NCBI GenBank assembly: GCA_963735595.1
Contig: CAVTLK010000002.1
Coordinates: 64,001-128,000, forward strand
Length of the DNA: 64,000 nt
From: an uncultured delta proteobacterium
Lineage (GTDB): Bacteria > Desulfobacterota > Zymogenia > Zymogenales > Zymogenaceae
Reading direction: 5' to 3'
Part shown: piece by piece, positions 1-64,000 of the stretch
Position numbering within the stretch: position 1 is the stretch's first letter
Layout of the letters: the number at the start of each line of letters is the position of its first letter
Made by a program: the position numbers and the translations under genes
The notes under the pieces: model-generated
Database searches by the model: none
Told to the model about the DNA's origin: nothing
The model's input: the letters and a program-made list of their open reading frames with translations, nothing else

Positions 1-281
1 CAAGGGGACACCGCCCGAATTCTGCCGGATGTGTCTTTCGGGAATCTATACCCACGTGGACAGCGAAAAATGCCATATCTCCTGTCGGAAGGAATGACCG
101 CGCGGGCGGGCCAATTCGCTTATTTGCCTATTTGCATATCGGCTTATTGGCTTATCGCGGGCGCCGTTACGATCGCGGCGACGTGTCCCGAAAACGTCTT
201 GAGATTGATTGACTTCTATGATAGCCTTTGTTACCGGGTTCGCGTCTCCGTCCGATCAGCCACGAAAAGGAGCGTCGTTCG

Positions 282-1115
282 ATGAAGAATCTCATTAAAC
301 GGGCCGCCTGGGATATCTATGGGGCGCAGCACGTCGTTGTGCTGACCGGCGCGGGCGTCAGCACGGAATCCGGAATCCCTGATTTCCGAAGCCCCGGGGG
401 GCTTTGGGAGAAGTATGATCCTATGGAGTTCATGTATGAGCGCTTCATGTCCAACCCGAAGCGGATCTGGGAGATGAGTATCAGGATGAAACGGGAAGGC
501 GATCTGGACATGGCCGAAGCGTTGCCGAACCCGGCGCACCTGGCGCTGGCCGAACTGGAAGCGATGGGATACGTGAAATGCGTCATTACCCAGAACGTCG
601 ATAACCTCCACCAAAAGGCCGGCAGCACCGACGTCATCGAATTTCACGGGAGCCTCTTATGGGGGCGGTGTATCAACTGCGGCGAGCGCTACTCGACCGA
701 TGCGATCGACCGGAAGATCGACACGGGCGAGCTCCCACCCCGATGCACTGCGTGCGGGGGCATCCTCAAGCCCGACGCGGTCTTCTTCGGCGAACCGATA
801 CCTCCCCAGGCATTACAGCGGTCGATTGCGGAGGCGCGCCGCTCGGACGTGATGATCGTGGCCGGGACTTCCGCGGTGGTCTACCCCGCTGCCGAGCTCC
901 CGTTCATCGCAAAACGGGGCGGGGGCTTCTTTTCGACCGCCGTTATCGAACCCTCACCTAACGTCGGGGCAATCGTCATCGAAATCAATGATGAACCGAC
1001 CCAGTTGACCGGAAAGGTCTCCGACTATCTCATCCTCGGGAAGGTGGGAAATGTCCTGCCCGAGGTCGTTAACGAGCTCAAGAAGCTACAACAAGACAGC
1101 GGACACCGGCCGTAA
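282..1115 (+). CDS. cobB: NAD-dependent protein deacylase, Sir2/CobB family
   Basis: Motifs GAGVSTESGIPDFR, TQNVDNLH and EFHGS; Zn knuckles CINC/CTAC; GTS and EIN motifs. AAGGAG lies upstream of ATG 282. Confidence 0.93.
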   Translation: MKNLIKRAAWDIYGAQHVVVLTGAGVSTESGIPDFRSPGGLWEKYDPMEFMYERFMSNPKRIWEMSIRMKREGDLDMAEALPNPAHLALAELEAMGYVKCVITQNVDNLHQKAGSTDVIEFHGSLLWGRCINCGERYSTDAIDRKIDTGELPPRCTACGGILKPDAVFFGEPIPPQALQRSIAEARRSDVMIVAGTSAVVYPAAELPFIAKRGGGFFSTAVIEPSPNVGAIVIEINDEPTQLTGKVSDYLILGKVGNVLPEVVNELKKLQQDSGHRP

Positions 1116-1197
1116 GGCGACCCCGGTACGCGTCAGGTCCTGCGCGGGTAACAATACGATATTACGGTCCCATACAGGAACAAAAAGGAAGCCAATT

Positions 1198-1344
1198 TGT
1201 GTTAAGTTTGACACACCACGTGTGTCATTTGTGACATAAGATCGAGGGATGCCATCCCCGGCCGTATATGTCGCCCCCCTATCTTCTCGAAATCATTAGA
1301 TTAAATAAATGTTTCACGGCCGGATATATGGCAAGGATATTGCT
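1198..1344 (+). promoter_or_regulatory. Sigma54 promoter with upstream activator boxes and an IHF-like site
   Basis: TGGCAA-GGATA-TTGCT at 1329-1344 has GG-N10-GC spacing. Two TGTGTYA-N4-TGACAYA boxes at 1198-1215 and 1221-1238. IHF-like AATCATTAGATTA at 1291-1303. Confidence 0.7.
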
Positions 1345-1469
1345 TACTATACTCTCAATTGGTAGGTGAGCGGGGTTACGCTGGGTACTAAATGGTACTA
1401 TTCCTGCACGCACCCCTAAAAAATAATAGTTTAATATAATCGGATACGGAATCGGCACCCGAGGAACAC

Positions 1470-1700
1470 ATGACGGCAAATACGAAAAAGATAAGCGGAA
1501 ACGGAAATGGAAACGGAAACGGGAACGGAAACGGACGCATCAAGGGGAACGGCCATAAGGGAATGGACCTCATCGCCAAGACCATGTTCAAAGAGCTGAA
1601 AAACTCGGGCTATGACCTCGGGCAGATCCTTGATTTCTCCGGGAAATTGATCTCCTTCGTCCACGAGGAGATCAACCAAGACGACAAACCAAGAGCATAA
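1470..1700 (+). CDS. Small hypothetical protein (76 aa) with a (GN)n tract and a C-terminal amphipathic helical domain
   Basis: RBS GAGGA. The GN repeat is encoded by mixed synonymous codons, consistent with protein-level selection. Downstream of a sigma54 motif. Confidence 0.75.
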   Translation: MTANTKKISGNGNGNGNGNGNGRIKGNGHKGMDLIAKTMFKELKNSGYDLGQILDFSGKLISFVHEEINQDDKPRA

Positions 1701-1806
1701 TTATCGCGCTGAGCGTACCTGGTCCGGCGCTTAGAGCCGTCGCTCCGGCGCAGTACCTGTCACTGAATCCACCCCTAATTCCCCCCGAATACAGAGATAA
1801 ATAGTC

Positions 1807-1835
1807 TTGACGTATTCCCGTCCCTGGTATATAAA
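1807..1835 (+). promoter_or_regulatory. Sigma70-type promoter of the gap operon
   Basis: TTGACG-N17-TATAAA. Confidence 0.55.
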
Positions 1836-1876
1836 AAAACTTTCCCTGATTATTCATGCCTTGAATGGAGATACAG

Positions 1877-2884
1877 ATGACCGTACGAGTTGGTATTAAC
1901 GGATTCGGGAGGGTCGGGCGGTATGCCCTCAGGAGCATTCTTGGACGAAAGGACATGGAAATCGCCGCGATTAACAGCAGGGCGGAATCCAAGGTCCTGG
2001 CGCACCTTTTTAAGTACGATTCGATCCACGGGAAATACGATGCGCCGGTCTCGTACGAGGAAGATTCGTTCTCGGTCGGCGGGAAGAAGATCCCGATCAT
2101 CCGTGAAACCAAGGACCTGGTCTCGATTCCGTGGGGAAAATACGGCGCGGACGTCGTGTTAGAATGCACGGGCAAATTCCGCAAGAAGGACGAAATGACC
2201 GGCCATCTGGCGGGGGGGGCGAAAAAGGTCATCCTGGCGGCCCCGGGCAAGGGGGTGGACGCCACGATCGTGTTGGGCGTCAACGAAGACACCTATGACG
2301 CCGCCTCACACCACATCCTTTCAAACGCCTCGTGCACCACTAACTGTCTCGCGCCCGTTGTGAAGGTCATTAACGATACCTTCGGAATCGAGAAGGGCCT
2401 CATGACCACTATCCATTCCTACACCATGGATCAGCGGCTGCTGGACGGCTCCCACAAGGACCTGAGGCGGGGGCGCGCCGCGGCCCTGTCCATGGTCCCG
2501 ACGACAACGGGTGCGGCCGGCGCCGTTGGGCAGGTCATACCCGAACTGAAAGGGAAGCTCGACGGATTTGCCGTTCGCGTCCCCACGCCAAACGTGTCAC
2601 TGGTCGACCTGGTGGTTGACCTCAAGAAGGACGCAACACCGGAGCAGATCAACGAGGCGGTCAAGCAGCAGGCCGAGGGACGGCTCAAGGGGATTATATA
2701 CTACAGCGAGGAAGAGCTGGTATCCATCGACTTCCAGTCATCGCCCTATTCGGCCATTTTCGATGCCCCGCTGACAAACGTCATCGGCGGGCGGATGGCC
2801 AAGGTAATCGCGTGGTACGATAACGAGTCCGGCTATGCCGAGCGATTGGTCGACCTGGCCAACTACGTCGGCGTTCGTCTTTAA
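1877..2884 (+). CDS. gap: Type I glyceraldehyde-3-phosphate dehydrogenase
   Basis: GINGFGRVGR, catalytic SNASCTTNCLAP and WYDNE motifs; GGAG RBS. Confidence 0.98.
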   Translation: MTVRVGINGFGRVGRYALRSILGRKDMEIAAINSRAESKVLAHLFKYDSIHGKYDAPVSYEEDSFSVGGKKIPIIRETKDLVSIPWGKYGADVVLECTGKFRKKDEMTGHLAGGAKKVILAAPGKGVDATIVLGVNEDTYDAASHHILSNASCTTNCLAPVVKVINDTFGIEKGLMTTIHSYTMDQRLLDGSHKDLRRGRAAALSMVPTTTGAAGAVGQVIPELKGKLDGFAVRVPTPNVSLVDLVVDLKKDATPEQINEAVKQQAEGRLKGIIYYSEEELVSIDFQSSPYSAIFDAPLTNVIGGRMAKVIAWYDNESGYAERLVDLANYVGVRL

Positions 2885-2904
2885 CCAGATAAAGAGACAT
2901 ACCC

Positions 2905-4088
<1,184 letters not shown>

Positions 4089-4092
<4 letters not shown>

Positions 4093-4850
4093 CAATGAGA
4101 ACGAAACTAATCGCTGCTAACTGGAAAATGAACCTGACCCTGCCGGAGGCCGAAGCGCTGGCGGGGGAGCTGGTGAAACGGATAGGGAATGTTACCGACG
4201 CCGCGATCGTCGTGGCGCCCAATTTCACCGTCCTGATCCCGGTTGGCGCCGTCCTCGCGGGGTCCTCGATCCGGCTTGCGGCGCAGAATATCCATTACGA
4301 GCGAAAGGGCGCCTTTACCGGGGAGACCTCGGCCCCGATGCTTGCGGCCGTGGGCGCGACATACGTGATCGTCGGACACTCGGAGCGCAGGACGCTCTTC
4401 GGCGAGACCGATGATATGATCAACAAAAAGCTTATCGCCGCCCTCTCGGAAGCGATTTTGCCGATCTTCTGCGTCGGGGAGACCCTGAAAGAGCGGGAAT
4501 CGGGCAAGGCCCAGACGGTCGTCCAGCAGCAGATTGCCGGGGGGCTTTCCGGCATAGACCGGGAAACGATAAGCCGGATCGTTGTTGCCTACGAGCCGGT
4601 CTGGGCTATCGGCACCGGCGTAACCGCGAGTCCCGAGCAGGCTCAGGAAATGCACGGATTTATCCGGCGTATTCTAGAAACAAAATACGACAAAACTGTT
4701 GCAAATTCACTTAAAATACTATATGGTGGTAGTGTTACCCCGGACAATGTCGACACCCTGATGGCGATGCCCGATATAGACGGGGCGCTGGTGGGCGGTG
4801 CGAGCCTCAAGGCCGATTCGTTTGAGCGGATCGTCAGGTTCGCGCGCTAA
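4089..4850 (+). CDS. tpiA: Triosephosphate isomerase
   Basis: [23 protein letters not shown] and LVGGASL motifs; ATGA overlap with pgk. Confidence 0.98.
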
Positions 4851-4997
4851 TTCGAGGTAATACGAAAGGGGAAAGGGGCGGACGGCGTTTCTCCGACACA
4901 TGAGCGGCGGGGTGCGGGGTGTCTACTCCGGCACAAAATGCAGGAAAGGGAGTAATCGACCGCCCGATACCACATAACGGGTAAAAGGAAGGGTTTT

Positions 4998-5330
4998 ATG
5001 ACAGCGGCAATCATTACGGTCCACATCATTGTCTGTTTTGCGCTGATTCTTATCGTGCTTCTACAGACCGGCAAGGGCCAGGACATGGGGGCGGCGTTCG
5101 GCGGGGCGAGCCAGACGCTGTTCGGGAGCGCCGGACCGGCGACCTTTTTAAACAAGCTGACGACCGTGGCGGCTATAGTATTTATGCTCACGAGTCTGGC
5201 GCTTGCCTACTTCACGACGTCGGTCGGCTCTTCGTCATTGATGGAGAACCTCAAGGGAAAGCCCGGGGTCGAAGAAGAGCTTCCGGACGTCCCGGCAATC
5301 CCGGAGCTTCCGTCGGACATCGGCGAATAA
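4998..5330 (+). CDS. secG: Preprotein translocase subunit SecG
   Basis: Two TM helices flank LLQTGKG..MGAAFGG; conserved tpiA-secG-tRNA-Leu synteny. Confidence 0.95.
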   Translation: MTAAIITVHIIVCFALILIVLLQTGKGQDMGAAFGGASQTLFGSAGPATFLNKLTTVAAIVFMLTSLALAYFTTSVGSSSLMENLKGKPGVEEELPDVPAIPELPSDIGE

Positions 5331-5336
5331 ATCTCC

Positions 5337-5365
5337 TTGACAGACAAGACGCTATTGTATACTAT
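5337..5365 (+). promoter_or_regulatory. Sigma70 promoter for tRNA-Leu
   Basis: TTGACA-N17-TACTAT. Confidence 0.6.
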
Positions 5366-5381
5366 TGCGTTTCCTGAAATA

Positions 5382-5468
5382 GCCGAAGTGGTGGAACTGG
5401 TAGACACGCCATCTTGAGGGGGTGGTGGGTTAACGCCTGTGCGGGTTCGAGTCCCGCCTTCGGCACCA
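5382..5468 (+). tRNA. tRNA-Leu (anticodon GAG), long variable arm, encoded CCA
   Basis: Acceptor stem GCCGAAG/CTTCGGC plus ACCA; anticodon arm CCATC-TTGAGGG-GGTGG; T-loop GGTTCGAGTCC; 87 nt. Confidence 0.97.
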
Positions 5469-5474
5469 TACGAG

Positions 5475-5505
5475 AAAAAAAGGCCGCCCTGGGCGGCCTT
5501 TTTTT
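5475..5505. terminator. Intrinsic terminator, potentially bidirectional
   Basis: A-run, GGCCGCC-CTG-GGCGGCC hairpin, T-run. Confidence 0.9.
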
Positions 5506-5638
5506 ATCCGTGATTGAGAAACGCCCGCCGATGTGCTATAGTATCTCCTAAATATCTTCATTCCCTGCCCGGCCGCCGGCCCCGTGGTGGTTGACGGCCC
5601 CGGGCGGGACTGCCGCTTGATGCAAAGGGACCCCACTC

Positions 5639-7018
5639 ATGGCACAGAGATCCTCCGTATCCATCGTAAGAACTGAACTGCCCGCGGCCGATTCTGATAT
5701 CAAGCGGATAACAGAACAGGCCGTCGATCTCGTCGGGGGAATCGGGCGGTATGTCAAGCCGGGGCAATCGGTCGTCATCAAGCCCAACCTCTTTGCCCCC
5801 TACCCCCCGCCGGTCTCGGTGGACCGCCGGGTGATCGCCGCGGTCGTCTCGCTCTGCAGAGCCGCCGGTGCGGGCAAGGTCACGGTCGTGGAGGGGGTGA
5901 GCGTCGGCAGCCTCATGAAACGGGTCAATATCGAAAAGAGCGGCCCGTCGAAAGCGATGACCCGGGGGATGAAAACGATCGACGTCATGAAGCTGTTGGG
6001 TATAAAACGCGCGGTCGAGGAGGCCGGGGGCGAGGTCCTGGGTGTGGAAGACGGCCCGCGGGTCAAAACGGCCGTTGACGGCGGAAAGGTCCTGACCACG
6101 ATAGACTATCCGAGGTCGGTACTTGAGGCCGACGTCTTTATAAACCTGCCCGCACTCAAGACCCATACGATGACGATGGTGACGCTGGGCATCAAGAACC
6201 TCCAGGGCCTGTTGAACGAGGCGGACCGTTACTACGGCCACCGGGACGACCTGGATCAGCACATGGTTGACATCATGAAGGTCAGGAAGCCCGACCTGAC
6301 CGTCATCGACGGGCTCATCGGCATGGAGGGAATGGGAGCGGGAGAAGGGGGCGGGCCAGTGCCCCTTGGGGTACTGATTGCCGGCGCCGACCCCGTTGCG
6401 ACCGACGCGGTCGCTTCCATGGTGATGGGCATCGAAACCCCGACGGTCGTCGGTACGACGCGGATTGCCGCCTACGACGGGCTGGGTACGGGCTTGCCCG
6501 ACCAAATCGACGTCGTAGGTCTGCCGGTCTCTGAGGTCAGGAAGAAGTTCATGCTTCCCATCAATTATACGCAGCCGGTCGATACCTTTGTGACGGGGGT
6601 CTGGCCCAACGTGGATATCTTCATCGGGGGGGCCTGCCCCACCTGCTGGCTCATGGCGGCGCTTGTCCTCCCCTCGCTCAACAAGTTTCCCGAAAGGACG
6701 GTGCTGGTCGTCGGGGTAGACCCGAAGGTTCCCGCCGGAAGGACCTGGGACGAGAGAAACACCTTTTTCCTGGGCGACTGTGCCCTCGGCTGCGCCGGCG
6801 ACGCCCGGGAGATCAGGAACCGGATCGCGCTTTCGGGGAACGATACGTTTTTATCCGGGTGCCCTCCCTACGAACAGGCGCTCAAGAAGCTCGAAGATAT
6901 CATGGTCGACCGGGGTATTATCACCCGGGAATCGCTCGTGCATAAGGCACAGGAGCACCGTGATCGGTTCTTCACCTATTACCGGACCTATGACCCCACC
7001 TGGGAGCCGGAGCTATAG
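5639..7018 (+). CDS. DUF362-domain protein with a C-terminal Cys-rich putative Fe-S module
   Basis: VVIKPN, INLPALKTH, TLGIKNL, DGLIGMEG and DPVATD motifs; C-terminal CPTC...GDC...GCPP. Confidence 0.8.
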   Translation: MAQRSSVSIVRTELPAADSDIKRITEQAVDLVGGIGRYVKPGQSVVIKPNLFAPYPPPVSVDRRVIAAVVSLCRAAGAGKVTVVEGVSVGSLMKRVNIEKSGPSKAMTRGMKTIDVMKLLGIKRAVEEAGGEVLGVEDGPRVKTAVDGGKVLTTIDYPRSVLEADVFINLPALKTHTMTMVTLGIKNLQGLLNEADRYYGHRDDLDQHMVDIMKVRKPDLTVIDGLIGMEGMGAGEGGGPVPLGVLIAGADPVATDAVASMVMGIETPTVVGTTRIAAYDGLGTGLPDQIDVVGLPVSEVRKKFMLPINYTQPVDTFVTGVWPNVDIFIGGACPTCWLMAALVLPSLNKFPERTVLVVGVDPKVPAGRTWDERNTFFLGDCALGCAGDAREIRNRIALSGNDTFLSGCPPYEQALKKLEDIMVDRGIITRESLVHKAQEHRDRFFTYYRTYDPTWEPEL

Positions 7019-7052
7019 TGCACTTATACAATGACATTATTTTGCAGGTAAC

Positions 7053-8609
7053 GTGATGGAAAAAGAATTCGTTATGGCGGTGGACAGCGGCACGCAGAGC
7101 GTACGGGCCATCGTATACGATCGGCAGGGCAAAGAACTTGCCGTGGCCCGGGCGCCGCACGATCCCTACTTTTCCCTTAAACCGGGATGGGCGGAGCAAA
7201 AACCGGACGACTACTGGAAGAAATTCTGCAAGGTCGTCGGGGAAGTGATGGCAAGCAAGAAGTTCGATCCAAAGAAGCTTGCCGCGCTCGGGATTACCGC
7301 CCAGCGGTCGGCGGTCATCCCGACGGATAAAAACGGAAACGCCCTGAGGAACAGCATCATCTGGCTCGACCAGCGGTACACGGAAAACCCGCCGCCCGCG
7401 AGCCTGGGTGTCAAGGTGCTGTTCGGGCTGGCCGGCAGGTCCAAACTCATAAATTTTGTCCAGAAGAATTCCCGCTTTACCTGGATCAAGACCCACGAAC
7501 CGGAGATCTATAAGAATACGTACAAGTTCTGCCAGGTCACGAGCTACTTCGTCAAGAAGCTGACCGGCGAGTTCGCCGATTCCTGCTCGCTCTACGTCGG
7601 TTATTACCCGCTGGAGCACAAGAAGTCCGACTGGTTCAAGATCAAGGGAGTCATGGATCTCTTCAGCGTAAGCGAGGATATGCTCCCGGTCATCAAGCAG
7701 CCTCACGAGGTTCTCGGGGTCGTCACCAAGAGCGCCGCAAAGGAGACCGGGCTGCCGGAAGGCCTGCCGATTATCGTCGGCGGCGGCGACAAGCAGTCCG
7801 AATCCCTCGGGGCGGGCGTCCTCACGCCGGATATCGGCGTCATCTCGTTCGGGACGGCCACCGCAATGGAGATCGTGACAAAGAAATACGTGGAGGACCG
7901 TCAGGGGCAATTCTTTACCTGGTGCTCGGCGGTGCCGTACGGATGGAACATCGAGTGTTTTGTTTACCGGGGGTTCTGGATGGTGCGGTGGTTCGCCGAC
8001 GAGATGGGCAGCCGGGAGAACATCATCGCCCGGGAGCGAGGCGTTGCCCCGGAGGTAGTCTTCGATGAGATAATCCGGGACATCCCGCCGGGGTGCCTGG
8101 GCCTGGTACTTCAGCCCTACTGGACGCCGCTGCCGTCACTCAAGTACTCCAAAGGGTCCATCATCGGTTTCGGCAGCGCCCATACCCGGGCGCATATCTA
8201 CCGGGCGATCCTCGAGGGCATGGGCTACGAGCTCAGGCGTCTGGGGGAGCTGGCCCAGAAGAAGACGGGAGTGCCTCTCAAGGAGCTCAGGGTCGGCGGC
8301 GGCGGGTCCCGGAGCGAGGAGGCGGTCCAGATTGCCGCGGATATCTTCAACCTGACCGCAAGGCGGATGGATACCTTCGAGAACTGCGCCAAGGGCGCCG
8401 CGATCGATGCCGCCGTGGGCACCGGGCTCCATAAGAACTTTGAGGAGGCGGTCGCCGCGATGACCAGGACGGGCAAGGCGTTTTACCCCAACCCCAAGAA
8501 CCGCGAGATATACGACGGCCTCTACAAGGAAGTATATTTAAAAACCTATGACGCGCTTTCCCCGCTCTATAAGAAGATGATCGAAATTACGGGGTACGAG
8601 AGCACGTAG
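7053..8609 (+). CDS. FGGY-family carbohydrate kinase
   Basis: DSGTQSVRA, GWAEQ, IWLDQR, GGGDKQ, RAILEG and GGGGSRS motifs. Confidence 0.92.
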   Translation: MMEKEFVMAVDSGTQSVRAIVYDRQGKELAVARAPHDPYFSLKPGWAEQKPDDYWKKFCKVVGEVMASKKFDPKKLAALGITAQRSAVIPTDKNGNALRNSIIWLDQRYTENPPPASLGVKVLFGLAGRSKLINFVQKNSRFTWIKTHEPEIYKNTYKFCQVTSYFVKKLTGEFADSCSLYVGYYPLEHKKSDWFKIKGVMDLFSVSEDMLPVIKQPHEVLGVVTKSAAKETGLPEGLPIIVGGGDKQSESLGAGVLTPDIGVISFGTATAMEIVTKKYVEDRQGQFFTWCSAVPYGWNIECFVYRGFWMVRWFADEMGSRENIIARERGVAPEVVFDEIIRDIPPGCLGLVLQPYWTPLPSLKYSKGSIIGFGSAHTRAHIYRAILEGMGYELRRLGELAQKKTGVPLKELRVGGGGSRSEEAVQIAADIFNLTARRMDTFENCAKGAAIDAAVGTGLHKNFEEAVAAMTRTGKAFYPNPKNREIYDGLYKEVYLKTYDALSPLYKKMIEITGYEST

Positions 8610-8701
8610 GCGCGGCGGCGTGGAAAAAACGCCCGCACAGAAGTCTGCGCATACCCTCCGGCGGGGGGTCATTGTCGAGCCGCCGAAGTATAGGAAGAGA
8701 G

Positions 8702-9871
8702 ATGGGTAATTTTTCCGTGGTCAAGAGCATCGCCGAGATCAACGAAAAGATCAAGTCCGGCAAAGTCGTCGTTGTTACCGCCGAGGAAATGACGGCCCTC
8801 GTGAAGAAGGAAGGCGAGGTGGCCGCCGCCCGCAGGGTGGACGTGGTTACCACCGGTACCTTTGGGCCGATGTGTTCCTCGGGGGCCTTTCTCAACTTCG
8901 GGCACACGAAGCCCCGGATCAGGGCATCAAAGATCCTCATGAACCGCGTACCGGCCTACGGCGGAATAGCGGCGGTGGACCTCTACATCGGCGTCACCGA
9001 GCCGACCATCGACGATCCGCTCAACAAGGTTTTCCCCGGCCAGTTCCCCTACGGAGGGGGGCACGTGATCCAGGACCTCGTCTCGGGCAAGAAGGTCGAT
9101 CTCGATCTCGAGTCATATGGCACCGACTGCTACCCGAACAGGGGCCTGAAAAAGGGAATGCGCCTGAAGGACTTTCCCTACGCGATGCTCACCAACCCCC
9201 GTAACGCATACCAGAACTACAACGTGGCGGTCAACACCGGCGACCGGACCCTCTATACCTATATGGGTATCCTCGGGCCGAAATTTTCCAACGCCAACTA
9301 CTGCAGCGCGGGCGAGCTTTCCCCCCTCATGAACGACCCGCTGTTCAAGACGATCGGACTGGGAACGCGGATATTCCTGGGCGGGGGGGTCGGCTATGTC
9401 GTCTGGCACGGTACGCAGCACAACCCGAAGCCCAGCCGGGGCTTCAAGGGGGTGCCCACGGTGCCGGCGGGCACGCTCTCCGTCACGGGGGACCTCAAGG
9501 GGATGAACGGGAGGAATCTCGTCGGCGTCAGCTTCATCGGATACGGGTGCTCGATGGCGGTGGGTTTGGGGATACCGATCCCGATCCTCAACGAGGAGAT
9601 GGCCTACCATACCTCGATTGCGGACGACGAAATCCAGGCGCCGGTCGTGGATTACGCGGTCGATTATCCCCAGATGACCGGCCGGGTCCTCGGCTACACT
9701 ACGTACGGGGCGTTAAAGACCGGCGCGATCACGTTTGAGGGAAAAGAGATCCAGACCGTGCCGCTGTCTTCCCGCGTCCGCGCGCAGGAGATCGCGGCCG
9801 CCCTTAAGGGGTGGATCGAGAAAGGGTCATTTGCGCTGACGGAAGCGCAGGTGTTGCTGCCGTCGAAATAG
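8702..9871 (+). CDS. Homocysteine biosynthesis protein (DUF39, L-aspartate-semialdehyde sulfurtransferase, MA1821-like)
   Basis: VDVVTTGTFGPMCSSGA, GTDCYP, NPRNAYQNY and GELSPLMNDP motifs. Confidence 0.85.
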   Translation: MGNFSVVKSIAEINEKIKSGKVVVVTAEEMTALVKKEGEVAAARRVDVVTTGTFGPMCSSGAFLNFGHTKPRIRASKILMNRVPAYGGIAAVDLYIGVTEPTIDDPLNKVFPGQFPYGGGHVIQDLVSGKKVDLDLESYGTDCYPNRGLKKGMRLKDFPYAMLTNPRNAYQNYNVAVNTGDRTLYTYMGILGPKFSNANYCSAGELSPLMNDPLFKTIGLGTRIFLGGGVGYVVWHGTQHNPKPSRGFKGVPTVPAGTLSVTGDLKGMNGRNLVGVSFIGYGCSMAVGLGIPIPILNEEMAYHTSIADDEIQAPVVDYAVDYPQMTGRVLGYTTYGALKTGAITFEGKEIQTVPLSSRVRAQEIAAALKGWIEKGSFALTEAQVLLPSK

Positions 9872-9893
9872 GAGAGCACCTAAGTTATATGCA

Positions 9894-9977
9894 GAATTAA
9901 CGGGACGCCATACGTAATCCATTATCCCCCCCAATTGAGCTACGAAAGGGGAATTACGTATGGTGTCCCCTTAATTC
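9894..9977. repeat. REP-like inverted repeat element (GGGGACA/TGTCCCC family)
   Basis: 25-bp arms at 9894-9918 and 9953-9977 with 2 mismatches; related copies at 39175-39257 and 59318-59402. Confidence 0.8.
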
Positions 9978-9989
9978 GCCCCTACAAAT

Positions 9990-10937
9990 TCACGCCATCC
10001 GGATCGTCCCGTCTACCCTCCTGATCCTCCCCTCTCCCAACAGCTTCTGTACGTGGCTTTCGGTGATGCCGGTGCCGGGGAAAAACCTGATCATCTCGTT
10101 GGCAAACATCCGCCCGACCAGGTCGACAAACGAAATCGGCCCTTCGGAGAGGACGCCGAGCATCTTTTTCTCCCGCGAAAGGAGCCGCGCCCTTACCTCG
10201 TCGATCTTCGCGGCCGGATCATTGATAACGGCGCCGTGGGAGGGCAGGATGACGCGCGGGTTGCATGCTTCGATCTTCGCGAGGCTTTCGAGATAGCCCG
10301 TAACGCCGCCCGATGCCGGCGTGTACCACGCCACGATGTCCCCCACGAGGTCGCCGCCAAACAATATCCCGGTATCACGGTCAAAGAGCGAGACGTGTCC
10401 GGGGGAATGCCCGGGTGTGTGCAGCACCTCGAAACGGTATACCCCGAGGCGGACGATATCTCCTTCTTCCAGCGACCCGTCCGGGTCGGCCCGCGACATC
10501 GATCATCCTGACCCGTCGAAAAACGAGAAGAGGTCTTTCACCGGCCCCTCCGCGCGGCCTAAAAGCCGCGTGGCAAGCTCGATGTCAAAGGTCCCGGTAA
10601 GGCCGCCGGGATCGCGGGCGTGGTCAACGTCGTCTGTATGGATGAGGACCTCCGGCGAGCACTGCCCGAGGAGCATTTCCGCGGCACCCATGTGGTCGGG
10701 GTGGGCGTGGGAAAGAACAAGCGTCTTCAGGGACGAGAGATCAAGCCCCAGTTGCGCGAGCCCCGCCTTCAGCCGGTCGAGCGCGTCTGCCCTCCCGCAC
10801 CCCACGTCGATCAGCGAAAAGGAACCGTTGTCCACGACGGCGTAGACGCAGGCCGTAGCAGGCCACATTGGTGACGGGGGCGAGATTTGGAACAGGTCGT
10901 CGGCGACTTTTTCTACGATCAGGTCTTCAGATTTCAT
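9990..10937 (-). CDS. MBL-fold metallo-hydrolase (315 aa) with an in-frame UGA at codon 145; candidate selenoprotein
   Basis: Track ORFs 10503-10937 and 9990-10499 are in the same frame (GGA TGA TCG ATG). HAHPDH lies before the UGA; HTPGHSPGH, GGD and PSH lie after it. A SECIS-like hairpin follows the UGA. Confidence 0.8.
10452..10505 (-). promoter_or_regulatory. Candidate bacterial SECIS element
   Basis: After the UGA: upper stem CGACCC/GGGUCG closing a GGAC loop that starts 21 nt after the UGA; possible lower stem CGAUGUC/GAUAUCG. Confidence 0.6.
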
Positions 10938-10995
10938 GATACCTTCTTAAAGGTGGACGGACACCGTGCCTGGCCGGTATTGTAAATTACCTATG

Positions 10996-11349
10996 CTAAT
11001 TACCCGGCAACAGCCGCCACGCGAGAAACGCAGCGGCGAGGAGCAGTACCGCCCCCAGCCACGGGACGATCACCGTGAAGACACCGGTCCTGAGACACAG
11101 CGCCATGATCGGAAGTGCTAAGACGGCATACATAGCCAGCCAGAGCGGGAGGCTTGCACCGACGGAGTCCCGCGCGAACGAGACTGCCAACAGAAGCGCA
11201 AACCCGGAGGTTAGTGCGGCGAAGAAAGCGCGCGGCAGCGAGGTTGCCCGGATACGTCCCAGCCGTGCCCCGAAGTAGATCACGGCGGTTTCGGCCGCGA
11301 TCCACAGGAGGAAGACGGTAAGACCGATAAAGAATGCCCTTTCCTGCAT
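10996..11349 (-). CDS. Small four-TM membrane protein of unknown function
   Basis: Four hydrophobic segments; co-oriented with its neighbours. Confidence 0.65.
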   Translation of the reverse strand: MQERAFFIGLTVFLLWIAAETAVIYFGARLGRIRATSLPRAFFAALTSGFALLLAVSFARDSVGASLPLWLAMYAVLALPIMALCLRTGVFTVIVPWLGAVLLLAAAFLAWRLLPGN

Positions 11350-11396
11350 GGTAGTAGTCCTGGGGGTCGAATAGGAAAGACAGTGTCCCGTAATTC

Positions 11397-12188
11397 CTAA
11401 TCCCGAACGTATATCTGTGCCGGGTGGGTGACCGTGATCGATGGGCCGTTTCTCTCGTTGATCGTACCGGTTACCTCGATCTCCCTGCCCCGGTAGGCCA
11501 CGGTGGGGTCGGCGCCCGCGGTCCCGAAATAAACCTGGAGGTACTGCGTCGGTACGAAGGCGGTAAAATCGGTTTTGAAGTCTGTACCGAAGTTTAGAAA
11601 CAAGCCCGGCGCGGCGATCTTTGCCGAGAGCACCCGCCCCGCGACGGTCTTGGACTCTCCGACGAATCGGGCCGCGTCATCGTCCCGGACCATCCAGCGG
11701 CCGGTGTCGGCCCAGAGGCCCTTTCCCTCGCTCCGGGCCGTCTCCATCGCGGCCGAAAGCTCCTTCTGGTGATTCAGGTTCGGCGGATAGGGGACGGCCA
11801 GCGCGGAGCCGGCAAGCACCATCTCACGGTTTATCATGGTATCGCCGTCATACACGTAGGCAAGCGTCCTGCCATAGCGGTCTTCTGTCTCGACATCGAA
11901 CTCGAGCCTGACCTCGTTCCCCTCAACGAGCCGCTCGTTGAGCTCCGCCGCCGCACTCCCCCCGTATTCGGCGGGGCGGTTGCCGCCGGTCTCGGGCGCG
12001 TCGATGCCGATGTAGCGGACCTCGCGGCCGTCGGAAAGCAGGAGGCTGTCACCGTCAAAGACCTTTGACACGACAACGCCCTCCTCCGGGGTACGTAGAA
12101 AAGAAATGACCCCGGCCGCGGAGGCGGCAAGGGCCAGAAGGACGATCAGGATAATGACAGGCGGGGCCTTTCTGCTTAGGCGTCTCAT
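11397..12188 (-). CDS. Membrane-anchored thermonuclease (SNase) family protein with a C-terminal OB-fold-like domain
   Basis: VFDGDS, VRYIGIDAPE, DRYGRTLAYVY and GKGLW motifs; N-terminal TM segment. Confidence 0.9.
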   Translation of the reverse strand: MRRLSRKAPPVIILIVLLALAASAAGVISFLRTPEEGVVVSKVFDGDSLLLSDGREVRYIGIDAPETGGNRPAEYGGSAAAELNERLVEGNEVRLEFDVETEDRYGRTLAYVYDGDTMINREMVLAGSALAVPYPPNLNHQKELSAAMETARSEGKGLWADTGRWMVRDDDAARFVGESKTVAGRVLSAKIAAPGLFLNFGTDFKTDFTAFVPTQYLQVYFGTAGADPTVAYRGREIEVTGTINERNGPSITVTHPAQIYVRD

Positions 12189-12192
12189 TGTA

Positions 12193-14175
12193 TCAGCGGT
12201 TGGTCCCCGGCACCTCGATGATCATGAGGTTCTTCTTGCTTTCGGTCGGCAACTCGGCGGCGATCGCCACGCCTTCCTCGGGCTGTTCGGTAATGCTCAT
12301 CAGCGCATCGGTCCTGGCCTCCACGACGGTCAGGATGAACGGCTCCTTGGTGGACTCGCCCGTCCGGTCGATGGTGGTGCTGCCGGTGACGCCCTCCCAG
12401 TCCCTCACCGACAGGAGCGAGAGACGCATGTCGTTGCGGTTCCTGATGCCCTGGGTCTTGACCAGGTACTGGATGATCTTGATGGTATCGTACCCGTAGG
12501 CCTCCAGAACGCCCGGTTCCCGGCCGAATGCGGTCTTGAAATCGTCGACAAACCGCTTGACCTCAGGGCGGTCGCTGTTGGGGCAGAAGGCGTCGGGGAA
12601 ATAGGCGCCGACCAGCGCGTCGCCGCCGATCGAAAGGAGGCCGGGGTCATTCCAGCCGTCGGTGCCGATCAGCGTGACGTTCTTGAGGTTATAGTAGGAG
12701 ACATACGGGACGATCATCCCGACCATGCTATAGTAATCGGGGATAAACAGTGCGTCAAACGCCGGTTTGCTCCGGTCTCCTCCGGCCGCGCCTATCAGAT
12801 CTCTCATCGTCGCTCGGAAATCGGCGGTCTCGCCCGCGTAGGTTGTCTCGGCGACAACCCTGGCGCCGTAGTAGCCCACTTCCCGGGAAAACAACTCCTT
12901 CATCTCCCGGCCGTAGGCGTCGTCGGGATAGAGGACCGCAAAGCGGGTGAGCCCGCGCCCCTGCACGACGTAACGCACCAGGCCGCGGATCTCGTCGGGG
13001 TTGGTGAGGAAGTTCCTGAAGACATAATCGCCGATGCCGGTGATATCCTGGGTCCTGGTAAGCGTGATGATGGGGATCTGCCGCTCCTGGGCCTCTTTTG
13101 CGGCGGCGATAGCGCTTTCTTTTGCCATCGGCCCGACGATGACCATGACGTCGTTATCCCGGGCAAGGTCGGTCACGGCGTAGGTGGCCGAGCCGGCATT
13201 GTCGCCACAGTCCTTGATAACCAGCTTTACCCGCGGGCCGTCGGTAAAGCCCATATCGCCGGCGGCAAGTTTCATCCCGTCGCGCGCCATGATCCCGAAC
13301 GATGAGTTGCGTCCGGACAGAGGCAGGATTACCCCGACGGTGATTGCCCCGGTCACCCCGGTGCCTGCCGTCTCCTTGAGCATCCCCTGGGCCTTGTAGT
13401 AATATTCGTGATCCGGCTGGTTTCGGACGATCTTCAAGAGCTGCTCGTGGGCCGCCCCGATCTCGCCACGGTCTATATATAACTGCGCCAGGGCAAACGC
13501 GGCGTAGCTGCCGGCGTCTTTGCCGACCAGGCCGTCCGATATCCAGGCCAGCTCATCCTCGGAAAGGTATTTCTCGACGATGTATTTGACATTGGTCTTT
13601 GCATCGGATTTTACCGCCGCGTCCGAAGTGCTGTCTCCAGCCTTCGTGAACCAAGAGATCGAGGAGTAGTAGTCCCCGATCATGAGATAGCTTTTTGCCA
13701 GCAGCATGTAGGTCGTGGTCTTGTCGGTACCGGCCGAGGGTTTTGCGGCCAGCGGTTTGAGGATCTCGGCTGCGTCGGTATATTTTCCCGATTTGAAATA
13801 CGTATAGCCGAGCTTGTAGCGGGCCTCATCGTAGCTGTCGGAGTTTACGTAATCACCGACGGCCTTGAGATAAAGGTTGCTCGCGGAGTTGAGGTCTCCC
13901 GAGGCCAGGTAGATATCCCCGGCGCGGACGAGGGCGTTATCGGTCAGGGAGTTACGCTCATAGGTATTGATGTATGCAAGGTACTCCTTGAGCGCCTGGG
14001 CGTACGAGCCGCTCTTGAAGTCCTGTTCAGCCTTTAAAAAGGCCTGCGACATCTCCGCGGACGGCGCCGCCGATGTCGATATATCCCGGGGGCCGGTCAT
14101 GGTAACGCAGGAGGCCGCAAAGATCAGGACGGATGCGATGCACGCCGCCACCCATAGTCTTTTTATTGTGTTCAT
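12193..14175 (-). CDS. Lipoprotein with TPR repeats and a type I periplasmic-binding domain (LpoA-like PBP activator family)
   Basis: Lipobox FAASC; BamD-like TPRs; VGVILPLSG, IVGP, FDALFIPD and EAYGYD motifs. Confidence 0.8.
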   Translation of the reverse strand: MNTIKRLWVAACIASVLIFAASCVTMTGPRDISTSAAPSAEMSQAFLKAEQDFKSGSYAQALKEYLAYINTYERNSLTDNALVRAGDIYLASGDLNSASNLYLKAVGDYVNSDSYDEARYKLGYTYFKSGKYTDAAEILKPLAAKPSAGTDKTTTYMLLAKSYLMIGDYYSSISWFTKAGDSTSDAAVKSDAKTNVKYIVEKYLSEDELAWISDGLVGKDAGSYAAFALAQLYIDRGEIGAAHEQLLKIVRNQPDHEYYYKAQGMLKETAGTGVTGAITVGVILPLSGRNSSFGIMARDGMKLAAGDMGFTDGPRVKLVIKDCGDNAGSATYAVTDLARDNDVMVIVGPMAKESAIAAAKEAQERQIPIITLTRTQDITGIGDYVFRNFLTNPDEIRGLVRYVVQGRGLTRFAVLYPDDAYGREMKELFSREVGYYGARVVAETTYAGETADFRATMRDLIGAAGGDRSKPAFDALFIPDYYSMVGMIVPYVSYYNLKNVTLIGTDGWNDPGLLSIGGDALVGAYFPDAFCPNSDRPEVKRFVDDFKTAFGREPGVLEAYGYDTIKIIQYLVKTQGIRNRNDMRLSLLSVRDWEGVTGSTTIDRTGESTKEPFILTVVEARTDALMSITEQPEEGVAIAAELPTESKKNLMIIEVPGTNR

Positions 14176-14351
14176 CGGGTGTTCCTTCCGTAGTAATTCC
14201 ATAAATATATCATATTACCCCGCGTAAATCTACTGTAAACAACTTCACTGTTCGTTTTGACCGTTTTAGCCTTGACATGTTCCCGCTTCTGCTTTTTAAT
14301 TAAAATAGCAGATAGACACGAGGCCGGCTTGTCGGCGACAGGGAGAGGAAA

Positions 14352-15236
14352 ATGAGAAAAAAGCTCGCGGTATCCGGCTTGGGTTCGAGTGCCGGGCGCC
14401 TGCCGGTCGCCCTTGCCTTGATATGGCTGTTGCTGATGGTCTCCCCGGCCGCCGGCGCGGAGCCGATCCCGGCCGCCGCTGGCCCGGTAACCGAGGGGCT
14501 TTCCCGGGTGTGGGAAATCGTCCCCGCGAACCCGAATGACTTCACCTTCGCCGTCATCGGCGACAATCAGGGCAGCACCACCGTCTTCCCGCGCCTCCTT
14601 GCCCAGATCAGCACGGACCCGGACATCCTGTTTGCCGTCTCCACGGGTGACACCGTAACCGATGGAACGAGTCGGCGGTTCGAAATCTTCTTCTGGCAGG
14701 TGTCCCGCTATCTTACCAAGCCCCTCATCTTAACCGCGAGCAACCATGAGCTTTCCCGTGGCGCGGCCCTCTACGAATCGGTCGTGGGCCGCCGTAACTA
14801 CTCCTTTACGTTCGGGGAGGTCTACTTTATTGTTATAGACAACGCAAGCGCAAGCCGGATGGACTGGATTTTTGAGGAATGGCTCGCGAAAGAGCTTGAT
14901 GCGGCCGACCGATATGCGGCGACGCTGGTTTTTATGCACGTCCCCCTGTATGACCCGCCCGGATCGGGCATACGTCACAGCATGGGAGAAAAGACGGCGG
15001 AGCGGCTGATGAATATATTCAGGGGCCGGCGAATCACGCACATCTTTTGTTCTCACATACACGGCTACTTTACCGGAGACTGGGAAGGGATACCGTATAC
15101 GATCTCCGGAGGCGGGGGTGCGCCGCTCGTCGGCACCGACCCGGTCCACTTTTTCTATCATTACCTCAAAGTGCGTGTGGAAGACGGAACGGTAACGTAC
15201 GAGCCGGTGCCGGCGGCGCCGACCTGGAGGCGGTGA
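14352..15236 (+). CDS. Secreted calcineurin-like metallophosphoesterase
   Basis: Signal peptide; GDNQ, GD, SNHE, FMHVP and SHIH metal motifs. Confidence 0.85.
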   Translation: MRKKLAVSGLGSSAGRLPVALALIWLLLMVSPAAGAEPIPAAAGPVTEGLSRVWEIVPANPNDFTFAVIGDNQGSTTVFPRLLAQISTDPDILFAVSTGDTVTDGTSRRFEIFFWQVSRYLTKPLILTASNHELSRGAALYESVVGRRNYSFTFGEVYFIVIDNASASRMDWIFEEWLAKELDAADRYAATLVFMHVPLYDPPGSGIRHSMGEKTAERLMNIFRGRRITHIFCSHIHGYFTGDWEGIPYTISGGGGAPLVGTDPVHFFYHYLKVRVEDGTVTYEPVPAAPTWRR

Positions 15237-16435
15237 TGTCAGAAAGCAGTCCTGCAGCTGAAAAGAAAAAGGGACAAAATAATATCTTCTTCCTCGGATT
15301 GGTCAGCTTCTTCAACGATTTCGCCTCAGATATGATCTATCCTCTCCTGCCGCTCTTTCTCACGACGGTACTGAAAGCCGGGGCGGCATCTATCGGGGTC
15401 ATCGAGGGCGTTGCCGAGACGACGGCCTCCTTGCTGAAATTTTTTTCGGGTTACTGGTCGGACAAGTACCGGCGAAGAAAGCCGATATTCGCCTCGGGAT
15501 ACGCCCTTTCCAACACGATACGGCCCCTGATGGGAGTGGCGGGCTCGTGGTGGCACGTGCTGCTTTTGCGCTTCTCGGACCGGATCGGCAAGGGAATCCG
15601 CACCGCCCCCCGGGACGCGCTGATGGCCGATTCGGCCGGCGACGGTAAGCGGGGCCTCGTTTTCGGTTTTCAGCGGGCCATGGACAACGCCGGGGCGATC
15701 ATGGGCCCGCTTGCCGCCGCGCTGCTGCTGCCGCTATTGCACAACGACCTCAGGACGCTCTTTTTTCTCTCGGCTATTCCCGGGGTGCTGGCGCTGATCC
15801 TTGTATTCTTCTTCGTCAGGGAGGTGCGGCCGAAGAAATCCGCCGCGCGGCTGTCTATCAGGGACGGGCTTGCCGGGGTGGACCCTAACTTCAGGTACTA
15901 CCTCGTGGTTGTCCTCTTATTTACCCTCGGTAACTCCTCGGACGCCTTCCTGCTCCTCAGGGCGTCGTCCGCCGGCATCCCGGCGGCCTTGATCCCTATC
16001 CTCTGGATGGTGCTGCATATCGTTAAGACGGTCACGGGGATTCCCGGGGGGTACATTTCGGACAAAATAGGACGCAAGAAGGTCATCATCTCGGGGTGGG
16101 TGGTCTATGCAGCGATCTATGTCGCGTTCGCGTTCGTGACGACGAGCACCGGCATATGGATTCTCTTCGGGCTTTACGGCATCTATTTCGGCCTTACCGA
16201 AGGGGCCGAGCGGGCGCTGGTGGCCGATCTTGTCGGCGAGGACCGGCGGGGCACCGCATACGGCCTCTTTAACCTGACGGTGGGGATAGGGGCGCTTCCC
16301 TCAAGCATCATCTTCGGCATCATCTGGCAGTACGCGGGATTCGGTTACGCCTTCATCATGGGGGCCGGGTTTGCGCTGCTGGCCTCCATACTGCTCCTGT
16401 TCGTCCGACCTCATCGCCCTAATGGGCCGGCGTGA
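15236..16435 (+). CDS. MFS transporter
   Basis: About 12 TM segments; GYWSDKYRRRK and GYISDKIGRKK motif A; DRIGKGIRTAPRDAL; TGATG coupling to the upstream gene. Confidence 0.92.
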   Translation: MSESSPAAEKKKGQNNIFFLGLVSFFNDFASDMIYPLLPLFLTTVLKAGAASIGVIEGVAETTASLLKFFSGYWSDKYRRRKPIFASGYALSNTIRPLMGVAGSWWHVLLLRFSDRIGKGIRTAPRDALMADSAGDGKRGLVFGFQRAMDNAGAIMGPLAAALLLPLLHNDLRTLFFLSAIPGVLALILVFFFVREVRPKKSAARLSIRDGLAGVDPNFRYYLVVVLLFTLGNSSDAFLLLRASSAGIPAALIPILWMVLHIVKTVTGIPGGYISDKIGRKKVIISGWVVYAAIYVAFAFVTTSTGIWILFGLYGIYFGLTEGAERALVADLVGEDRRGTAYGLFNLTVGIGALPSSIIFGIIWQYAGFGYAFIMGAGFALLASILLLFVRPHRPNGPA

Positions 16436-19070
16436 TGATGGTGAGGACCGAGTTTTGCTGATCGAGGTAGGTCTCGGCGACGCGCCTCACGTCCGATTCG
16501 GAGACCGCGTCTATCTTCTCGGGATAGCGCCGGAAGAAATCATACCCAAGCCCATAGAGCTCATCTGCGGCCATTAGCGAGGCGGTGTCGAGGTTCGTCT
16601 GCAGGGAAAGCTCGAAATTACCGATAAGGTAGTTTTTGGCCCGGGAAAGCTCATCGGGAGTTATCCCCTCGTCCCTGATTCTCAGCAGCTCCTTCTTGAT
16701 TCCGCCGACTGCCGCCGGCAGGTTCTTGGGTGCGGTCGCCATGTACACCCCGAAAAACCCGGGGGCGACACCGCCGACGGAAAACGCTTCGACTGCGTAG
16801 GCCAGCCCCTGCCGTTCGCGCAACTCCATGAACATCCGTCCCCCCATGCCGGAGAGCACGGCCGTGAGCACCTCCATGCCGTAGTAGTCGTCCGACAGGT
16901 AGTCTGTGCCCAGAAATCCGTACATTATGTGGGCCTGTTCCTTGCCGGCTTCAGTCTCACTGATCCGAATGGGGGAGGCGGACCTTACGGCCGGCCCGGG
17001 CTCGGGGGCGGTGGGTGCGGACGCCGATAGATCGCCGAAAAGATCATAAATCCGCCCCAGGACTTCGTCCGGGTCTACGTCGCCGACTACCGAGATGACC
17101 ATGCGCTCGGGGTTGGCCGCACGCCGATAGTATGCAACCAGATCGCTCCGGGAGATCGACGCCAGACTCTCCTTGGTCCCGAGAAGGGGCAGCGCGTACG
17201 GATAGCCGCGGTAGAGGGTCTTCTTGAAGAGATTAATGGTCCGCTGGACGAGATCATCCTTGCCCCGGTCGATGGCGGCCCCTACGATCTCCTTTACCTT
17301 GTCCATCTCGTCGGTATCGAACGAGGGGTTGCGCAGGATATCGGCAACGATCTGCCAGCCGTCATCCTGATACGCGGTGAGAAACTGGGCCTTGAGCCCA
17401 AGTGAGTCACGTCCCGAAAAACCGCCTACGTCGGCGGCGATCCGGTCGATACGCTCGGAAAGGGCCTGCGCGGTGAGGCGGGTTGTCCCGCGGGTCAGCA
17501 TCATGGCGGTGAGGTTGCCGATGCCGTTATTTTCGGAGGTTTCGTATCGAACACCGCCGTCGAAAACCGCTGCCACGGAAACGATGGGCAGCGAATGATC
17601 CTCCTTGATGACCAGACGGATGCCGTTTGGAAGGACCGCCTTATAGCCGGCCGGGGGGCCGGCAACGAGATCGGGGAAATCACCCCCGGACACCGCCGGC
17701 GCCCTGAAGGCGGCCAGCGCCGCTGCCTTGATTTCCTCGTCCGATACGACTTTCGCGTCTGATGAAGGGACGAGGTAGACGATGGTCACATTACGGGCGG
17801 TCAGGTATTTTTTCGCCGCCCTCATGATGTCGTCGGTGGTCAGGGCTTTTATCCCTTTGAGGTAGTGCTTCTCGAAATCGAGCGTCCCCGTGGCGGTTTC
17901 GTAAAACCCCAGCGCACGGGCGCGGCCGCCGTAGGTCTCCTTGTTGAAGATGAAATCCGCGGTGGTACCGGTAACGGCCTTCGCGAGCTCGTCTGCTGCG
18001 GCCGGCTCGTGAGATAGGCGCGAAACTTCGCGGATTATCGCCTCGATCGCCGGTACTATCTTCTCTTCGTCAAGGGTTGCCGTTATAAAGAAGAGCCCCG
18101 CCTTTTTCGGAGTGTAAGAGTACGAGCCGATCGAATAGGCCAGCCCCGTATCCACTACGGCCCGGTAGAGGCGCGAGTCCCTCCCGGTGCCGAGGATAAA
18201 CGACGATACGTCGAGCGTAAACAGGTCGTCGTGGGTGATGGGGATCGCATTGAAGGCGACGTAGATCGACGCCGTGTGTACGGGTTTCGTGAGCCCGGCG
18301 ATTACGGGGCCGGCGTTGATGGGGCAGGCGGCAAACGTGTCTGGAGGCCCATCGGAGGGCGCGGCGGCGCCCAGATATTGCCGAATCATGGGCTTTACGG
18401 CGGCGGGATCAAAATCACCGACCAGTACCGTAACCATGTTGTCCGGCCGGTAATGGGTCGAATAATATCGGTACAGGTCATCCCGGGTATAAGCGGTAAT
18501 CTTCTCCATCGTCCCGATGACCGGTTTTCCGTAGGGGTGGCCGACAAACGCCTTCTCGAACAACAGCTCGGAGAGGCGGTCTTTGGGGTCATCGAGCCCC
18601 ATTCGAATCTCCTCGAGGATCACCTGCCGCTCACGCTCAACCTCGCCCGGGTCAAACAGGGGGGTGAGTGCCGTTTCCGACACGACCCTGATCATGGTCT
18701 CAACGAACCGCGAGGCGACGGTCGCGGTAATAACCGTATTGTCCATGTCGGTATAGGCGTTGATATTGCCGCCGGACGCCTCGATGAGGGAGGCCCCCTC
18801 TCCCGGCTTCAGATTAACGGAGCCGTCAAAGAGGAGGTGCTCGATGAAATGGGACGTCCCCGATTCCGAATCAAGTTCGTTACACGCGCCGACGTTGACC
18901 CAGATATTCATGGATACGGCCGGCGTTGAGTTGTCAGGTGCGAGGATCACGACCATACCGTTCGGCAGGGTATAACGGTCGACCTCGCCGCAGAGGCCGG
19001 CCGGGGCCAACAGGAAGATTATCAGAATACCGATGACGGCAAAAAGTCCGGAAAATCTCCACTGGTTCAT
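16419..19070 (-). CDS. M16 family (pitrilysin/insulinase-like) zinc peptidase, double-length, secreted
   Basis: HFIEH inverted zincin motif; second M16 half lacks it; signal peptide; GAGGAGG RBS. Confidence 0.92.
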   Translation of the reverse strand: MNQWRFSGLFAVIGILIIFLLAPAGLCGEVDRYTLPNGMVVILAPDNSTPAVSMNIWVNVGACNELDSESGTSHFIEHLLFDGSVNLKPGEGASLIEASGGNINAYTDMDNTVITATVASRFVETMIRVVSETALTPLFDPGEVERERQVILEEIRMGLDDPKDRLSELLFEKAFVGHPYGKPVIGTMEKITAYTRDDLYRYYSTHYRPDNMVTVLVGDFDPAAVKPMIRQYLGAAAPSDGPPDTFAACPINAGPVIAGLTKPVHTASIYVAFNAIPITHDDLFTLDVSSFILGTGRDSRLYRAVVDTGLAYSIGSYSYTPKKAGLFFITATLDEEKIVPAIEAIIREVSRLSHEPAAADELAKAVTGTTADFIFNKETYGGRARALGFYETATGTLDFEKHYLKGIKALTTDDIMRAAKKYLTARNVTIVYLVPSSDAKVVSDEEIKAAALAAFRAPAVSGGDFPDLVAGPPAGYKAVLPNGIRLVIKEDHSLPIVSVAAVFDGGVRYETSENNGIGNLTAMMLTRGTTRLTAQALSERIDRIAADVGGFSGRDSLGLKAQFLTAYQDDGWQIVADILRNPSFDTDEMDKVKEIVGAAIDRGKDDLVQRTINLFKKTLYRGYPYALPLLGTKESLASISRSDLVAYYRRAANPERMVISVVGDVDPDEVLGRIYDLFGDLSASAPTAPEPGPAVRSASPIRISETEAGKEQAHIMYGFLGTDYLSDDYYGMEVLTAVLSGMGGRMFMELRERQGLAYAVEAFSVGGVAPGFFGVYMATAPKNLPAAVGGIKKELLRIRDEGITPDELSRAKNYLIGNFELSLQTNLDTASLMAADELYGLGYDFFRRYPEKIDAVSESDVRRVAETYLDQQNSVLTIITPAH

Positions 19071-19183
19071 AGATTACCTCCTCTCTATAATGATAGGGCC
19101 GTTTCGGCCGAAAGTAAAACGAAAAATATAGCCTTGACAGTCCATCCAAAAGAACCTATTATACTAAATGTGAAGGAGGCGCG

Positions 19184-19447
19184 ATGTTTGGACTTTCCGG
19201 CCAAGAGCTGCTGCTTATCGTCATACTTGCGCTCGTCGTCCTCGGGCCCAAAAAGCTTCCTGAAGTGGCCAAGACACTCGGAAAAGGTTACCAGGAGCTG
19301 AGAAAGGCTATGGACGGGGTGAAGGGGACGGTAAACGTCAACGATGTCTTCACCAACATGATGAAGGATGACGCCGAGCGCACTACCGACAAGCGCGACG
19401 ACGGTACGCACTCGAAACGGGAACATGACCGGCAGCACAAGGGATAG
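19184..19447 (+). CDS. Twin-arginine translocase TatA/TatB subunit
   Basis: MFGLSGQELLLIVILALVVLGPKKLPEVA; directly upstream of tatC. Confidence 0.9.
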   Translation: MFGLSGQELLLIVILALVVLGPKKLPEVAKTLGKGYQELRKAMDGVKGTVNVNDVFTNMMKDDAERTTDKRDDGTHSKREHDRQHKG

Positions 19448-19474
19448 GCACAGAGAAGCGAAAGGGGGGAGGTC

Positions 19475-20281
19475 TTGGCTGAAAAGGAGAACAACGGCGA
19501 TAACGTAACTATGAGCATCCTCGAACACCTCGAGGAGCTGCGCTCACGACTCATAAAGATCCTTATTTCGGCCGGTATCGGATTTGGTATCGGCTATTAC
19601 TTTGCCGAAAGCATCTTCGGCTGGCTCATCAAGCCGCTTACCGACGTCCTGCCCAAGGGGACGAGCCTCATCTTCACCAGCATCACCGAGGCCTTCTTTA
19701 CCTACCTCAAGGTTGGGTTGCTGGCCGGCGTCTTTATCGCCTCTCCCTTCATACTCTACCAGATATGGGCCTTTATCTCCCCGGGTCTCTACAAAAAGGA
19801 GAGGCGGGCGCTTATCCCCGTAACGGTCGTATCGGTCATTCTCTTTGTTGCCGGGGCGGCTTTCGGGTACTTCGTCGTATTTCCCTTCGGCTTTAAGTTC
19901 CTGATTGCCAACTATACCACCGACGTGATCAGGCCGATGCCGACGATGAGGGAATACTTCTCTCTGGTAACGTGGATGCTCCTTGCCTTCGGGGCTATAT
20001 TCGAGCTGCCTGTGGTGATCTTTCTCCTGGCCCGATTCGGGATCGTCGGCCACAAGGGGCTGAGGAAGTTTCGCCGATACGCATTCCTGGGCGCCTTTAT
20101 CCTGGGGGCGATCCTGACGCCGACCCCCGACGTCTTTAACCAGGCCATGATGGCCGGGCCGCTGATTATCCTGTACGAGATCAGCATCTGGGTGGCCTAT
20201 TTCTTCGGGAAGAAGAAGGAAACGACGGCGGAAGAACGTGAAGATACGGCGGCCGCCGCCGAAGACGGAGAAGAGAAATGA
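19475..20281 (+). CDS. tatC: Twin-arginine translocase subunit TatC
   Basis: HLEELRSRL, YQIWAFISPGLY, FELP and TPTPD motifs; TTG start after GGAGG. Confidence 0.96.
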   Translation: MAEKENNGDNVTMSILEHLEELRSRLIKILISAGIGFGIGYYFAESIFGWLIKPLTDVLPKGTSLIFTSITEAFFTYLKVGLLAGVFIASPFILYQIWAFISPGLYKKERRALIPVTVVSVILFVAGAAFGYFVVFPFGFKFLIANYTTDVIRPMPTMREYFSLVTWMLLAFGAIFELPVVIFLLARFGIVGHKGLRKFRRYAFLGAFILGAILTPTPDVFNQAMMAGPLIILYEISIWVAYFFGKKKETTAEEREDTAAAAEDGEEK

Positions 20282-21027
20282 ACGCCGAAGGGAGCCGCGT
20301 CGTCTTTATCCCCGACGCCCACCTGCACGACCCCGCCGACGACGACTACCGGGATATGTCGGCGTTTCTCGATGAGTTGATCGGCCGCCTCGGGTACTCG
20401 GATACCCTCATCATCATGGGCGACCTGTTCGATTTCTGGGTCGGATTTCGCTCGGTTGTTCCCTATCGCTACCTCCCGATACTCAGCCGCCTTCATAGGC
20501 TTTCGGCCTGCGGCGTCTCCATCCATTACACCGAGGGCAACCACGATTTTTCCGTGGGCCCGTTTTTCACCGATTTTATACGCGCGCAGGTACATACCGG
20601 CCCATGGGAGCTTACCCACTCCGGAGTGCGCATCTACGTGGCACACGGCGACCAGGTCAATCAACGGGACCGGGGCTATCGGCTCCTCAGGCTGGTACTG
20701 CGCAGCCTGCCGGTTCGGTTCGTCCGTCATCTCATTCCCCCCTTCATTATCGAACGGGTGGCCCGCGCCATGAGCCGTGCGAGCCGTGTCTATACCGACT
20801 CGAAGAAAGACGATAAGGAAGCGCTGGGCCGCGAATTCGCGGTTGCGCGGTTCTTCGAGGGATATGATGCCGTCGTGCTGGGCCATTTCCATTTTCCCGC
20901 CACCTGGGGGATGGAGTTAGATGGGCGGCGGCGTACGTACGTCAACACCGGCAGCTGGATGGATCGGCGTGAGTATGTAGAGCTCTGCGATGGGACGTTC
21001 AGACGTATAACCTACGGGGGGCAGTAG
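20278..21027 (+). CDS. lpxH: UDP-2,3-diacylglucosamine diphosphatase
   Basis: DAH, GDLFDFW, EGNHDF, AHGD, GHFH and NTGSW motifs. Confidence 0.82.
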   Translation: MNAEGSRVVFIPDAHLHDPADDDYRDMSAFLDELIGRLGYSDTLIIMGDLFDFWVGFRSVVPYRYLPILSRLHRLSACGVSIHYTEGNHDFSVGPFFTDFIRAQVHTGPWELTHSGVRIYVAHGDQVNQRDRGYRLLRLVLRSLPVRFVRHLIPPFIIERVARAMSRASRVYTDSKKDDKEALGREFAVARFFEGYDAVVLGHFHFPATWGMELDGRRRTYVNTGSWMDRREYVELCDGTFRRITYGGQ

Positions 21028-21051
21028 ACGGCCGTCCGGGCGAGGACGGGT

Positions 21052-21255
21052 GGGTGCAAAATAAGCAGTAAACCGCAGAACTATTTTGCACCCCTGTTTT
21101 TGACAGGATTCTTTGTAACTAACTGATATTACTTATCATTTCCCTTCCCGTCGCTTGCCGGCGTTTTCAAATCATTTAAATACCCTTCAATTATAACAGT
21201 ATATTATCTAATAATATCTATTACTTGCGTGATGCTGAATGGCACTATAGTTGCT
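21052..21255 (+). promoter_or_regulatory. Sigma54 promoter with an upstream inverted repeat and an IHF-like site
   Basis: TGGCAC-TATAG-TTGCT at 21240-21255 matches consensus. 12-bp inverted repeat GGGTGCAAAATA/TATTTTGCACCC at 21052-21093. TATCAG-TTAG-TTA on the minus strand at 21116-21128. Confidence 0.8.
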
Positions 21256-21321
21256 TTACTATTATGCAAGCAATTTTTGTAGATTATTTATAATCAGCGT
21301 TACGCAGAAGGAGATTTAGCC

Positions 21322-22185
21322 ATGAGTGACATCAGGCGCGTGTTTCTTGTATTTTTTGTCGCCTCGATAGTCGGGTGCCTGACTTTATTTGTTCCTGCCA
21401 TGCTATCGGCCCAGGACACGACCGACACTACGGATACGACGGATACGACGGATACAACCGATACCTCGGACGAGTCCGCCGATGAGGAGACGAAGGACGT
21501 CAACTGGAACGAGGCCCAGACCATGAAGGCCGAAAACGTCGCCGAGGCCGCGGCCGATATACTCGCCGAGAAGGCTGAGGACGCCGCTGCCGAGGCCGAG
21601 GCCGCTGAGGCTGATCTTGCGGCGGCGGAGTCCGACCTGACGGCGGCCGAGGATGGTCTCGCGGCGGCCGAGCAGAACCTCTCAGACGTTCAGGCAAACG
21701 CCGAGGCCACCGACGAAGAAATCACCGCGGCTGAAGCGGCAGTAGCGGACGCCACCGCGGCAGTTGATGCGGCTACCGCCGCAGTCGATGCAGCCACCGC
21801 CTCGGCCGACGAGGCCACCGCCAATGCCGACGAGGCCGCCGCCGCGGCCGAGAGCTTCGATGCAGAGTCTGTCATGGCGATGCGCGAGGACGGCATGGGC
21901 TGGGGAGAGATCTGCCATGAGCTTGGCATTCACCCGAGCGTCCTGGGCCTTGCCCTCGGCAAAAAGAAAGCGGCAGGTTTCATCGAGACGGTCAGGAACA
22001 CCTTCAGGGAGAATAAAGGGAAGGGCAAGAAGGGCGGAGACGACGGAGAGACCGATGTCGCCAGCTCTGGCAGCGGGAAGTCCAATAACGGGAAGTCCGA
22101 TAACGGAAAGTCCAAGTCCGATTCCAAGGGCAAATCCGGCGACAGTAACGGTAAAAGCGACGGTAAGGGTAAGGGAAAGCATTAG
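21322..22185 (+). CDS. Secreted low-complexity protein: (DTT)n tract, acidic Ala-rich coiled coil, GMGWGEI motif and K/G/S-rich tail
   Basis: AAGGAG RBS, signal peptide, own promoter and terminator. Confidence 0.8.
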   Translation: MSDIRRVFLVFFVASIVGCLTLFVPAMLSAQDTTDTTDTTDTTDTTDTSDESADEETKDVNWNEAQTMKAENVAEAAADILAEKAEDAAAEAEAAEADLAAAESDLTAAEDGLAAAEQNLSDVQANAEATDEEITAAEAAVADATAAVDAATAAVDAATASADEATANADEAAAAAESFDAESVMAMREDGMGWGEICHELGIHPSVLGLALGKKKAAGFIETVRNTFRENKGKGKKGGDDGETDVASSGSGKSNNGKSDNGKSKSDSKGKSGDSNGKSDGKGKGKH

Positions 22186-22235
22186 CTCCTTGGTTTCCCC
22201 TCTATAGATAGATCCCAGAATTCTCTTTCCGATCC

Positions 22236-22275
22236 GGCCGCACGACCGGCCGAACAGTCGTGCGGCCCTTTTTTT
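22236..22275 (+). terminator. Intrinsic terminator
   Basis: 11-bp stem GGCCGCACGAC/GTCGTGCGGCC followed by a T-run. Confidence 0.8.
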
Positions 22276-22795
22276 ATCCCGCGTCGATAACGGAACGCGC
22301 GAACAAGCGCGCATTATTTTCGTCCTCGGCGTTGGGGCGGCCGGTCATCTTTTCGATGATCGCGTTCCACTCGTCGTCCGATACCTTCCGGGCCTTCTTG
22401 ACGTAGGGCTGGATATCCGGTGAGAGATACCCCTGGCAGTCGAAACAGCCGAGAAACGGTATCTGTTTTGCCCCGCTTATTGTCTCAAAGGACGCGATGC
22501 ACTTCTCGAATCCCGCCCTCTCGTAGGCCGACGACGCGTGGGTGATAAACCCGGCGAGCTTAAACGTTCCCTGCTGCGGCAGGCCGGTCAGAAAGGACTT
22601 CGCCTGCGCGGAGAGATCGCCCGCGTGGCAGGGCGAGCCGACGAAGACCAGATCATACGCCCCTGCCGCATCGGGCCCGGTTACGTCGATCGGCGCCAGG
22701 TCAACCTGATTGCCGGCGGCCAGCTCCTCATAGAGGGCAGCGGCGATCTTCCTGGTGTTGCCGGTCTGCGAAAAGAAGGCGATTAATATCTTCAT
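22274..22795 (-). CDS. Flavodoxin-family protein
   Basis: FMN loop FFSQTGNTRKIA; DLVFVGSP. Confidence 0.85.
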   Translation of the reverse strand: MKILIAFFSQTGNTRKIAAALYEELAAGNQVDLAPIDVTGPDAAGAYDLVFVGSPCHAGDLSAQAKSFLTGLPQQGTFKLAGFITHASSAYERAGFEKCIASFETISGAKQIPFLGCFDCQGYLSPDIQPYVKKARKVSDDEWNAIIEKMTGRPNAEDENNARLFARSVIDAG

Positions 22796-22922
22796 CGTGC
22801 CGATTCCTCCGTATCCCGTCATTTACCCGTAGTGCTCTTGAAGCTCCCTGATTCCGACGGTTGACGCACAGGCGCCTGGTTACGGAGCCGAGCCTCGTGT
22901 CGATCCTATGTCTCCGTCGGGT

Positions 22923-24848
22923 TTACGCCCGCGCCAGGAGCGCACGCGCCACGTCCACCGCCTCAACGGCGTCCTTGGCCCAGCCGTCGGCTCCGATAGT
23001 GTCGGCAAACTTCTTGTTGAGGGGCGCCCCGCCGACCATCACCTTAACGTGGTCCCTCAACCCCTGTTCTTTGAGGGCCTCGATGATGACCTTCATCTGG
23101 TCCATCGTGGTGGTTAAGAGCGCCGAGAGGCCGAGGATATCGGGTTTTTCCTCGCGGACGCGGCGAATAAACTCCTGGCTGTCCACGTTGATGCCGATGT
23201 CAATCACCTCAAAGCCTACACCCTTGAGCATGATGGCCACCATGTTCTTGCCGATATCGTGCATATCCCCCCGGACGGTGCCGATGAGTACCCGGCGGCC
23301 TGTTTTGGCCCCGTCTGCGGCAAGCTGCGGCTCCAGCAGGACGAGCGCGGTGTTCATCGCCCTGGCAGAGAGCAGCACCTCTGGGATGAACAGGTCGCCG
23401 TCCTTGAAGCGGGTCCCAACGATCTCCATAGCCGGGATCATCCCGCGGTGGAGGATGTCATGGGCCGATGTCCCTTGATCCAAAAGCCCCCGGATACGGG
23501 CGAGGAGGGACTCGTCGTCACCCGAAATGATATCCTCCCGGACCCCCGAAAAGAGATCGTCGGCCCCGGCCGCCGGCGTTACCGATGTCCGCGCCTTCTC
23601 AAGCCGCTCGTCTGAGACCGGGTTGAACCCGCCCGCTGTGAGCGGGAGCATTCCCTCGGCCTGGACGCGCTCCGAGATCCGGACGAGCCGCTCGAAGACC
23701 GCCCTCGGCGGTGTGGAGTCGGCGGTGCCGAGGATGAGCCGGTCTCCCGGGGTAACGTTTTTAAAGAGGTTTGTGAGAAATGACTCGAACTCATCTTCGT
23801 CGGCCGTGTCGGCCGAGAGGATCGATTCGGGGATACCGCCCATGATGGTGAGCTTATCGCGCCAGCGCCGGTAATAGTCCTCGATCTTGACCTTGGTCAT
23901 CGGCCAGGGGGTTACGGATTCCGCCACGTGGACGCCCGAGTCGCGTATCAGGTCCATGAGGCCGAAGTTCTCCCCATCGGTATGGGTGGCGACGAGCTTG
24001 CCGCGCGCCCCGAGGTAATCGGAGACCTTTCGGAGCCAGGGGACGATCTCCATTTCAAAATAGGGCGGGTAGGTGAGCATGTCGTCGTAGTTGGCGCCCC
24101 AGAGCACCACTTCGGCGGGCGAGTTTCCCATGACGGCCAGCACCTTCTCGAAATAAACGGCGACGCTGTCGGCAAGACGCCGCATCTGGGCGGGGTGGTC
24201 ATTATACTCGTAATAGAAACGGGTTGGATCGAGGAACTCCTTCTGGATATGGTGCATGGGGGAGGCCGCCAGCGACGCGCCCCCGGCCGCCACAACTCCG
24301 TCGTCCCCGACTTCGTCCATGTACTGCTGCGCCGTCTCGTACTGCCCGAAGACGTCGATGTTTTCGAAGATATAGCCGACGATCTCGTAGTCCGAGGGTT
24401 TCTTGATGATGTGTTCCTGGGTCCAGCCGAGGGAGGCGCCCGCCCGCTGCATCTCTTCGGTGAGTCCCCCGGCGGTACGCACCGTGCCCTTGGGTGTATG
24501 ATAGGAGACGATCTGCTGGCCCGCCTCGCTCTTCACCTCGATCTCGATATCCTTCGAAAAACTCCAACCGTAGACCGACTGGATGAAATTGAAGAGACCT
24601 ATCGAGCGGTGAAGGATGTCGTCCGGACTCTTGATCATGTTTGTGAAATCGGGCACCATGTGGTAGCACGCCCACCCCTCCGCCCTGGCGATATCGTCGG
24701 GTTTCCTTCCCTTATGCCGCTCGGGGAGCGTGCCGCCCAGGTTATTGGCGATCCACCAGAGGTCAAGACGGGGGACAAAAGGGATCCGGTCGACCATCTC
24801 CCCCCTCATCGTCCTGAGAATTCTTTCTTTGTGGGTTAACGAGGTCAT
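22923..24848 (-). CDS. Fusion of a URO-D/MtaA-like methyltransferase domain and a C-terminal corrinoid (B12-binding) domain
   Basis: N-terminal ..KERILRTMRGEMVDRIPF, HTDG and IMGGIP. C-terminal cap GMIPAMEIVG..F..PEVLLSARAM, GDMHDIGKN, GLSALLTTTM and VMVGGAP. Confidence 0.88.
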   Translation of the reverse strand: MTSLTHKERILRTMRGEMVDRIPFVPRLDLWWIANNLGGTLPERHKGRKPDDIARAEGWACYHMVPDFTNMIKSPDDILHRSIGLFNFIQSVYGWSFSKDIEIEVKSEAGQQIVSYHTPKGTVRTAGGLTEEMQRAGASLGWTQEHIIKKPSDYEIVGYIFENIDVFGQYETAQQYMDEVGDDGVVAAGGASLAASPMHHIQKEFLDPTRFYYEYNDHPAQMRRLADSVAVYFEKVLAVMGNSPAEVVLWGANYDDMLTYPPYFEMEIVPWLRKVSDYLGARGKLVATHTDGENFGLMDLIRDSGVHVAESVTPWPMTKVKIEDYYRRWRDKLTIMGGIPESILSADTADEDEFESFLTNLFKNVTPGDRLILGTADSTPPRAVFERLVRISERVQAEGMLPLTAGGFNPVSDERLEKARTSVTPAAGADDLFSGVREDIISGDDESLLARIRGLLDQGTSAHDILHRGMIPAMEIVGTRFKDGDLFIPEVLLSARAMNTALVLLEPQLAADGAKTGRRVLIGTVRGDMHDIGKNMVAIMLKGVGFEVIDIGINVDSQEFIRRVREEKPDILGLSALLTTTMDQMKVIIEALKEQGLRDHVKVMVGGAPLNKKFADTIGADGWAKDAVEAVDVARALLARA

Positions 24849-25157
24849 GGCAGGGCCTCCACTGATTGGGGACAATATAACACGCGGGCATATGTATCGG
24901 GGTATCGGGCATTGCGCGCCGATTGACAGCGTATTCCCGGCCATGATAACAAAAGAGATACGCCGTGGTCAAGCAATTACGGCGGTGGCGGCGGCGCCGG
25001 ACCTCCGGCACATTTCGATTGAAAAGCCACGCGCCCTTTGCTATAGTGATGCCGTCGGATTGGGTCCGCTTCTCCCCGTGCGAACGCTCCGCCACCTACC
25101 CTCACCGGGGAGGCATCCCATTTTTATATCTATAATCCCATTTTTCAGGAGCGTATT

Positions 25158-26819
25158 ATGAAGATCGTCAAGGGCTTCCCTTCCACGATGCAGGATGACT
25201 ACCAGCTCAATCTCATCAATCTCATCAAACACGGTGCCAGGAACTTTGAAAAGCAGCAGATCGTCTGCAAGGTCGGCGAGGAGATGTTCCGCTATACCTA
25301 CCTCGACGCGTACTTGAGGATTATGCGGTTCGGCAACGTACTCAAGAAGCTGGGGATCAAGGTCGGCGACAGGGTCGGCGTCATGGACTGGAACAGCTAC
25401 CGTAATTATGAGCTCTACTTTTCCATCCCCGGGTATGGGGCCGTTATGCTGCTGATGAACCTCAGGCTTGCCCCGCCCGATCTCGCGTATGTGGTCAACC
25501 ACGCCGAGACAAAGCTCGTTATCGTCGACGAGACGCTGGCACCCCTCGTGGAAATGGTCGCCCCCCAGCTCAAGACCGTCAAGGGGTACATCATCATCAC
25601 CGACAAGAAGCTCTCGGACATTCAGACGAAGCTCAAACCGGTGTACAGCTTCGAGGAGCTGCTGGCGGCCGAAAAGCCGGAGTATGACTGGCCGTTGATG
25701 GACGAAAAATCGGCATGCGCCGCCTGTTACACAACGGGAACGACCGGCAAACCGAAGGGCGTCTATTACTCCCACCGGAGCACCTACCTGCACGGCCTGG
25801 CGGTGGGGACGAACGCCGCACTCTCATACTCTGACTGTTTCTTCCAGTTGGTGCCGATGTTCCATGCGATGGGGTGGGGCGGGCCCTACTTTTCCACCAT
25901 GTGCGGCGCCAAATATGTACTGCCCGGCATGTATAACCTCCAGCGGCTGGACGAGCTGGCCCAGATCATCGTGGACGAGAAGGTCAATACGACGGCCGGG
26001 GCGCCGGCCCTCTTTATGCCGATGCTTGAATATATTAAAAAGCTCGACAAGAAACCCGATCTCAAGGGCGCCCGGTTCCTCTCCGGCGCTACCGAGCCGC
26101 CGCTGTCGATGATGAAGGACTACTGGGACCTGACCGGCGCCGAGGTGATACACGCCTACGGCGCAACGGAGACCTCGCCGCTGACCAGCATGAACCGACT
26201 CAAGCCGTGGCTTGCCGAAAAGATGACCGAGGACGAGCAGTGGGACATGCGCCGCAAGCAGGGATACGTGGTTACCGGCCTTGACGTCAAGCTCATGGAC
26301 CCGATGGGAAAGGAAGTGCCCCACGACGGCAAGACCCCGGGCGAGTTCTGCATCCGGGGACCGTGGGTCACCGGCAGCTACTATAACCCGGAGTCCCCCA
26401 GCACCCAGTTTTCCGAGGACGGCTACTGGAAGAGCGGCGACGCCGGCACCATGGACGAAGAGGGATACCTCAAGATCACCGACCGGGTCAAGGACATCAT
26501 CAAGAGCGGCGGCGAATGGATCTCGTCGGTGGATATGGAAAACGCCCTCGTGGCCCATCCGGCGGTGCTGGAGGCGGCCGTCGTCGGCGTTGCCCACCCG
26601 AAGTGGGAGGAGCGGCCGCTGGCGCTCGTCATCCTGCGGGATGAATACAAGGGCAAGGTTACCAGGGAAGACATCCACGATCACCTGCTCAAGTCGTTTT
26701 CCAAGTGGCAGCTTCCCGACGAGGTCATGTTCGTCAACGAGATCAGCAAGACCTCCGTGGGCAAGATCGACAAGAAGGTGGTCCGGGAGCAGTATAAGGA
26801 TACGTATACCAAGAAGTAG
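25158..26819 (+). CDS. Fatty acid--CoA ligase (AMP-binding; medium/long-chain, DmdB-like group)
   Basis: [37 protein letters not shown] and VGKIDKK motifs. Confidence 0.93.
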
Positions 26820-26946
26820 GCCGGGCAGGATTGCCGCGAGGACGCGCGGGGAGCCCGTCAGTCTATTGCCCGTGAGGGCTCCCCGCGGCGTTAGCGTATA
26901 TACTATTTACAGCCAACACGGGCGTGTTGAAGAGGAGGGGCAACAT

Positions 26947-27843
26947 ATGCAAAAACTACTTGATCTGCTCGGCTGTCGGTACCCCATTATCCAGGGACCG
27001 ATCGGCGCGTTGAACGGCCCCCGGCTGGTATCGGCGATCTCCGAGGCCGGCGGTTTCGGGATGCTGGCCCTCGGGTTTTCCGGGCCCGACGACGTCAGGC
27101 GCATGGTCTCCGAGGTCAGGGAGTTGACCGATAAGCCCTTCGGGGCAAATCTCATGATCATGAATCCCGCCAATAAAGAGAACCTCGAGGTACTGGCCGC
27201 GGCGGGCGTTGGGCTTGTCACGACGTCGGCGGGGTCCCCCAAGAAGATATTTCCGGACATCCATGCGCTCGGTATGAAGGGTCTCCACGTGCTGCTGTCT
27301 CTGCCCCACGCGCTGGCGGCCGAGGAGGCCGGGGCCGACGGGCTTGTTGTCTGCGGGGCAGAGGCGGGAGGCTTACGGTCGGTCAATCCCGAATCATCGA
27401 CGATGGTGCTGGTCCCGCTCGTGGTCGATCATGTAAAGATACCGGTAGTTGCCGCCGGCGGAATCGCCGACAGCCGGGGGTACCGTGCGGCCCTGGCGCT
27501 CGGCGCCCAGGGGGTCCAGGTGGGCACCCGCTTCATCGCCACCGATGAAAGTCCGGCTCCTCAGGCATGGAAAGACGCCATCGTAGGGTGCAGCGATGGC
27601 GGAACGGCGCTGCTGCCGCTGGGCAGGATGACGATGCGGACAATCATGAACGAGAAGCTGAGGGCGTTGATGAGTGACCCAACGGCTGATCTCGCGGCCG
27701 AATATAACTACATGAACGCGGGCAAGGCCTGGACGACGGGCGACTTCGATCTGTTCCCGGCAGGCTCAGGCGACGTGGCCGCCCTCATCAGAGACATAAA
27801 GCCGGCGGCCGATGTAATCCGGGAAATGGCCTCACAGGGATAG
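26947..27843 (+). CDS. Nitronate monooxygenase / FabK-like FMN enzyme
   Basis: YPIIQG, PFGANL, EAGG, PVVAAGGIAD and GVQVGTRF motifs; GAGGAGG RBS. Confidence 0.88.
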   Translation: MQKLLDLLGCRYPIIQGPIGALNGPRLVSAISEAGGFGMLALGFSGPDDVRRMVSEVRELTDKPFGANLMIMNPANKENLEVLAAAGVGLVTTSAGSPKKIFPDIHALGMKGLHVLLSLPHALAAEEAGADGLVVCGAEAGGLRSVNPESSTMVLVPLVVDHVKIPVVAAGGIADSRGYRAALALGAQGVQVGTRFIATDESPAPQAWKDAIVGCSDGGTALLPLGRMTMRTIMNEKLRALMSDPTADLAAEYNYMNAGKAWTTGDFDLFPAGSGDVAALIRDIKPAADVIREMASQG

Positions 27844-27923
27844 GCGTCCCATTCGGGGGAAGGCCGCGCGAGCTCAGCCCCGGACGTTTACACGAAGCCG
27901 TACATCAGAGAGGAGCAAACGCC

Positions 27924-28772
27924 ATGCCGTTGGTATCGATCATCGAAACGCTCAGGAAGGCCTCGTTGGGCCGCTTTGCCGTCCCCCTCTTTGATGCCTT
28001 CGAGATGAACGCGGTCGAGGGGATCATCGCCGCGGCCGAGGAGAAGAGGGCGCCGGTCATCATCGCGATCTACGACGCCCTGTTATTACTTCCGACGGTG
28101 TCGTCATACGCCGCCTTTATCCGGGACGTTGCGGCCCGATCGCCGGTGCCGGTTTCCCTCATGCTCGATCACGGATCGAGCCCCGAGCGCTGCGACCGGG
28201 CGCTCTCGCTCGGGTTCACGGATGTCATGTACGACGGGTCAAAGCTCCCGATCGAGGAGAATATCGCGTCCACCGGGAGTGTCGTCATCGCGGCCCGGAA
28301 GACAGGCGCCGGGGTGGAGGCGGAATTGGGCCACGTGGGCGAGGGCTCGAACTACGAGGCGTTCGGGGCCGCCCGTGAAGGCTTCACCGATCCCGCGACC
28401 GTTTCGCGCTTCGTGGCCGATACCGGCTGCGACGTCCTGGCGGTAGCCGTCGGTACCGCCCACGGCCGCTACAAGGGGGCGCCTCATATCGACATTGACC
28501 TCCTGGCGCACATTCGGCGCGAGACCGACGCGCCGCTGGCGCTCCACGGCGGAACAGGGCTCTCCGAACGGCAGTACCGGGACGCGATCGACGCCGGGAT
28601 CGCCAAGATCAACATCGCCACGGACCTTCTGGGGGTTGCGACAGAAATGATGACCGAGGCCGCCCGGCAGCCGGAAGCATCGTATCTCGGAATGGTTGCC
28701 GCCGCCAAACAGGCGCATCGGGAGCGGTGTTCGTACTATTTCGACCTCTTCGGGGCGTCGGAAAAAGGATAA
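27924..28772 (+). CDS. Class II fructose/tagatose-bisphosphate aldolase family
   Basis: LDHG, VMYDGS, VEAELG, GTAHG, ALHGGTG and KINIAT motifs. Confidence 0.92.
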   Translation: MPLVSIIETLRKASLGRFAVPLFDAFEMNAVEGIIAAAEEKRAPVIIAIYDALLLLPTVSSYAAFIRDVAARSPVPVSLMLDHGSSPERCDRALSLGFTDVMYDGSKLPIEENIASTGSVVIAARKTGAGVEAELGHVGEGSNYEAFGAAREGFTDPATVSRFVADTGCDVLAVAVGTAHGRYKGAPHIDIDLLAHIRRETDAPLALHGGTGLSERQYRDAIDAGIAKINIATDLLGVATEMMTEAARQPEASYLGMVAAAKQAHRERCSYYFDLFGASEKG

Positions 28773-28782
28773 TGGACGGTTT

Positions 28783-29667
28783 ATGGAAATAGAGCAGGTT
28801 GAATTTTCCGGGAGCCCGAACTGCTACGCGTGCCGCATTGGGGACAAGAGCCTTGTAATCACCGCGGATTTCGGCCCGCGGATCATCTCTCTTGCGGCCG
28901 GCGGCGGCCCCAACGTATTGTTCGTGGACGAAGGCAGGGGCATGGGCAGCGGGGGATGGCTCCTCTACGGGGGACATCGCCTCTGGATCGCTCCGGAGAC
29001 CCGGTCTACCTACGCGCCGGATAACGGGCAGTGCCGGGTGGAATCGGACGGCGGGCGCCTGACCGTCACCACGCTCGACGAGGCGCTGATGCTCGAAAAA
29101 TCGATTACCGTCTCCGAGCGTGGGGGAGATTTTCTCGTCGCGCATACGGCCGTCAACCGGTCAGATACGCTTGTCGTCGGCGCGATCTGGGCGCTGACCT
29201 GTGTTGTGCCGCGGTGCACGGTCTTTTTCCCCTGGGGGACGGGGGGCGACTGGGACCTGAAGAAGATCGTCTACTGGAAACGGTGGATGAACCATACGAC
29301 GGACGTGGGAGGTTCCCAGTACATCCCCACGGACGACCTCTTTCTGGTCAGGCCGGACGGCTCGGAGGGGAAGGTCGGGACGTCCGGCACCGAGGGATTC
29401 ATCGGGGTTGCCGGGGCGGACTATACCTTCGTCAAGCGGTTTGACCGCATAGCATCCGCCCCCTACTATGACGAGGACTGTGCCGTCCAGTGTTACACCT
29501 GCGCGGACTTCGTGGAGCTTGAGACCCTCTCTCCCACGTATACGCTTTTCCCGAACAGGCCGGTTATTCACGAGGAGGAATGGATCGTCCGGGCTACGGC
29601 AGTCGACCCCGCCGACGGGCAGGCGGTCCGCCGGCTGATCGGTATGCGGGGAAACGGGCCGTCATAG
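28783..29667 (+). CDS. Conserved hypothetical protein (DUF4380-like, mutarotase-like beta fold)
   Basis: DFGPRII, YGGHRLWIAPE and FVELETLSP motifs. Confidence 0.65.
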   Translation: MEIEQVEFSGSPNCYACRIGDKSLVITADFGPRIISLAAGGGPNVLFVDEGRGMGSGGWLLYGGHRLWIAPETRSTYAPDNGQCRVESDGGRLTVTTLDEALMLEKSITVSERGGDFLVAHTAVNRSDTLVVGAIWALTCVVPRCTVFFPWGTGGDWDLKKIVYWKRWMNHTTDVGGSQYIPTDDLFLVRPDGSEGKVGTSGTEGFIGVAGADYTFVKRFDRIASAPYYDEDCAVQCYTCADFVELETLSPTYTLFPNRPVIHEEEWIVRATAVDPADGQAVRRLIGMRGNGPS

Positions 29668-29706
29668 AGGTCGTCCGCAAAAAGAAGTCCGACCGGCCGC
29701 GCACGG

Positions 29707-30519
29707 TTACTTCTCTTTTACCAGCTTCCGGGCGCGGGCAAGCTGCTGTTTGATCTCGACGCTGTCCGGAGAGAGCGAAAGGGCGCGCTCGAGGGCGTCG
29801 ACGGCCTCCTCGGGGTCCCCGGTTTCGATATGGGCGATCCCAAGATTGTACCAGGCGTCGTGGTGCTTGGGAGAGAGCTCCACCGCCCGGCTCAAAAGAT
29901 TAAGCGCCCGCTTGGCGTCGCCCAGGGCACCCGCGGCCGTTCCGAGCGCGAACAGGGCCTCGGGATCCTCGGGCCGGAACCGTAAGACATACTCGGCCCT
30001 CGTCCCGGCGGCTTCCCACTGTTGCCACCGGAGGGCGCTCCTGATCCCGGTCAGCTCAACGTCGAGCTCCTGACCGCTCGGGACACGGGCGGCTGCCGGC
30101 CCGAACTCCCTCTCGAATACGCGTACCACCTCCCCTACGGCCTCCTCGGGGCCCGCCGCTGTCAGCTCGAGGTAGCGCGGCTCAAACCAGCTTCGCTCGC
30201 AGATAATCGAAAGCTCAGTTCCTTCCGGCAGCCCGTAGGCCCGGACCGAGACGGAGCTCGCGGCAATTCCGTCGTATCGGGGCTCGATGGTCTGGCCGAA
30301 CGTGACGGCAAAACCGCGCTTTTTGTCTCCCCGGCTCCATCCCCGTTTGGTCCAGTAACGCTCTTCGCCCTCCGGCTCGACCCACTCCGGGGTCCGGGTC
30401 GGTGGGGGACTAAAATCGGGGGACAGGAGTGCGGCGCCTTTTTCGGCAAAGCCCAGCAACGTCTCGTAATCGCTGTCATACGCCTTGAAGGGCTGGTAGC
30501 GGATCGTCTTTTTGGCCAT
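29707..30519 (-). CDS. Hypothetical protein with C-terminal TPR repeats
   Basis: EALFALG, AWYNLGIAH..G..EEAVDALERALSLSP. Confidence 0.8.
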   Translation of the reverse strand: MAKKTIRYQPFKAYDSDYETLLGFAEKGAALLSPDFSPPPTRTPEWVEPEGEERYWTKRGWSRGDKKRGFAVTFGQTIEPRYDGIAASSVSVRAYGLPEGTELSIICERSWFEPRYLELTAAGPEEAVGEVVRVFEREFGPAAARVPSGQELDVELTGIRSALRWQQWEAAGTRAEYVLRFRPEDPEALFALGTAAGALGDAKRALNLLSRAVELSPKHHDAWYNLGIAHIETGDPEEAVDALERALSLSPDSVEIKQQLARARKLVKEK

Positions 30520-30643
30520 GGCATTTCCCGAATGTATCGAGCGGAGATATCCAAACCGTTACGATTTGAGTATACGCCGCGATCGGGCGGCGGTCAAGAT
30601 GCGGGGGAGCTGTATTACGCGCACCCGTCCGCGTACGAAGAGT

Positions 30644-31027
30644 ATGGATTTACCGCATTATATCTGGTACTATATAGATATGAAGCTCTCCGAGGACATC
30701 CGTGCGCTCCTGATCTTCATGGTGGTGATGGCGGCCATCGGCGGGGTTATCGTCATGGCGATCGTCGTCGCGCCGATGATCAACAAGTACCCCCAGGTAT
30801 CGCTGCGGCTGATCGTTGCCGTCCTGCTGACGTTCGTCAGCGCGAAGTTTCTCTTCTACATCTCCGAGGCGCTGCTGATCGTCATAGGGAAAAGAAGCGC
30901 CCGGGCCGAGGCCAGGATCCGCTCCGCTCACCCTGCCCTCCGGCGAACCGCTATCTTGCTTGCGATCGGGGCGACCTTCGTATGCTGGTATTTCATCTTT
31001 GCCTACCTCAAGGGGATTTTCGGATAG
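30644..31027 (+). CDS. Small three-TM membrane protein
   Basis: Three hydrophobic segments; start uncertain (30644 or 30680). Confidence 0.6.
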   Translation: MDLPHYIWYYIDMKLSEDIRALLIFMVVMAAIGGVIVMAIVVAPMINKYPQVSLRLIVAVLLTFVSAKFLFYISEALLIVIGKRSARAEARIRSAHPALRRTAILLAIGATFVCWYFIFAYLKGIFG

Positions 31028-31099
31028 CCCGCGGCCCCAACTCCCGCGAGAACCCTGTGACACGCCGCTGTTTCTTGCCCTTATGTCAGTATTTTTTTC

Positions 31100-31157
31100 T
31101 TGACTTCAGCCACCTTGGATACTATACTGCAAAGTACTTTGTAACGCAAAGTACTTT
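31100..31157 (+). promoter_or_regulatory. Sigma70 promoter with an adjacent palindromic operator
   Basis: TTGACT-N17-TATACT at 31100-31128, then perfect AAAGTACTTTG-N5-CAAAGTACTTT at 31131-31157. Confidence 0.8.
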
Positions 31158-31186
31158 ATTACTGTTTCCCGTGGAGGATGGTCTCA

Positions 31187-31861
31187 ATGGACAAGAGAGG
31201 AAACCGCCCGGATATCGGCACGGCGGCAAGCAAACCGACGGGACGCCGGCCGGCGGCAGGCGGGGGCGATGTCCACATGGATACCCTGAACCGGGCGATC
31301 GGCGACGTCCGGTATATCCGCGACCTCCTTGACGCCTCTCACGACTTTTTTGTCTCCGGCTGGTCCGGGGTGGCGGCGGGGATTGTCACCGTGGCGGGGG
31401 CGGCGGTTACCGCGCTGGTCATGGCACATCCCGAGCGCTGGGATATCCCCAAAACTCTCTGGGCGCTCTGGGCCGTCGTCGGTATCCTCCTCGCATTATC
31501 TGATTTCATCTTCTTCGCGCGGCGCTGCCGGGAGGTCGGCCGGCCGATAATCTCCGGGCTCCTGGTAAAGATCGTCGCTTCCGAACTCGTCATGGCCGCC
31601 CAGGGGCTTATCCTGACCCTTGTCTTCATCAAGATATCTATGCCTGAATATATCCCCGCGGCGTGGCTCCTGGGCTTCGGCGCCACGTTTACCGCGCTGG
31701 GCCTCTATATCCCCGGGGGGCTATGGGTGCTCGGGGTGACCACGATCGTCGCCTCTGTCGCGGCCTTTATCGTCCCGGCGGGCGGGATCTGGTGCGTCGG
31801 GTTCGCGGGAGGCGCGATGTGTCTCTGGGGGGCGGCCTACCTGATCACCCGCGGCAGGTGA
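31187..31861 (+). CDS. Six-TM membrane protein
   Basis: GGAGG RBS; IRDLL...SGWSGVAAG followed by six TM segments. Confidence 0.75.
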   Translation: MDKRGNRPDIGTAASKPTGRRPAAGGGDVHMDTLNRAIGDVRYIRDLLDASHDFFVSGWSGVAAGIVTVAGAAVTALVMAHPERWDIPKTLWALWAVVGILLALSDFIFFARRCREVGRPIISGLLVKIVASELVMAAQGLILTLVFIKISMPEYIPAAWLLGFGATFTALGLYIPGGLWVLGVTTIVASVAAFIVPAGGIWCVGFAGGAMCLWGAAYLITRGR

Positions 31862-31913
31862 CGCGTGTCTCAGATTCGTCCGATTGTTGTCCGTTAGAAA
31901 GGAGTATAAAACC

Positions 31914-32288
31914 ATGTGGGACCTGTTGTTCTGGCTGTATCTTGTCAACGCAATCTTTTTGATCAACCACGAGATCGACTCCGGCTATCAGAAGGAATGG
32001 GAGCTCATCGGTATGCCGGGGGGGATTAACCTGTTTCTCCTGCTTCACTTCCCGCTCCTGTTTATATTCCTGTGGGGGCTGGTTCTGGTCTATATGGAGC
32101 GGACGGCGGGCCTGGTCATCTCGGCTATACTCGCGGTCGTCGGGATCTTCGCGCTGGCCATTCACACCTACTTTATCAGGAAGGGTAAGCCCGGTTTTAC
32201 CGCGCCGATCTCCCGGTTCATCCTCTGGGGAGGGGCCGCCGTCTCGGCCGTGCAGGGGATCGTTACGATATATCTATTGACCAGGTAG
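31914..32288 (+). CDS. Four-TM membrane protein with an HEIDS motif (DUF6713-like)
   Basis: AAGGAG RBS; NHEIDSGYQKEW; LLLHFP. Confidence 0.75.
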   Translation: MWDLLFWLYLVNAIFLINHEIDSGYQKEWELIGMPGGINLFLLLHFPLLFIFLWGLVLVYMERTAGLVISAILAVVGIFALAIHTYFIRKGKPGFTAPISRFILWGGAAVSAVQGIVTIYLLTR

Positions 32289-32322
32289 GTTGTGGTTTTT
32301 CCAACTTGTGTATATAATTAAT

Positions 32323-32655
32323 ATGGCGGAGACAAACGGAGAGCGGCACATCACCGAACGGCTCGATCGGGTGATTCACGAGCGGGCGCGGCTCGGGATC
32401 ATGGCGATCCTGGTCGGGGGGGGGCGGACCGAGTTTACCGCCCTGAAGGATATGCTGTCGCTTACCGACGGAAACCTGAGCGCGCACCTGAGGGTGTTGG
32501 AGAAGAGCGGCTATACTATCGAAACGAAGGAATTTGTGGGGAGACGGCCAAAGACGGCCTACCGGGCGACGGAGAAAGGCGTTCAGGCCTTTAGGAATTA
32601 TATGGACTCGCTCGAGAGGTTCATGAAGATCGTTTCCCAAGAGGATGTAAAATGA
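32323..32655 (+). CDS. Winged-HTH transcriptional regulator (HTH_34/MarR-like)
   Basis: LDRVIHERARLGIM, LTDGNLSAHLRVLE and KEFVGRRPKT motifs. Confidence 0.92.
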   Translation: MAETNGERHITERLDRVIHERARLGIMAILVGGGRTEFTALKDMLSLTDGNLSAHLRVLEKSGYTIETKEFVGRRPKTAYRATEKGVQAFRNYMDSLERFMKIVSQEDVK

Positions 32656-33418
32656 AACGTAGCTGTGATTCTCGGTATTGTCCTGGCCTGGTTAGGTCCT
32701 GACGGTTTTCTCATACGCGGCCGAGCCGACCGCCCAGGACCTCATCAAAGAGGCCGAGGACCTGATGCGGGGCCAGTCCAACACGGGCACGTTTACCATG
32801 AGCATCACGACCCCCAATTGGGAGCGCTCCATGACGATGGACTACTGGGAAAAGGGCAAGGAAAAATCGTTGATGAAGGTCGTCTCCCCCGCCAAGGAGG
32901 CCGGCACCGTATCCCTCAAGATCGGCAACGAAATGTGGAACTACATCCCCTCGGTCGAGAAGGTCATCAAGGTCCCGCCCTCCATGATGATGCAGTCGTG
33001 GATGGGGTCGGACTTCACCAACGACGACATCGTCAAGGAATCGAGCATCTCCCGGGATTACGAGGCGAAGATCACCGGCAAGCAGGCGCTCCCCGACGGC
33101 CAGTGCTACGTCCTTGACCTCATCCCCCGGCCGGAGGCGGCGGTCGTCTGGGGCAAGATCACGGCATACGTCCGGGTGAGCGACCATATCCCGCTCAAGT
33201 ACGAGTTCTTCGACGAAAAGGGAAAGCTCATCCGCTACCAGACGCTATCCGATATTAAAAATATGGGGGGAAGGACCATCCCCACCGTCATGACGATGGT
33301 CCCGGTGACGAAGAAGGGCAAGAAGACGGTCATGGTCATCGACAGGATCAACTTCAACGTCCCCATCAGCGACGACGTATTTTCGCTCTCGAAACTCAAG
33401 GGCGGCACCACCCGGTAA
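32652..33418 (+). CDS. LolA-like outer-membrane lipoprotein-sorting protein (indels in the signal-peptide region)
   Basis: SWMGSDFTNDD and MWNYIPS motifs. ATG 32652 overlaps the regulator stop; the signal peptide reads across about two frame changes before the 32765 frame. Confidence 0.8.
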
Positions 33419-33460
33419 CGGCCGCCCCGAGTTTTTACCGACGAATAAGGAAGCGCGTAT

Positions 33461-34693
33461 ATGGATGGATTTACCTACCGGCTCTTCTTGATGGCGTGGA
33501 GAAACATCTGGCGCAACACCCGCAGAACGGTCATCACCGTGGCCGCGGTGGTGTTCGCGGTGACGATCGCCGTCTTCATGTGGTGCGTGGCGATCGGTGA
33601 GCACGAACAGATGATAAACGACGCCCTCAAGCTCTATCCCGGCCATATCCAGATCCACGCGAAGGGGTACTGGGAGGACAAGACCATCTATAACAGCCTC
33701 CTGCCGCCCGAGGAGCTGATCGCCACGCTCTCCGCCGACGACCGGGTCAAGGCCGTCACCACGCGGCTGACGGTCGATGCCCTCATATCCAGCGATACCA
33801 ACACCAGCGGCGTGGCGATGATCGGGGTGGACCCCGCCCGGGAGTTTTCGGATATCAGGGAAAAGATCATCGACGGCGCGTTCATCGAGCCCGGCAACCC
33901 CGATGCCATCGTCATCGGCCAGTCCCTGGCCAAGAACCTGAACTGCGGCGTGGGCGACCGGCTGGTGATCCTGACCCAGGCCTACGACGGCTCCATCGCC
34001 GCGCGGTTCTTCACGGTTTCGGGGATCTTCCGCACGGGGTCCATGGAGTTTGACCGGGCGATGGCGATGGTGGATATAGCGACGGCGGGCGATCTCCTGT
34101 CGATGTACGGGCAGGTGACGGAAGTGTCGCTCCTGCTCAAGACCGACCGCGACGCGGACGACCTGACCCGGGAAATCAGCGGGGCGCTTTCCCCCGAGAC
34201 CCACGAGGTCATGCCCTGGCAACAGCTCATCCCGGACCTCGTCCAGTTCGTGGAGCTGGATAACATCTTCGGGTATATCTATTATTTCATGATCCTGGTC
34301 GTCGTCATCTTCGGGATCATGAACACGATCCTCATGGCGGTCATGGAGCGGTACCGGGAATTCGGGGTGATCATGGCGCTCGGCACCAAACCGAAGCATA
34401 TCGTATCCCTCGTCCTGATGGAGTCCGCCCTGATCGCCCTGGTGGGGATCGTCATCGGGGACGCGATCGGGTTTGGGATATCCTACTATTTCACCCAGGT
34501 CCCGATGGATCTCTCCGCCTACGCCAAGAGCATGGAGAGCTTCGGGATCAACCCGCTGCTCTACGCCAAGATATATCCGTTTGTCTTCTATATTACGGAC
34601 CTGATCATCCTGTCGGCGACGATCCTTTCGGCGGTCTACCCGGCGGTCAAGGCATCACGGCTCGAACCGGTCCGCGCGCTGCGGTACGTGTAG
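33461..34693 (+). CDS. ABC permease, FtsX/LolE/MacB type
   Basis: AWRNIWRNTRRT, GHIQIH, ERYREFGVIMALG and YPAVKASRLEPVRALR motifs. Confidence 0.92.
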   Translation: MDGFTYRLFLMAWRNIWRNTRRTVITVAAVVFAVTIAVFMWCVAIGEHEQMINDALKLYPGHIQIHAKGYWEDKTIYNSLLPPEELIATLSADDRVKAVTTRLTVDALISSDTNTSGVAMIGVDPAREFSDIREKIIDGAFIEPGNPDAIVIGQSLAKNLNCGVGDRLVILTQAYDGSIAARFFTVSGIFRTGSMEFDRAMAMVDIATAGDLLSMYGQVTEVSLLLKTDRDADDLTREISGALSPETHEVMPWQQLIPDLVQFVELDNIFGYIYYFMILVVVIFGIMNTILMAVMERYREFGVIMALGTKPKHIVSLVLMESALIALVGIVIGDAIGFGISYYFTQVPMDLSAYAKSMESFGINPLLYAKIYPFVFYITDLIILSATILSAVYPAVKASRLEPVRALRYV

Positions 34694-34702
34694 GGGGAAC
34701 AG

Positions 34703-35929
34703 ATGAACCTCACCCTCAAACTGGCATGGAGGAACCTCTGGAGGAACAAGCGGCGCTCCTTTATCGTGATCGCCGCCATCGTGTCCGGGCTCTGGGGGAT
34801 GGTCTTCATGATCGCCATCTCCGAGGGGATGATGCAGGAGATGGTCAAGACCTCCATCGAGTCGGGCGTCGGGCACGTCCAGATACACCGGCAGGGGTTC
34901 ATGGATAACCTGGACGTCAACCGGAACGTCCGCGACCCCTCCTGGGTCCTGAAGAAGATCGAGGGCACGCCGCACATCGAGGCGGCCGCCGAGCGGATCA
35001 AGGTCATGGGGCTGGTCTCGTCGCCGGAGAGCTCGGCCGGGGTCCTGATCTGGGGGATCGACCACGCCGCCGAGCCGCGGGTCTCCGCGGTGCGGCGGTG
35101 GCTTTCCGACGGGGAATTCCTCTCCGGCGCCCACGGGGAGATATACATCGGCAGGAGCCTGGCCCACAAGCTCGAGGTCGAGCTGGGCGACAAGATCGTC
35201 CTGATGAGCCAGGGCCTCTCGCCGGAGATCGGGTCTGCGGCGTACCGCGTGGCCGGGATCTTCGAGTCCACCTCGCCCGAGTTTGACAAGTTTAACCTCT
35301 ATATAAACCTCGACGACGCCCAACAGCTCCTCTCGATGGGCGGCCGGGTTTCGGAGATCGTCATCATCGCCGACGATATCGACAACGTGGACGGGCTGAC
35401 GGCATCGTTGACCCGCACCCTTTCGGGCACCGGGATGGAGGTCCTCTCGTGGAAGGGGGTGCTCCCGGTCATCGTCGAGATGCTGGCGATGTTTGACGGG
35501 TTCAACTACGTCGTCTATATCATAGTCGTCCTGGCGATGGCCTTCGGGATCGTCAACACGATCCTGATGAGCGTGTTAGAGCGGACCCGTGAGATCGGCA
35601 TCCTGATGGCCATCGGGACCCGCCCGCGGCTCGTCTTTTTCGAGGTCCTGAGCGAGGGGGTGCTGCTGGGGCTCATCGGGATCGTCGTCGGCTGGGTCTT
35701 CACGGGGGTCTTTTACGCGGTGATCTCGCACACGGGCATCGACCTGTCCCTCTGGGCCGAGAGCCTCAGGTACATGGGAGGCATCGGCGCGACTCTCTAC
35801 CCGCTCGTCACCATCGGCAACGTCGTCAAGTCGACCGTCTCGGTCTTCCTGGCGGCGGCCCTCTCGTCGCTCTATCCCGCGATACGGATCATGCGCCTTT
35901 CGCCGTCTTCGGCGATTCGCTCGGTATAA
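34703..35929 (+). CDS. ABC permease, FtsX/LolE/MacB type
   Basis: AWRNLWRNKRRS, GHVQIH and ERTREIGILMAIG motifs. Confidence 0.92.
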   Translation: MNLTLKLAWRNLWRNKRRSFIVIAAIVSGLWGMVFMIAISEGMMQEMVKTSIESGVGHVQIHRQGFMDNLDVNRNVRDPSWVLKKIEGTPHIEAAAERIKVMGLVSSPESSAGVLIWGIDHAAEPRVSAVRRWLSDGEFLSGAHGEIYIGRSLAHKLEVELGDKIVLMSQGLSPEIGSAAYRVAGIFESTSPEFDKFNLYINLDDAQQLLSMGGRVSEIVIIADDIDNVDGLTASLTRTLSGTGMEVLSWKGVLPVIVEMLAMFDGFNYVVYIIVVLAMAFGIVNTILMSVLERTREIGILMAIGTRPRLVFFEVLSEGVLLGLIGIVVGWVFTGVFYAVISHTGIDLSLWAESLRYMGGIGATLYPLVTIGNVVKSTVSVFLAAALSSLYPAIRIMRLSPSSAIRSV

Positions 35930-35960
35930 CGGCTGGCTTCGGCACGGAAAAGGAAAAACG

Positions 35961-36653
35961 ATGAAAGACTCGATCATTATCCAGACGAAAAAACTGACGA
36001 AGGTTTACGACGAATCCGCCCTCACGATCACCGCGCTCGACCGGGTGGACCTGACCATCCGAAAGGGGGAGTTCATGGCCCTGGCCGGCCCCTCGGGGTC
36101 CGGCAAGACGACCCTGCTCAACCTCATCGGGGGGCTGGATAAGCCGACCGAGGGGACGGTCATCGTCGCGGGAAAGGACATCGCCTCCCTCGGGAAGACC
36201 GAGCTTTCCGACCTCAGGCTCTTTCACATCGGGTTTATCTTCCAGGCCTATAACCTCATACCCGTTTTGACGGCCCGGGAAAACGTGGAATACGTCATGC
36301 TGCTCCAGGGCGTCGAGGAGCGCGAGCGCATCCGGCGGGCCGAGGAGATCCTCACGGAGGTGGGACTTGCCGACTATATCAACACCCGCCCCAACCAGAT
36401 GAGCGGGGGTCAGCAGCAGCGGGTGGCGGTTGCGCGCGCGATCGTATCCAACCCGGACGTGGTGCTGGCCGACGAGCCCACGGCTAACCTGGACTCGAAG
36501 ACCGGCGAGGCGCTCCTGACGCAGATGCGCCACATGAACGAATCCCACAGGATCACGTTCGTCTTCTCCACGCACGACAGGATGGTCATGGACCACGCCC
36601 GGAGGCTGGTGATCCTGAGGGACGGGGCGATTACGGAGGATAACCGGAAATGA
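35961..36653 (+). CDS. ABC ATP-binding protein, LolD-like
   Basis: GPSGSGKTT, SGGQQQRVA, ADEPTANLD and STHD motifs. Confidence 0.95.
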   Translation: MKDSIIIQTKKLTKVYDESALTITALDRVDLTIRKGEFMALAGPSGSGKTTLLNLIGGLDKPTEGTVIVAGKDIASLGKTELSDLRLFHIGFIFQAYNLIPVLTARENVEYVMLLQGVEERERIRRAEEILTEVGLADYINTRPNQMSGGQQQRVAVARAIVSNPDVVLADEPTANLDSKTGEALLTQMRHMNESHRITFVFSTHDRMVMDHARRLVILRDGAITEDNRK

Positions 36654-37906
36654 CCGGCCCGCGAAAGGGGATGGGCCGGCGGCCCGCGGCGGCCGTCGCG
36701 GTTATAGTCTGCGCCGCGGCGCTCTTCCTGCTGTGCCCGGCGGCCTTCGGCCAGTCGAGGGAACTGCTCACGACCGACGACCTGACCGTCACCTGGGGCG
36801 GGTACCTCACGTCCCTGACGACGGCGTCCGTCCCCGAAAATGGCAGGGAGGTATGGAACGGGGCCGTGACGCTCCGGGTCAAGACCGAGGCGAACTGGCG
36901 CGACCGGTTCACTCTCACGCTGCACTACGAGGTCAGCGCCCTCTGGGGCGGCTCGCTCGGCAACCACGCCTACCGGTCGGCCGCGCTGGCCGACCCGGAC
37001 GTATTCGCGAACCTCTGGTGGCCCATCGGTGAGGGGAGGAGGATCGTCGCGTCCCACACGCTTGACCGGGCCTACCTGACGGTGCGCGCCGACCCGGTGA
37101 ACGTCATCATCGGGCGCCAGCGCATCGGGTGGGGCGTGGCGCGGTTCATCTCTCCGCTTGACCTCTTCAACCCGTTTGACCCGATGGCCATCGATACGGA
37201 GGAGCGGCGGGGGACCGACGCCCTGGTGACCGAGGTCTCCCTCGGGCAGTTTACGGGGATGTCGCTCGTGTTCGCGCCGACGTTTCCTATGGACAACGCG
37301 TCGTACGCGGTCCGTCTCTATACGAATCGCTTTAATTATGACGTATCGCTCGTGGCCGGGAGGTTTACGGACCGCGAGGTCTACGGCCTGGATTTCTCCG
37401 GCCAGGTCTGGAATATCGCGGTCTGGGGGGAGGTCGCCTGGAACGAGGAGGACGAGGGGGTGACGTACGCCGTCGCCGACCCGTCGTCGCCGTTCGGGTT
37501 TTCTCTGCACCGGTCAAAGAGCGGCTACGTGCGGGCGACGCTGGGGGCGCAGTATATCTTTCCGAATACCCTGTCGGTTCTCGCGGAGTATTACTATAAC
37601 GGCAAGGGGGAGATGGATAGGGGCAACTATAACTGGGAGGCGGCGGCCGACGGGTCGGAGCCGGCCCTTTCTCGGCATTACCTTTTCGCGAGCGTCGGCT
37701 ACCAGATCACCCCGCTCCTGACGGGGAGCTTTTCCGCGGTCTGCAACGTCGGGGACGGGAGCGTCCTCCTGGCGCCGTCCGTCGAATACTCGCTTACCGA
37801 GGACGTCTACCTTTCGGCCGGGGCGCAGGTCGGGATAGGGGAGAGTCGGACGGAATACGGCGAGCGGCCGGAGTTATATTATCTCCAGGTGAGGTATTAT
37901 TTCTAA
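36650..37906 (+). CDS. Putative outer-membrane beta-barrel protein
   Basis: Signal peptide; LDRAYL..GRQRIGWG; alternating beta-strand pattern; C-terminal RYYF. Confidence 0.75.
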   Translation: MTGPRKGMGRRPAAAVAVIVCAAALFLLCPAAFGQSRELLTTDDLTVTWGGYLTSLTTASVPENGREVWNGAVTLRVKTEANWRDRFTLTLHYEVSALWGGSLGNHAYRSAALADPDVFANLWWPIGEGRRIVASHTLDRAYLTVRADPVNVIIGRQRIGWGVARFISPLDLFNPFDPMAIDTEERRGTDALVTEVSLGQFTGMSLVFAPTFPMDNASYAVRLYTNRFNYDVSLVAGRFTDREVYGLDFSGQVWNIAVWGEVAWNEEDEGVTYAVADPSSPFGFSLHRSKSGYVRATLGAQYIFPNTLSVLAEYYYNGKGEMDRGNYNWEAAADGSEPALSRHYLFASVGYQITPLLTGSFSAVCNVGDGSVLLAPSVEYSLTEDVYLSAGAQVGIGESRTEYGERPELYYLQVRYYF

Positions 37907-38036
37907 TCGCCGGGGCGTGATGTAGCCGGGAAAGGGGACACTCTCGTTTTCCCGTTCGGTGCTATCCCGTCAGTTCGAGCCGCCGATCGGCGGTACGGCG
38001 ATCTCCCGCCCGTCTTCGCGTTTCCGTCACTTCACC

Positions 38037-38137
38037 GTCATTGCGAGGGCGCGGCAGCGCCCGTGGCAATCCCCTCACCGTCACCGAAAACGTCCCCTAT
38101 CATTATAGAGGAGGCAGAAAGCCGACGCGGCAATCGC
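38037..38137. repeat. Two copies of a GTCATTGCGAG...GGCAATC palindromic element
   Basis: Copy at 38037-38072 and a degenerate copy at about 38100-38137; an opposite-orientation copy lies at 59432-59476. Confidence 0.65.
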
Positions 38138-38167
38138 CGCGTAGTGTGGCGGGAAGAAATGTCAACA

Positions 38168-38219
38168 AAAGATTTGACCCCCTTTAGACCCTAAAGATTT
38201 GACCCCCTTTAGACCCTTT
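38168..38219 (+). repeat. Tandem direct repeat, about 26 bp x2
   Basis: AAAGATTTGACCCC(C)TTTAGACCCT occurs twice at the edge of the AT-rich islet. Confidence 0.75.
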
Positions 38220-38229
38220 CTAAATCTCC

Positions 38230-38730
38230 CTACTTATCCTTTAAGATGCTATCTATGATTAACTGTTCCATATTCCCGGTAGAAGCACAATCCCAAGTCC
38301 CCGCTACTTTTAAGAGGGCGTTATAGTAAGTTCCCGGAAATTGTGCATTAACCTTTATGCTTGTTGTGTCTTCGTCAATCCTTTTTACAAACACATTGAA
38401 TTTCATATAAAAATATGTTAATTGATTCAATCCTGGCTCTCCGCAATCACAGATTTCAATACCGTTATAGATTACCATTCCCTTTATTACGCCCAGGTGA
38501 GGTACTTTCATCGGCTCAGAGACAATTATTCCGGAGTCTTTTTCTATCGTCTGAATATTGATGTTATTAGAGGCAAAAAAGTCGATTACACCTTCCCATA
38601 CTTCATCGTATGATTTATCAACAATTCTTCCTGTATCAATATCCCTTTGTACTGGTGGCCTTGTAGCACACGCAAGAGCGTATACTGTAATTAGAGAGAT
38701 AGCGAACAAGAGTATAAGATTCCGTTTCAT
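38230..38730 (-). CDS. Hypothetical lipoprotein in the AT-rich islet
   Basis: GGAG RBS; lipobox ALAC; SYDEVWEGVIDFF..IEKDSGII; CDC and a further Cys. Confidence 0.75.
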   Translation of the reverse strand: MKRNLILLFAISLITVYALACATRPPVQRDIDTGRIVDKSYDEVWEGVIDFFASNNINIQTIEKDSGIIVSEPMKVPHLGVIKGMVIYNGIEICDCGEPGLNQLTYFYMKFNVFVKRIDEDTTSIKVNAQFPGTYYNALLKVAGTWDCASTGNMEQLIIDSILKDK

Positions 38731-38802
38731 GTTATTCTCCACTATATATTCTTTGTGAAATACCTTATAGTACCGATTAGTACAAGTCAAGCGTGAATTA
38801 AT

Positions 38803-39198
38803 ATGGAAATATTGAATACAACCTTTTCTAGACTTTGGCACCTCATCCATTCACTGCCTATATGCCACCACCTTCCTGAAAGGAGTACGTTATGGGGACT
38901 TGACTTCCCACTCTGTTGTCGATGCACAGGACTATATATGTTCCTTATACTTGGTTTCATCTTTAATAGTTTTCTCAAGATTGGACATTCAGGTAAAAGA
39001 AGAACGCTATTCACCCTAATAGGTCTATCGCTGCTCACAGGAATAGAGGCCGTATTAGAGATAGTATTTAGAGTAGACCCCGGGAATCTGATAAGGCTTA
39101 TGACTGGAACCGTTTCGGGATGTGCGATAGGGTTTCTGCTTAACGCTGCCTCTTTTGGTAGGATGGATTCATCTGGAATTAAGGGGACATATACTTAA
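38803..39198 (+). CDS. DUF2085-family membrane protein
   Basis: ICHHLPERS...FPLCCRCTGLY and NLIRLMTG motifs. Confidence 0.8.
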   Translation: MEILNTTFSRLWHLIHSLPICHHLPERSTLWGLDFPLCCRCTGLYMFLILGFIFNSFLKIGHSGKRRTLFTLIGLSLLTGIEAVLEIVFRVDPGNLIRLMTGTVSGCAIGFLLNAASFGRMDSSGIKGTYT

Positions 39199-39257
39199 TT
39201 AATAGGCGCTCTGTTTAAGCAAAGAAACAGTAACTAAGTACGTGTCCCCTTAATTCC
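39175..39257. repeat. REP-like inverted repeat element (GGGGACA family)
   Basis: 26-bp arms at 39175-39200 and 39232-39257 with 3 mismatches. Confidence 0.8.
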
Positions 39258-39375
39258 CTTCACTCCTTCCGCCGCCCCCGCCCGATATTTTCTTGAAATG
39301 AACCACCATTCATGTTATAGTATCTCTTCTACCTCGCAATCCTCTATCTGCTGGTTATAAAAAAGGAGTAGAACC

Positions 39376-40275
39376 ATGGCACAGACAATCAAGACCGTTG
39401 GAATCGTCGGCGCCGGCTTCATGGGGTGCCAGATCGCGTCCCGCGCGGCCGTGTTCGGCTTTACCGTCAGGATGTTTGACCTGAATCCCGAGGTGCTTAC
39501 CGCCGCAAAGGCCACCACGAAGGCCTATACCGATATGCATTTTGGCGACAACAAGAGCGAGGCCGCCGCGGCGGAAAGCAGGGTATCCTACTACGGCACG
39601 CTGGCCGAGGCGCTGGCGGGCGTCGACCTGGCCTTCGAGGTCGTGCCGGAGAACCCGGAGCTCAAGAAGAAGGTGTTTGCCGAGATGGAAAAGGCCGCGC
39701 CGTCGCACGCGATCCTCGCCTCCAATTCCTCCTCGATCCCCGTTTCCTGCGTCATCGACTCCGTCCAGTGCCATGACCGCGTCATCAATATCCACTTTTA
39801 CATCCCCATCTCCCAGCGCAACATCGTGGATATCATGGGATGCGCCAAGACCAGCAAGGAAACCAAGGACGCCGCCGAACAGTGGGTCAGGGATATCCAC
39901 TGCATCCCCCTGCTTGCCAGGAAGGAGTGCATGGGGTTTGTCTTCAACCGGGTATGGCGCGCGATCAAGAAGGACTCCCTGGCCATCTGGGCGGGGGGCT
40001 ACGCCGATTTCCGCGACGTCGACCGCGGATGGATGGTCATGACCGGCATGAACATCGGGCCCTTCGGCGCGATGGACTACGTGGGGCTGGACGTGGTCTA
40101 CGACATCGAGATGTCCTACTACAACGACAGCAAGGACCCCAAGGACAAGCCGCCCCAGGCCCTCAAGGACATGATCGACAAGGGGCTCAAGGGCGTCAAG
40201 ACGATGAAGGGCTTCTACGACTGGAAGAGCCCCGAGTTCATGAGCCCCGACTTCCTGGACCCTAAGAAGAAGTAG
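39376..40275 (+). CDS. 3-hydroxyacyl-CoA dehydrogenase family protein
   Basis: GAGFMG, EVVPEN, ASNSSS, GFVFNR and GPFGAMDYVGLD motifs; AAGGAG RBS. Confidence 0.92.
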   Translation: MAQTIKTVGIVGAGFMGCQIASRAAVFGFTVRMFDLNPEVLTAAKATTKAYTDMHFGDNKSEAAAAESRVSYYGTLAEALAGVDLAFEVVPENPELKKKVFAEMEKAAPSHAILASNSSSIPVSCVIDSVQCHDRVINIHFYIPISQRNIVDIMGCAKTSKETKDAAEQWVRDIHCIPLLARKECMGFVFNRVWRAIKKDSLAIWAGGYADFRDVDRGWMVMTGMNIGPFGAMDYVGLDVVYDIEMSYYNDSKDPKDKPPQALKDMIDKGLKGVKTMKGFYDWKSPEFMSPDFLDPKKK

Positions 40276-40300
40276 AGCTATCCGTTACCGTTATTTACTA

Positions 40301-40327
40301 TTCGGGGGGGAGCATGCTCCCCCCGAA
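40301..40327 (+). terminator. GC-rich hairpin, probable terminator
   Basis: TTCGGGGGG(G)AGC-AT-GCTCCCCCCGAA directly after the dehydrogenase; weak T-tail. Confidence 0.5.
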
Positions 40328-40359
40328 TCGTTTCGATATCGGTTTAGTCGGTTTAATCG

Positions 40360-40902
40360 TTGTTTGATATTGTCGTGGACCTAAACTTTACCCTCTTCTT
40401 TCTTCTCCTTGCGGCGGTCGCGGGCTTTATCGCCAAGCGGCTGATAGGCCGCAGTGACGACGAGCCCGCTATCGAGGAAATCCTCTCGGAGATCGTCCCG
40501 TTCCTGAACGACCCGGCGGCGCTCCACCGGAAGGTCGCCAGGGACCTGCGGCAGCGGCGTATTCGGGGCGGCGGGACGATTATCGACATCACCCCGACCC
40601 AAAAAACGGAGATCGTCCGGATCAGGGACCGCGTGGTTGTTGATATTGGCGTGGAGACGGACGGGGTGGCCGTCGAGCGCGACGTCGTCTACGAGCTCGC
40701 GTTCATGCGGCCTGATACGCTGGATGAGGCGGGTATCGGCCAGTACGTGGAGTTCACCGGAATCCTCATCGATATCACGGGCGGGACGGGGACGCCGGTC
40801 ATAACGGCCGACCCGGGGGAGATCCTCTATATCGGAGATGGGCCGCCTGACGGTGCGGACGCGGACGAGGAGCCGCCGGATACCGGCGGGGAGTTTCGAT
40901 AG
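40360..40902 (+). CDS. Hypothetical membrane-anchored protein
   Basis: N-terminal TM segment; acidic soluble domain; start uncertain. Confidence 0.6.
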   Translation: MFDIVVDLNFTLFFLLLAAVAGFIAKRLIGRSDDEPAIEEILSEIVPFLNDPAALHRKVARDLRQRRIRGGGTIIDITPTQKTEIVRIRDRVVVDIGVETDGVAVERDVVYELAFMRPDTLDEAGIGQYVEFTGILIDITGGTGTPVITADPGEILYIGDGPPDGADADEEPPDTGGEFR

Positions 40903-41061
40903 AGGGATATGACTGCGGCGTATGCCGATGAGCCAACCGTCGGGATATCCCGTTCGATAGATGCCGTGCCTTTCGTTACTTGTCCGAATATCCAAAAAGT
41001 AAGCAGAACACGTAATTTTCTTCTTGACAGTACTCAGAAATGGATTTACACTTATCGTAAC

Positions 41062-41079
41062 TAACTAACCAGTTAGTTA
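41062..41079. promoter_or_regulatory. Palindromic operator, probably for the operon's TetR regulator
   Basis: TAACTAAC-CA-GTTAGTTA downstream of TTGACA (41024). Confidence 0.7.
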
Positions 41080-41144
41080 TTTCGGTAGCCGAACAAGCCT
41101 CTATTCGGTACCATGCACTGCAACGCTCGTCATGGGGTAACGAC

Positions 41145-42526
41145 ATGGTAATCCGAATCAAAACAATCAGATGGCCGCTACCGCTGCTTCGCCGGCCTTC
41201 TGTTCCTCTCCCGTTCCGCTTTCCGCCCGGCCCGATGACGGCGGGCAAGCTTCCGCTGGCCTACACGTTGGAGGACTGCATACGGATTGCCGAGCGGCAG
41301 TCTCCGGCGATCATCGCGGCCTCCGCCGAGATGAAGCGGACCAAGGGCCTGATCTGGGAGGTCTGGACGAGCATACTTTCGGTGAACGCGGACGGCACCT
41401 ATACCTACTTCAACACGCCCCCCGGCACGACGTTTCCCGCCGACATCTTTGGTCCCGGCATACCGGCGACCGATGTCTTTATGGGCCTGCCCACCCACGA
41501 GTCCTACAACGTGGGCCTGCAGGGGACGCTGCCGGTCTTCACGGGGGGACGGGTTGTCTCGGGGCTGGCGGTGGCCTATCTTTCGGACGACATCGCCGGT
41601 GAGCAGTACCGAAAGGCGGTAAACGACACGCTCTACAACGTGCGGGTCGCTTTTTATTCGATCCTGCTGGCCCGCGAGGTGGTCACCATCAGGACGGAGG
41701 CCCTGGACCTGTTGACGCGGCACCTGGAGACGACCCGGCTGAAGTACGACGTGGGGGTGGTATCGCGGTTTGACGTATTGCGCTCGGAGGTGGAGGTGGC
41801 CAACGCCCGTCCCCCGCTGATTTCGGCCAGGAAGGACCTGGTCCTGGCCGGGGAGACGCTGAAACGGGTGATGGGGGTGGACGTGAGCGAGCCCTTCGAG
41901 ATAGAGGGTGAGCTGACGTTTGCCGAGGAGGCGGTTGATCTTGACGGGCTGTTGAAGGAGGCCGACGAGGCGAGTCCGGAGCTGATAATCGCCCGCAAGG
42001 CCGAGCGGATCGCGTCGAAGAACGTGAAAATGGCGTTTGGCGAGTTCCTGCCGGTGATTACGGCGTTTGGGCGCTACGAGGGGAACGATCTACGATGAGA
42101 TTTCCTGGGACCAGGACGACTGGGCGTGGGACTGGACGGCGGGCGTGATGGTGTCCATGCCGATCACCGACCTGCTGGTGACGGCCGCCAAGGTCAAGGA
42201 GGCCAGGGCAGAATACACGAAGGCGCGCGTGGGGGCGCTGGACACGGCCAACAAGATAAAGCTCGACATCAAGGGCGCCTACTACGACCTGGTCGAGGCG
42301 CGGGAGATCGTCGATTCCCAGCGTCTGAACATCGAGGCGGCCGAGGAGGCGGTGAAGATCGCCGAGGTGCGCTACGACAACGGTATCAGCACGCTGCTTG
42401 GAGCTGATGGACGCACAGCTTGCCCTCACGTCGGCGCGCCTCAACTGGCTCAACGCCCTGTTCGGATACGAGGAGGCCAAGGCCCGCATCGAAAAGATCG
42501 TCGGCAGAAAAACGCTGGAAAGATAA
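41145..42526 (+). CDS. TolC-family outer-membrane efflux protein (frameshifted in this sequence)
   Basis: TLEDCIRIA, LPVFTGG, GVVSRFDVLRSEV and RYDNGISTL spread over several frames; start uncertain. Confidence 0.85.
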
Positions 42527-42572
42527 CGGGCCGACGACCCTCTCGTTCAATTGACCGCAATAGAGAATTCTT

Positions 42573-43240
42573 ATGGGAACAGAGACGGATAGATTGGACA
42601 ACCAGTTAGCCGGGGAATTCGAGCAGTTCGGCCAGACGGAGCGCAAGATCCTGGCGGCCGCCGTTGAGGTGTTTGCCGAAAAGGGTTTCGACGGCGCGCG
42701 CACCGACGAGATCGCGGCCAAGTCCGGCGTCAACAAGGCGATGATCTATTACTACTTCAAGTCGAAGGAGAATCTCTATACCGTCATCGTCGAGACGCTA
42801 TTCGGAAAGGTCTACCTCATCCTCAGCAGCGCATCTCTCCCTCGTCGACGTGAACGCTCCCGAGCAGGGAATCCTCTCATTTATCGACAGCTATGTCGAT
42901 TTCATCTATGCCCATCGCATCTTCGTCAAGGTCATGTTATGGGACCTGGCCCGCGGGGGCGCGATCGTCGTCGAGGGTCGCCGGCAGGGTGATGCGCGAT
43001 AAAACCGGTGCAGGTCAGGGCGTATCTTCGAACAGGCCGCGCGGGAGGGCTACCTCCGTCCCGTCGATCCGAAGCACCTGTTTGTCAGCATTATCGGCAT
43101 GGTCGTCTTTTTCTTCTTCGCCGAGCCCGTTGTCCGCGTCATCTGGGGCGAAGAGCCGATCACGCCCGAGCATATAGCCGAAAGGAAAAAAGAGATCAGC
43201 AGACCTCATTATGCACGGAATTTTGCCGAAACAGGGGTAG
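42573..43240 (+). CDS. TetR/AcrR family regulator (frameshifted)
   Basis: ILAAAVEVFAEKGFDGARTDEIAAKSGVNKAMIYYYFKSKENL; the C-terminus continues in other frames. Confidence 0.88.
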
Positions 43241-43243
43241 GGT

Positions 43244-44045
43244 ATGATTGATAAGAAAAAAATCGTGATCCCGGTTCTCGTTATCGCGGCCGCGGCGGCG
43301 GTCACCGCCTTCCTGCTGCTGCACAACGGCGACGACCCGAACCTGATCACCGGGTCGGGGACGATCGAGGCCACCGAGGTGGACGTGAGCCCGCGCATCT
43401 CGGGCACTATCACGGCCATCCACTTCGACGAGGGTGATTCCGTCAGCGGCCGGGGACCTCCTGGTCGAGATAAAGGCCGAGGAGCTGCTGGCCCAGCGGA
43501 TGGGCGCCGAGGCGGTATTCCTCAACGCGCAGACCAACGTCGGGCGCGTCAGGAGCCTCTTCAGGGCCGGCGGCGTAGCCAGGATGGACCTCGACAACGC
43601 CGAGACCGCCTACCGCAGCGCCAAGGCGCAGCTTGACTACATCGATGCGACGCTGGCAAATTCCACCCTGTCCGCCCCGATAGACGGGGTAGTCCTCGCC
43701 AGGAACCTTGAGGTGGGGGAGGTGGCATTCGCCGGCTCCCCGATCCTGACGCTCGCCGACCTGTCAAAGGTCTGGATCAAGATCTACGTGAATGAGCCGG
43801 TCGTCGGGCTGATCAAGACGGGCGGTGCCGCTGCGGTACGGGTGGACAGCTGGCCGAGCACGGTATTTGAGGGGGTGATCACGTACATCTCAGACGAGCC
43901 GGAGTTTACCCCCAAGACGGTGCAGACAAAAGAGGAGCGCACCAAGCTCGTTTTTGCCGTGAAGATCGAGCTGGAAAATCCCGAGGGCCTGTTGAAACCC
44001 GGCATGCCGGCGGACGCCGAGATCGACGTCGGTACGGAAAGGTAA
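43244..44045 (+). CDS. HlyD-family periplasmic adaptor (YbhG-like; frameshift near 43445)
   Basis: [38 protein letters not shown] and LKPGMPA motifs. Confidence 0.9.
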
Positions 44046-44049
44046 CGCA

Positions 44050-44973
44050 GTGAACGAGGCGGCAATCCAGGCCACGGGCCTGGTCAAGAGATACGGGGCA
44101 GTTTCGGCGGTGGACGGCCTCGACCTGGTCGTCGGGCAGGGCGAGGTCTTCGGCCTGATCGGGCCGGACGGCGCGGGCAAGACCACGACCATGCGGATGC
44201 TGGCGGGGGTGCTTGAGGCCGGACGGCGGGCAGGCCCGCGTCCTCGGCTCGGACGTCATTGCCGAGCCCGAGGCGGTGAAGGGAAAGATCGGCTACATGT
44301 CCCAGCGGTTCGGACTCTACGAGGACCTGACGGTGGCCGAGAATATCGACTTTTACGCCGATCTCTACCTCGTGGACAAGAAGGAGCGGGAGGCCCGGTT
44401 CAGGCGGCTGATGGAGTTCTCCCGCCTGACCCCTTTCCTCGGAAGGCTCGCCGGCAAGCTCTCCGGCGGCATGAAACAGAAGCTGGGGCTGGCGTGCGCC
44501 CTGATCCACACGCCCCGGCTGTTGCTCCTGGACGAACCGACCAACGGAGTAGACCCGGTCTCCCGGCGGGAGTTCTGGAAGATTCTCTATGACCTCCTGT
44601 CCGAGCGCGTCACGATATTCGTATCGACGCCCTACATGGACGAGGCCGACCGCTGCCACCGGGTGGGCATCATGGAAAAGGGAAAGCTCTTGGTATCGGA
44701 CACACCGCGAGGGGATCAGGGGGCGGATGAAGGCGAGGATTATCGAGATCAAGTGCGCAGATCCGAAGCGCGCGGTGGCGCCTCCACAAGACGGCGGGCG
44801 TGGCCGACGTCGTCTTTTTCGGCGACAAGATCCACGTCTCGGTGAAGTCGGACCAGCCCGACGAATCGTCCATCAGGAAGTTGCTTGAAACGAAGGACGC
44901 CGGGCCGCGGTCGGTGAGGGCGATCACGCCGTCGCTCGAAGACGTCTTTTTTGAGCTGTCGGGGAGATCATGA
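44050..44973 (+). CDS. ABC-2 ATP-binding protein (YbhF N-half-like; frameshifted)
   Basis: [27 protein letters not shown] and PSLEDVF motifs. Confidence 0.88.
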
Positions 44974-46107
44974 AGCTACAGACGAATCCGCGCGGTCACC
45001 AGAAAGGAGTGGAAGCAGATCGTCAGGGATACGAGGAGCCTGATGCTTTCCCTCGGCATCCCGATGCTCCTTATCGTCCTTTTTTCCTGGGCGCTCAAGC
45101 TCGACGTGAGCGATATCAAGACCCTCGTCATCGACCGGGACAAGACCCCCACGAGCCGGGCATACATCGATCGATTCGCCCATATCGAGTATTTCGATAT
45201 CATCGGTTACACCGATAAATACAGCGAGAGCGATCGGGTGTATAGACGCGGGCGAGGTGAAAGCGGCCATCGTCATCCCGAAGGGTTTCGGCGCCGATCT
45301 CAAGGCCGAGCGGGGGGCCGAGGTGCAGCTGATCGCCGACGGGAGCGGACCCGCTGACGGCCCAGGTGCTGGTGGGGTATGTGTCGGCAATTACGCGGTC
45401 TTTTCCCAGGAGCATATCCTCGAGGCGCTGTCCAGGGCGGGCGTTACGCGTCGGGAAGATACCGCTGGACGTCCAAGTCCGGGTCTGGTTCAACCCCGAG
45501 CTTGAGAGCAAGAACTTCATCATCCCGGGATTGATTGCCGTCATCATGATGGTCATCGCCGGCCTCCTCACCTCGCTGACGATCGCCCGGGAGTGGGAAC
45601 GGGGGACGATGGAACAGCTCATCTCCACCCCCGTGACGGTCTCGGAGCTTCTGATCGGAAAGCTCATCCCCTACGTGGAGCTGGGGCTCATCGACTTTGT
45701 CCTGGCTCTGTTGGTGGGAACGCTCATCTTCGGAGTCCCCCTCAAGGGGAGCATACGTTCTTCTCTTCGTGATGACGATCGTCTTCTTGGTCGGGCGCCA
45801 TGTCGCTGGGCCTTCTTATCTCAATTGTCGCCAAGAAACAGGTGCACGCGAGCCAGATGGCGATCCTGATAACGTTTCTGCCTTCGTTTATCATGTCGGG
45901 CTTCGTCTTTCCGATATCCAATATGCCGTTGGTCTTGAAGGCGATCACTTATCTTGTTCCCGGCCCGTTATTTCGTGACGATTCTCAAGGGTATATTCCT
46001 TAAAGGGCGTGGGGGTTTCCATCCTTTGGGCAGAGGGTATTCTCCTGTTGGTCTTTACCGGCGTCATTCTTATGGCGGCGTTGAGAATATTCAAGAAGGA
46101 GCTTTAG
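44970..46107 (+). CDS. ABC-2 permease (YbhS-like; multiple frameshifts)
   Basis: WFNPELES, REWERGTMEQL and SGFVFPISNMP motifs. Confidence 0.85.
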
Positions 46108-46111
46108 CGGT

Positions 46112-47268
46112 ATGTGGGAACGGATCGTTCAAATCTTCAAGAAGGAGATGATACAGATCTTCCGGGATAAACGGATGCGGGCGATGGTGTTTTTACCGCC
46201 GATAGTGCAGCTGGTCGTCTTCGGGTACGCGGCCACCATCGACGTGAAGCATATATCGCTGGCGCTGCTGGACGAGGACAGGACGACCGTCAGCCGGCGA
46301 TTTCGTCGAGAAATTCGAGGCGGGCGAATACTTCACGGTCGCGCGGTATCTGTCGTCTCCCGCCCAGGCCGACGTACTCATGGATAAAGGTGAGGTCGAC
46401 GCCTTTATTTATATCAGGAAAGGGTTTGAACAGGCCATCAAGAAGGGCGACAGCGCCGACGTCCTCATCGTCGTGGACGGCACGAATTCCAACATGGCGT
46501 CGGTGACACTCGGTTACGTCAACAGGATCGTGAACGACTATTCGCGAGGAAATCCTGACCGAAAAGGTCATGCGTCTGGCGTCGCTCCGGCCGGGCTCGT
46601 CGGTCCCCGTCTTGATCGGTCCGACCGGTGACTCTGGTGGAGAGGACGTGGTTCAACGAAGACCTCGAGAGCCGCAACTACTTCGTCCCGGGGATCGTCG
46701 CCCTGCTGCTGACGCTGATTGCCGTCATGATGACATCCATGGCCATCGTCAAGGAGCGCGAGGTGGGGACGATGGAGCAGCTCATCGTTACCCCCATCAG
46801 GCCCATCGAGCTCATCGTCGGATAAGCTGTTACCCTTTGCGGTCATCGGGTATATCGACGTGGCGCTTATCACGGCCATCGGTACCCTCTGGTTCGGCGT
46901 GCCCCTCAAGGGGCAGCATACCGCTCCTCTTTTTCTCGACGGCCTTCTTTCTGTTGCCCGCGCTCGGGGTCGGGCTTTTTATCTCGACGATATCGGCCAC
47001 CCAGCAGGAGGCCATGTTGAGCACGTTTCTCTTCTTCTTCCCGGCGATGCTCATGAGCGGATTCGTCTTTCCGATCGATTCGATGCCCCCGGCCATGCAG
47101 ATCGTCACCTACGTCGACCCCATGCGGTACATGATCCATATCCTGCGCGGGATCTTCCTCAAGGGATTGGGAGTGCGCTATCTGTGGTTTGACTACCTAG
47201 GGCTCCTTGTGCTGGGAGTAATGGTCGTCGGTTTTGCGGCGGTGCGGTTCAGGAAGAGGCTCAAGTGA
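46112..47268 (+). CDS. ABC-2 permease (YbhR-like; multiple frameshifts)
   Basis: KEMIQIFRD, KEREVGTMEQL and SGFVFPIDSMP motifs. Confidence 0.85.
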
Positions 47269-47382
47269 GAAATCGATGCCCCGGCCGGGGGGATGGCGGG
47301 GTAATGAGGGGGGGACAGGCGCGGATCATCGGCCGGCCGCCTCCGGCATAAATGATAGACAGGCCACAACGAGGCGCACCTG

Positions 47383-48358
47383 ATGGAAGATACGGTTGTC
47401 GTACAGGATCTCACGCGGGTCTTCGGGGATTTCGTTGCCGTGGACCACGTGAGCTTCTCGGTCTCACAGGGCGAGATCTTCGGTTTCTTGGGGCCCAACG
47501 GCGCGGGAAAATCGACCACCATCCGGATGCTCAACGGCATCCTGATGCCCACGTCGGGGCAGGCCCGGGTCCTCGGGTTCGACATCTATACCGAGGTCGA
47601 TCGGATCAAGGAGAACATCGGGTATATGTCCCAGAAGTTCTCCCTCTACGACGACCTGAAGGTTATCGAAAACATCGAGTTCTACGGCGGCATCTACCAG
47701 GTCCCACGGGAAAAGAGACGGCAGCGATACGAGTGGGCCCTGAAAATGGCGGGACTGACCGATAAGCGGGAGACAGATCACCGGGTCGCTGGCGGTGGGA
47801 TGGAAACAGCGGCTTGCCCTCGGGTGCGCCCTGCTGCACGAGCCGAAGCTGCTGTTTCTGGATGAGCCGACCAGCGGCGTCGATCCGAAATCGCGGCGGG
47901 ACTTCTGGGACCTGATCGGCGAGATCGCCGACCGGGGGACCACGGTCTTCGTGACGACCCACTACATGGACGAGGCCGAGCACTGCGACCGGCTCGGCCT
48001 GATCTACCGGGCCAGGCTCATCACCATCGGCACGCCCGAAGAGCTTAAGTTCGGCCTGATGCCGGGCAGCGTCCTGGAGGTGGAGGCCGCCGACGTCGTG
48101 AGGGCGGCCTCGACAGCTAGTCGTCGAAACGTGAACGGGGTGCTGGAAGCGGCGGTCTTCGGGACGAGCCTGCACGTCGTCGTTCGGGAGTACCAAGGGA
48201 AGGGAAAGAGCTCTCGCGGGTCCTGGCCGACGCCGGGGATCGAGGTCTTCTCGATCCGCCCGATCGAGCCGTCGCTCGAGGACGTCTTCGTCTCGCTTAT
48301 CCGCAGCCACGACCTGGCCGACGAAAACGGCGACAACGTTTCCGCCGCTTCCCGATAA
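47383..48358 (+). CDS. ABC-2 ATP-binding protein (YbhF C-half-like; frameshift near 47770)
   Basis: GPNGAGKST, GWKQRLALG, DEPTSGVDP and TTHYMDEAE motifs. Confidence 0.88.
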
Positions 48359-48399
48359 CCTACGGTTCCCGGCGGGATTGGGTTGTGCGCCGAGTCCCG

Positions 48400-48850
48400 G
48401 ACATGAGCGAGGCGCGATTGACGCAATGGGCGCGATTGACGCAATGGGCGCAATTGGCGCAATAGGCGTCGGCCCTGCTGCTTGGCTTCCCGCTCGATGG
48501 GATTTCCCGCGTACCCCCTGACGAGGTGATAAAACGGATACGCGGCGGCCATCCGTACCGGCCCCATCCGGGCCCACTGGATTACGTGGAACAGCTCCTC
48601 GGCCATGACGCGGGGGTCGTGGAGGACCGAGTTCGAATCCGCGGCGGATGTTGACGGTATTGCCGAAGACCACCGCCGAATAGGGAAAGGGGACGACGTA
48701 GGGGAGGATCCCGCCTCGGCGAAAGCGGACGGCGGAAAAGTCCCACTCGAAGAAGGCGCCGATGGAACCGACGAGCGCCTGATCGGCAAGCGGCGAGATA
48801 TCGGCCCCCCACAGGCGCTCTATGATGCACGTGAGGAGGCGGCCCGGCAC
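48400..48850 (-). CDS. DUF4157-like small zincin-fold protein (frameshift near 48630; 3' end uncertain)
   Basis: AVVFGNTVNI in one frame, then AEELFHVIQW...GYAGNPIEREA in another. Confidence 0.55.
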
Positions 48851-49429
48851 TATTGTTGCCTGCCCTCGATGATGGCCAGCACCATGGCGGCGGCCGTCCC
48901 GAGCCGGCGGTCAAGCAGCCTTCCGGCGTCCATCCTGAAGTCGATATCCATCTGATACACGAAGGGATTGAACCGCTGCCTGAAATCGGCCACCCTCATG
49001 TCCCCGATTGACATGTCATAGTCCTGGGGCAGGAGGGAGCCCAGCAGCATGCGCCTGAGCATCGCCCGCCCGACGCTGTCTTCAAACAGCCTTCCGACGA
49101 TCCGGTCGTCCCTATCCAGCACCTCCCACTCGTCGCGCAGGACCGATTTCAGTCCCTTGCGGCGCAGGACGCCGACCTTCGTGCCGTCGGCGGGATCGAC
49201 GACGTCGTAGGCGGACGAAAAATCGATGACCGTGCGCGCCTTGATGAGTGAGGACCTCATTCGTCTTGGCTTCGTCGCCGTAGACGCGAATGTCCTCCTT
49301 GAGGCGAAGGAGCTTCTGTTCGACGAAAAGCACCAGCTCGCCGTGGGGACTAAAGAGGCGGAGTTTGCCGGAGAGCGCGAACACCTGCCGCTTGAGGAAA
49401 TACGAATCGTGTTGAAACGCGGAATGCAT
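48850..49429 (-). CDS. LURP-one/scramblase (tubby-like) family protein (frameshift near 49250)
   Basis: LFVEQKLLRLKEDIRVY joined to IKARTVIDFSSAYDV, RRKGLKSVLRDEW and LAIIEGRQ. Confidence 0.75.
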
Positions 49430-49482
49430 AGGTTCCTCGCTGAAATGAATTAACGATGTGTGCTGCGACTGCGGGAGCTATC

Positions 49483-50697
49483 TTAGTCCACCCGAACCGG
49501 CTCCTGCGGGGCATCGGTCAAGAGCTCCGGCCCCGCAAGTCCGAGGTAGAAGGTATTCTCCACGCCTACGGCGCCGACGTCCGGAAAGACGAACTTCGGC
49601 TCGAGCGCGAAGACGTGGCCCTCCGCAAGCCGCTCGGCCGATCCCCGGGCGATGACCGGGGCCTCGTCCACCTCAAGGCCGATCCCGTGCCCGATATAGG
49701 AGAGCCTCCCCTCCCCGATGCCCATGAAGTTATCCAGGAGGCCGTGACCGTCGGCGATGCGCTCGGCCTCGGCAAAGAGCTCACCTGCGGGTACCCCCGG
49801 GAGGGCGCGGTCGATGACGGCATCCTGGATCTCGAGGGAGGCCTCGTAGGCCCGGCGGGCCTTGGGGGGAAGCTCCTTTCGGTAAAAGAGGCGCGCCCCG
49901 TCGGCCATGTACCCGCCCCATGCCGCCACCATATCGATGAGGACGGGCTCGGCGTCGCCGATGATCTTCGGGGACGCACCCTGGGGAAAGGCCGGAGAAA
50001 GCCCCATCCCCGATACCGGCCCGTCTAGCGACGAGCCGACTGCCCCCGACGGTCCGGATACCACCACGCCGTAGAATAGCTCCTGGCCGAAGGCCCTCAG
50101 GCGGATTTGTCCCTGGTGCCCGAGACCTCTCAGGTGCGCCTCGGCGGCAATGGCAACGTCGATCTCCCGGGCGTTGGGGGAAAAAAAGGAAGGCGCCGCG
50201 GCAAACAGCGAAACGAGCTGGCGCGCCGCGCGCCGTATCAATTGTTTTTCGAGGGGGGTCTTGACGGCCCGGAGCTTCCTGATGATGCCCGAGGCGTCGA
50301 GAAACGTCGTATTAGCGAAGAGCTCCGACAAAAAGAGGTAGTTTTTGGCCGGCAAAACGTCCATCTCCAGCCCGATGGACGCCAGGTCGTGAAATCCCTC
50401 ACGGGATAGCTGTTCCGGGAGGTTACGCAGCCCTTTCAGCGGCCGGATGACCGGAAATTTAGACTCGGCGGCGGCACGCCGCGCGTCCTTGATCACGAAC
50501 AGGACGCCCGGAGAACCTTCCGGCGCCGCCGGGATAAAGAGAGCCCCCCGCTGGGCCGTGCCGGTGAAATAGTAGATGTCGACGTGCTGCAGGATCAAAA
50601 GACCCGAGAGCCCCGCCGCGCGCGCGGCGTCGGCCGCCGCGGCGACGCGGCCCGTGATCTCGCCGGACGGAAATCCACTAAAACGCTCCAGCCTCAC
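49483..50697 (-). CDS. Xaa-Pro peptidase family (M24)
   Basis: IDM..GYMAD, GHGIGLEVDE, ALEP and GVEN motifs; GTG start overlaps the rluB stop. Confidence 0.92.
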   Translation of the reverse strand: MRLERFSGFPSGEITGRVAAAADAARAAGLSGLLILQHVDIYYFTGTAQRGALFIPAAPEGSPGVLFVIKDARRAAAESKFPVIRPLKGLRNLPEQLSREGFHDLASIGLEMDVLPAKNYLFLSELFANTTFLDASGIIRKLRAVKTPLEKQLIRRAARQLVSLFAAAPSFFSPNAREIDVAIAAEAHLRGLGHQGQIRLRAFGQELFYGVVVSGPSGAVGSSLDGPVSGMGLSPAFPQGASPKIIGDAEPVLIDMVAAWGGYMADGARLFYRKELPPKARRAYEASLEIQDAVIDRALPGVPAGELFAEAERIADGHGLLDNFMGIGEGRLSYIGHGIGLEVDEAPVIARGSAERLAEGHVFALEPKFVFPDVGAVGVENTFYLGLAGPELLTDAPQEPVRVD

Positions 50698-51428
50698 GGC
50701 TCCTCCATGCCAAGCGCCGAAAAGAGGAGCTTGCACTCACGGGCGGTAAGCTTTCTCAATTCGCCCGGAGCCAGCCCCTCCAGCTTGAGCGGCCCGATGG
50801 CGATCCTCCTGATCTTCAGGACGCGCTTGCCGAACAACCCGAACATCTTCTTGATCTGGCGGTTCCTGCCCTCGGAAAGCGTTATCTCATACCAGGCGTT
50901 ACTCGGCCTGACCTCGAGGGGGAAAATCTTTGCCGGGAGGGTCCTTTTGCCGTCGATGGATACGCCGCCGGCGAACCGCGCGAGCTCTCGCTCGGAGAGG
51001 GCCCCCGCGACCTTAACCTGGTAGGTCTTGGGGACTTTGGACCGCGGGTGCATCGCGAGGTCGGCGATCCGGCCGTCGTTGGTCAACAGCATCAGCCCGT
51101 CGGCATCGTAATCGAGGCGGCCGGCCGGAAACACCCTGATTGACAAGGTCTTCGTAAAGTCTGAAATCGACGACCTGTTCTGCGGGTCGTCCATGGTGGA
51201 GACGACGCCCTTCGGCTTGAAGAAGAGGTAGTAGTGTTTTTTCTTCGGGCCGCCGACCGGCTCACCGTCAACCATTATCCGGTTGGTGCGCGGGTCAACC
51301 ATGGTCCCAAGCTCGGTCACAACAAGGCCGTCGACCATCACCCGGCCCCGACGTATGAACTCATCGGCCTCTCGAACGGAAGCCAGGCCGTCCTGGGATA
51401 TAACGCGGTTAAGTCTGATTTTTGTCAT
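50694..51428 (-). CDS. rluB: rRNA pseudouridine synthase (RluB/RsuA family)
   Basis: N-terminal S4 domain; AGRLDYD; GRNRQIK; scpAB synteny. Confidence 0.88.
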   Translation of the reverse strand: MTKIRLNRVISQDGLASVREADEFIRRGRVMVDGLVVTELGTMVDPRTNRIMVDGEPVGGPKKKHYYLFFKPKGVVSTMDDPQNRSSISDFTKTLSIRVFPAGRLDYDADGLMLLTNDGRIADLAMHPRSKVPKTYQVKVAGALSERELARFAGGVSIDGKRTLPAKIFPLEVRPSNAWYEITLSEGRNRQIKKMFGLFGKRVLKIRRIAIGPLKLEGLAPGELRKLTARECKLLFSALGMEEP

Positions 51429-51994
51429 CGGTAGAGAAGAGCGTTTTCTGCTCCTCTATATCTCCTTCTTTAAATAGGGCCCCCATCTCCCGTATCGTCG
51501 GCAGCGACTTGAGGTCCTTGAGACCGAAGGTTTCGAGGAACTCTTTAGTGGTCCCGTACAGGAGGGGCTTTCCGGGGACGTCCTTCTTTCCGAGTATACG
51601 GATGAGGCTTCTCTCAAGCAGGATCTTAACGACGCCGCCCGAGTCCACCCCCCTGATCCTCTCGATGTCGGAGCGAACCAGGGGCTGCCGGTAAGCAATG
51701 ATCGCGAGGGTTTCAAGGGCTGCCCGGGAGAGCCTCTTGGGCTTATCCTCAAGCATCAGCTTTATATATTCCGAGAACTCCGAGCGGGTGCGGAACTGGA
51801 AGCCACCCGCGACCTCGGCGACGAATATCCCGCCGCTTGACTCATCGTAGATCTTCCTGAGGTCGGTGAGCGCCCCCTTGATTTCCCGGGGTGCGAGGTC
51901 CGGGACGATACGCCTGTATCTCATCCTCGGTGAGGGGCTTCTCGGAGGCGAAGATCAACGCCTCGATGATTCCAATGAGTTTCTCTTTTTCCAC
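51409..51994 (-). CDS. scpB: SMC-Scp complex subunit ScpB (frameshift near 51915)
   Basis: IIEALIFASEKPL from GTG 51994; LSRAALETLAIIAYRQP, IRGVDS and LYGTT motifs. Confidence 0.92.
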
Positions 51995-51998
51995 GGCG

Positions 51999-52742
51999 TC
52001 AGGCGTCCTCTCTCACCGCCCTGAAGAGGCGGATTGTCCCGAAGGGCTGTGCCTGGTAGATGCGCACGATACGGGACTTTATCAATTCCAGCAGTGCCAG
52101 GAAGGTGACGACGATCGTCATACGCGAGGGTTCCCCGACGAAGAGCTCTTCGAATACCATCTCCCCCCGCTCGGTTATCAGCTGGGAGAGCTCGACCATC
52201 TTTTCCTGAATCGTCAGCTCTCCCACGCTTATCTGGTGGATCGTCTCTTTGGGCGCGGCCAACAATACCTTTTGCAGTGCGGCCACCAGCCCGAAGAGGG
52301 TGAGGTCGGCGAGCTTTTCGTCCTCGACCTCCAGCACCATCTTTCCGCCGCGGAGGAACACGTCTCTCAGCAGGATGTCGAACTCGTCCAGCTGACGGGC
52401 GGCGTCCTTGAACCGCTCATATTCGGCCAGTTTGAGCGCAAGCTCCATCCTCGGGTCGAGCTCCTCTTCCTCCTGATCCTCGGTTCGATCCGGGGGCAGC
52501 AGCATCTTGGACTTGATGTGGGCAAGCGTTGCCGCCATCACGAGGTACTCCCCGGCAACATCGAGGTTGAGCACTTTCATGATCTCGATATGGTCCATAT
52601 ATTGCCGGGTAATCTCGGCGATCGGGATGTCGAAGATATCATACTCATTTTTCTTGACCAGATACAACAGGAGATCCAGCGGCCCCTCAAAGATCGGAAG
52701 CCGCACCCGATACATGCCCTCATCGGCGATGAACTCATCCAT
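51999..52742 (-). CDS. scpA: Segregation and condensation protein A
   Basis: FEGPLDLLL, AGEYLVMAATL..IKS..LLP and TFLALLEL motifs. Confidence 0.96.
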   Translation of the reverse strand: MDEFIADEGMYRVRLPIFEGPLDLLLYLVKKNEYDIFDIPIAEITRQYMDHIEIMKVLNLDVAGEYLVMAATLAHIKSKMLLPPDRTEDQEEEELDPRMELALKLAEYERFKDAARQLDEFDILLRDVFLRGGKMVLEVEDEKLADLTLFGLVAALQKVLLAAPKETIHQISVGELTIQEKMVELSQLITERGEMVFEELFVGEPSRMTIVVTFLALLELIKSRIVRIYQAQPFGTIRLFRAVREDA

Positions 52743-52755
52743 TGAACGGTTTCCC

Positions 52756-53500
52756 TTACCTGAGGGTCGTCATGAGGACGCTGAAAAGATCGGTCCCCAG
52801 CAGCAGCCATGAGATGAGCCCCGTTACGGCCGACAGGGCCGTGCTGAATATGCGAAACGGATCCAGGAAGAGGATGGCCACAACGATAATCATCCCGAAC
52901 GGCTCGATTTTTGAGTAGGCCCGCGCCGCGCTCTCCGGGAGCAGACCGACGGCGATCCTGCCGCCGTCCAGCGGGGGGATGGGTATCAGGTTGAAGATTG
53001 CAAGAATCACCGACAGGAAGAAGGTATAGAAGAGTATGTAGGCGGCCGAAACGCCGAGGGCGGCGAATACAGCCCGTCGAGGCGCCGTTCGACATAATCT
53101 GCCCGATCAGGCCCGGATTGGCCAATAGCAGGAGCCGGATCAGGACGGCCGCGATCAGGGCGATGAGTATGTTGGTGGCCGGCCCCGCCAGCGCCACGAG
53201 GGCCATCCCCCGCTTGGGATTCCTGAGTCGCATGAAGTTGACCGGGACGGGACGCGCATAGCCGAAAACGAATCCCGCATTGAGGAGAATAAGTATCCCG
53301 GGGATGAGGATCGTCCCGACCGGGTCGATATGGGGCAGGGGATTGAGGGTAAGCCTTCCCATGTCCCGGGCCGTCGTATCCCCGAGCTTGAGGGCGATGT
53401 ATCCGTGGGCGACCTCATGAAAAATCACCGCGATCATGATCGGGATGATCCAGAGGAGCGCCTCCCTGACGATTGAGAGTATGTCCAGAATAACCTCCAA
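52756..53500 (-). CDS. Site-2 protease family (M50) membrane metalloprotease (frameshift near 53050)
   Basis: HEVAH, RLTLNPLPHID, ALAGP and FNLIPIPPLDG motifs. Confidence 0.9.
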
Positions 53501-53666
53501 AATGACGCCGCGCCGCGCGCCGTGTCGTCACGTCCGTGTCATGTCCATGTCCATGTCATATACCGACGGTCCGCCGGTAAAAATGCCGCATCATCCGCGG
53601 CCGCGGTATCGCGCGATGGTTAAACCATGGTTAAACCCTATTATAACCACAGCGGAAAGCCGTTCG

Positions 53667-56375
53667 TCAAGGAGAAATTACGCGGGCGGCCGGTTCCCGC
53701 TGCTTACAATAGGTCTTCCTGACGTAAGAGATCTCCGAACCCCGATCGGCGACCTTTCCATCGAGCCGCTGCATCAACAGGTCATTCAAGATAACCGAGA
53801 AGATCTCTCCCGGCTCGATGCCGAGGGATCGGAGATCGTCGCCGGTTACCTCCACCCGCATCGCCTTGAGACGGGTGATGAAAAGCGAAATATAGCGCCG
53901 GATCGCATCCCTCGGGATGATGGCCATCATAAACAGGAGCGTTTCGATCCCGAGGGGGTTGAGTATCCGGTGTATCTCGCTGGGCGCAAGCTCCCGTGCC
54001 ACCGAAAGCATCCGCATGGCCGGCGCAACCCCGTCCAACTGCCCGATCATCTTTTTCTGTTCCTGCTGGCCGATCATGAGGCGCGTGAGGATTTCCTTTC
54101 TTTCGTCTCCGACCAGCTCCCAGATCAGCGCAAACAGGAAGAGCCTCCTCTTATCGTAGGCCTCCGGAAGAAAGAGGAGATCGTACCAGGAACAGACCTC
54201 GTGCATCTTCGAGAAACGGGCCTCCATCTGTTCTGTGGTCTTGAGGTTGCGATGGATAAATTTGAGCAGGTCGAACGAGGAAAGCCGCTCGATGATGGCG
54301 TACGGGTCTTCCTCGTCGAAGATGAGATCGAGCTCAGAGAGGAGCCGGGCCCCGGCAAGCCTGTCGAAGACGTTGAGCTTGACGGCGTTCTTGATGAGCT
54401 TTTCGGTCTGCTTCCCGATGGTAAAATCGAATCGTTTTTCAAAACGGACGGCGCGAAATATCCTCGTGGGGTCCTCGACAAACGAGAGGTTCTGTATGAC
54501 CCGTATGACTTTTTCCTTTAAATCCCTGATCGCCCCGAAGAAATCGATGAGCGTTCCAAACCCCTTGGGATTGAGCTTTACCGCAAGGGTGTTGATGGTA
54601 AAATCGCGCCGGTAGAGGTCCAGCTTGAGAGTCGACCCCTCGACGACCGGGAGCGCCCCGGGGTACTCGTAGTACTCCGTTCTGGCCGTGGCGATGTCCA
54701 CCTTGAAACCGTCGGGATAGACTGCGACGGCGGTCCCGAACTTTTCGTGCGGCCTGACGTGCGCCCCGATCGTCTGTTCGAGGCGCCGCGCGAAGGCGAT
54801 ACCGTCACCCTCGATGACGACGTCAATATCGAAATTGTCCCGTCTCAGCCAGAGATCCCGAACAAATCCACCGACGGCATAGGCGTTGAAGCCCAGGTCG
54901 TCGGCGGCAATCCCGAGATTTCTCAGGATATCCATGATGCGCGGAGTCAGCCGCTCCTCCATCAGCTTGACCACGGATTTCGTGCGCATGAGGGAGCCGG
55001 CCTCCAGCTCGTCGTCGGGCGAGTGGCCGCGGGGCGCGGCGCCGTAGTAAAGGGCGCGCAACAGGTCGGTCCTGGTAATCGCTCCCATGAGCCGGGAATC
55101 GAGCACCACCGGCAGGAAACGCTGGTTCCCGTCGATAATCAGGGCCTGGATATCCCTCAACGGGGTCTGCGGCGTGACAGTGGCGACCTCGGCGTTCATC
55201 AGCTCGCGAACGGGCAGTTCCCCGATGCCGTGGAAGAGCCCCCGCTCGATGGTCTGGCGGGAGATCGTCCCCAGCAGGCGGCTGTCGCCCTCCACCACCG
55301 CCAGGACATTGACATTGTATCGGGAGAGCATCTCGGCGGCGTTCCTGAGGCTCATGTCGGGGTGGACGGACTTGACCGGGAACGACATGATCTCGGCGGC
55401 GGTCCTCACGGGGTTCACCTGTTCGTGAAGCACCCTGATGAGCTTTTCCTTTGCCTCGACGATCGTCAGACCGGTAATGGAGGCCGACGCGGCGGTCGCG
55501 TGCCCGCCGCCGCCGAAGGCCATCGCGATTTCGCCCACGTCCACCTCTTCAAGACGGCTGCGGGCCACCAGATACGTCCGATCGCCCAGGAGCGCCAGGA
55601 CGAGCAGGACGTTCAGGTTTTCCATGTCCTTGATCTTGTGGACGAGAACGGCGAGATCGCCCACGTAGGACTCCTTGCTGATGGCAATGATGGTTACGTC
55701 AATTCCGTTTACCGTATGGGTCTCGCGGTTTCTCAGAAGCTCCCCGAGCATCTCGACCTGATCGGCGGTCAGTTCCTGGGTGAGCATGTCCGATACGATG
55801 CCCAGCTTGGCGCCGCTTCTCAGCAAAAAGGCCGCCGCCGTGAGGTCTTCGGGAGTGGTGGAGGTAAACGTCAGAGAGCCGGTATCCTCGTAGATACCCA
55901 GCATCATGATCGTGGCCTCGTCGGGGGTCAGCGGTATGGCCCGTTCTTCGATGATCTTGGCGAATATCGTCGTCGTGGCCCCCGTTGGACGGATGACCTG
56001 GAGAGAGCCGGCTATGTCTTTCTCGCTGTCGGGGTGATGGTCGTAGATATGGACGTCGATGTCGGGTTTCTCGAGGAGCCGCCTGAACGGCCCGATCCGG
56101 TCTGCCTGGCGTATGTCCACCAGGATAAGCCGGTCAATCGCGTCAAAATCCACGTCCTTGATTCGCACGAAATCGAAGGCGTAGAACGTGGAGCGGACGA
56201 AAAAATCCCTCAAACCCTTTTCCTGTGAACCGGAAAAGGTCATCATGGCGTCGGGATAGAGCTTCTTGGCGGCCAGCATCGACGCCATTGCGTCGAAGTC
56301 CGCGTTGACGTGAGTGGTTATTACTTCCACGACACGGCTCCCGGGCATGCCCCTGGGGGTAGGCCCGTTATTCAA
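53667..56375 (-). CDS. DHH/DHHA1 + CBS-pair + class II tRNA nucleotidyltransferase (probable A-adding enzyme)
   Basis: THVNADFD, YDHH, GGGGH, two CBS domains, VGGFVRD..DIDV, DLYRRDFTIN and EDPTRIFR. Confidence 0.92.
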   Translation of the reverse strand: MNNGPTPRGMPGSRVVEVITTHVNADFDAMASMLAAKKLYPDAMMTFSGSQEKGLRDFFVRSTFYAFDFVRIKDVDFDAIDRLILVDIRQADRIGPFRRLLEKPDIDVHIYDHHPDSEKDIAGSLQVIRPTGATTTIFAKIIEERAIPLTPDEATIMMLGIYEDTGSLTFTSTTPEDLTAAAFLLRSGAKLGIVSDMLTQELTADQVEMLGELLRNRETHTVNGIDVTIIAISKESYVGDLAVLVHKIKDMENLNVLLVLALLGDRTYLVARSRLEEVDVGEIAMAFGGGGHATAASASITGLTIVEAKEKLIRVLHEQVNPVRTAAEIMSFPVKSVHPDMSLRNAAEMLSRYNVNVLAVVEGDSRLLGTISRQTIERGLFHGIGELPVRELMNAEVATVTPQTPLRDIQALIIDGNQRFLPVVLDSRLMGAITRTDLLRALYYGAAPRGHSPDDELEAGSLMRTKSVVKLMEERLTPRIMDILRNLGIAADDLGFNAYAVGGFVRDLWLRRDNFDIDVVIEGDGIAFARRLEQTIGAHVRPHEKFGTAVAVYPDGFKVDIATARTEYYEYPGALPVVEGSTLKLDLYRRDFTINTLAVKLNPKGFGTLIDFFGAIRDLKEKVIRVIQNLSFVEDPTRIFRAVRFEKRFDFTIGKQTEKLIKNAVKLNVFDRLAGARLLSELDLIFDEEDPYAIIERLSSFDLLKFIHRNLKTTEQMEARFSKMHEVCSWYDLLFLPEAYDKRRLFLFALIWELVGDERKEILTRLMIGQQEQKKMIGQLDGVAPAMRMLSVARELAPSEIHRILNPLGIETLLFMMAIIPRDAIRRYISLFITRLKAMRVEVTGDDLRSLGIEPGEIFSVILNDLLMQRLDGKVADRGSEISYVRKTYCKQREPAARVISP

Positions 56376-58035
56376 ACCAGCGCCGGGAGAGCCTCTTGAT
56401 CGTTCCGTCGTCTTCCATCGAGTTGAGGGCTTTGTCGATCATTCCGATAAACGCCGGGTTACCCGGACGCGGCATGGCCACGCTGTAGGCGGAGATGACT
56501 ACCGGCTTTTCAATCATCACGAAGTCGTCTTCGTCCAGGAGATCTAAAAACAGGAAATCGGCCGCGTTCCTGTCCACAATCGCGGCGTCCACATCGCCCC
56601 GGTCAAGCGCAAGCAGGCAGATCTCGGCCGACGAATATCCCTTGTAGAATATTCCCGGAAGTTTCCGAACGTAGATCTCCTCCGCGCTGCCGGCCACGAC
56701 CCCGACCTTTTTGCTGATCAGCTCGAAGATCTCCCTGGGGACCAGCTTATTCTCCCTGACCAGGAGAACCGATTCCACGATTCCCCACGGCTCGCCGAGC
56801 AGGAAAGAGGCGGCCCTCTCCTCGTCGATGATTACCATCGGCTCGATATCGGACCGGGTGGCCGCGAGCCCGCTGGGGATTCGGGTCCCCGAGAAGGAAT
56901 TGAAGACGACTTCCCGGCCCAGCCTCTTTCCCACTTCGTTCATGACGTCGATGATATACCCTACAAGGCGGCCGTCCTCGTCGATATATTCATAGGGCGG
57001 CATGGTAACGTTAAGGGAAACGACGAGCCTGGTCTTCCGGCGCTCCGGCAGGTAGTCGGGCACTTTTACCTTTCCCGAGGCCAGGAGCGATTTGCGCTCG
57101 ACGATCCTCTGCCTGTCGCCGGCGTCGATGCCGGCCGAAAGACCGGAAAGGTCAAGCCCCCCGTTTTCGAAGCTCATCGGGTACACGCCGCCGATCGCCT
57201 TGCCCTCGAGGGCATTGGTAAGTAGCTTGCTCACGATGATGTCGTACCGATAGATAACGGAGGCGGCAACGTTTTCACCCGAGAGCTTCCTTTCGTCGTT
57301 GGCCAGCCCGACGATTTTCATCTTCATCTTCTTGGCCGCGGAGATACCGCCGATGCCGCCGGTGGCCGACACGATAAAGACGGTATCGGCCCCTTTCTTG
57401 GCCAGCCTCGTGACGGCCTCGTTTGTCTTGTCCCGGTCGTAGAGGCCGTTGGTGTCCCCTTCCTTGGCAACGTAGGCAACGTGAGGCTCGGCGTTTTTGT
57501 CGGCATCCATTACGCCGCCGTTAAACCCGTATTCAAAACGCTTGACCGGGTCAAAGGGAGCGCCGCCGACGAACGCGACCTTCTTTGTTGTGCTGATCGT
57601 CGCCGCGATATAGCCCGCCAGATACCCCGCCTCGTCCTCCTCGAAAACGACCGAGGCCAGGTTGGCCAGCGGGGCGCCCTCGGCGCCGATGAGTATGAAC
57701 CGGACATCGGGGTTCGACCGGGCGGCCTCGACGAGCGCGCCGCTCATCCCCGCTTCGTCGGAGGCAATCACGACGTCGGGCCCGAGGGCCAGGAGGTCTC
57801 CAACGGTTTTATCGGCAAAGAGGTCGAGGCGAGGGACCCTGACGATCGTGGCCTTTCTTTCGGCGCCGATCCCGGCCAGGACCTTGCTTATCGCATCGTT
57901 ATACCCGCCGTCTCCCATGCCGCGGCTGTCCATGATCCAGCCGATCGTCGGGGGTGATTCGGTATCCTGCGCAAGACAGAGAGGAACGATTGAAAGAAGG
58001 AAGAAAACAAATAACGACAGTCTGAGGCGCTTCAT
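56368..58035 (-). CDS. Periplasmic fusion of a BMP/PnrA-type binding domain and a polar amino-acid SBP (family 3) domain
   Basis: Signal peptide; GMGDGGYN, EDEAGYLAG and KVAFVGG, then PPYEYIDEDG..VGY, LDRGDVDAA and DDGT. Confidence 0.8.
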   Translation of the reverse strand: MKRLRLSLFVFFLLSIVPLCLAQDTESPPTIGWIMDSRGMGDGGYNDAISKVLAGIGAERKATIVRVPRLDLFADKTVGDLLALGPDVVIASDEAGMSGALVEAARSNPDVRFILIGAEGAPLANLASVVFEEDEAGYLAGYIAATISTTKKVAFVGGAPFDPVKRFEYGFNGGVMDADKNAEPHVAYVAKEGDTNGLYDRDKTNEAVTRLAKKGADTVFIVSATGGIGGISAAKKMKMKIVGLANDERKLSGENVAASVIYRYDIIVSKLLTNALEGKAIGGVYPMSFENGGLDLSGLSAGIDAGDRQRIVERKSLLASGKVKVPDYLPERRKTRLVVSLNVTMPPYEYIDEDGRLVGYIIDVMNEVGKRLGREVVFNSFSGTRIPSGLAATRSDIEPMVIIDEERAASFLLGEPWGIVESVLLVRENKLVPREIFELISKKVGVVAGSAEEIYVRKLPGIFYKGYSSAEICLLALDRGDVDAAIVDRNAADFLFLDLLDEDDFVMIEKPVVISAYSVAMPRPGNPAFIGMIDKALNSMEDDGTIKRLSRRWFE

Positions 58036-58102
58036 AATTCCTCCGGATAATAATCTGTTGTCGGACGGCGCCGCGATCGGCGCCGTGGGCGTATCGGTGT
58101 TA

Positions 58103-59257
58103 CTAAATATATCCGTCCATCAGCTCACGGATCTTGGCCGCGGCGTCATCGGGCCCGGTGACGGCCAGCCGGTCCCGTATCCGCTCGGCCCGCATCCGCA
58201 CGTCCGGGTCCGAAACGTCTCCCACGGCGCGGGCAATCCCCGCGCGGCGCGCCAGCACGAAGAGGAGCCGCTCCGGCCCGGGTAGCGACAGATAGCGGTC
58301 GACGACCGAAAGGAGCCGCTCACGGTCATCGGGGAGCTTCCCCTCGATCTCCTCGAGGAGGTTGAGGATGTGGTCGGACGCGATATAGCTCGTGACGCCC
58401 GAGAGCGTCTCCAGGAAGAGACGGATCTCGGCGGCTACCCCGTCGTCGGTAAGCAGCTCGAACTCGCCCGAGTCGACGGCGTCGGCCAGCGGCATGACCC
58501 GGTGCACGTGGAGCGACCGGAGCCGGATAAAGTGCGGGTTGATCTCGTTGATCACCCGGGCCGTCTCGGTCGCGTGCTCCTTTGTCCAGCGTTTGCCCCC
58601 GAGCCCCGGCATGACGTATTCCGAAAGCTCCAGCCCCGCCCCCACGACGTTGAGACCCCCCCTGATATGGGTGTCGGCGGTCGATCCCTTTTTCATGTAT
58701 TTGAGCACGTCGTCTGAGCCGCTCTCCATGCCGATATGGACGCGGGTAAGTCCCGCTTCTTTCAGGGAGGCGAGGTCATCCGGTTTCATCCGGGCGGCGG
58801 TGGCCGACCGGGCATAGGTCGTGACGCGGCTGACGTTCGGAAACGCCCGCTTGAGATGGACCAGCACCGCGGCGACGTCGGCTGGTTTCATGACCAGGCT
58901 GTCGGCGTCCTGCAGAAAGACGCTTGCGCCGCCCGATAAGAGCCAGAAGGCGATATATCGCGTTGCCTCTCCGCCCCCCAGCGCGCCGGAGAAGACCTCC
59001 CGGGCCACGGCCTCGGTAACTTCCCCACCCTCGCCCATGCGCCGCGAGAGGGCACGGATCTGGTCGGCGGCGGCCGCCATCGCGTCGATGTCGCCCGTGA
59101 CGTCGTCAACGTCACGCAGCGAAAAACGGGCGTCCTTGTAGACCGGGCAGAAGGCGCACTTGTTCCAGGGGCAGTTGCGGGTCAGGCGGACCAGCAAGCT
59201 CTTCGCCTCGCTCGGCGGCCGGATGGGGCCCTGTTCGAAACTCGGTGAAAACGCCAT
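58103..59257 (-). CDS. Radical SAM protein
   Basis: CPWNKCAFC (CxxxCxxC); GPIRPPSEA, FLQDAD, HIGMESGSD and SDHILNLL motifs. Confidence 0.92.
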   Translation of the reverse strand: MAFSPSFEQGPIRPPSEAKSLLVRLTRNCPWNKCAFCPVYKDARFSLRDVDDVTGDIDAMAAAADQIRALSRRMGEGGEVTEAVAREVFSGALGGGEATRYIAFWLLSGGASVFLQDADSLVMKPADVAAVLVHLKRAFPNVSRVTTYARSATAARMKPDDLASLKEAGLTRVHIGMESGSDDVLKYMKKGSTADTHIRGGLNVVGAGLELSEYVMPGLGGKRWTKEHATETARVINEINPHFIRLRSLHVHRVMPLADAVDSGEFELLTDDGVAAEIRLFLETLSGVTSYIASDHILNLLEEIEGKLPDDRERLLSVVDRYLSLPGPERLLFVLARRAGIARAVGDVSDPDVRMRAERIRDRLAVTGPDDAAAKIRELMDGYI

Positions 59258-59317
59258 AATTTTTTAAGTATAACAGACAGTGACCGGTGATGTCAATCAG
59301 AAGGAATTTGGGATTCC

Positions 59318-59476
59318 GAGTTATGGGGACACCACGCTTAATTCCGATCCTTTCAGATTTGTCGGAGGGTCTGACGAATTACGTATGGTATCTCCATAGC
59401 TCTCCCCAGAGTTTGTCTTGCGGTGACAGTCGGGGGATTGCCGCGTCGGCCCCTATGGGGCCTCCTCGCAATGACA
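59318..59476. repeat. Cluster of two REP-like palindromic elements
   Basis: GGGGACA-family inverted repeat at 59318-59402 and GGATTGCCGCG...CTCGCAATGAC at 59432-59476. Confidence 0.7.
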
Positions 59477-59591
59477 CCCGGAATACACTCCAGCCCGGCT
59501 CCGCACGGCGTTGCCTTTCGCCGGACTATTTTTTCTTGACTTACCCCGCAATTTGGGCTAATGAAGACCTTTAAACCATTACGGATTTTTC

Positions 59592-60338
59592 ATGGATTTC
59601 TATTTCGGCGGGAAGGCGGCGCTCGTCACCGGCGGTTCCAGGGGGATCGGCAGGGCGATCAGCCTGGCGCTGGCGGCCCGCGGCGCGTACGTCCTCGTCA
59701 ACTATTCGAGCGACGAAGCCGCCGCACAGAAGACTGTCTCCGAGATCACCGCGTCGGGGGGAAAGGCCGTTGCCGTCAAGGCGGACGTGGCCGACGCGGG
59801 AGAGACCGAGGCAATGTTCGGCATGATCCGCAAAGACCCGGGGCGGCTCGATATCCTCGTCAACAACGCGGGCATTATCAGGGATAAGCTCCTCATGTTC
59901 ATGGGGACCGACGACTGGGACCGGGTGATCGCCGTCAACCTCACGGGGGTCTACAACACCGCGAAATCCGCATCCCGGCTCATGATCGGCCAGAAATATG
60001 GTAAAATCATCAATATCGTCTCGCCGTCGGCCATCGTCGGCCGCGCGGGCCAGACGAACTACGCCGCGGCCAAGGGGGGCGTGATCAGCTTTACGAAGTC
60101 GCTGGCCAGGGAGCTTGCCCGCTTTTCGATATGGGTCAATGCCGTCTCGCCGGGGATCATCGAGACCGAGATGCTGGGCGGCATCCCCGACGACCTGAAG
60201 GCGACGTTTCTGGAGGCAGTCCCGATGGGCCGCTTCGGTACCCCCGAGGAAGTGACGGGCGCCGTCCTTTTTTTGGCGTCGGAGCGGTCAAACTATATAA
60301 CCGGCCAGGTCGTCTGCGTCGACGGCGGCCTGACATGA
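59592..60338 (+). CDS. fabG: 3-oxoacyl-ACP reductase (SDR)
   Basis: TGGSRGIG, NNAGIIRD, GQTNYAAAK and PMGRFG motifs; adjacent to an ACP. Confidence 0.85.
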   Translation: MDFYFGGKAALVTGGSRGIGRAISLALAARGAYVLVNYSSDEAAAQKTVSEITASGGKAVAVKADVADAGETEAMFGMIRKDPGRLDILVNNAGIIRDKLLMFMGTDDWDRVIAVNLTGVYNTAKSASRLMIGQKYGKIINIVSPSAIVGRAGQTNYAAAKGGVISFTKSLARELARFSIWVNAVSPGIIETEMLGGIPDDLKATFLEAVPMGRFGTPEEVTGAVLFLASERSNYITGQVVCVDGGLT

Positions 60339-60400
60339 TATAATGATACGATGACGGCGGTGTAACTGCCGGCCCCGGTATTACCATCAAGGAGGACTAT

Positions 60401-60667
60401 TTGGAAGACAAAAAGGCGCTGGCCGAACGGCTCAAGAAGCTCATCATCGAGAGCCTCGGGCTCGAAGACGTTACCCCCGCAGACATCAAGGACGACGACC
60501 CGCTCTTCGGCAACGGGCTGGGGCTCGATTCCATCGACGCGCTGGAGCTGGTGGTGGCCCTGGAGAAGGAATTCGGGATCATCATCGCCGACGAGGAGGT
60601 GGGAAAGAAGATATTCGTTTCCATCAACACACTGACCGACTTCGTGGCAACGGAACGAAAGGTGTGA
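60401..60667 (+). CDS. Acyl carrier protein (secondary, non-AcpP type)
   Basis: LFGNGLGLDSIDALEL with the phosphopantetheine Ser; AAGGAGG RBS; TTG start. Confidence 0.92.
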   Translation: MEDKKALAERLKKLIIESLGLEDVTPADIKDDDPLFGNGLGLDSIDALELVVALEKEFGIIIADEEVGKKIFVSINTLTDFVATERKV

Positions 60668-60768
60668 CCGGTTCGGCCGTTTCGCCCCGGCAGCGGGCGA
60701 CCCGGCGGGCCGAAGGAACCCGCCGTCCCGGCGGGGCGGCGACTGCCGGGGCCCGTAATAATTCCGCC

Positions 60769-61215
60769 ATGAAATTTACCAAAAACGATATAACCGCCGT
60801 TATCCCCCACCGGCCGCCGATCCTGCTGATCGACGCGATCGAAGAGGTCGAGTTCGGCAAGCGGGGCGTCGGGGTGCGGCGGATCGATGCGGACGACGAT
60901 TTCGTCGGCGCATACCTCCCCGGGCAGGAGATCATGCCCCGGACGATGCTGATCGAGGCGCTGGCCCAGACCGCGGCCTTCGTGGCCGCGGGAGGCAAGC
61001 TCATGCCGGGCGCCGATCAAAAAGACTATCCCACGGTCGGGTACCTCGTCAGGCTCAAGGATATCGTCTTCTCCGGGGACGCAAAGCGGGGCGACACGAT
61101 ACGGCTTTCCGTGGACCTGGTGTCGTCTCTCGGCTCCATCTATAAGTTCGCCGGGGTCGTCACGGTCGGCGATGCCGAGATATGCCGCGGGAGCCTCACC
61201 TTCTCGGTTGCCTGA
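60769..61215 (+). CDS. FabZ/FabA-like hot-dog fold dehydratase homologue
   Basis: IPHRPPILLID, IEALAQ and GDTI motifs; the catalytic His position is Tyr. Confidence 0.82.
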   Translation: MKFTKNDITAVIPHRPPILLIDAIEEVEFGKRGVGVRRIDADDDFVGAYLPGQEIMPRTMLIEALAQTAAFVAAGGKLMPGADQKDYPTVGYLVRLKDIVFSGDAKRGDTIRLSVDLVSSLGSIYKFAGVVTVGDAEICRGSLTFSVA

Positions 61216-61236
61216 CGGACTATAATCAGAAACATG

Positions 61237-61267
61237 AAAAAAGCCCTCGCAAGCGAGGGCTTTTTTG
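61237..61267. terminator. Bidirectional intrinsic terminator
   Basis: A-run, GCCCTCGC-AA-GCGAGGGC hairpin, T-run, between convergent genes. Confidence 0.92.
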
Positions 61268-61292
61268 CGTCCTTTTTTACGGGCGGCCGGCC

Positions 61293-61949
61293 TCAGTCTA
61301 TTCCGTGATACCCGCCCGGTCCCGTCATATGGAGCTCCGGGGGGAGAATCACGCCATTGAGGTAGAGGGCCGTCACGCCGTATTTCTTCTCCACGACGAA
61401 GACGCCCGTTGAGCCGTCGTTCCATTGTGCGGTGATCGTTTTACCGTCAAAGATATAGGTCCCGAAGACCGGCGGGTAGGTGACGACCTTCTCGCCCCCG
61501 CCCACGAACGTGGATTCGATAAACTTGGCGGTCATGTCGGGGTAAAACGAAAAGGTAATGTTGGGGGCGTCGTAGTACATCGGCCAGTCGCCGAGGATAT
61601 CGGAAAGCGCGGCCGGGGACGGCGCGGTTGCCCGGTAGTCGCTCTCGGAGGGGATGGACATACGCGTGTCGCTCTTGACGTATTTACCGAAGACGTAGCC
61701 ATAGGTACCCTTATAGATGATGTAGTACCAGTAGCCGGTAAAGCCGTCGATGGAGTCCGTCGCGTCGGTATGGGCCAGCACCTCGATGCGGGCGCCCTTG
61801 TTCAGGGTCCCCACGACCGCGGCGTCCGTTGTGGGCTTTTCCCGGATCCTCAGGGCGTCTCCGGTGATCGTAGCGTTTTCGGCGGCGCGGGCATCAAGCC
61901 CGGCCGCGAGGAAAAGCAGAAGGGCGATAATAACCGGGTATCCTTTCAT
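61293..61949 (-). CDS. Secreted bacterial SH3-domain protein with an extra C-terminal domain
   Basis: Signal peptide MKGYPVIIALLL; LRIREKP..VVGTL..G; W...GYVFGKY. Confidence 0.82.
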   Translation of the reverse strand: MKGYPVIIALLLFLAAGLDARAAENATITGDALRIREKPTTDAAVVGTLNKGARIEVLAHTDATDSIDGFTGYWYYIIYKGTYGYVFGKYVKSDTRMSIPSESDYRATAPSPAALSDILGDWPMYYDAPNITFSFYPDMTAKFIESTFVGGGEKVVTYPPVFGTYIFDGKTITAQWNDGSTGVFVVEKKYGVTALYLNGVILPPELHMTGPGGYHGID

Positions 61950-62032
61950 AACAGCACCTATGCCATGTCTATTAACGTGAAAAGCGGGCGCCGACGGCCG
62001 GCCCCCCCGAAGAAAACGGGACATCCGCGGCC

Positions 62033-62377
62033 TCAATCGCCCGGCCCGAAGTACTGGCTCTCGGACGGGACGGAGACACCCACGTCGGGCTGGATGTACT
62101 TGCCGTAGACGTACCCGTAGATTCCCTTGTAGACGATGTAGTACCAGTAACCGGTAAACCCGTCCAGCGAATCGGTGAAATCGGTGTGGGCCAGTATCTC
62201 CACGCGGGTCCCCGCGCCCAGCTCCCGCAACACCCCCGTATTGATGGACGGCGCCGGACGCAGGCGAACGGAGCTCCCGGTGATCACGGCGTTGTTTACG
62301 GCAAAGGCCTCGGCGGCAAACGCGGTGCAGATCAGCACAGCCAGCAGCAGGGTACAATACTTCTTCACATCCTTCAT
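62033..62377 (-). CDS. Secreted single SH3-domain protein
   Basis: Signal peptide ending AFA; VRLRPAPS; WYYIVY..GYVYGKY; GGAGG RBS. Confidence 0.82.
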   Translation of the reverse strand: MKDVKKYCTLLLAVLICTAFAAEAFAVNNAVITGSSVRLRPAPSINTGVLRELGAGTRVEILAHTDFTDSLDGFTGYWYYIVYKGIYGYVYGKYIQPDVGVSVPSESQYFGPGD

Positions 62378-62428
62378 GATATCCCTCCGTTCTCACGGTT
62401 CCCGAGGCCCATAATCCCTATCCCTAAT

Positions 62429-63535
62429 TTAATACAGGCCCCTCAGAATCTCAAGATATTTCTTGAAATTGTCAAGCGACACCTCCGGCGGCACGTTATG
62501 GTCCAGAGACGGGATGAATCCCCCCCTGGGCAGCATCCCGGCGACCTTCGGCTTCACTTCACGCTCGATGGCCGCCGTGTCGGTAAAGAGGGCGCGTTTG
62601 TCCAGGCCGCCGAGGATGATAAGGTGAGGATACTCCTCTCTCACCCGCCTGATGTCCATGCCCGCCTGCACCTCGAAGGGGAGCATCATGTTGATGCCGG
62701 CCTCCATAAAGAGCGGGATCAGGAGCGACACGTCGCCGTCGGAATCGACGGCAAATACCCGTATGTCGGTCTCGGTTTTGATCTCGTCGATAAGGCTCCG
62801 GTAGTAGGGGGCCATGAACTCGTTGACGGCCTTCGGCGAGATCATCGGGCCGTTCTTGTAGGACATGTCCTCGAAGAAAAAGACCCAGTCCACGGGGGCC
62901 TTTTCCCTGACTTTGCGCAGCAGGACGGAGTTCATGAAGCGCCACTGCCCGGCGATCGCATGCAGGAGCGCGGGGTCGCGCCGGATGGCGACCGAAAGGC
63001 CCGTCAGGCCCAGGAGGAGGCGGAGCATCCCGAACAGCCCGCAGCAGTGGGCGCAGGTATAGGTTTCGTCGCCCTTGGCCCTGGCCATATCTATCATGAA
63101 ATCGAGGAACTGCGTGAAGCGCTCCGGGGTCCCGGGGTCAAGCCGCCACCGGAGGTCCTCGAAATCTTTCAGGTTCTTGACCGGGTGGTCGAGGTACTGG
63201 GGGATAGTGGAGCGGCCGTCGGTCTTGACCCGCACGGTGTTGCCCCCTACGTCCCGTTTAATACTATAGTCCGGGCCGGCCTCGACGGTCACTTCTTCAA
63301 AGGCAGGCCAGAAGCCCGGCTCGTAGTCGGTATTGGCGGCTATCGGGAGCCACGAGAGGCTGTCAAAACCGAAATAGTCCGGCCCGGTAAAGGCGGCGTC
63401 GATGACCGTCTCGGGAAGACCCTCGGTGTGCCAGCGGGCAAGGGTCTCGTCCCAGAAGCCGAGGGCGTCATAATAGACGGGCCGGTCGACCTTTTCGAAA
63501 TTGCAGGTTGCGTGGAATCGCTCTCTGACGTTCAT
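62429..63535 (-). CDS. Uroporphyrinogen decarboxylase-fold (MtaA/CmuA-like) protein
   Basis: MNVRERFHA, EDMSYKNGPMISP, DSDGD, GGLDKR and GGFIPSLDHNVPP motifs. Confidence 0.88.
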   Translation of the reverse strand: MNVRERFHATCNFEKVDRPVYYDALGFWDETLARWHTEGLPETVIDAAFTGPDYFGFDSLSWLPIAANTDYEPGFWPAFEEVTVEAGPDYSIKRDVGGNTVRVKTDGRSTIPQYLDHPVKNLKDFEDLRWRLDPGTPERFTQFLDFMIDMARAKGDETYTCAHCCGLFGMLRLLLGLTGLSVAIRRDPALLHAIAGQWRFMNSVLLRKVREKAPVDWVFFFEDMSYKNGPMISPKAVNEFMAPYYRSLIDEIKTETDIRVFAVDSDGDVSLLIPLFMEAGINMMLPFEVQAGMDIRRVREEYPHLIILGGLDKRALFTDTAAIEREVKPKVAGMLPRGGFIPSLDHNVPPEVSLDNFKKYLEILRGLY

Positions 63536-63624
63536 GGCGGTCCATTCCGTTAGTTTTCGGAGTCGTTGTCGAGGCCCTAACCGGCAGCGGCAGTCGTGCT
63601 GTCAAATAGAAGGGAACCGCTCCC

Positions 63625-63746
63625 CTTCGTGCCTTTGTGTCTTTGTGGTGAAGATGCCGGCTTCGTCCCGGGAGAAGGGACCTCACCACAAAGGCACAAA
63701 AACAAAGATACAAAGGCACAAAGAACAATTACGCAAAGACACGAAG
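63625..63746. repeat. Inverted array of 8-nt CACAAAG(G/A) units
   Basis: CTTCGTGCCTTTGTGTCTTTGTGGTGA versus TCACCACAAAGGCACAAA...CAAAGACACGAAG. Confidence 0.7.
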
Positions 63747-63762
63747 AAGGGTCACGGCATCG

Positions 63763-64000
63763 TTAGAGCACCTCGGCCTTTATCAGGTTCGTCGTCCCCG
63801 GCCTTCCCCCGGGAAGCCCCGCCGTGATCACCACGAGGTCCCCCGGTTTGACGAGTTCCGTCTTCAGGGCCTCTTCGCGCGCGGCCCGGGTCATGTCCTC
63901 GACGTTTGTGGCGAAGGCCGCCTGCCTCGGTATGACGCCGAAGGTAAGGGTGAGCCGGCGCACCGTTTCTACATCTCCCGAGAGCGCGATGATCGGCTGC
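63763..64000 (-). CDS. pyk: Pyruvate kinase, C-terminal part (truncated by the window end)
   Basis: RRLTLTFGV...GDLVVITAG.P...GTTN. Confidence 0.88.
   Translation of the reverse strand, partial: QPIIALSGDVETVRRLTLTFGVIPRQAAFATNVEDMTRAAREEALKTELVKPGDLVVITAGLPGGRPGTTNLIKAEVL

Follow-up and report, generated by a model that had tools for sequence, protein, structure and literature searches.

Does an in-frame UGA codon in the gene of a metallo-hydrolase end its translation, or is it read as selenocysteine (Sec)? The question is raised by a gene on the minus strand of the genome of an uncultured delta proteobacterium (G000), at positions 9990..10937 of the window, i.e. the whole stretch of 64,000 nucleotides that was analysed. 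As an earlier note on this DNA had proposed, two minus-strand open reading frames (ORFs) are parts of one: translation from 10937 to 9990 runs through a single frame of 315 codons, the sole internal TGA of which is codon 145 (10505-10503), in the context FFDGSG-TGA-SMSRADPDG, and under translation table 11 this frame yields two ORFs, 144 aa and 169 aa long. The gene very probably encodes one 315-residue selenoprotein of the TTHA1429/LACTB2/PqsE-type di-metal metallo-beta-lactamase (MBL) group, in which the cysteine of the family was converted to Sec once, in the ancestor of two genera. Throughout, G001 to G008 denote related genomes, all of which belong to the same family as G000, and all features of the gene are given on the minus strand.

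A predicted MBL-fold hydrolase encoded across the UGA codon

The product of the whole frame is predicted to be an MBL-fold metallo-hydrolase of 315 aa, with a winged helix at its C-terminus and with Sec as residue 145. The Pfam Lactamase_B profile (PF00753) covers residues 31-234, and thus extends across the UGA, with an E-value of 8e-27 and a score of 94.9 bits against a cut-off of 22.7, while the predicted single-chain model of the protein has a pLDDT of 95.5 and matches 2zo4 in Foldseek with an E-value of 2e-23. The HxHxDH, H, D and H ligands of the MBL-fold metallo-hydrolase superfamily are present together with the fold, and they are divided by the UGA in the manner noted earlier, HAHPDH (residues 77-82) standing before it and H177, D196 and H234 after it. 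In the first motif, H77-x-H79-x-D81-H82 (10692..10709), the three histidines are conserved in 120/120 of the homologues described below and D81 in 119/120; H177 (10407..10409), D196 (10350..10352) and H234 (10236..10238) are each found in all 120. D196 is the predicted bridging ligand, by analogy with D178 of PqsE, which is given as a bridging metal ligand in the available portion of PMC8056388.

In the predicted model, the protein has an MBL fold of the di-metal TTHA1429/LACTB2/PqsE type, to which a winged helix is joined, as well as the capped hydrophobic pocket of the PqsE-like proteins. Two family motifs probably form walls of this pocket: W204-Y-x-P207, located past the bridging Asp (10317..10328; W204 and P207 invariant, Y205 in at least 90%), and F285-F-P-G288 in the winged-helix cap (10074..10085; P287 and G288 invariant, F285 and F286 in at least 90%). 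Residue 145 itself lies in a loop after helix 136-143 (DSSP of the predicted model) and may be close to the di-metal centre. Among the 25 of 32 NCBIfam matches listed, the cut-offs of the B3 beta-lactamases, GloB, the AHL lactonases, the SoxH-related proteins and Strvi_7410 are not reached (best match 75.6 of 525 bits; subclass B3, 52.6 of 240; glyoxalase II (GloB), 37.3 of 200.8), and four Cys homologues likewise score below the cut-offs of those families. The ESM Atlas yielded unnamed MBL clusters only, and a literature search on the function of this MBL family found nothing.

The UGA codon stands in the place of a conserved cysteine

In all of the 120 full-length homologues listed, out of 974 found (43-61% identity), residue 145 is Cys, never Trp, and residue 147 is Met, so that the C-x-M of the family corresponds to a G-U-x-M motif at this locus if the UGA (10503..10505) is read as Sec. 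The same TGA is found at codon 145 in five genomes, namely G000, G001, G002, G003 and G005, the last four being the best matches among 61 genomes (72-93% protein identity); G001 to G003 are congeneric with G000, and G005 represents another genus of the family. Four other genomes of the family (G004, G006, G007 and G008) have TGT or TGC at this codon. Across 401 genomes of the phylum, 21 matches were obtained at E-values up to 1e-60, 4 with TGA and 17 with Cys.

The UGA clade is carried in the public databases only as two fragments. When shorter proteins were searched for, 76 were obtained, among which 22 terminate exactly at G144 and 24, together with one truncated form, begin exactly at M147 (the products of the window being included in both cases); split predictions amount to 46, from several sources. 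No full-length protein was found within the 69-92% identity range of the split clade. One further short protein, P0171 (170 aa, on a 29.6-kb contig), is a C-terminal half that starts at the equivalent of M147 yet groups with the Cys proteins in the tree; it may be either a frameshift or a second origin of the UGA. The P0042 cluster was dismissed as a second UGA lineage, since its members of 148 aa are frameshifts and not stops at 145.

In a quick-search tree with 101 rows, computed from the sequence that follows M147 (the alignment takes in the residues encoded by the hairpin described below), all 27 UGA or split rows fall on one branch (SH-aLRT 95), which is nested inside a clade of Cys proteins. 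The gene order AcrB - hydrolase - alpha/beta hydrolase is common to the UGA genome G005 and the Cys genomes G004 and G006. The single nested branch, and the fact that G005 is still at the Cys locus, indicate that Cys was converted to UGA once and in place. The UGA forms therefore share one origin and are not independent witnesses, and a change from TGY to TGA is also the outcome of a nonsense mutation. A DNA pattern combining the UGA with the hairpin was found in 3 of 300 phylum genomes, all of one genus, against 0 in the control, G005 lying outside the genomes listed. Scans of the collection with generic MBL patterns covered the site at at least 18 loci, with 17 Cys, 1 Ala and no TGA among those listed, so that they set no bound on the range of the UGA form.

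Both halves of the gene are under purifying selection

Among the alternatives to a recoded UGA are an inherited nonsense codon in a pseudogene and a sequencing error. Among the four intact UGA genes, pairwise dN/dS is 0.14-0.29 upstream of the stop and 0.12-0.17 downstream, below 0.3 on both sides, and this purifying selection on the two sides rules out a pseudogene. Furthermore, the same TGA recurs in the five genomes of two genera, which are separated by synonymous distances of 0.55-1.7, and the 46 split predictions come from several public sources. Thus, a UGA kept across species (5 genomes) is combined with selection on both halves, the pattern by which bacterial selenoproteins are recognized. 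Contigs from three of four public runs also cover the site, and none of the differences listed falls in the TGA or in the stem of the hairpin; one of these contigs has 44 differences in 249 bases.

What speaks for an error is the quality of the assemblies elsewhere: the G003 copy of the hydrolase gene has four single-base insertions, and the G000 assembly has at least one frameshift, in selA. The earlier claim that this part of the window shows no indel errors holds for the hydrolase gene, which is free of indels in G000; the assembly as a whole is not free of them, as selA carries a 1-nt insertion. Taken together, the probability of a pseudogene or an error is negligible.

A hairpin frozen in the coding sequence downstream of the UGA

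The hairpin that had been proposed, CGACCC-GGAC-GGGUCG, is indeed present at 10488-10473, its loop starting at the 21st base after the UGA. This predicted bacterial SECIS (10473..10488) has a stem of 6 bp, CGACCC/GGGUCG, and a 4-nt loop (10482-10479) 20 nt from the UGA, with a folding energy of -9.5 kcal/mol. The bacterial SECIS model of PMC13188914 (section 5) allows a loop of 3-9 nt with a G in its first two positions, a stem of 4-16 bp, a spacing of 16-37 nt and an MFE of at most -7.5, and the hairpin falls within these limits in every respect. The same hairpin follows the TGA in all five UGA genomes with an identical stem and a GG[A/G]C loop, and the Cys relatives have no such hairpin. The lower stem CGAUGUC/GAUAUCG, which the earlier note had included in the element, did not survive this comparison: it occurs in the MFE folds of only 3/5 UGA genomes and is missing from the consensus fold, and it was therefore rejected as a conserved part.

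By itself the hairpin is no more than chance gives, and its weight comes from conservation. In G000, 1119 sites resemble coding sequence read through a TGA, and 223 of them are accompanied by a G-led hairpin loop of at least -5 kcal/mol; the folding energy of the region was rejected as evidence for a SECIS, since the z-scores against shuffled sequences are near zero (-0.66 to +0.47). The fourfold-degenerate sites in the hairpin codons 150-155, on the other hand, are invariant in 4/4 cases, compared with 20/100 elsewhere. Similarly, of the sites that are variable in the 26 nearest Cys proteins, the split clade (counted in 24 true C-halves) has fixed 5/7 within residues 148-155, compared with 3/53 outside. 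The one common change in the hairpin residues is D153G, found in 6/24 C-halves; in G005 it turns the loop GGAC into GGGC, and the leading GG is retained. All 6 pairs of the stem are unvarying in the five UGA sequences, so that covariation lends the structure no support. The fixation of eight downstream residues suggests that a SECIS has been built within the coding sequence.

The strongest competitor of Sec insertion is a split gene, in which translation would stop at UGA145 and re-initiate at AUG147, the fragments assembling into the MBL fold without residues 145-146. An SD-like sequence overlapping the UGA, together with AUG147, forms a possible re-initiation site (10497..10509), identified by anti-SD pairing. 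In 4/5 UGA genomes the pairing of GGGGUGAUC with the genome's anti-SD amounts to -8.4 to -11.1 kcal/mol at normal spacing, which is stronger than the median of 694 genuine starts (-5.8); the selection on both halves would be expected for two functional fragments as well, and the break falls within a loop of the predicted model. However, the site in G000 itself reaches only -6.2 kcal/mol, and GGR and AUG are already present in four Cys kin (anti-SD pairing -3.3 to -6.4 kcal/mol), M147 being invariant in the Cys homologues too, so that the SD arises by itself from the encoded G-[UGA]-S-M. The 35 nt past AUG147 fold at -13.9 in G000 and at -10.6 to -21.8 across the five UGA genomes, but only 0.4% of the 694 genuine starts reach -13.5 in the folding past the start; a frozen hairpin past AUG147 is thus what one would expect of a SECIS, whereas it would hamper a start site. 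Moreover, a split would remove the very residue that is Cys in 120/120 homologues, and the N-halves end at the same residue in 22/22 cases, with an in-frame TGA in 5/5 genomes. Separate translation of the halves from AUG147, which the earlier note had set against its own reading, therefore has a strong SD-like site in 4/5 genomes on its side, and is outweighed by the Cys conservation and the frozen hairpin; we consider it very improbable as the normal mode of expression. Re-initiation at AUG147 when selenium is short is possible.

Selenium machinery and other selenoproteins of the genome

If the codon is read as Sec, then by the standard bacterial mechanism SelB carrying Sec-tRNA would bind the hairpin 20 nt past UGA145 and insert selenocysteine. 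The genes that this requires, selA, selB, selC and selD, are all found in G000, as the earlier note had asked to be checked. The tRNA-Sec is of the UCA type (75.9 bits), and selD carries a TGA of its own; a second selD-like match, without TGA and in two pieces, lies ~18 kb from the Sec-containing selD (C3:24665-25476, minus strand). In selA, one extra base at C4:330135 relative to G002 and G003 spreads the gene over two frames. This insertion is probably an assembly error, given that the G003 hydrolase gene has four such insertions, and selA is full-length in 8/9 relatives searched. Over the family, genomes with matches number 10/10 for selA, 9 for selB and 8 for selC; G001, which is 89% complete, gave no match to selB. 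The Cys genera should thus be able to make Sec, without using it at this site.

This machinery also bears on the possibility that the UGA is read as another residue, as Trp or Gly under a changed code or as Cys by suppression. The open frame taken alone would allow such a reading; the terminal stop of the hydrolase gene, however, is itself a TGA, the homologues have Cys and never Trp at the site, and G000 has, besides its UCA-type tRNA-Sec, members of known selenoprotein families whose Sec codon is TGA. Insertion of a residue other than Sec is thus extremely improbable.

The 13 TGA candidates scanned in G000 comprise six members of known selenoprotein families, one alpha-2-macroglobulin and six without a match. 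The six of known families are UXX-star 1, a YruB-like glutaredoxin, two UshA-like proteins, FdhA and SelD, the genes being located at C1:603717, C1:781467, C1:960094, C5:549192, C1:658593 and C3:6076. Judged by its CxxCH motifs, one of the UshA-like proteins has a multiheme cytochrome c region as a fusion partner. In five of these six genes a G-led loop lies 18-23 nt past the UGA, a geometry like that in the MBL gene and in the consensus of PMC13188914 (section 5).

The alpha-2-macroglobulin gene of G000 (C4:339137, plus strand) has its TGA at the thioester cysteine, GYPYG-U-NEQ. In 7/9 family genomes covering the site, this TGA is followed, 20 nt downstream, by an invariant hairpin, ATGGCAAG-GTT-CTTGCCAT, and in the two family genomes with Cys the hairpin has been lost through silent and near-silent changes. 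In seven genomes its distance from selA is ~8-10 kb, and alpha-2-macroglobulin has no entry among the 119 families of PMC13188914 Table 1. A UGA at the thioester Cys suggests that this lineage puts Sec at a cysteine of acyl chemistry, which by analogy may lend mild support to an acyl-chemistry reading of the MBL-fold protein.

Possible roles of residue 145

MBL-fold enzymes normally employ a metal-bound hydroxide, without a covalent step. Provided that residue 145 is Sec, we tentatively propose that Cys/Sec145 serves as a nucleophile: the substrate, a hydrophobic acyl-thioester or ester that is probably of the acyl-CoA kind, would be bound by the two metals and its carbonyl polarised by them, and residue 145 on the lid loop would attack it and carry the acyl group, Sec having presumably been selected over Cys for its lower pKa. 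The hint of acyl-CoA from the gene neighbourhood is weak, as it comes from 54 chosen neighbours, near kin included, with no base-rate control, and none of the neighbours scanned beside the UGA-clade loci is an acyl-CoA gene. It also speaks against this chemistry that 5 outer-family representatives have neither the cysteine at 145 nor the second conserved one (C47, below). It is possible, if somewhat unlikely, that this is an MBL family with a Cys/Sec nucleophile beside a di-metal centre and a covalent acyl-selenoester, in which selenium serves acyl chemistry and not redox, and in which the ribosome binding site made by the UGA before AUG147 may let selenium supply switch between the full enzyme and two fragments.

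A redox role would require a partner, for which a second conserved cysteine, C47 (10797..10799, in DVGCG), is a candidate: U145 and C47 might form a selenenylsulfide for redox control or persulfide transfer beside the metals. C47 is Cys in 109/120 homologues and in 22/22 UGA-clade N-halves, C-x-M-C occurs in 26/120 homologues, redox enzymes make up most of the known selenoproteins (PMC13188914, section 7), and the convergent neighbour of the hydrolase gene is a homocysteine-biosynthesis sulfur-insertion gene. The two cysteines do not always travel together, however: C145 occurs without C47 in 9 near homologues and the reverse in none (2 gapped, n=120), and in 5 of 27 family representatives C145 is kept and C47 absent. 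The sulfur-insertion neighbour, moreover, is common to G003 only. As had been noted, Sec would also stand outside a thioredoxin-type redox motif, neither CxxU nor UxxC being present and the context reading GSG-U-SMS in all five UGA genomes. We regard this role, given Sec, as unlikely.

Alternatively, U145 could be an extra metal ligand, or a base or gate that tunes ordinary hydroxide hydrolysis. All seven canonical ligands are intact and leave hydroxide chemistry available; in FdhA and the NiFeSe hydrogenases a metal is bound by Sec (PMC13188914), and the invariant M147 is a potential second soft donor. The same canonical set, on the other hand, would leave little need of another protein ligand, and we hold this role, again given Sec, to be quite unlikely. 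The nucleophile reading remains the one that we tentatively adopt.

Relation to known selenoproteins and MBL-fold proteins

Novel selenoprotein candidates, unvalidated as yet, have reportedly been described by Deng et al. in 2026, and these could include the MBL family. Bacterial selenoprotein families number 119 in Table 1 of PMC13188914 and 111 in BSepDB (PMC13326102). In agreement with the earlier note, which knew of no characterised selenoprotein of this type, an MBL-fold entry is absent from the former, a 2026 catalogue that also covers Haft and Tolstoy 2025, as far as the text consulted indicates. No lactamase or hydrolase was found in the main text and four supplements of deep-Sep, nor in the main text and part of the supplement of BSepDB. 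Literature searches for a bacterial MBL-fold selenoprotein yielded none, the one relevant paper being on SelTryp of trypanosomes. We therefore have very good reason to regard the protein as a narrowly distributed, uncatalogued selenoprotein candidate, of a fold not listed before in PMC13188914 Table 1.

Like the catalogued bacterial selenoproteins, it combines a UGA aligned to a conserved Cys, a hairpin with a small G-led loop 16-37 nt downstream, and selABCD; unlike them, it has an MBL fold, a non-redox G-U-x-M motif and a narrow, recent origin. The UshA-like proteins (NF041198/NF049981), with two copies in G000, also place Sec on a metal-dependent hydrolase fold, but this fold is 5'-nucleotidase-like and Sec is in a CxU motif near the N-terminus. 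SelTryp (PMC1557815), in the accessible portion of its description, is likewise a selenoprotein with a predicted MBL-fold region; it is, however, a eukaryotic multidomain protein with rhodanese domains and a eukaryotic SECIS, and its Sec belongs to a CxxU tail at the C-terminus, away from the MBL domain, whereas Sec here would be inside that domain.

Among proteins of known structure, TTHA1429 (2zo4), the Burkholderia proteins 5u8o/5i0p/6ao1, a Bacillus paraoxonase (8zxg) and human LACTB2 (4ad9) share 19-24% identity with the protein, and by title none is a selenoprotein. A profile alignment places a Cys of 8zxg, but none of 2zo4, in the column of residue 147/145; at 21% identity the presence of this Cys in the invariant-Cys column may be due to chance. 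PqsE, a 2-aminobenzoylacetyl-CoA thioesterase (5hio, 2q0i), is 21% identical, and the locus here has no pqs context; unlike the Cys/Sec145 family, it has no catalytic cysteine described in the portions of its literature consulted.

Selenocysteine replaces catalytic cysteines, and its use here would therefore mark the Cys of a widespread hydrolase family of anaerobes as functional. An MBL fold and a non-redox motif would be added to the bacterial selenoproteome. The locus would also offer a Cys-to-Sec switch with before and after side by side, Sec-capable sister genera retaining Cys at the same locus, so that the question of why Sec is used over Cys is testable on a matched natural pair of ~55-60% identity.

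Surroundings of the gene

The gene convergent with the hydrolase gene, at 8672-9871 of the window (plus strand), is the homocysteine-biosynthesis sulfur-insertion gene (PF01837, E-value 6e-147). Directly upstream on the same strand, at 10996-11349, is a hydrophobic ORF of 117 aa without a Pfam match, which is possibly co-transcribed with the hydrolase gene. A promoter/terminator scan found no promoter-like site, and its terminator-like sites number 3 compared with 1.7 expected; Rfam gave a single chance match over 8000-13000, outside the hydrolase gene. Farther away, the window encodes at 21322-22185 (plus strand) a secreted-looking protein of 287 aa that contains DTT repeats, a coiled stretch rich in Ala/Glu and a tail rich in Gly/Lys/Ser.
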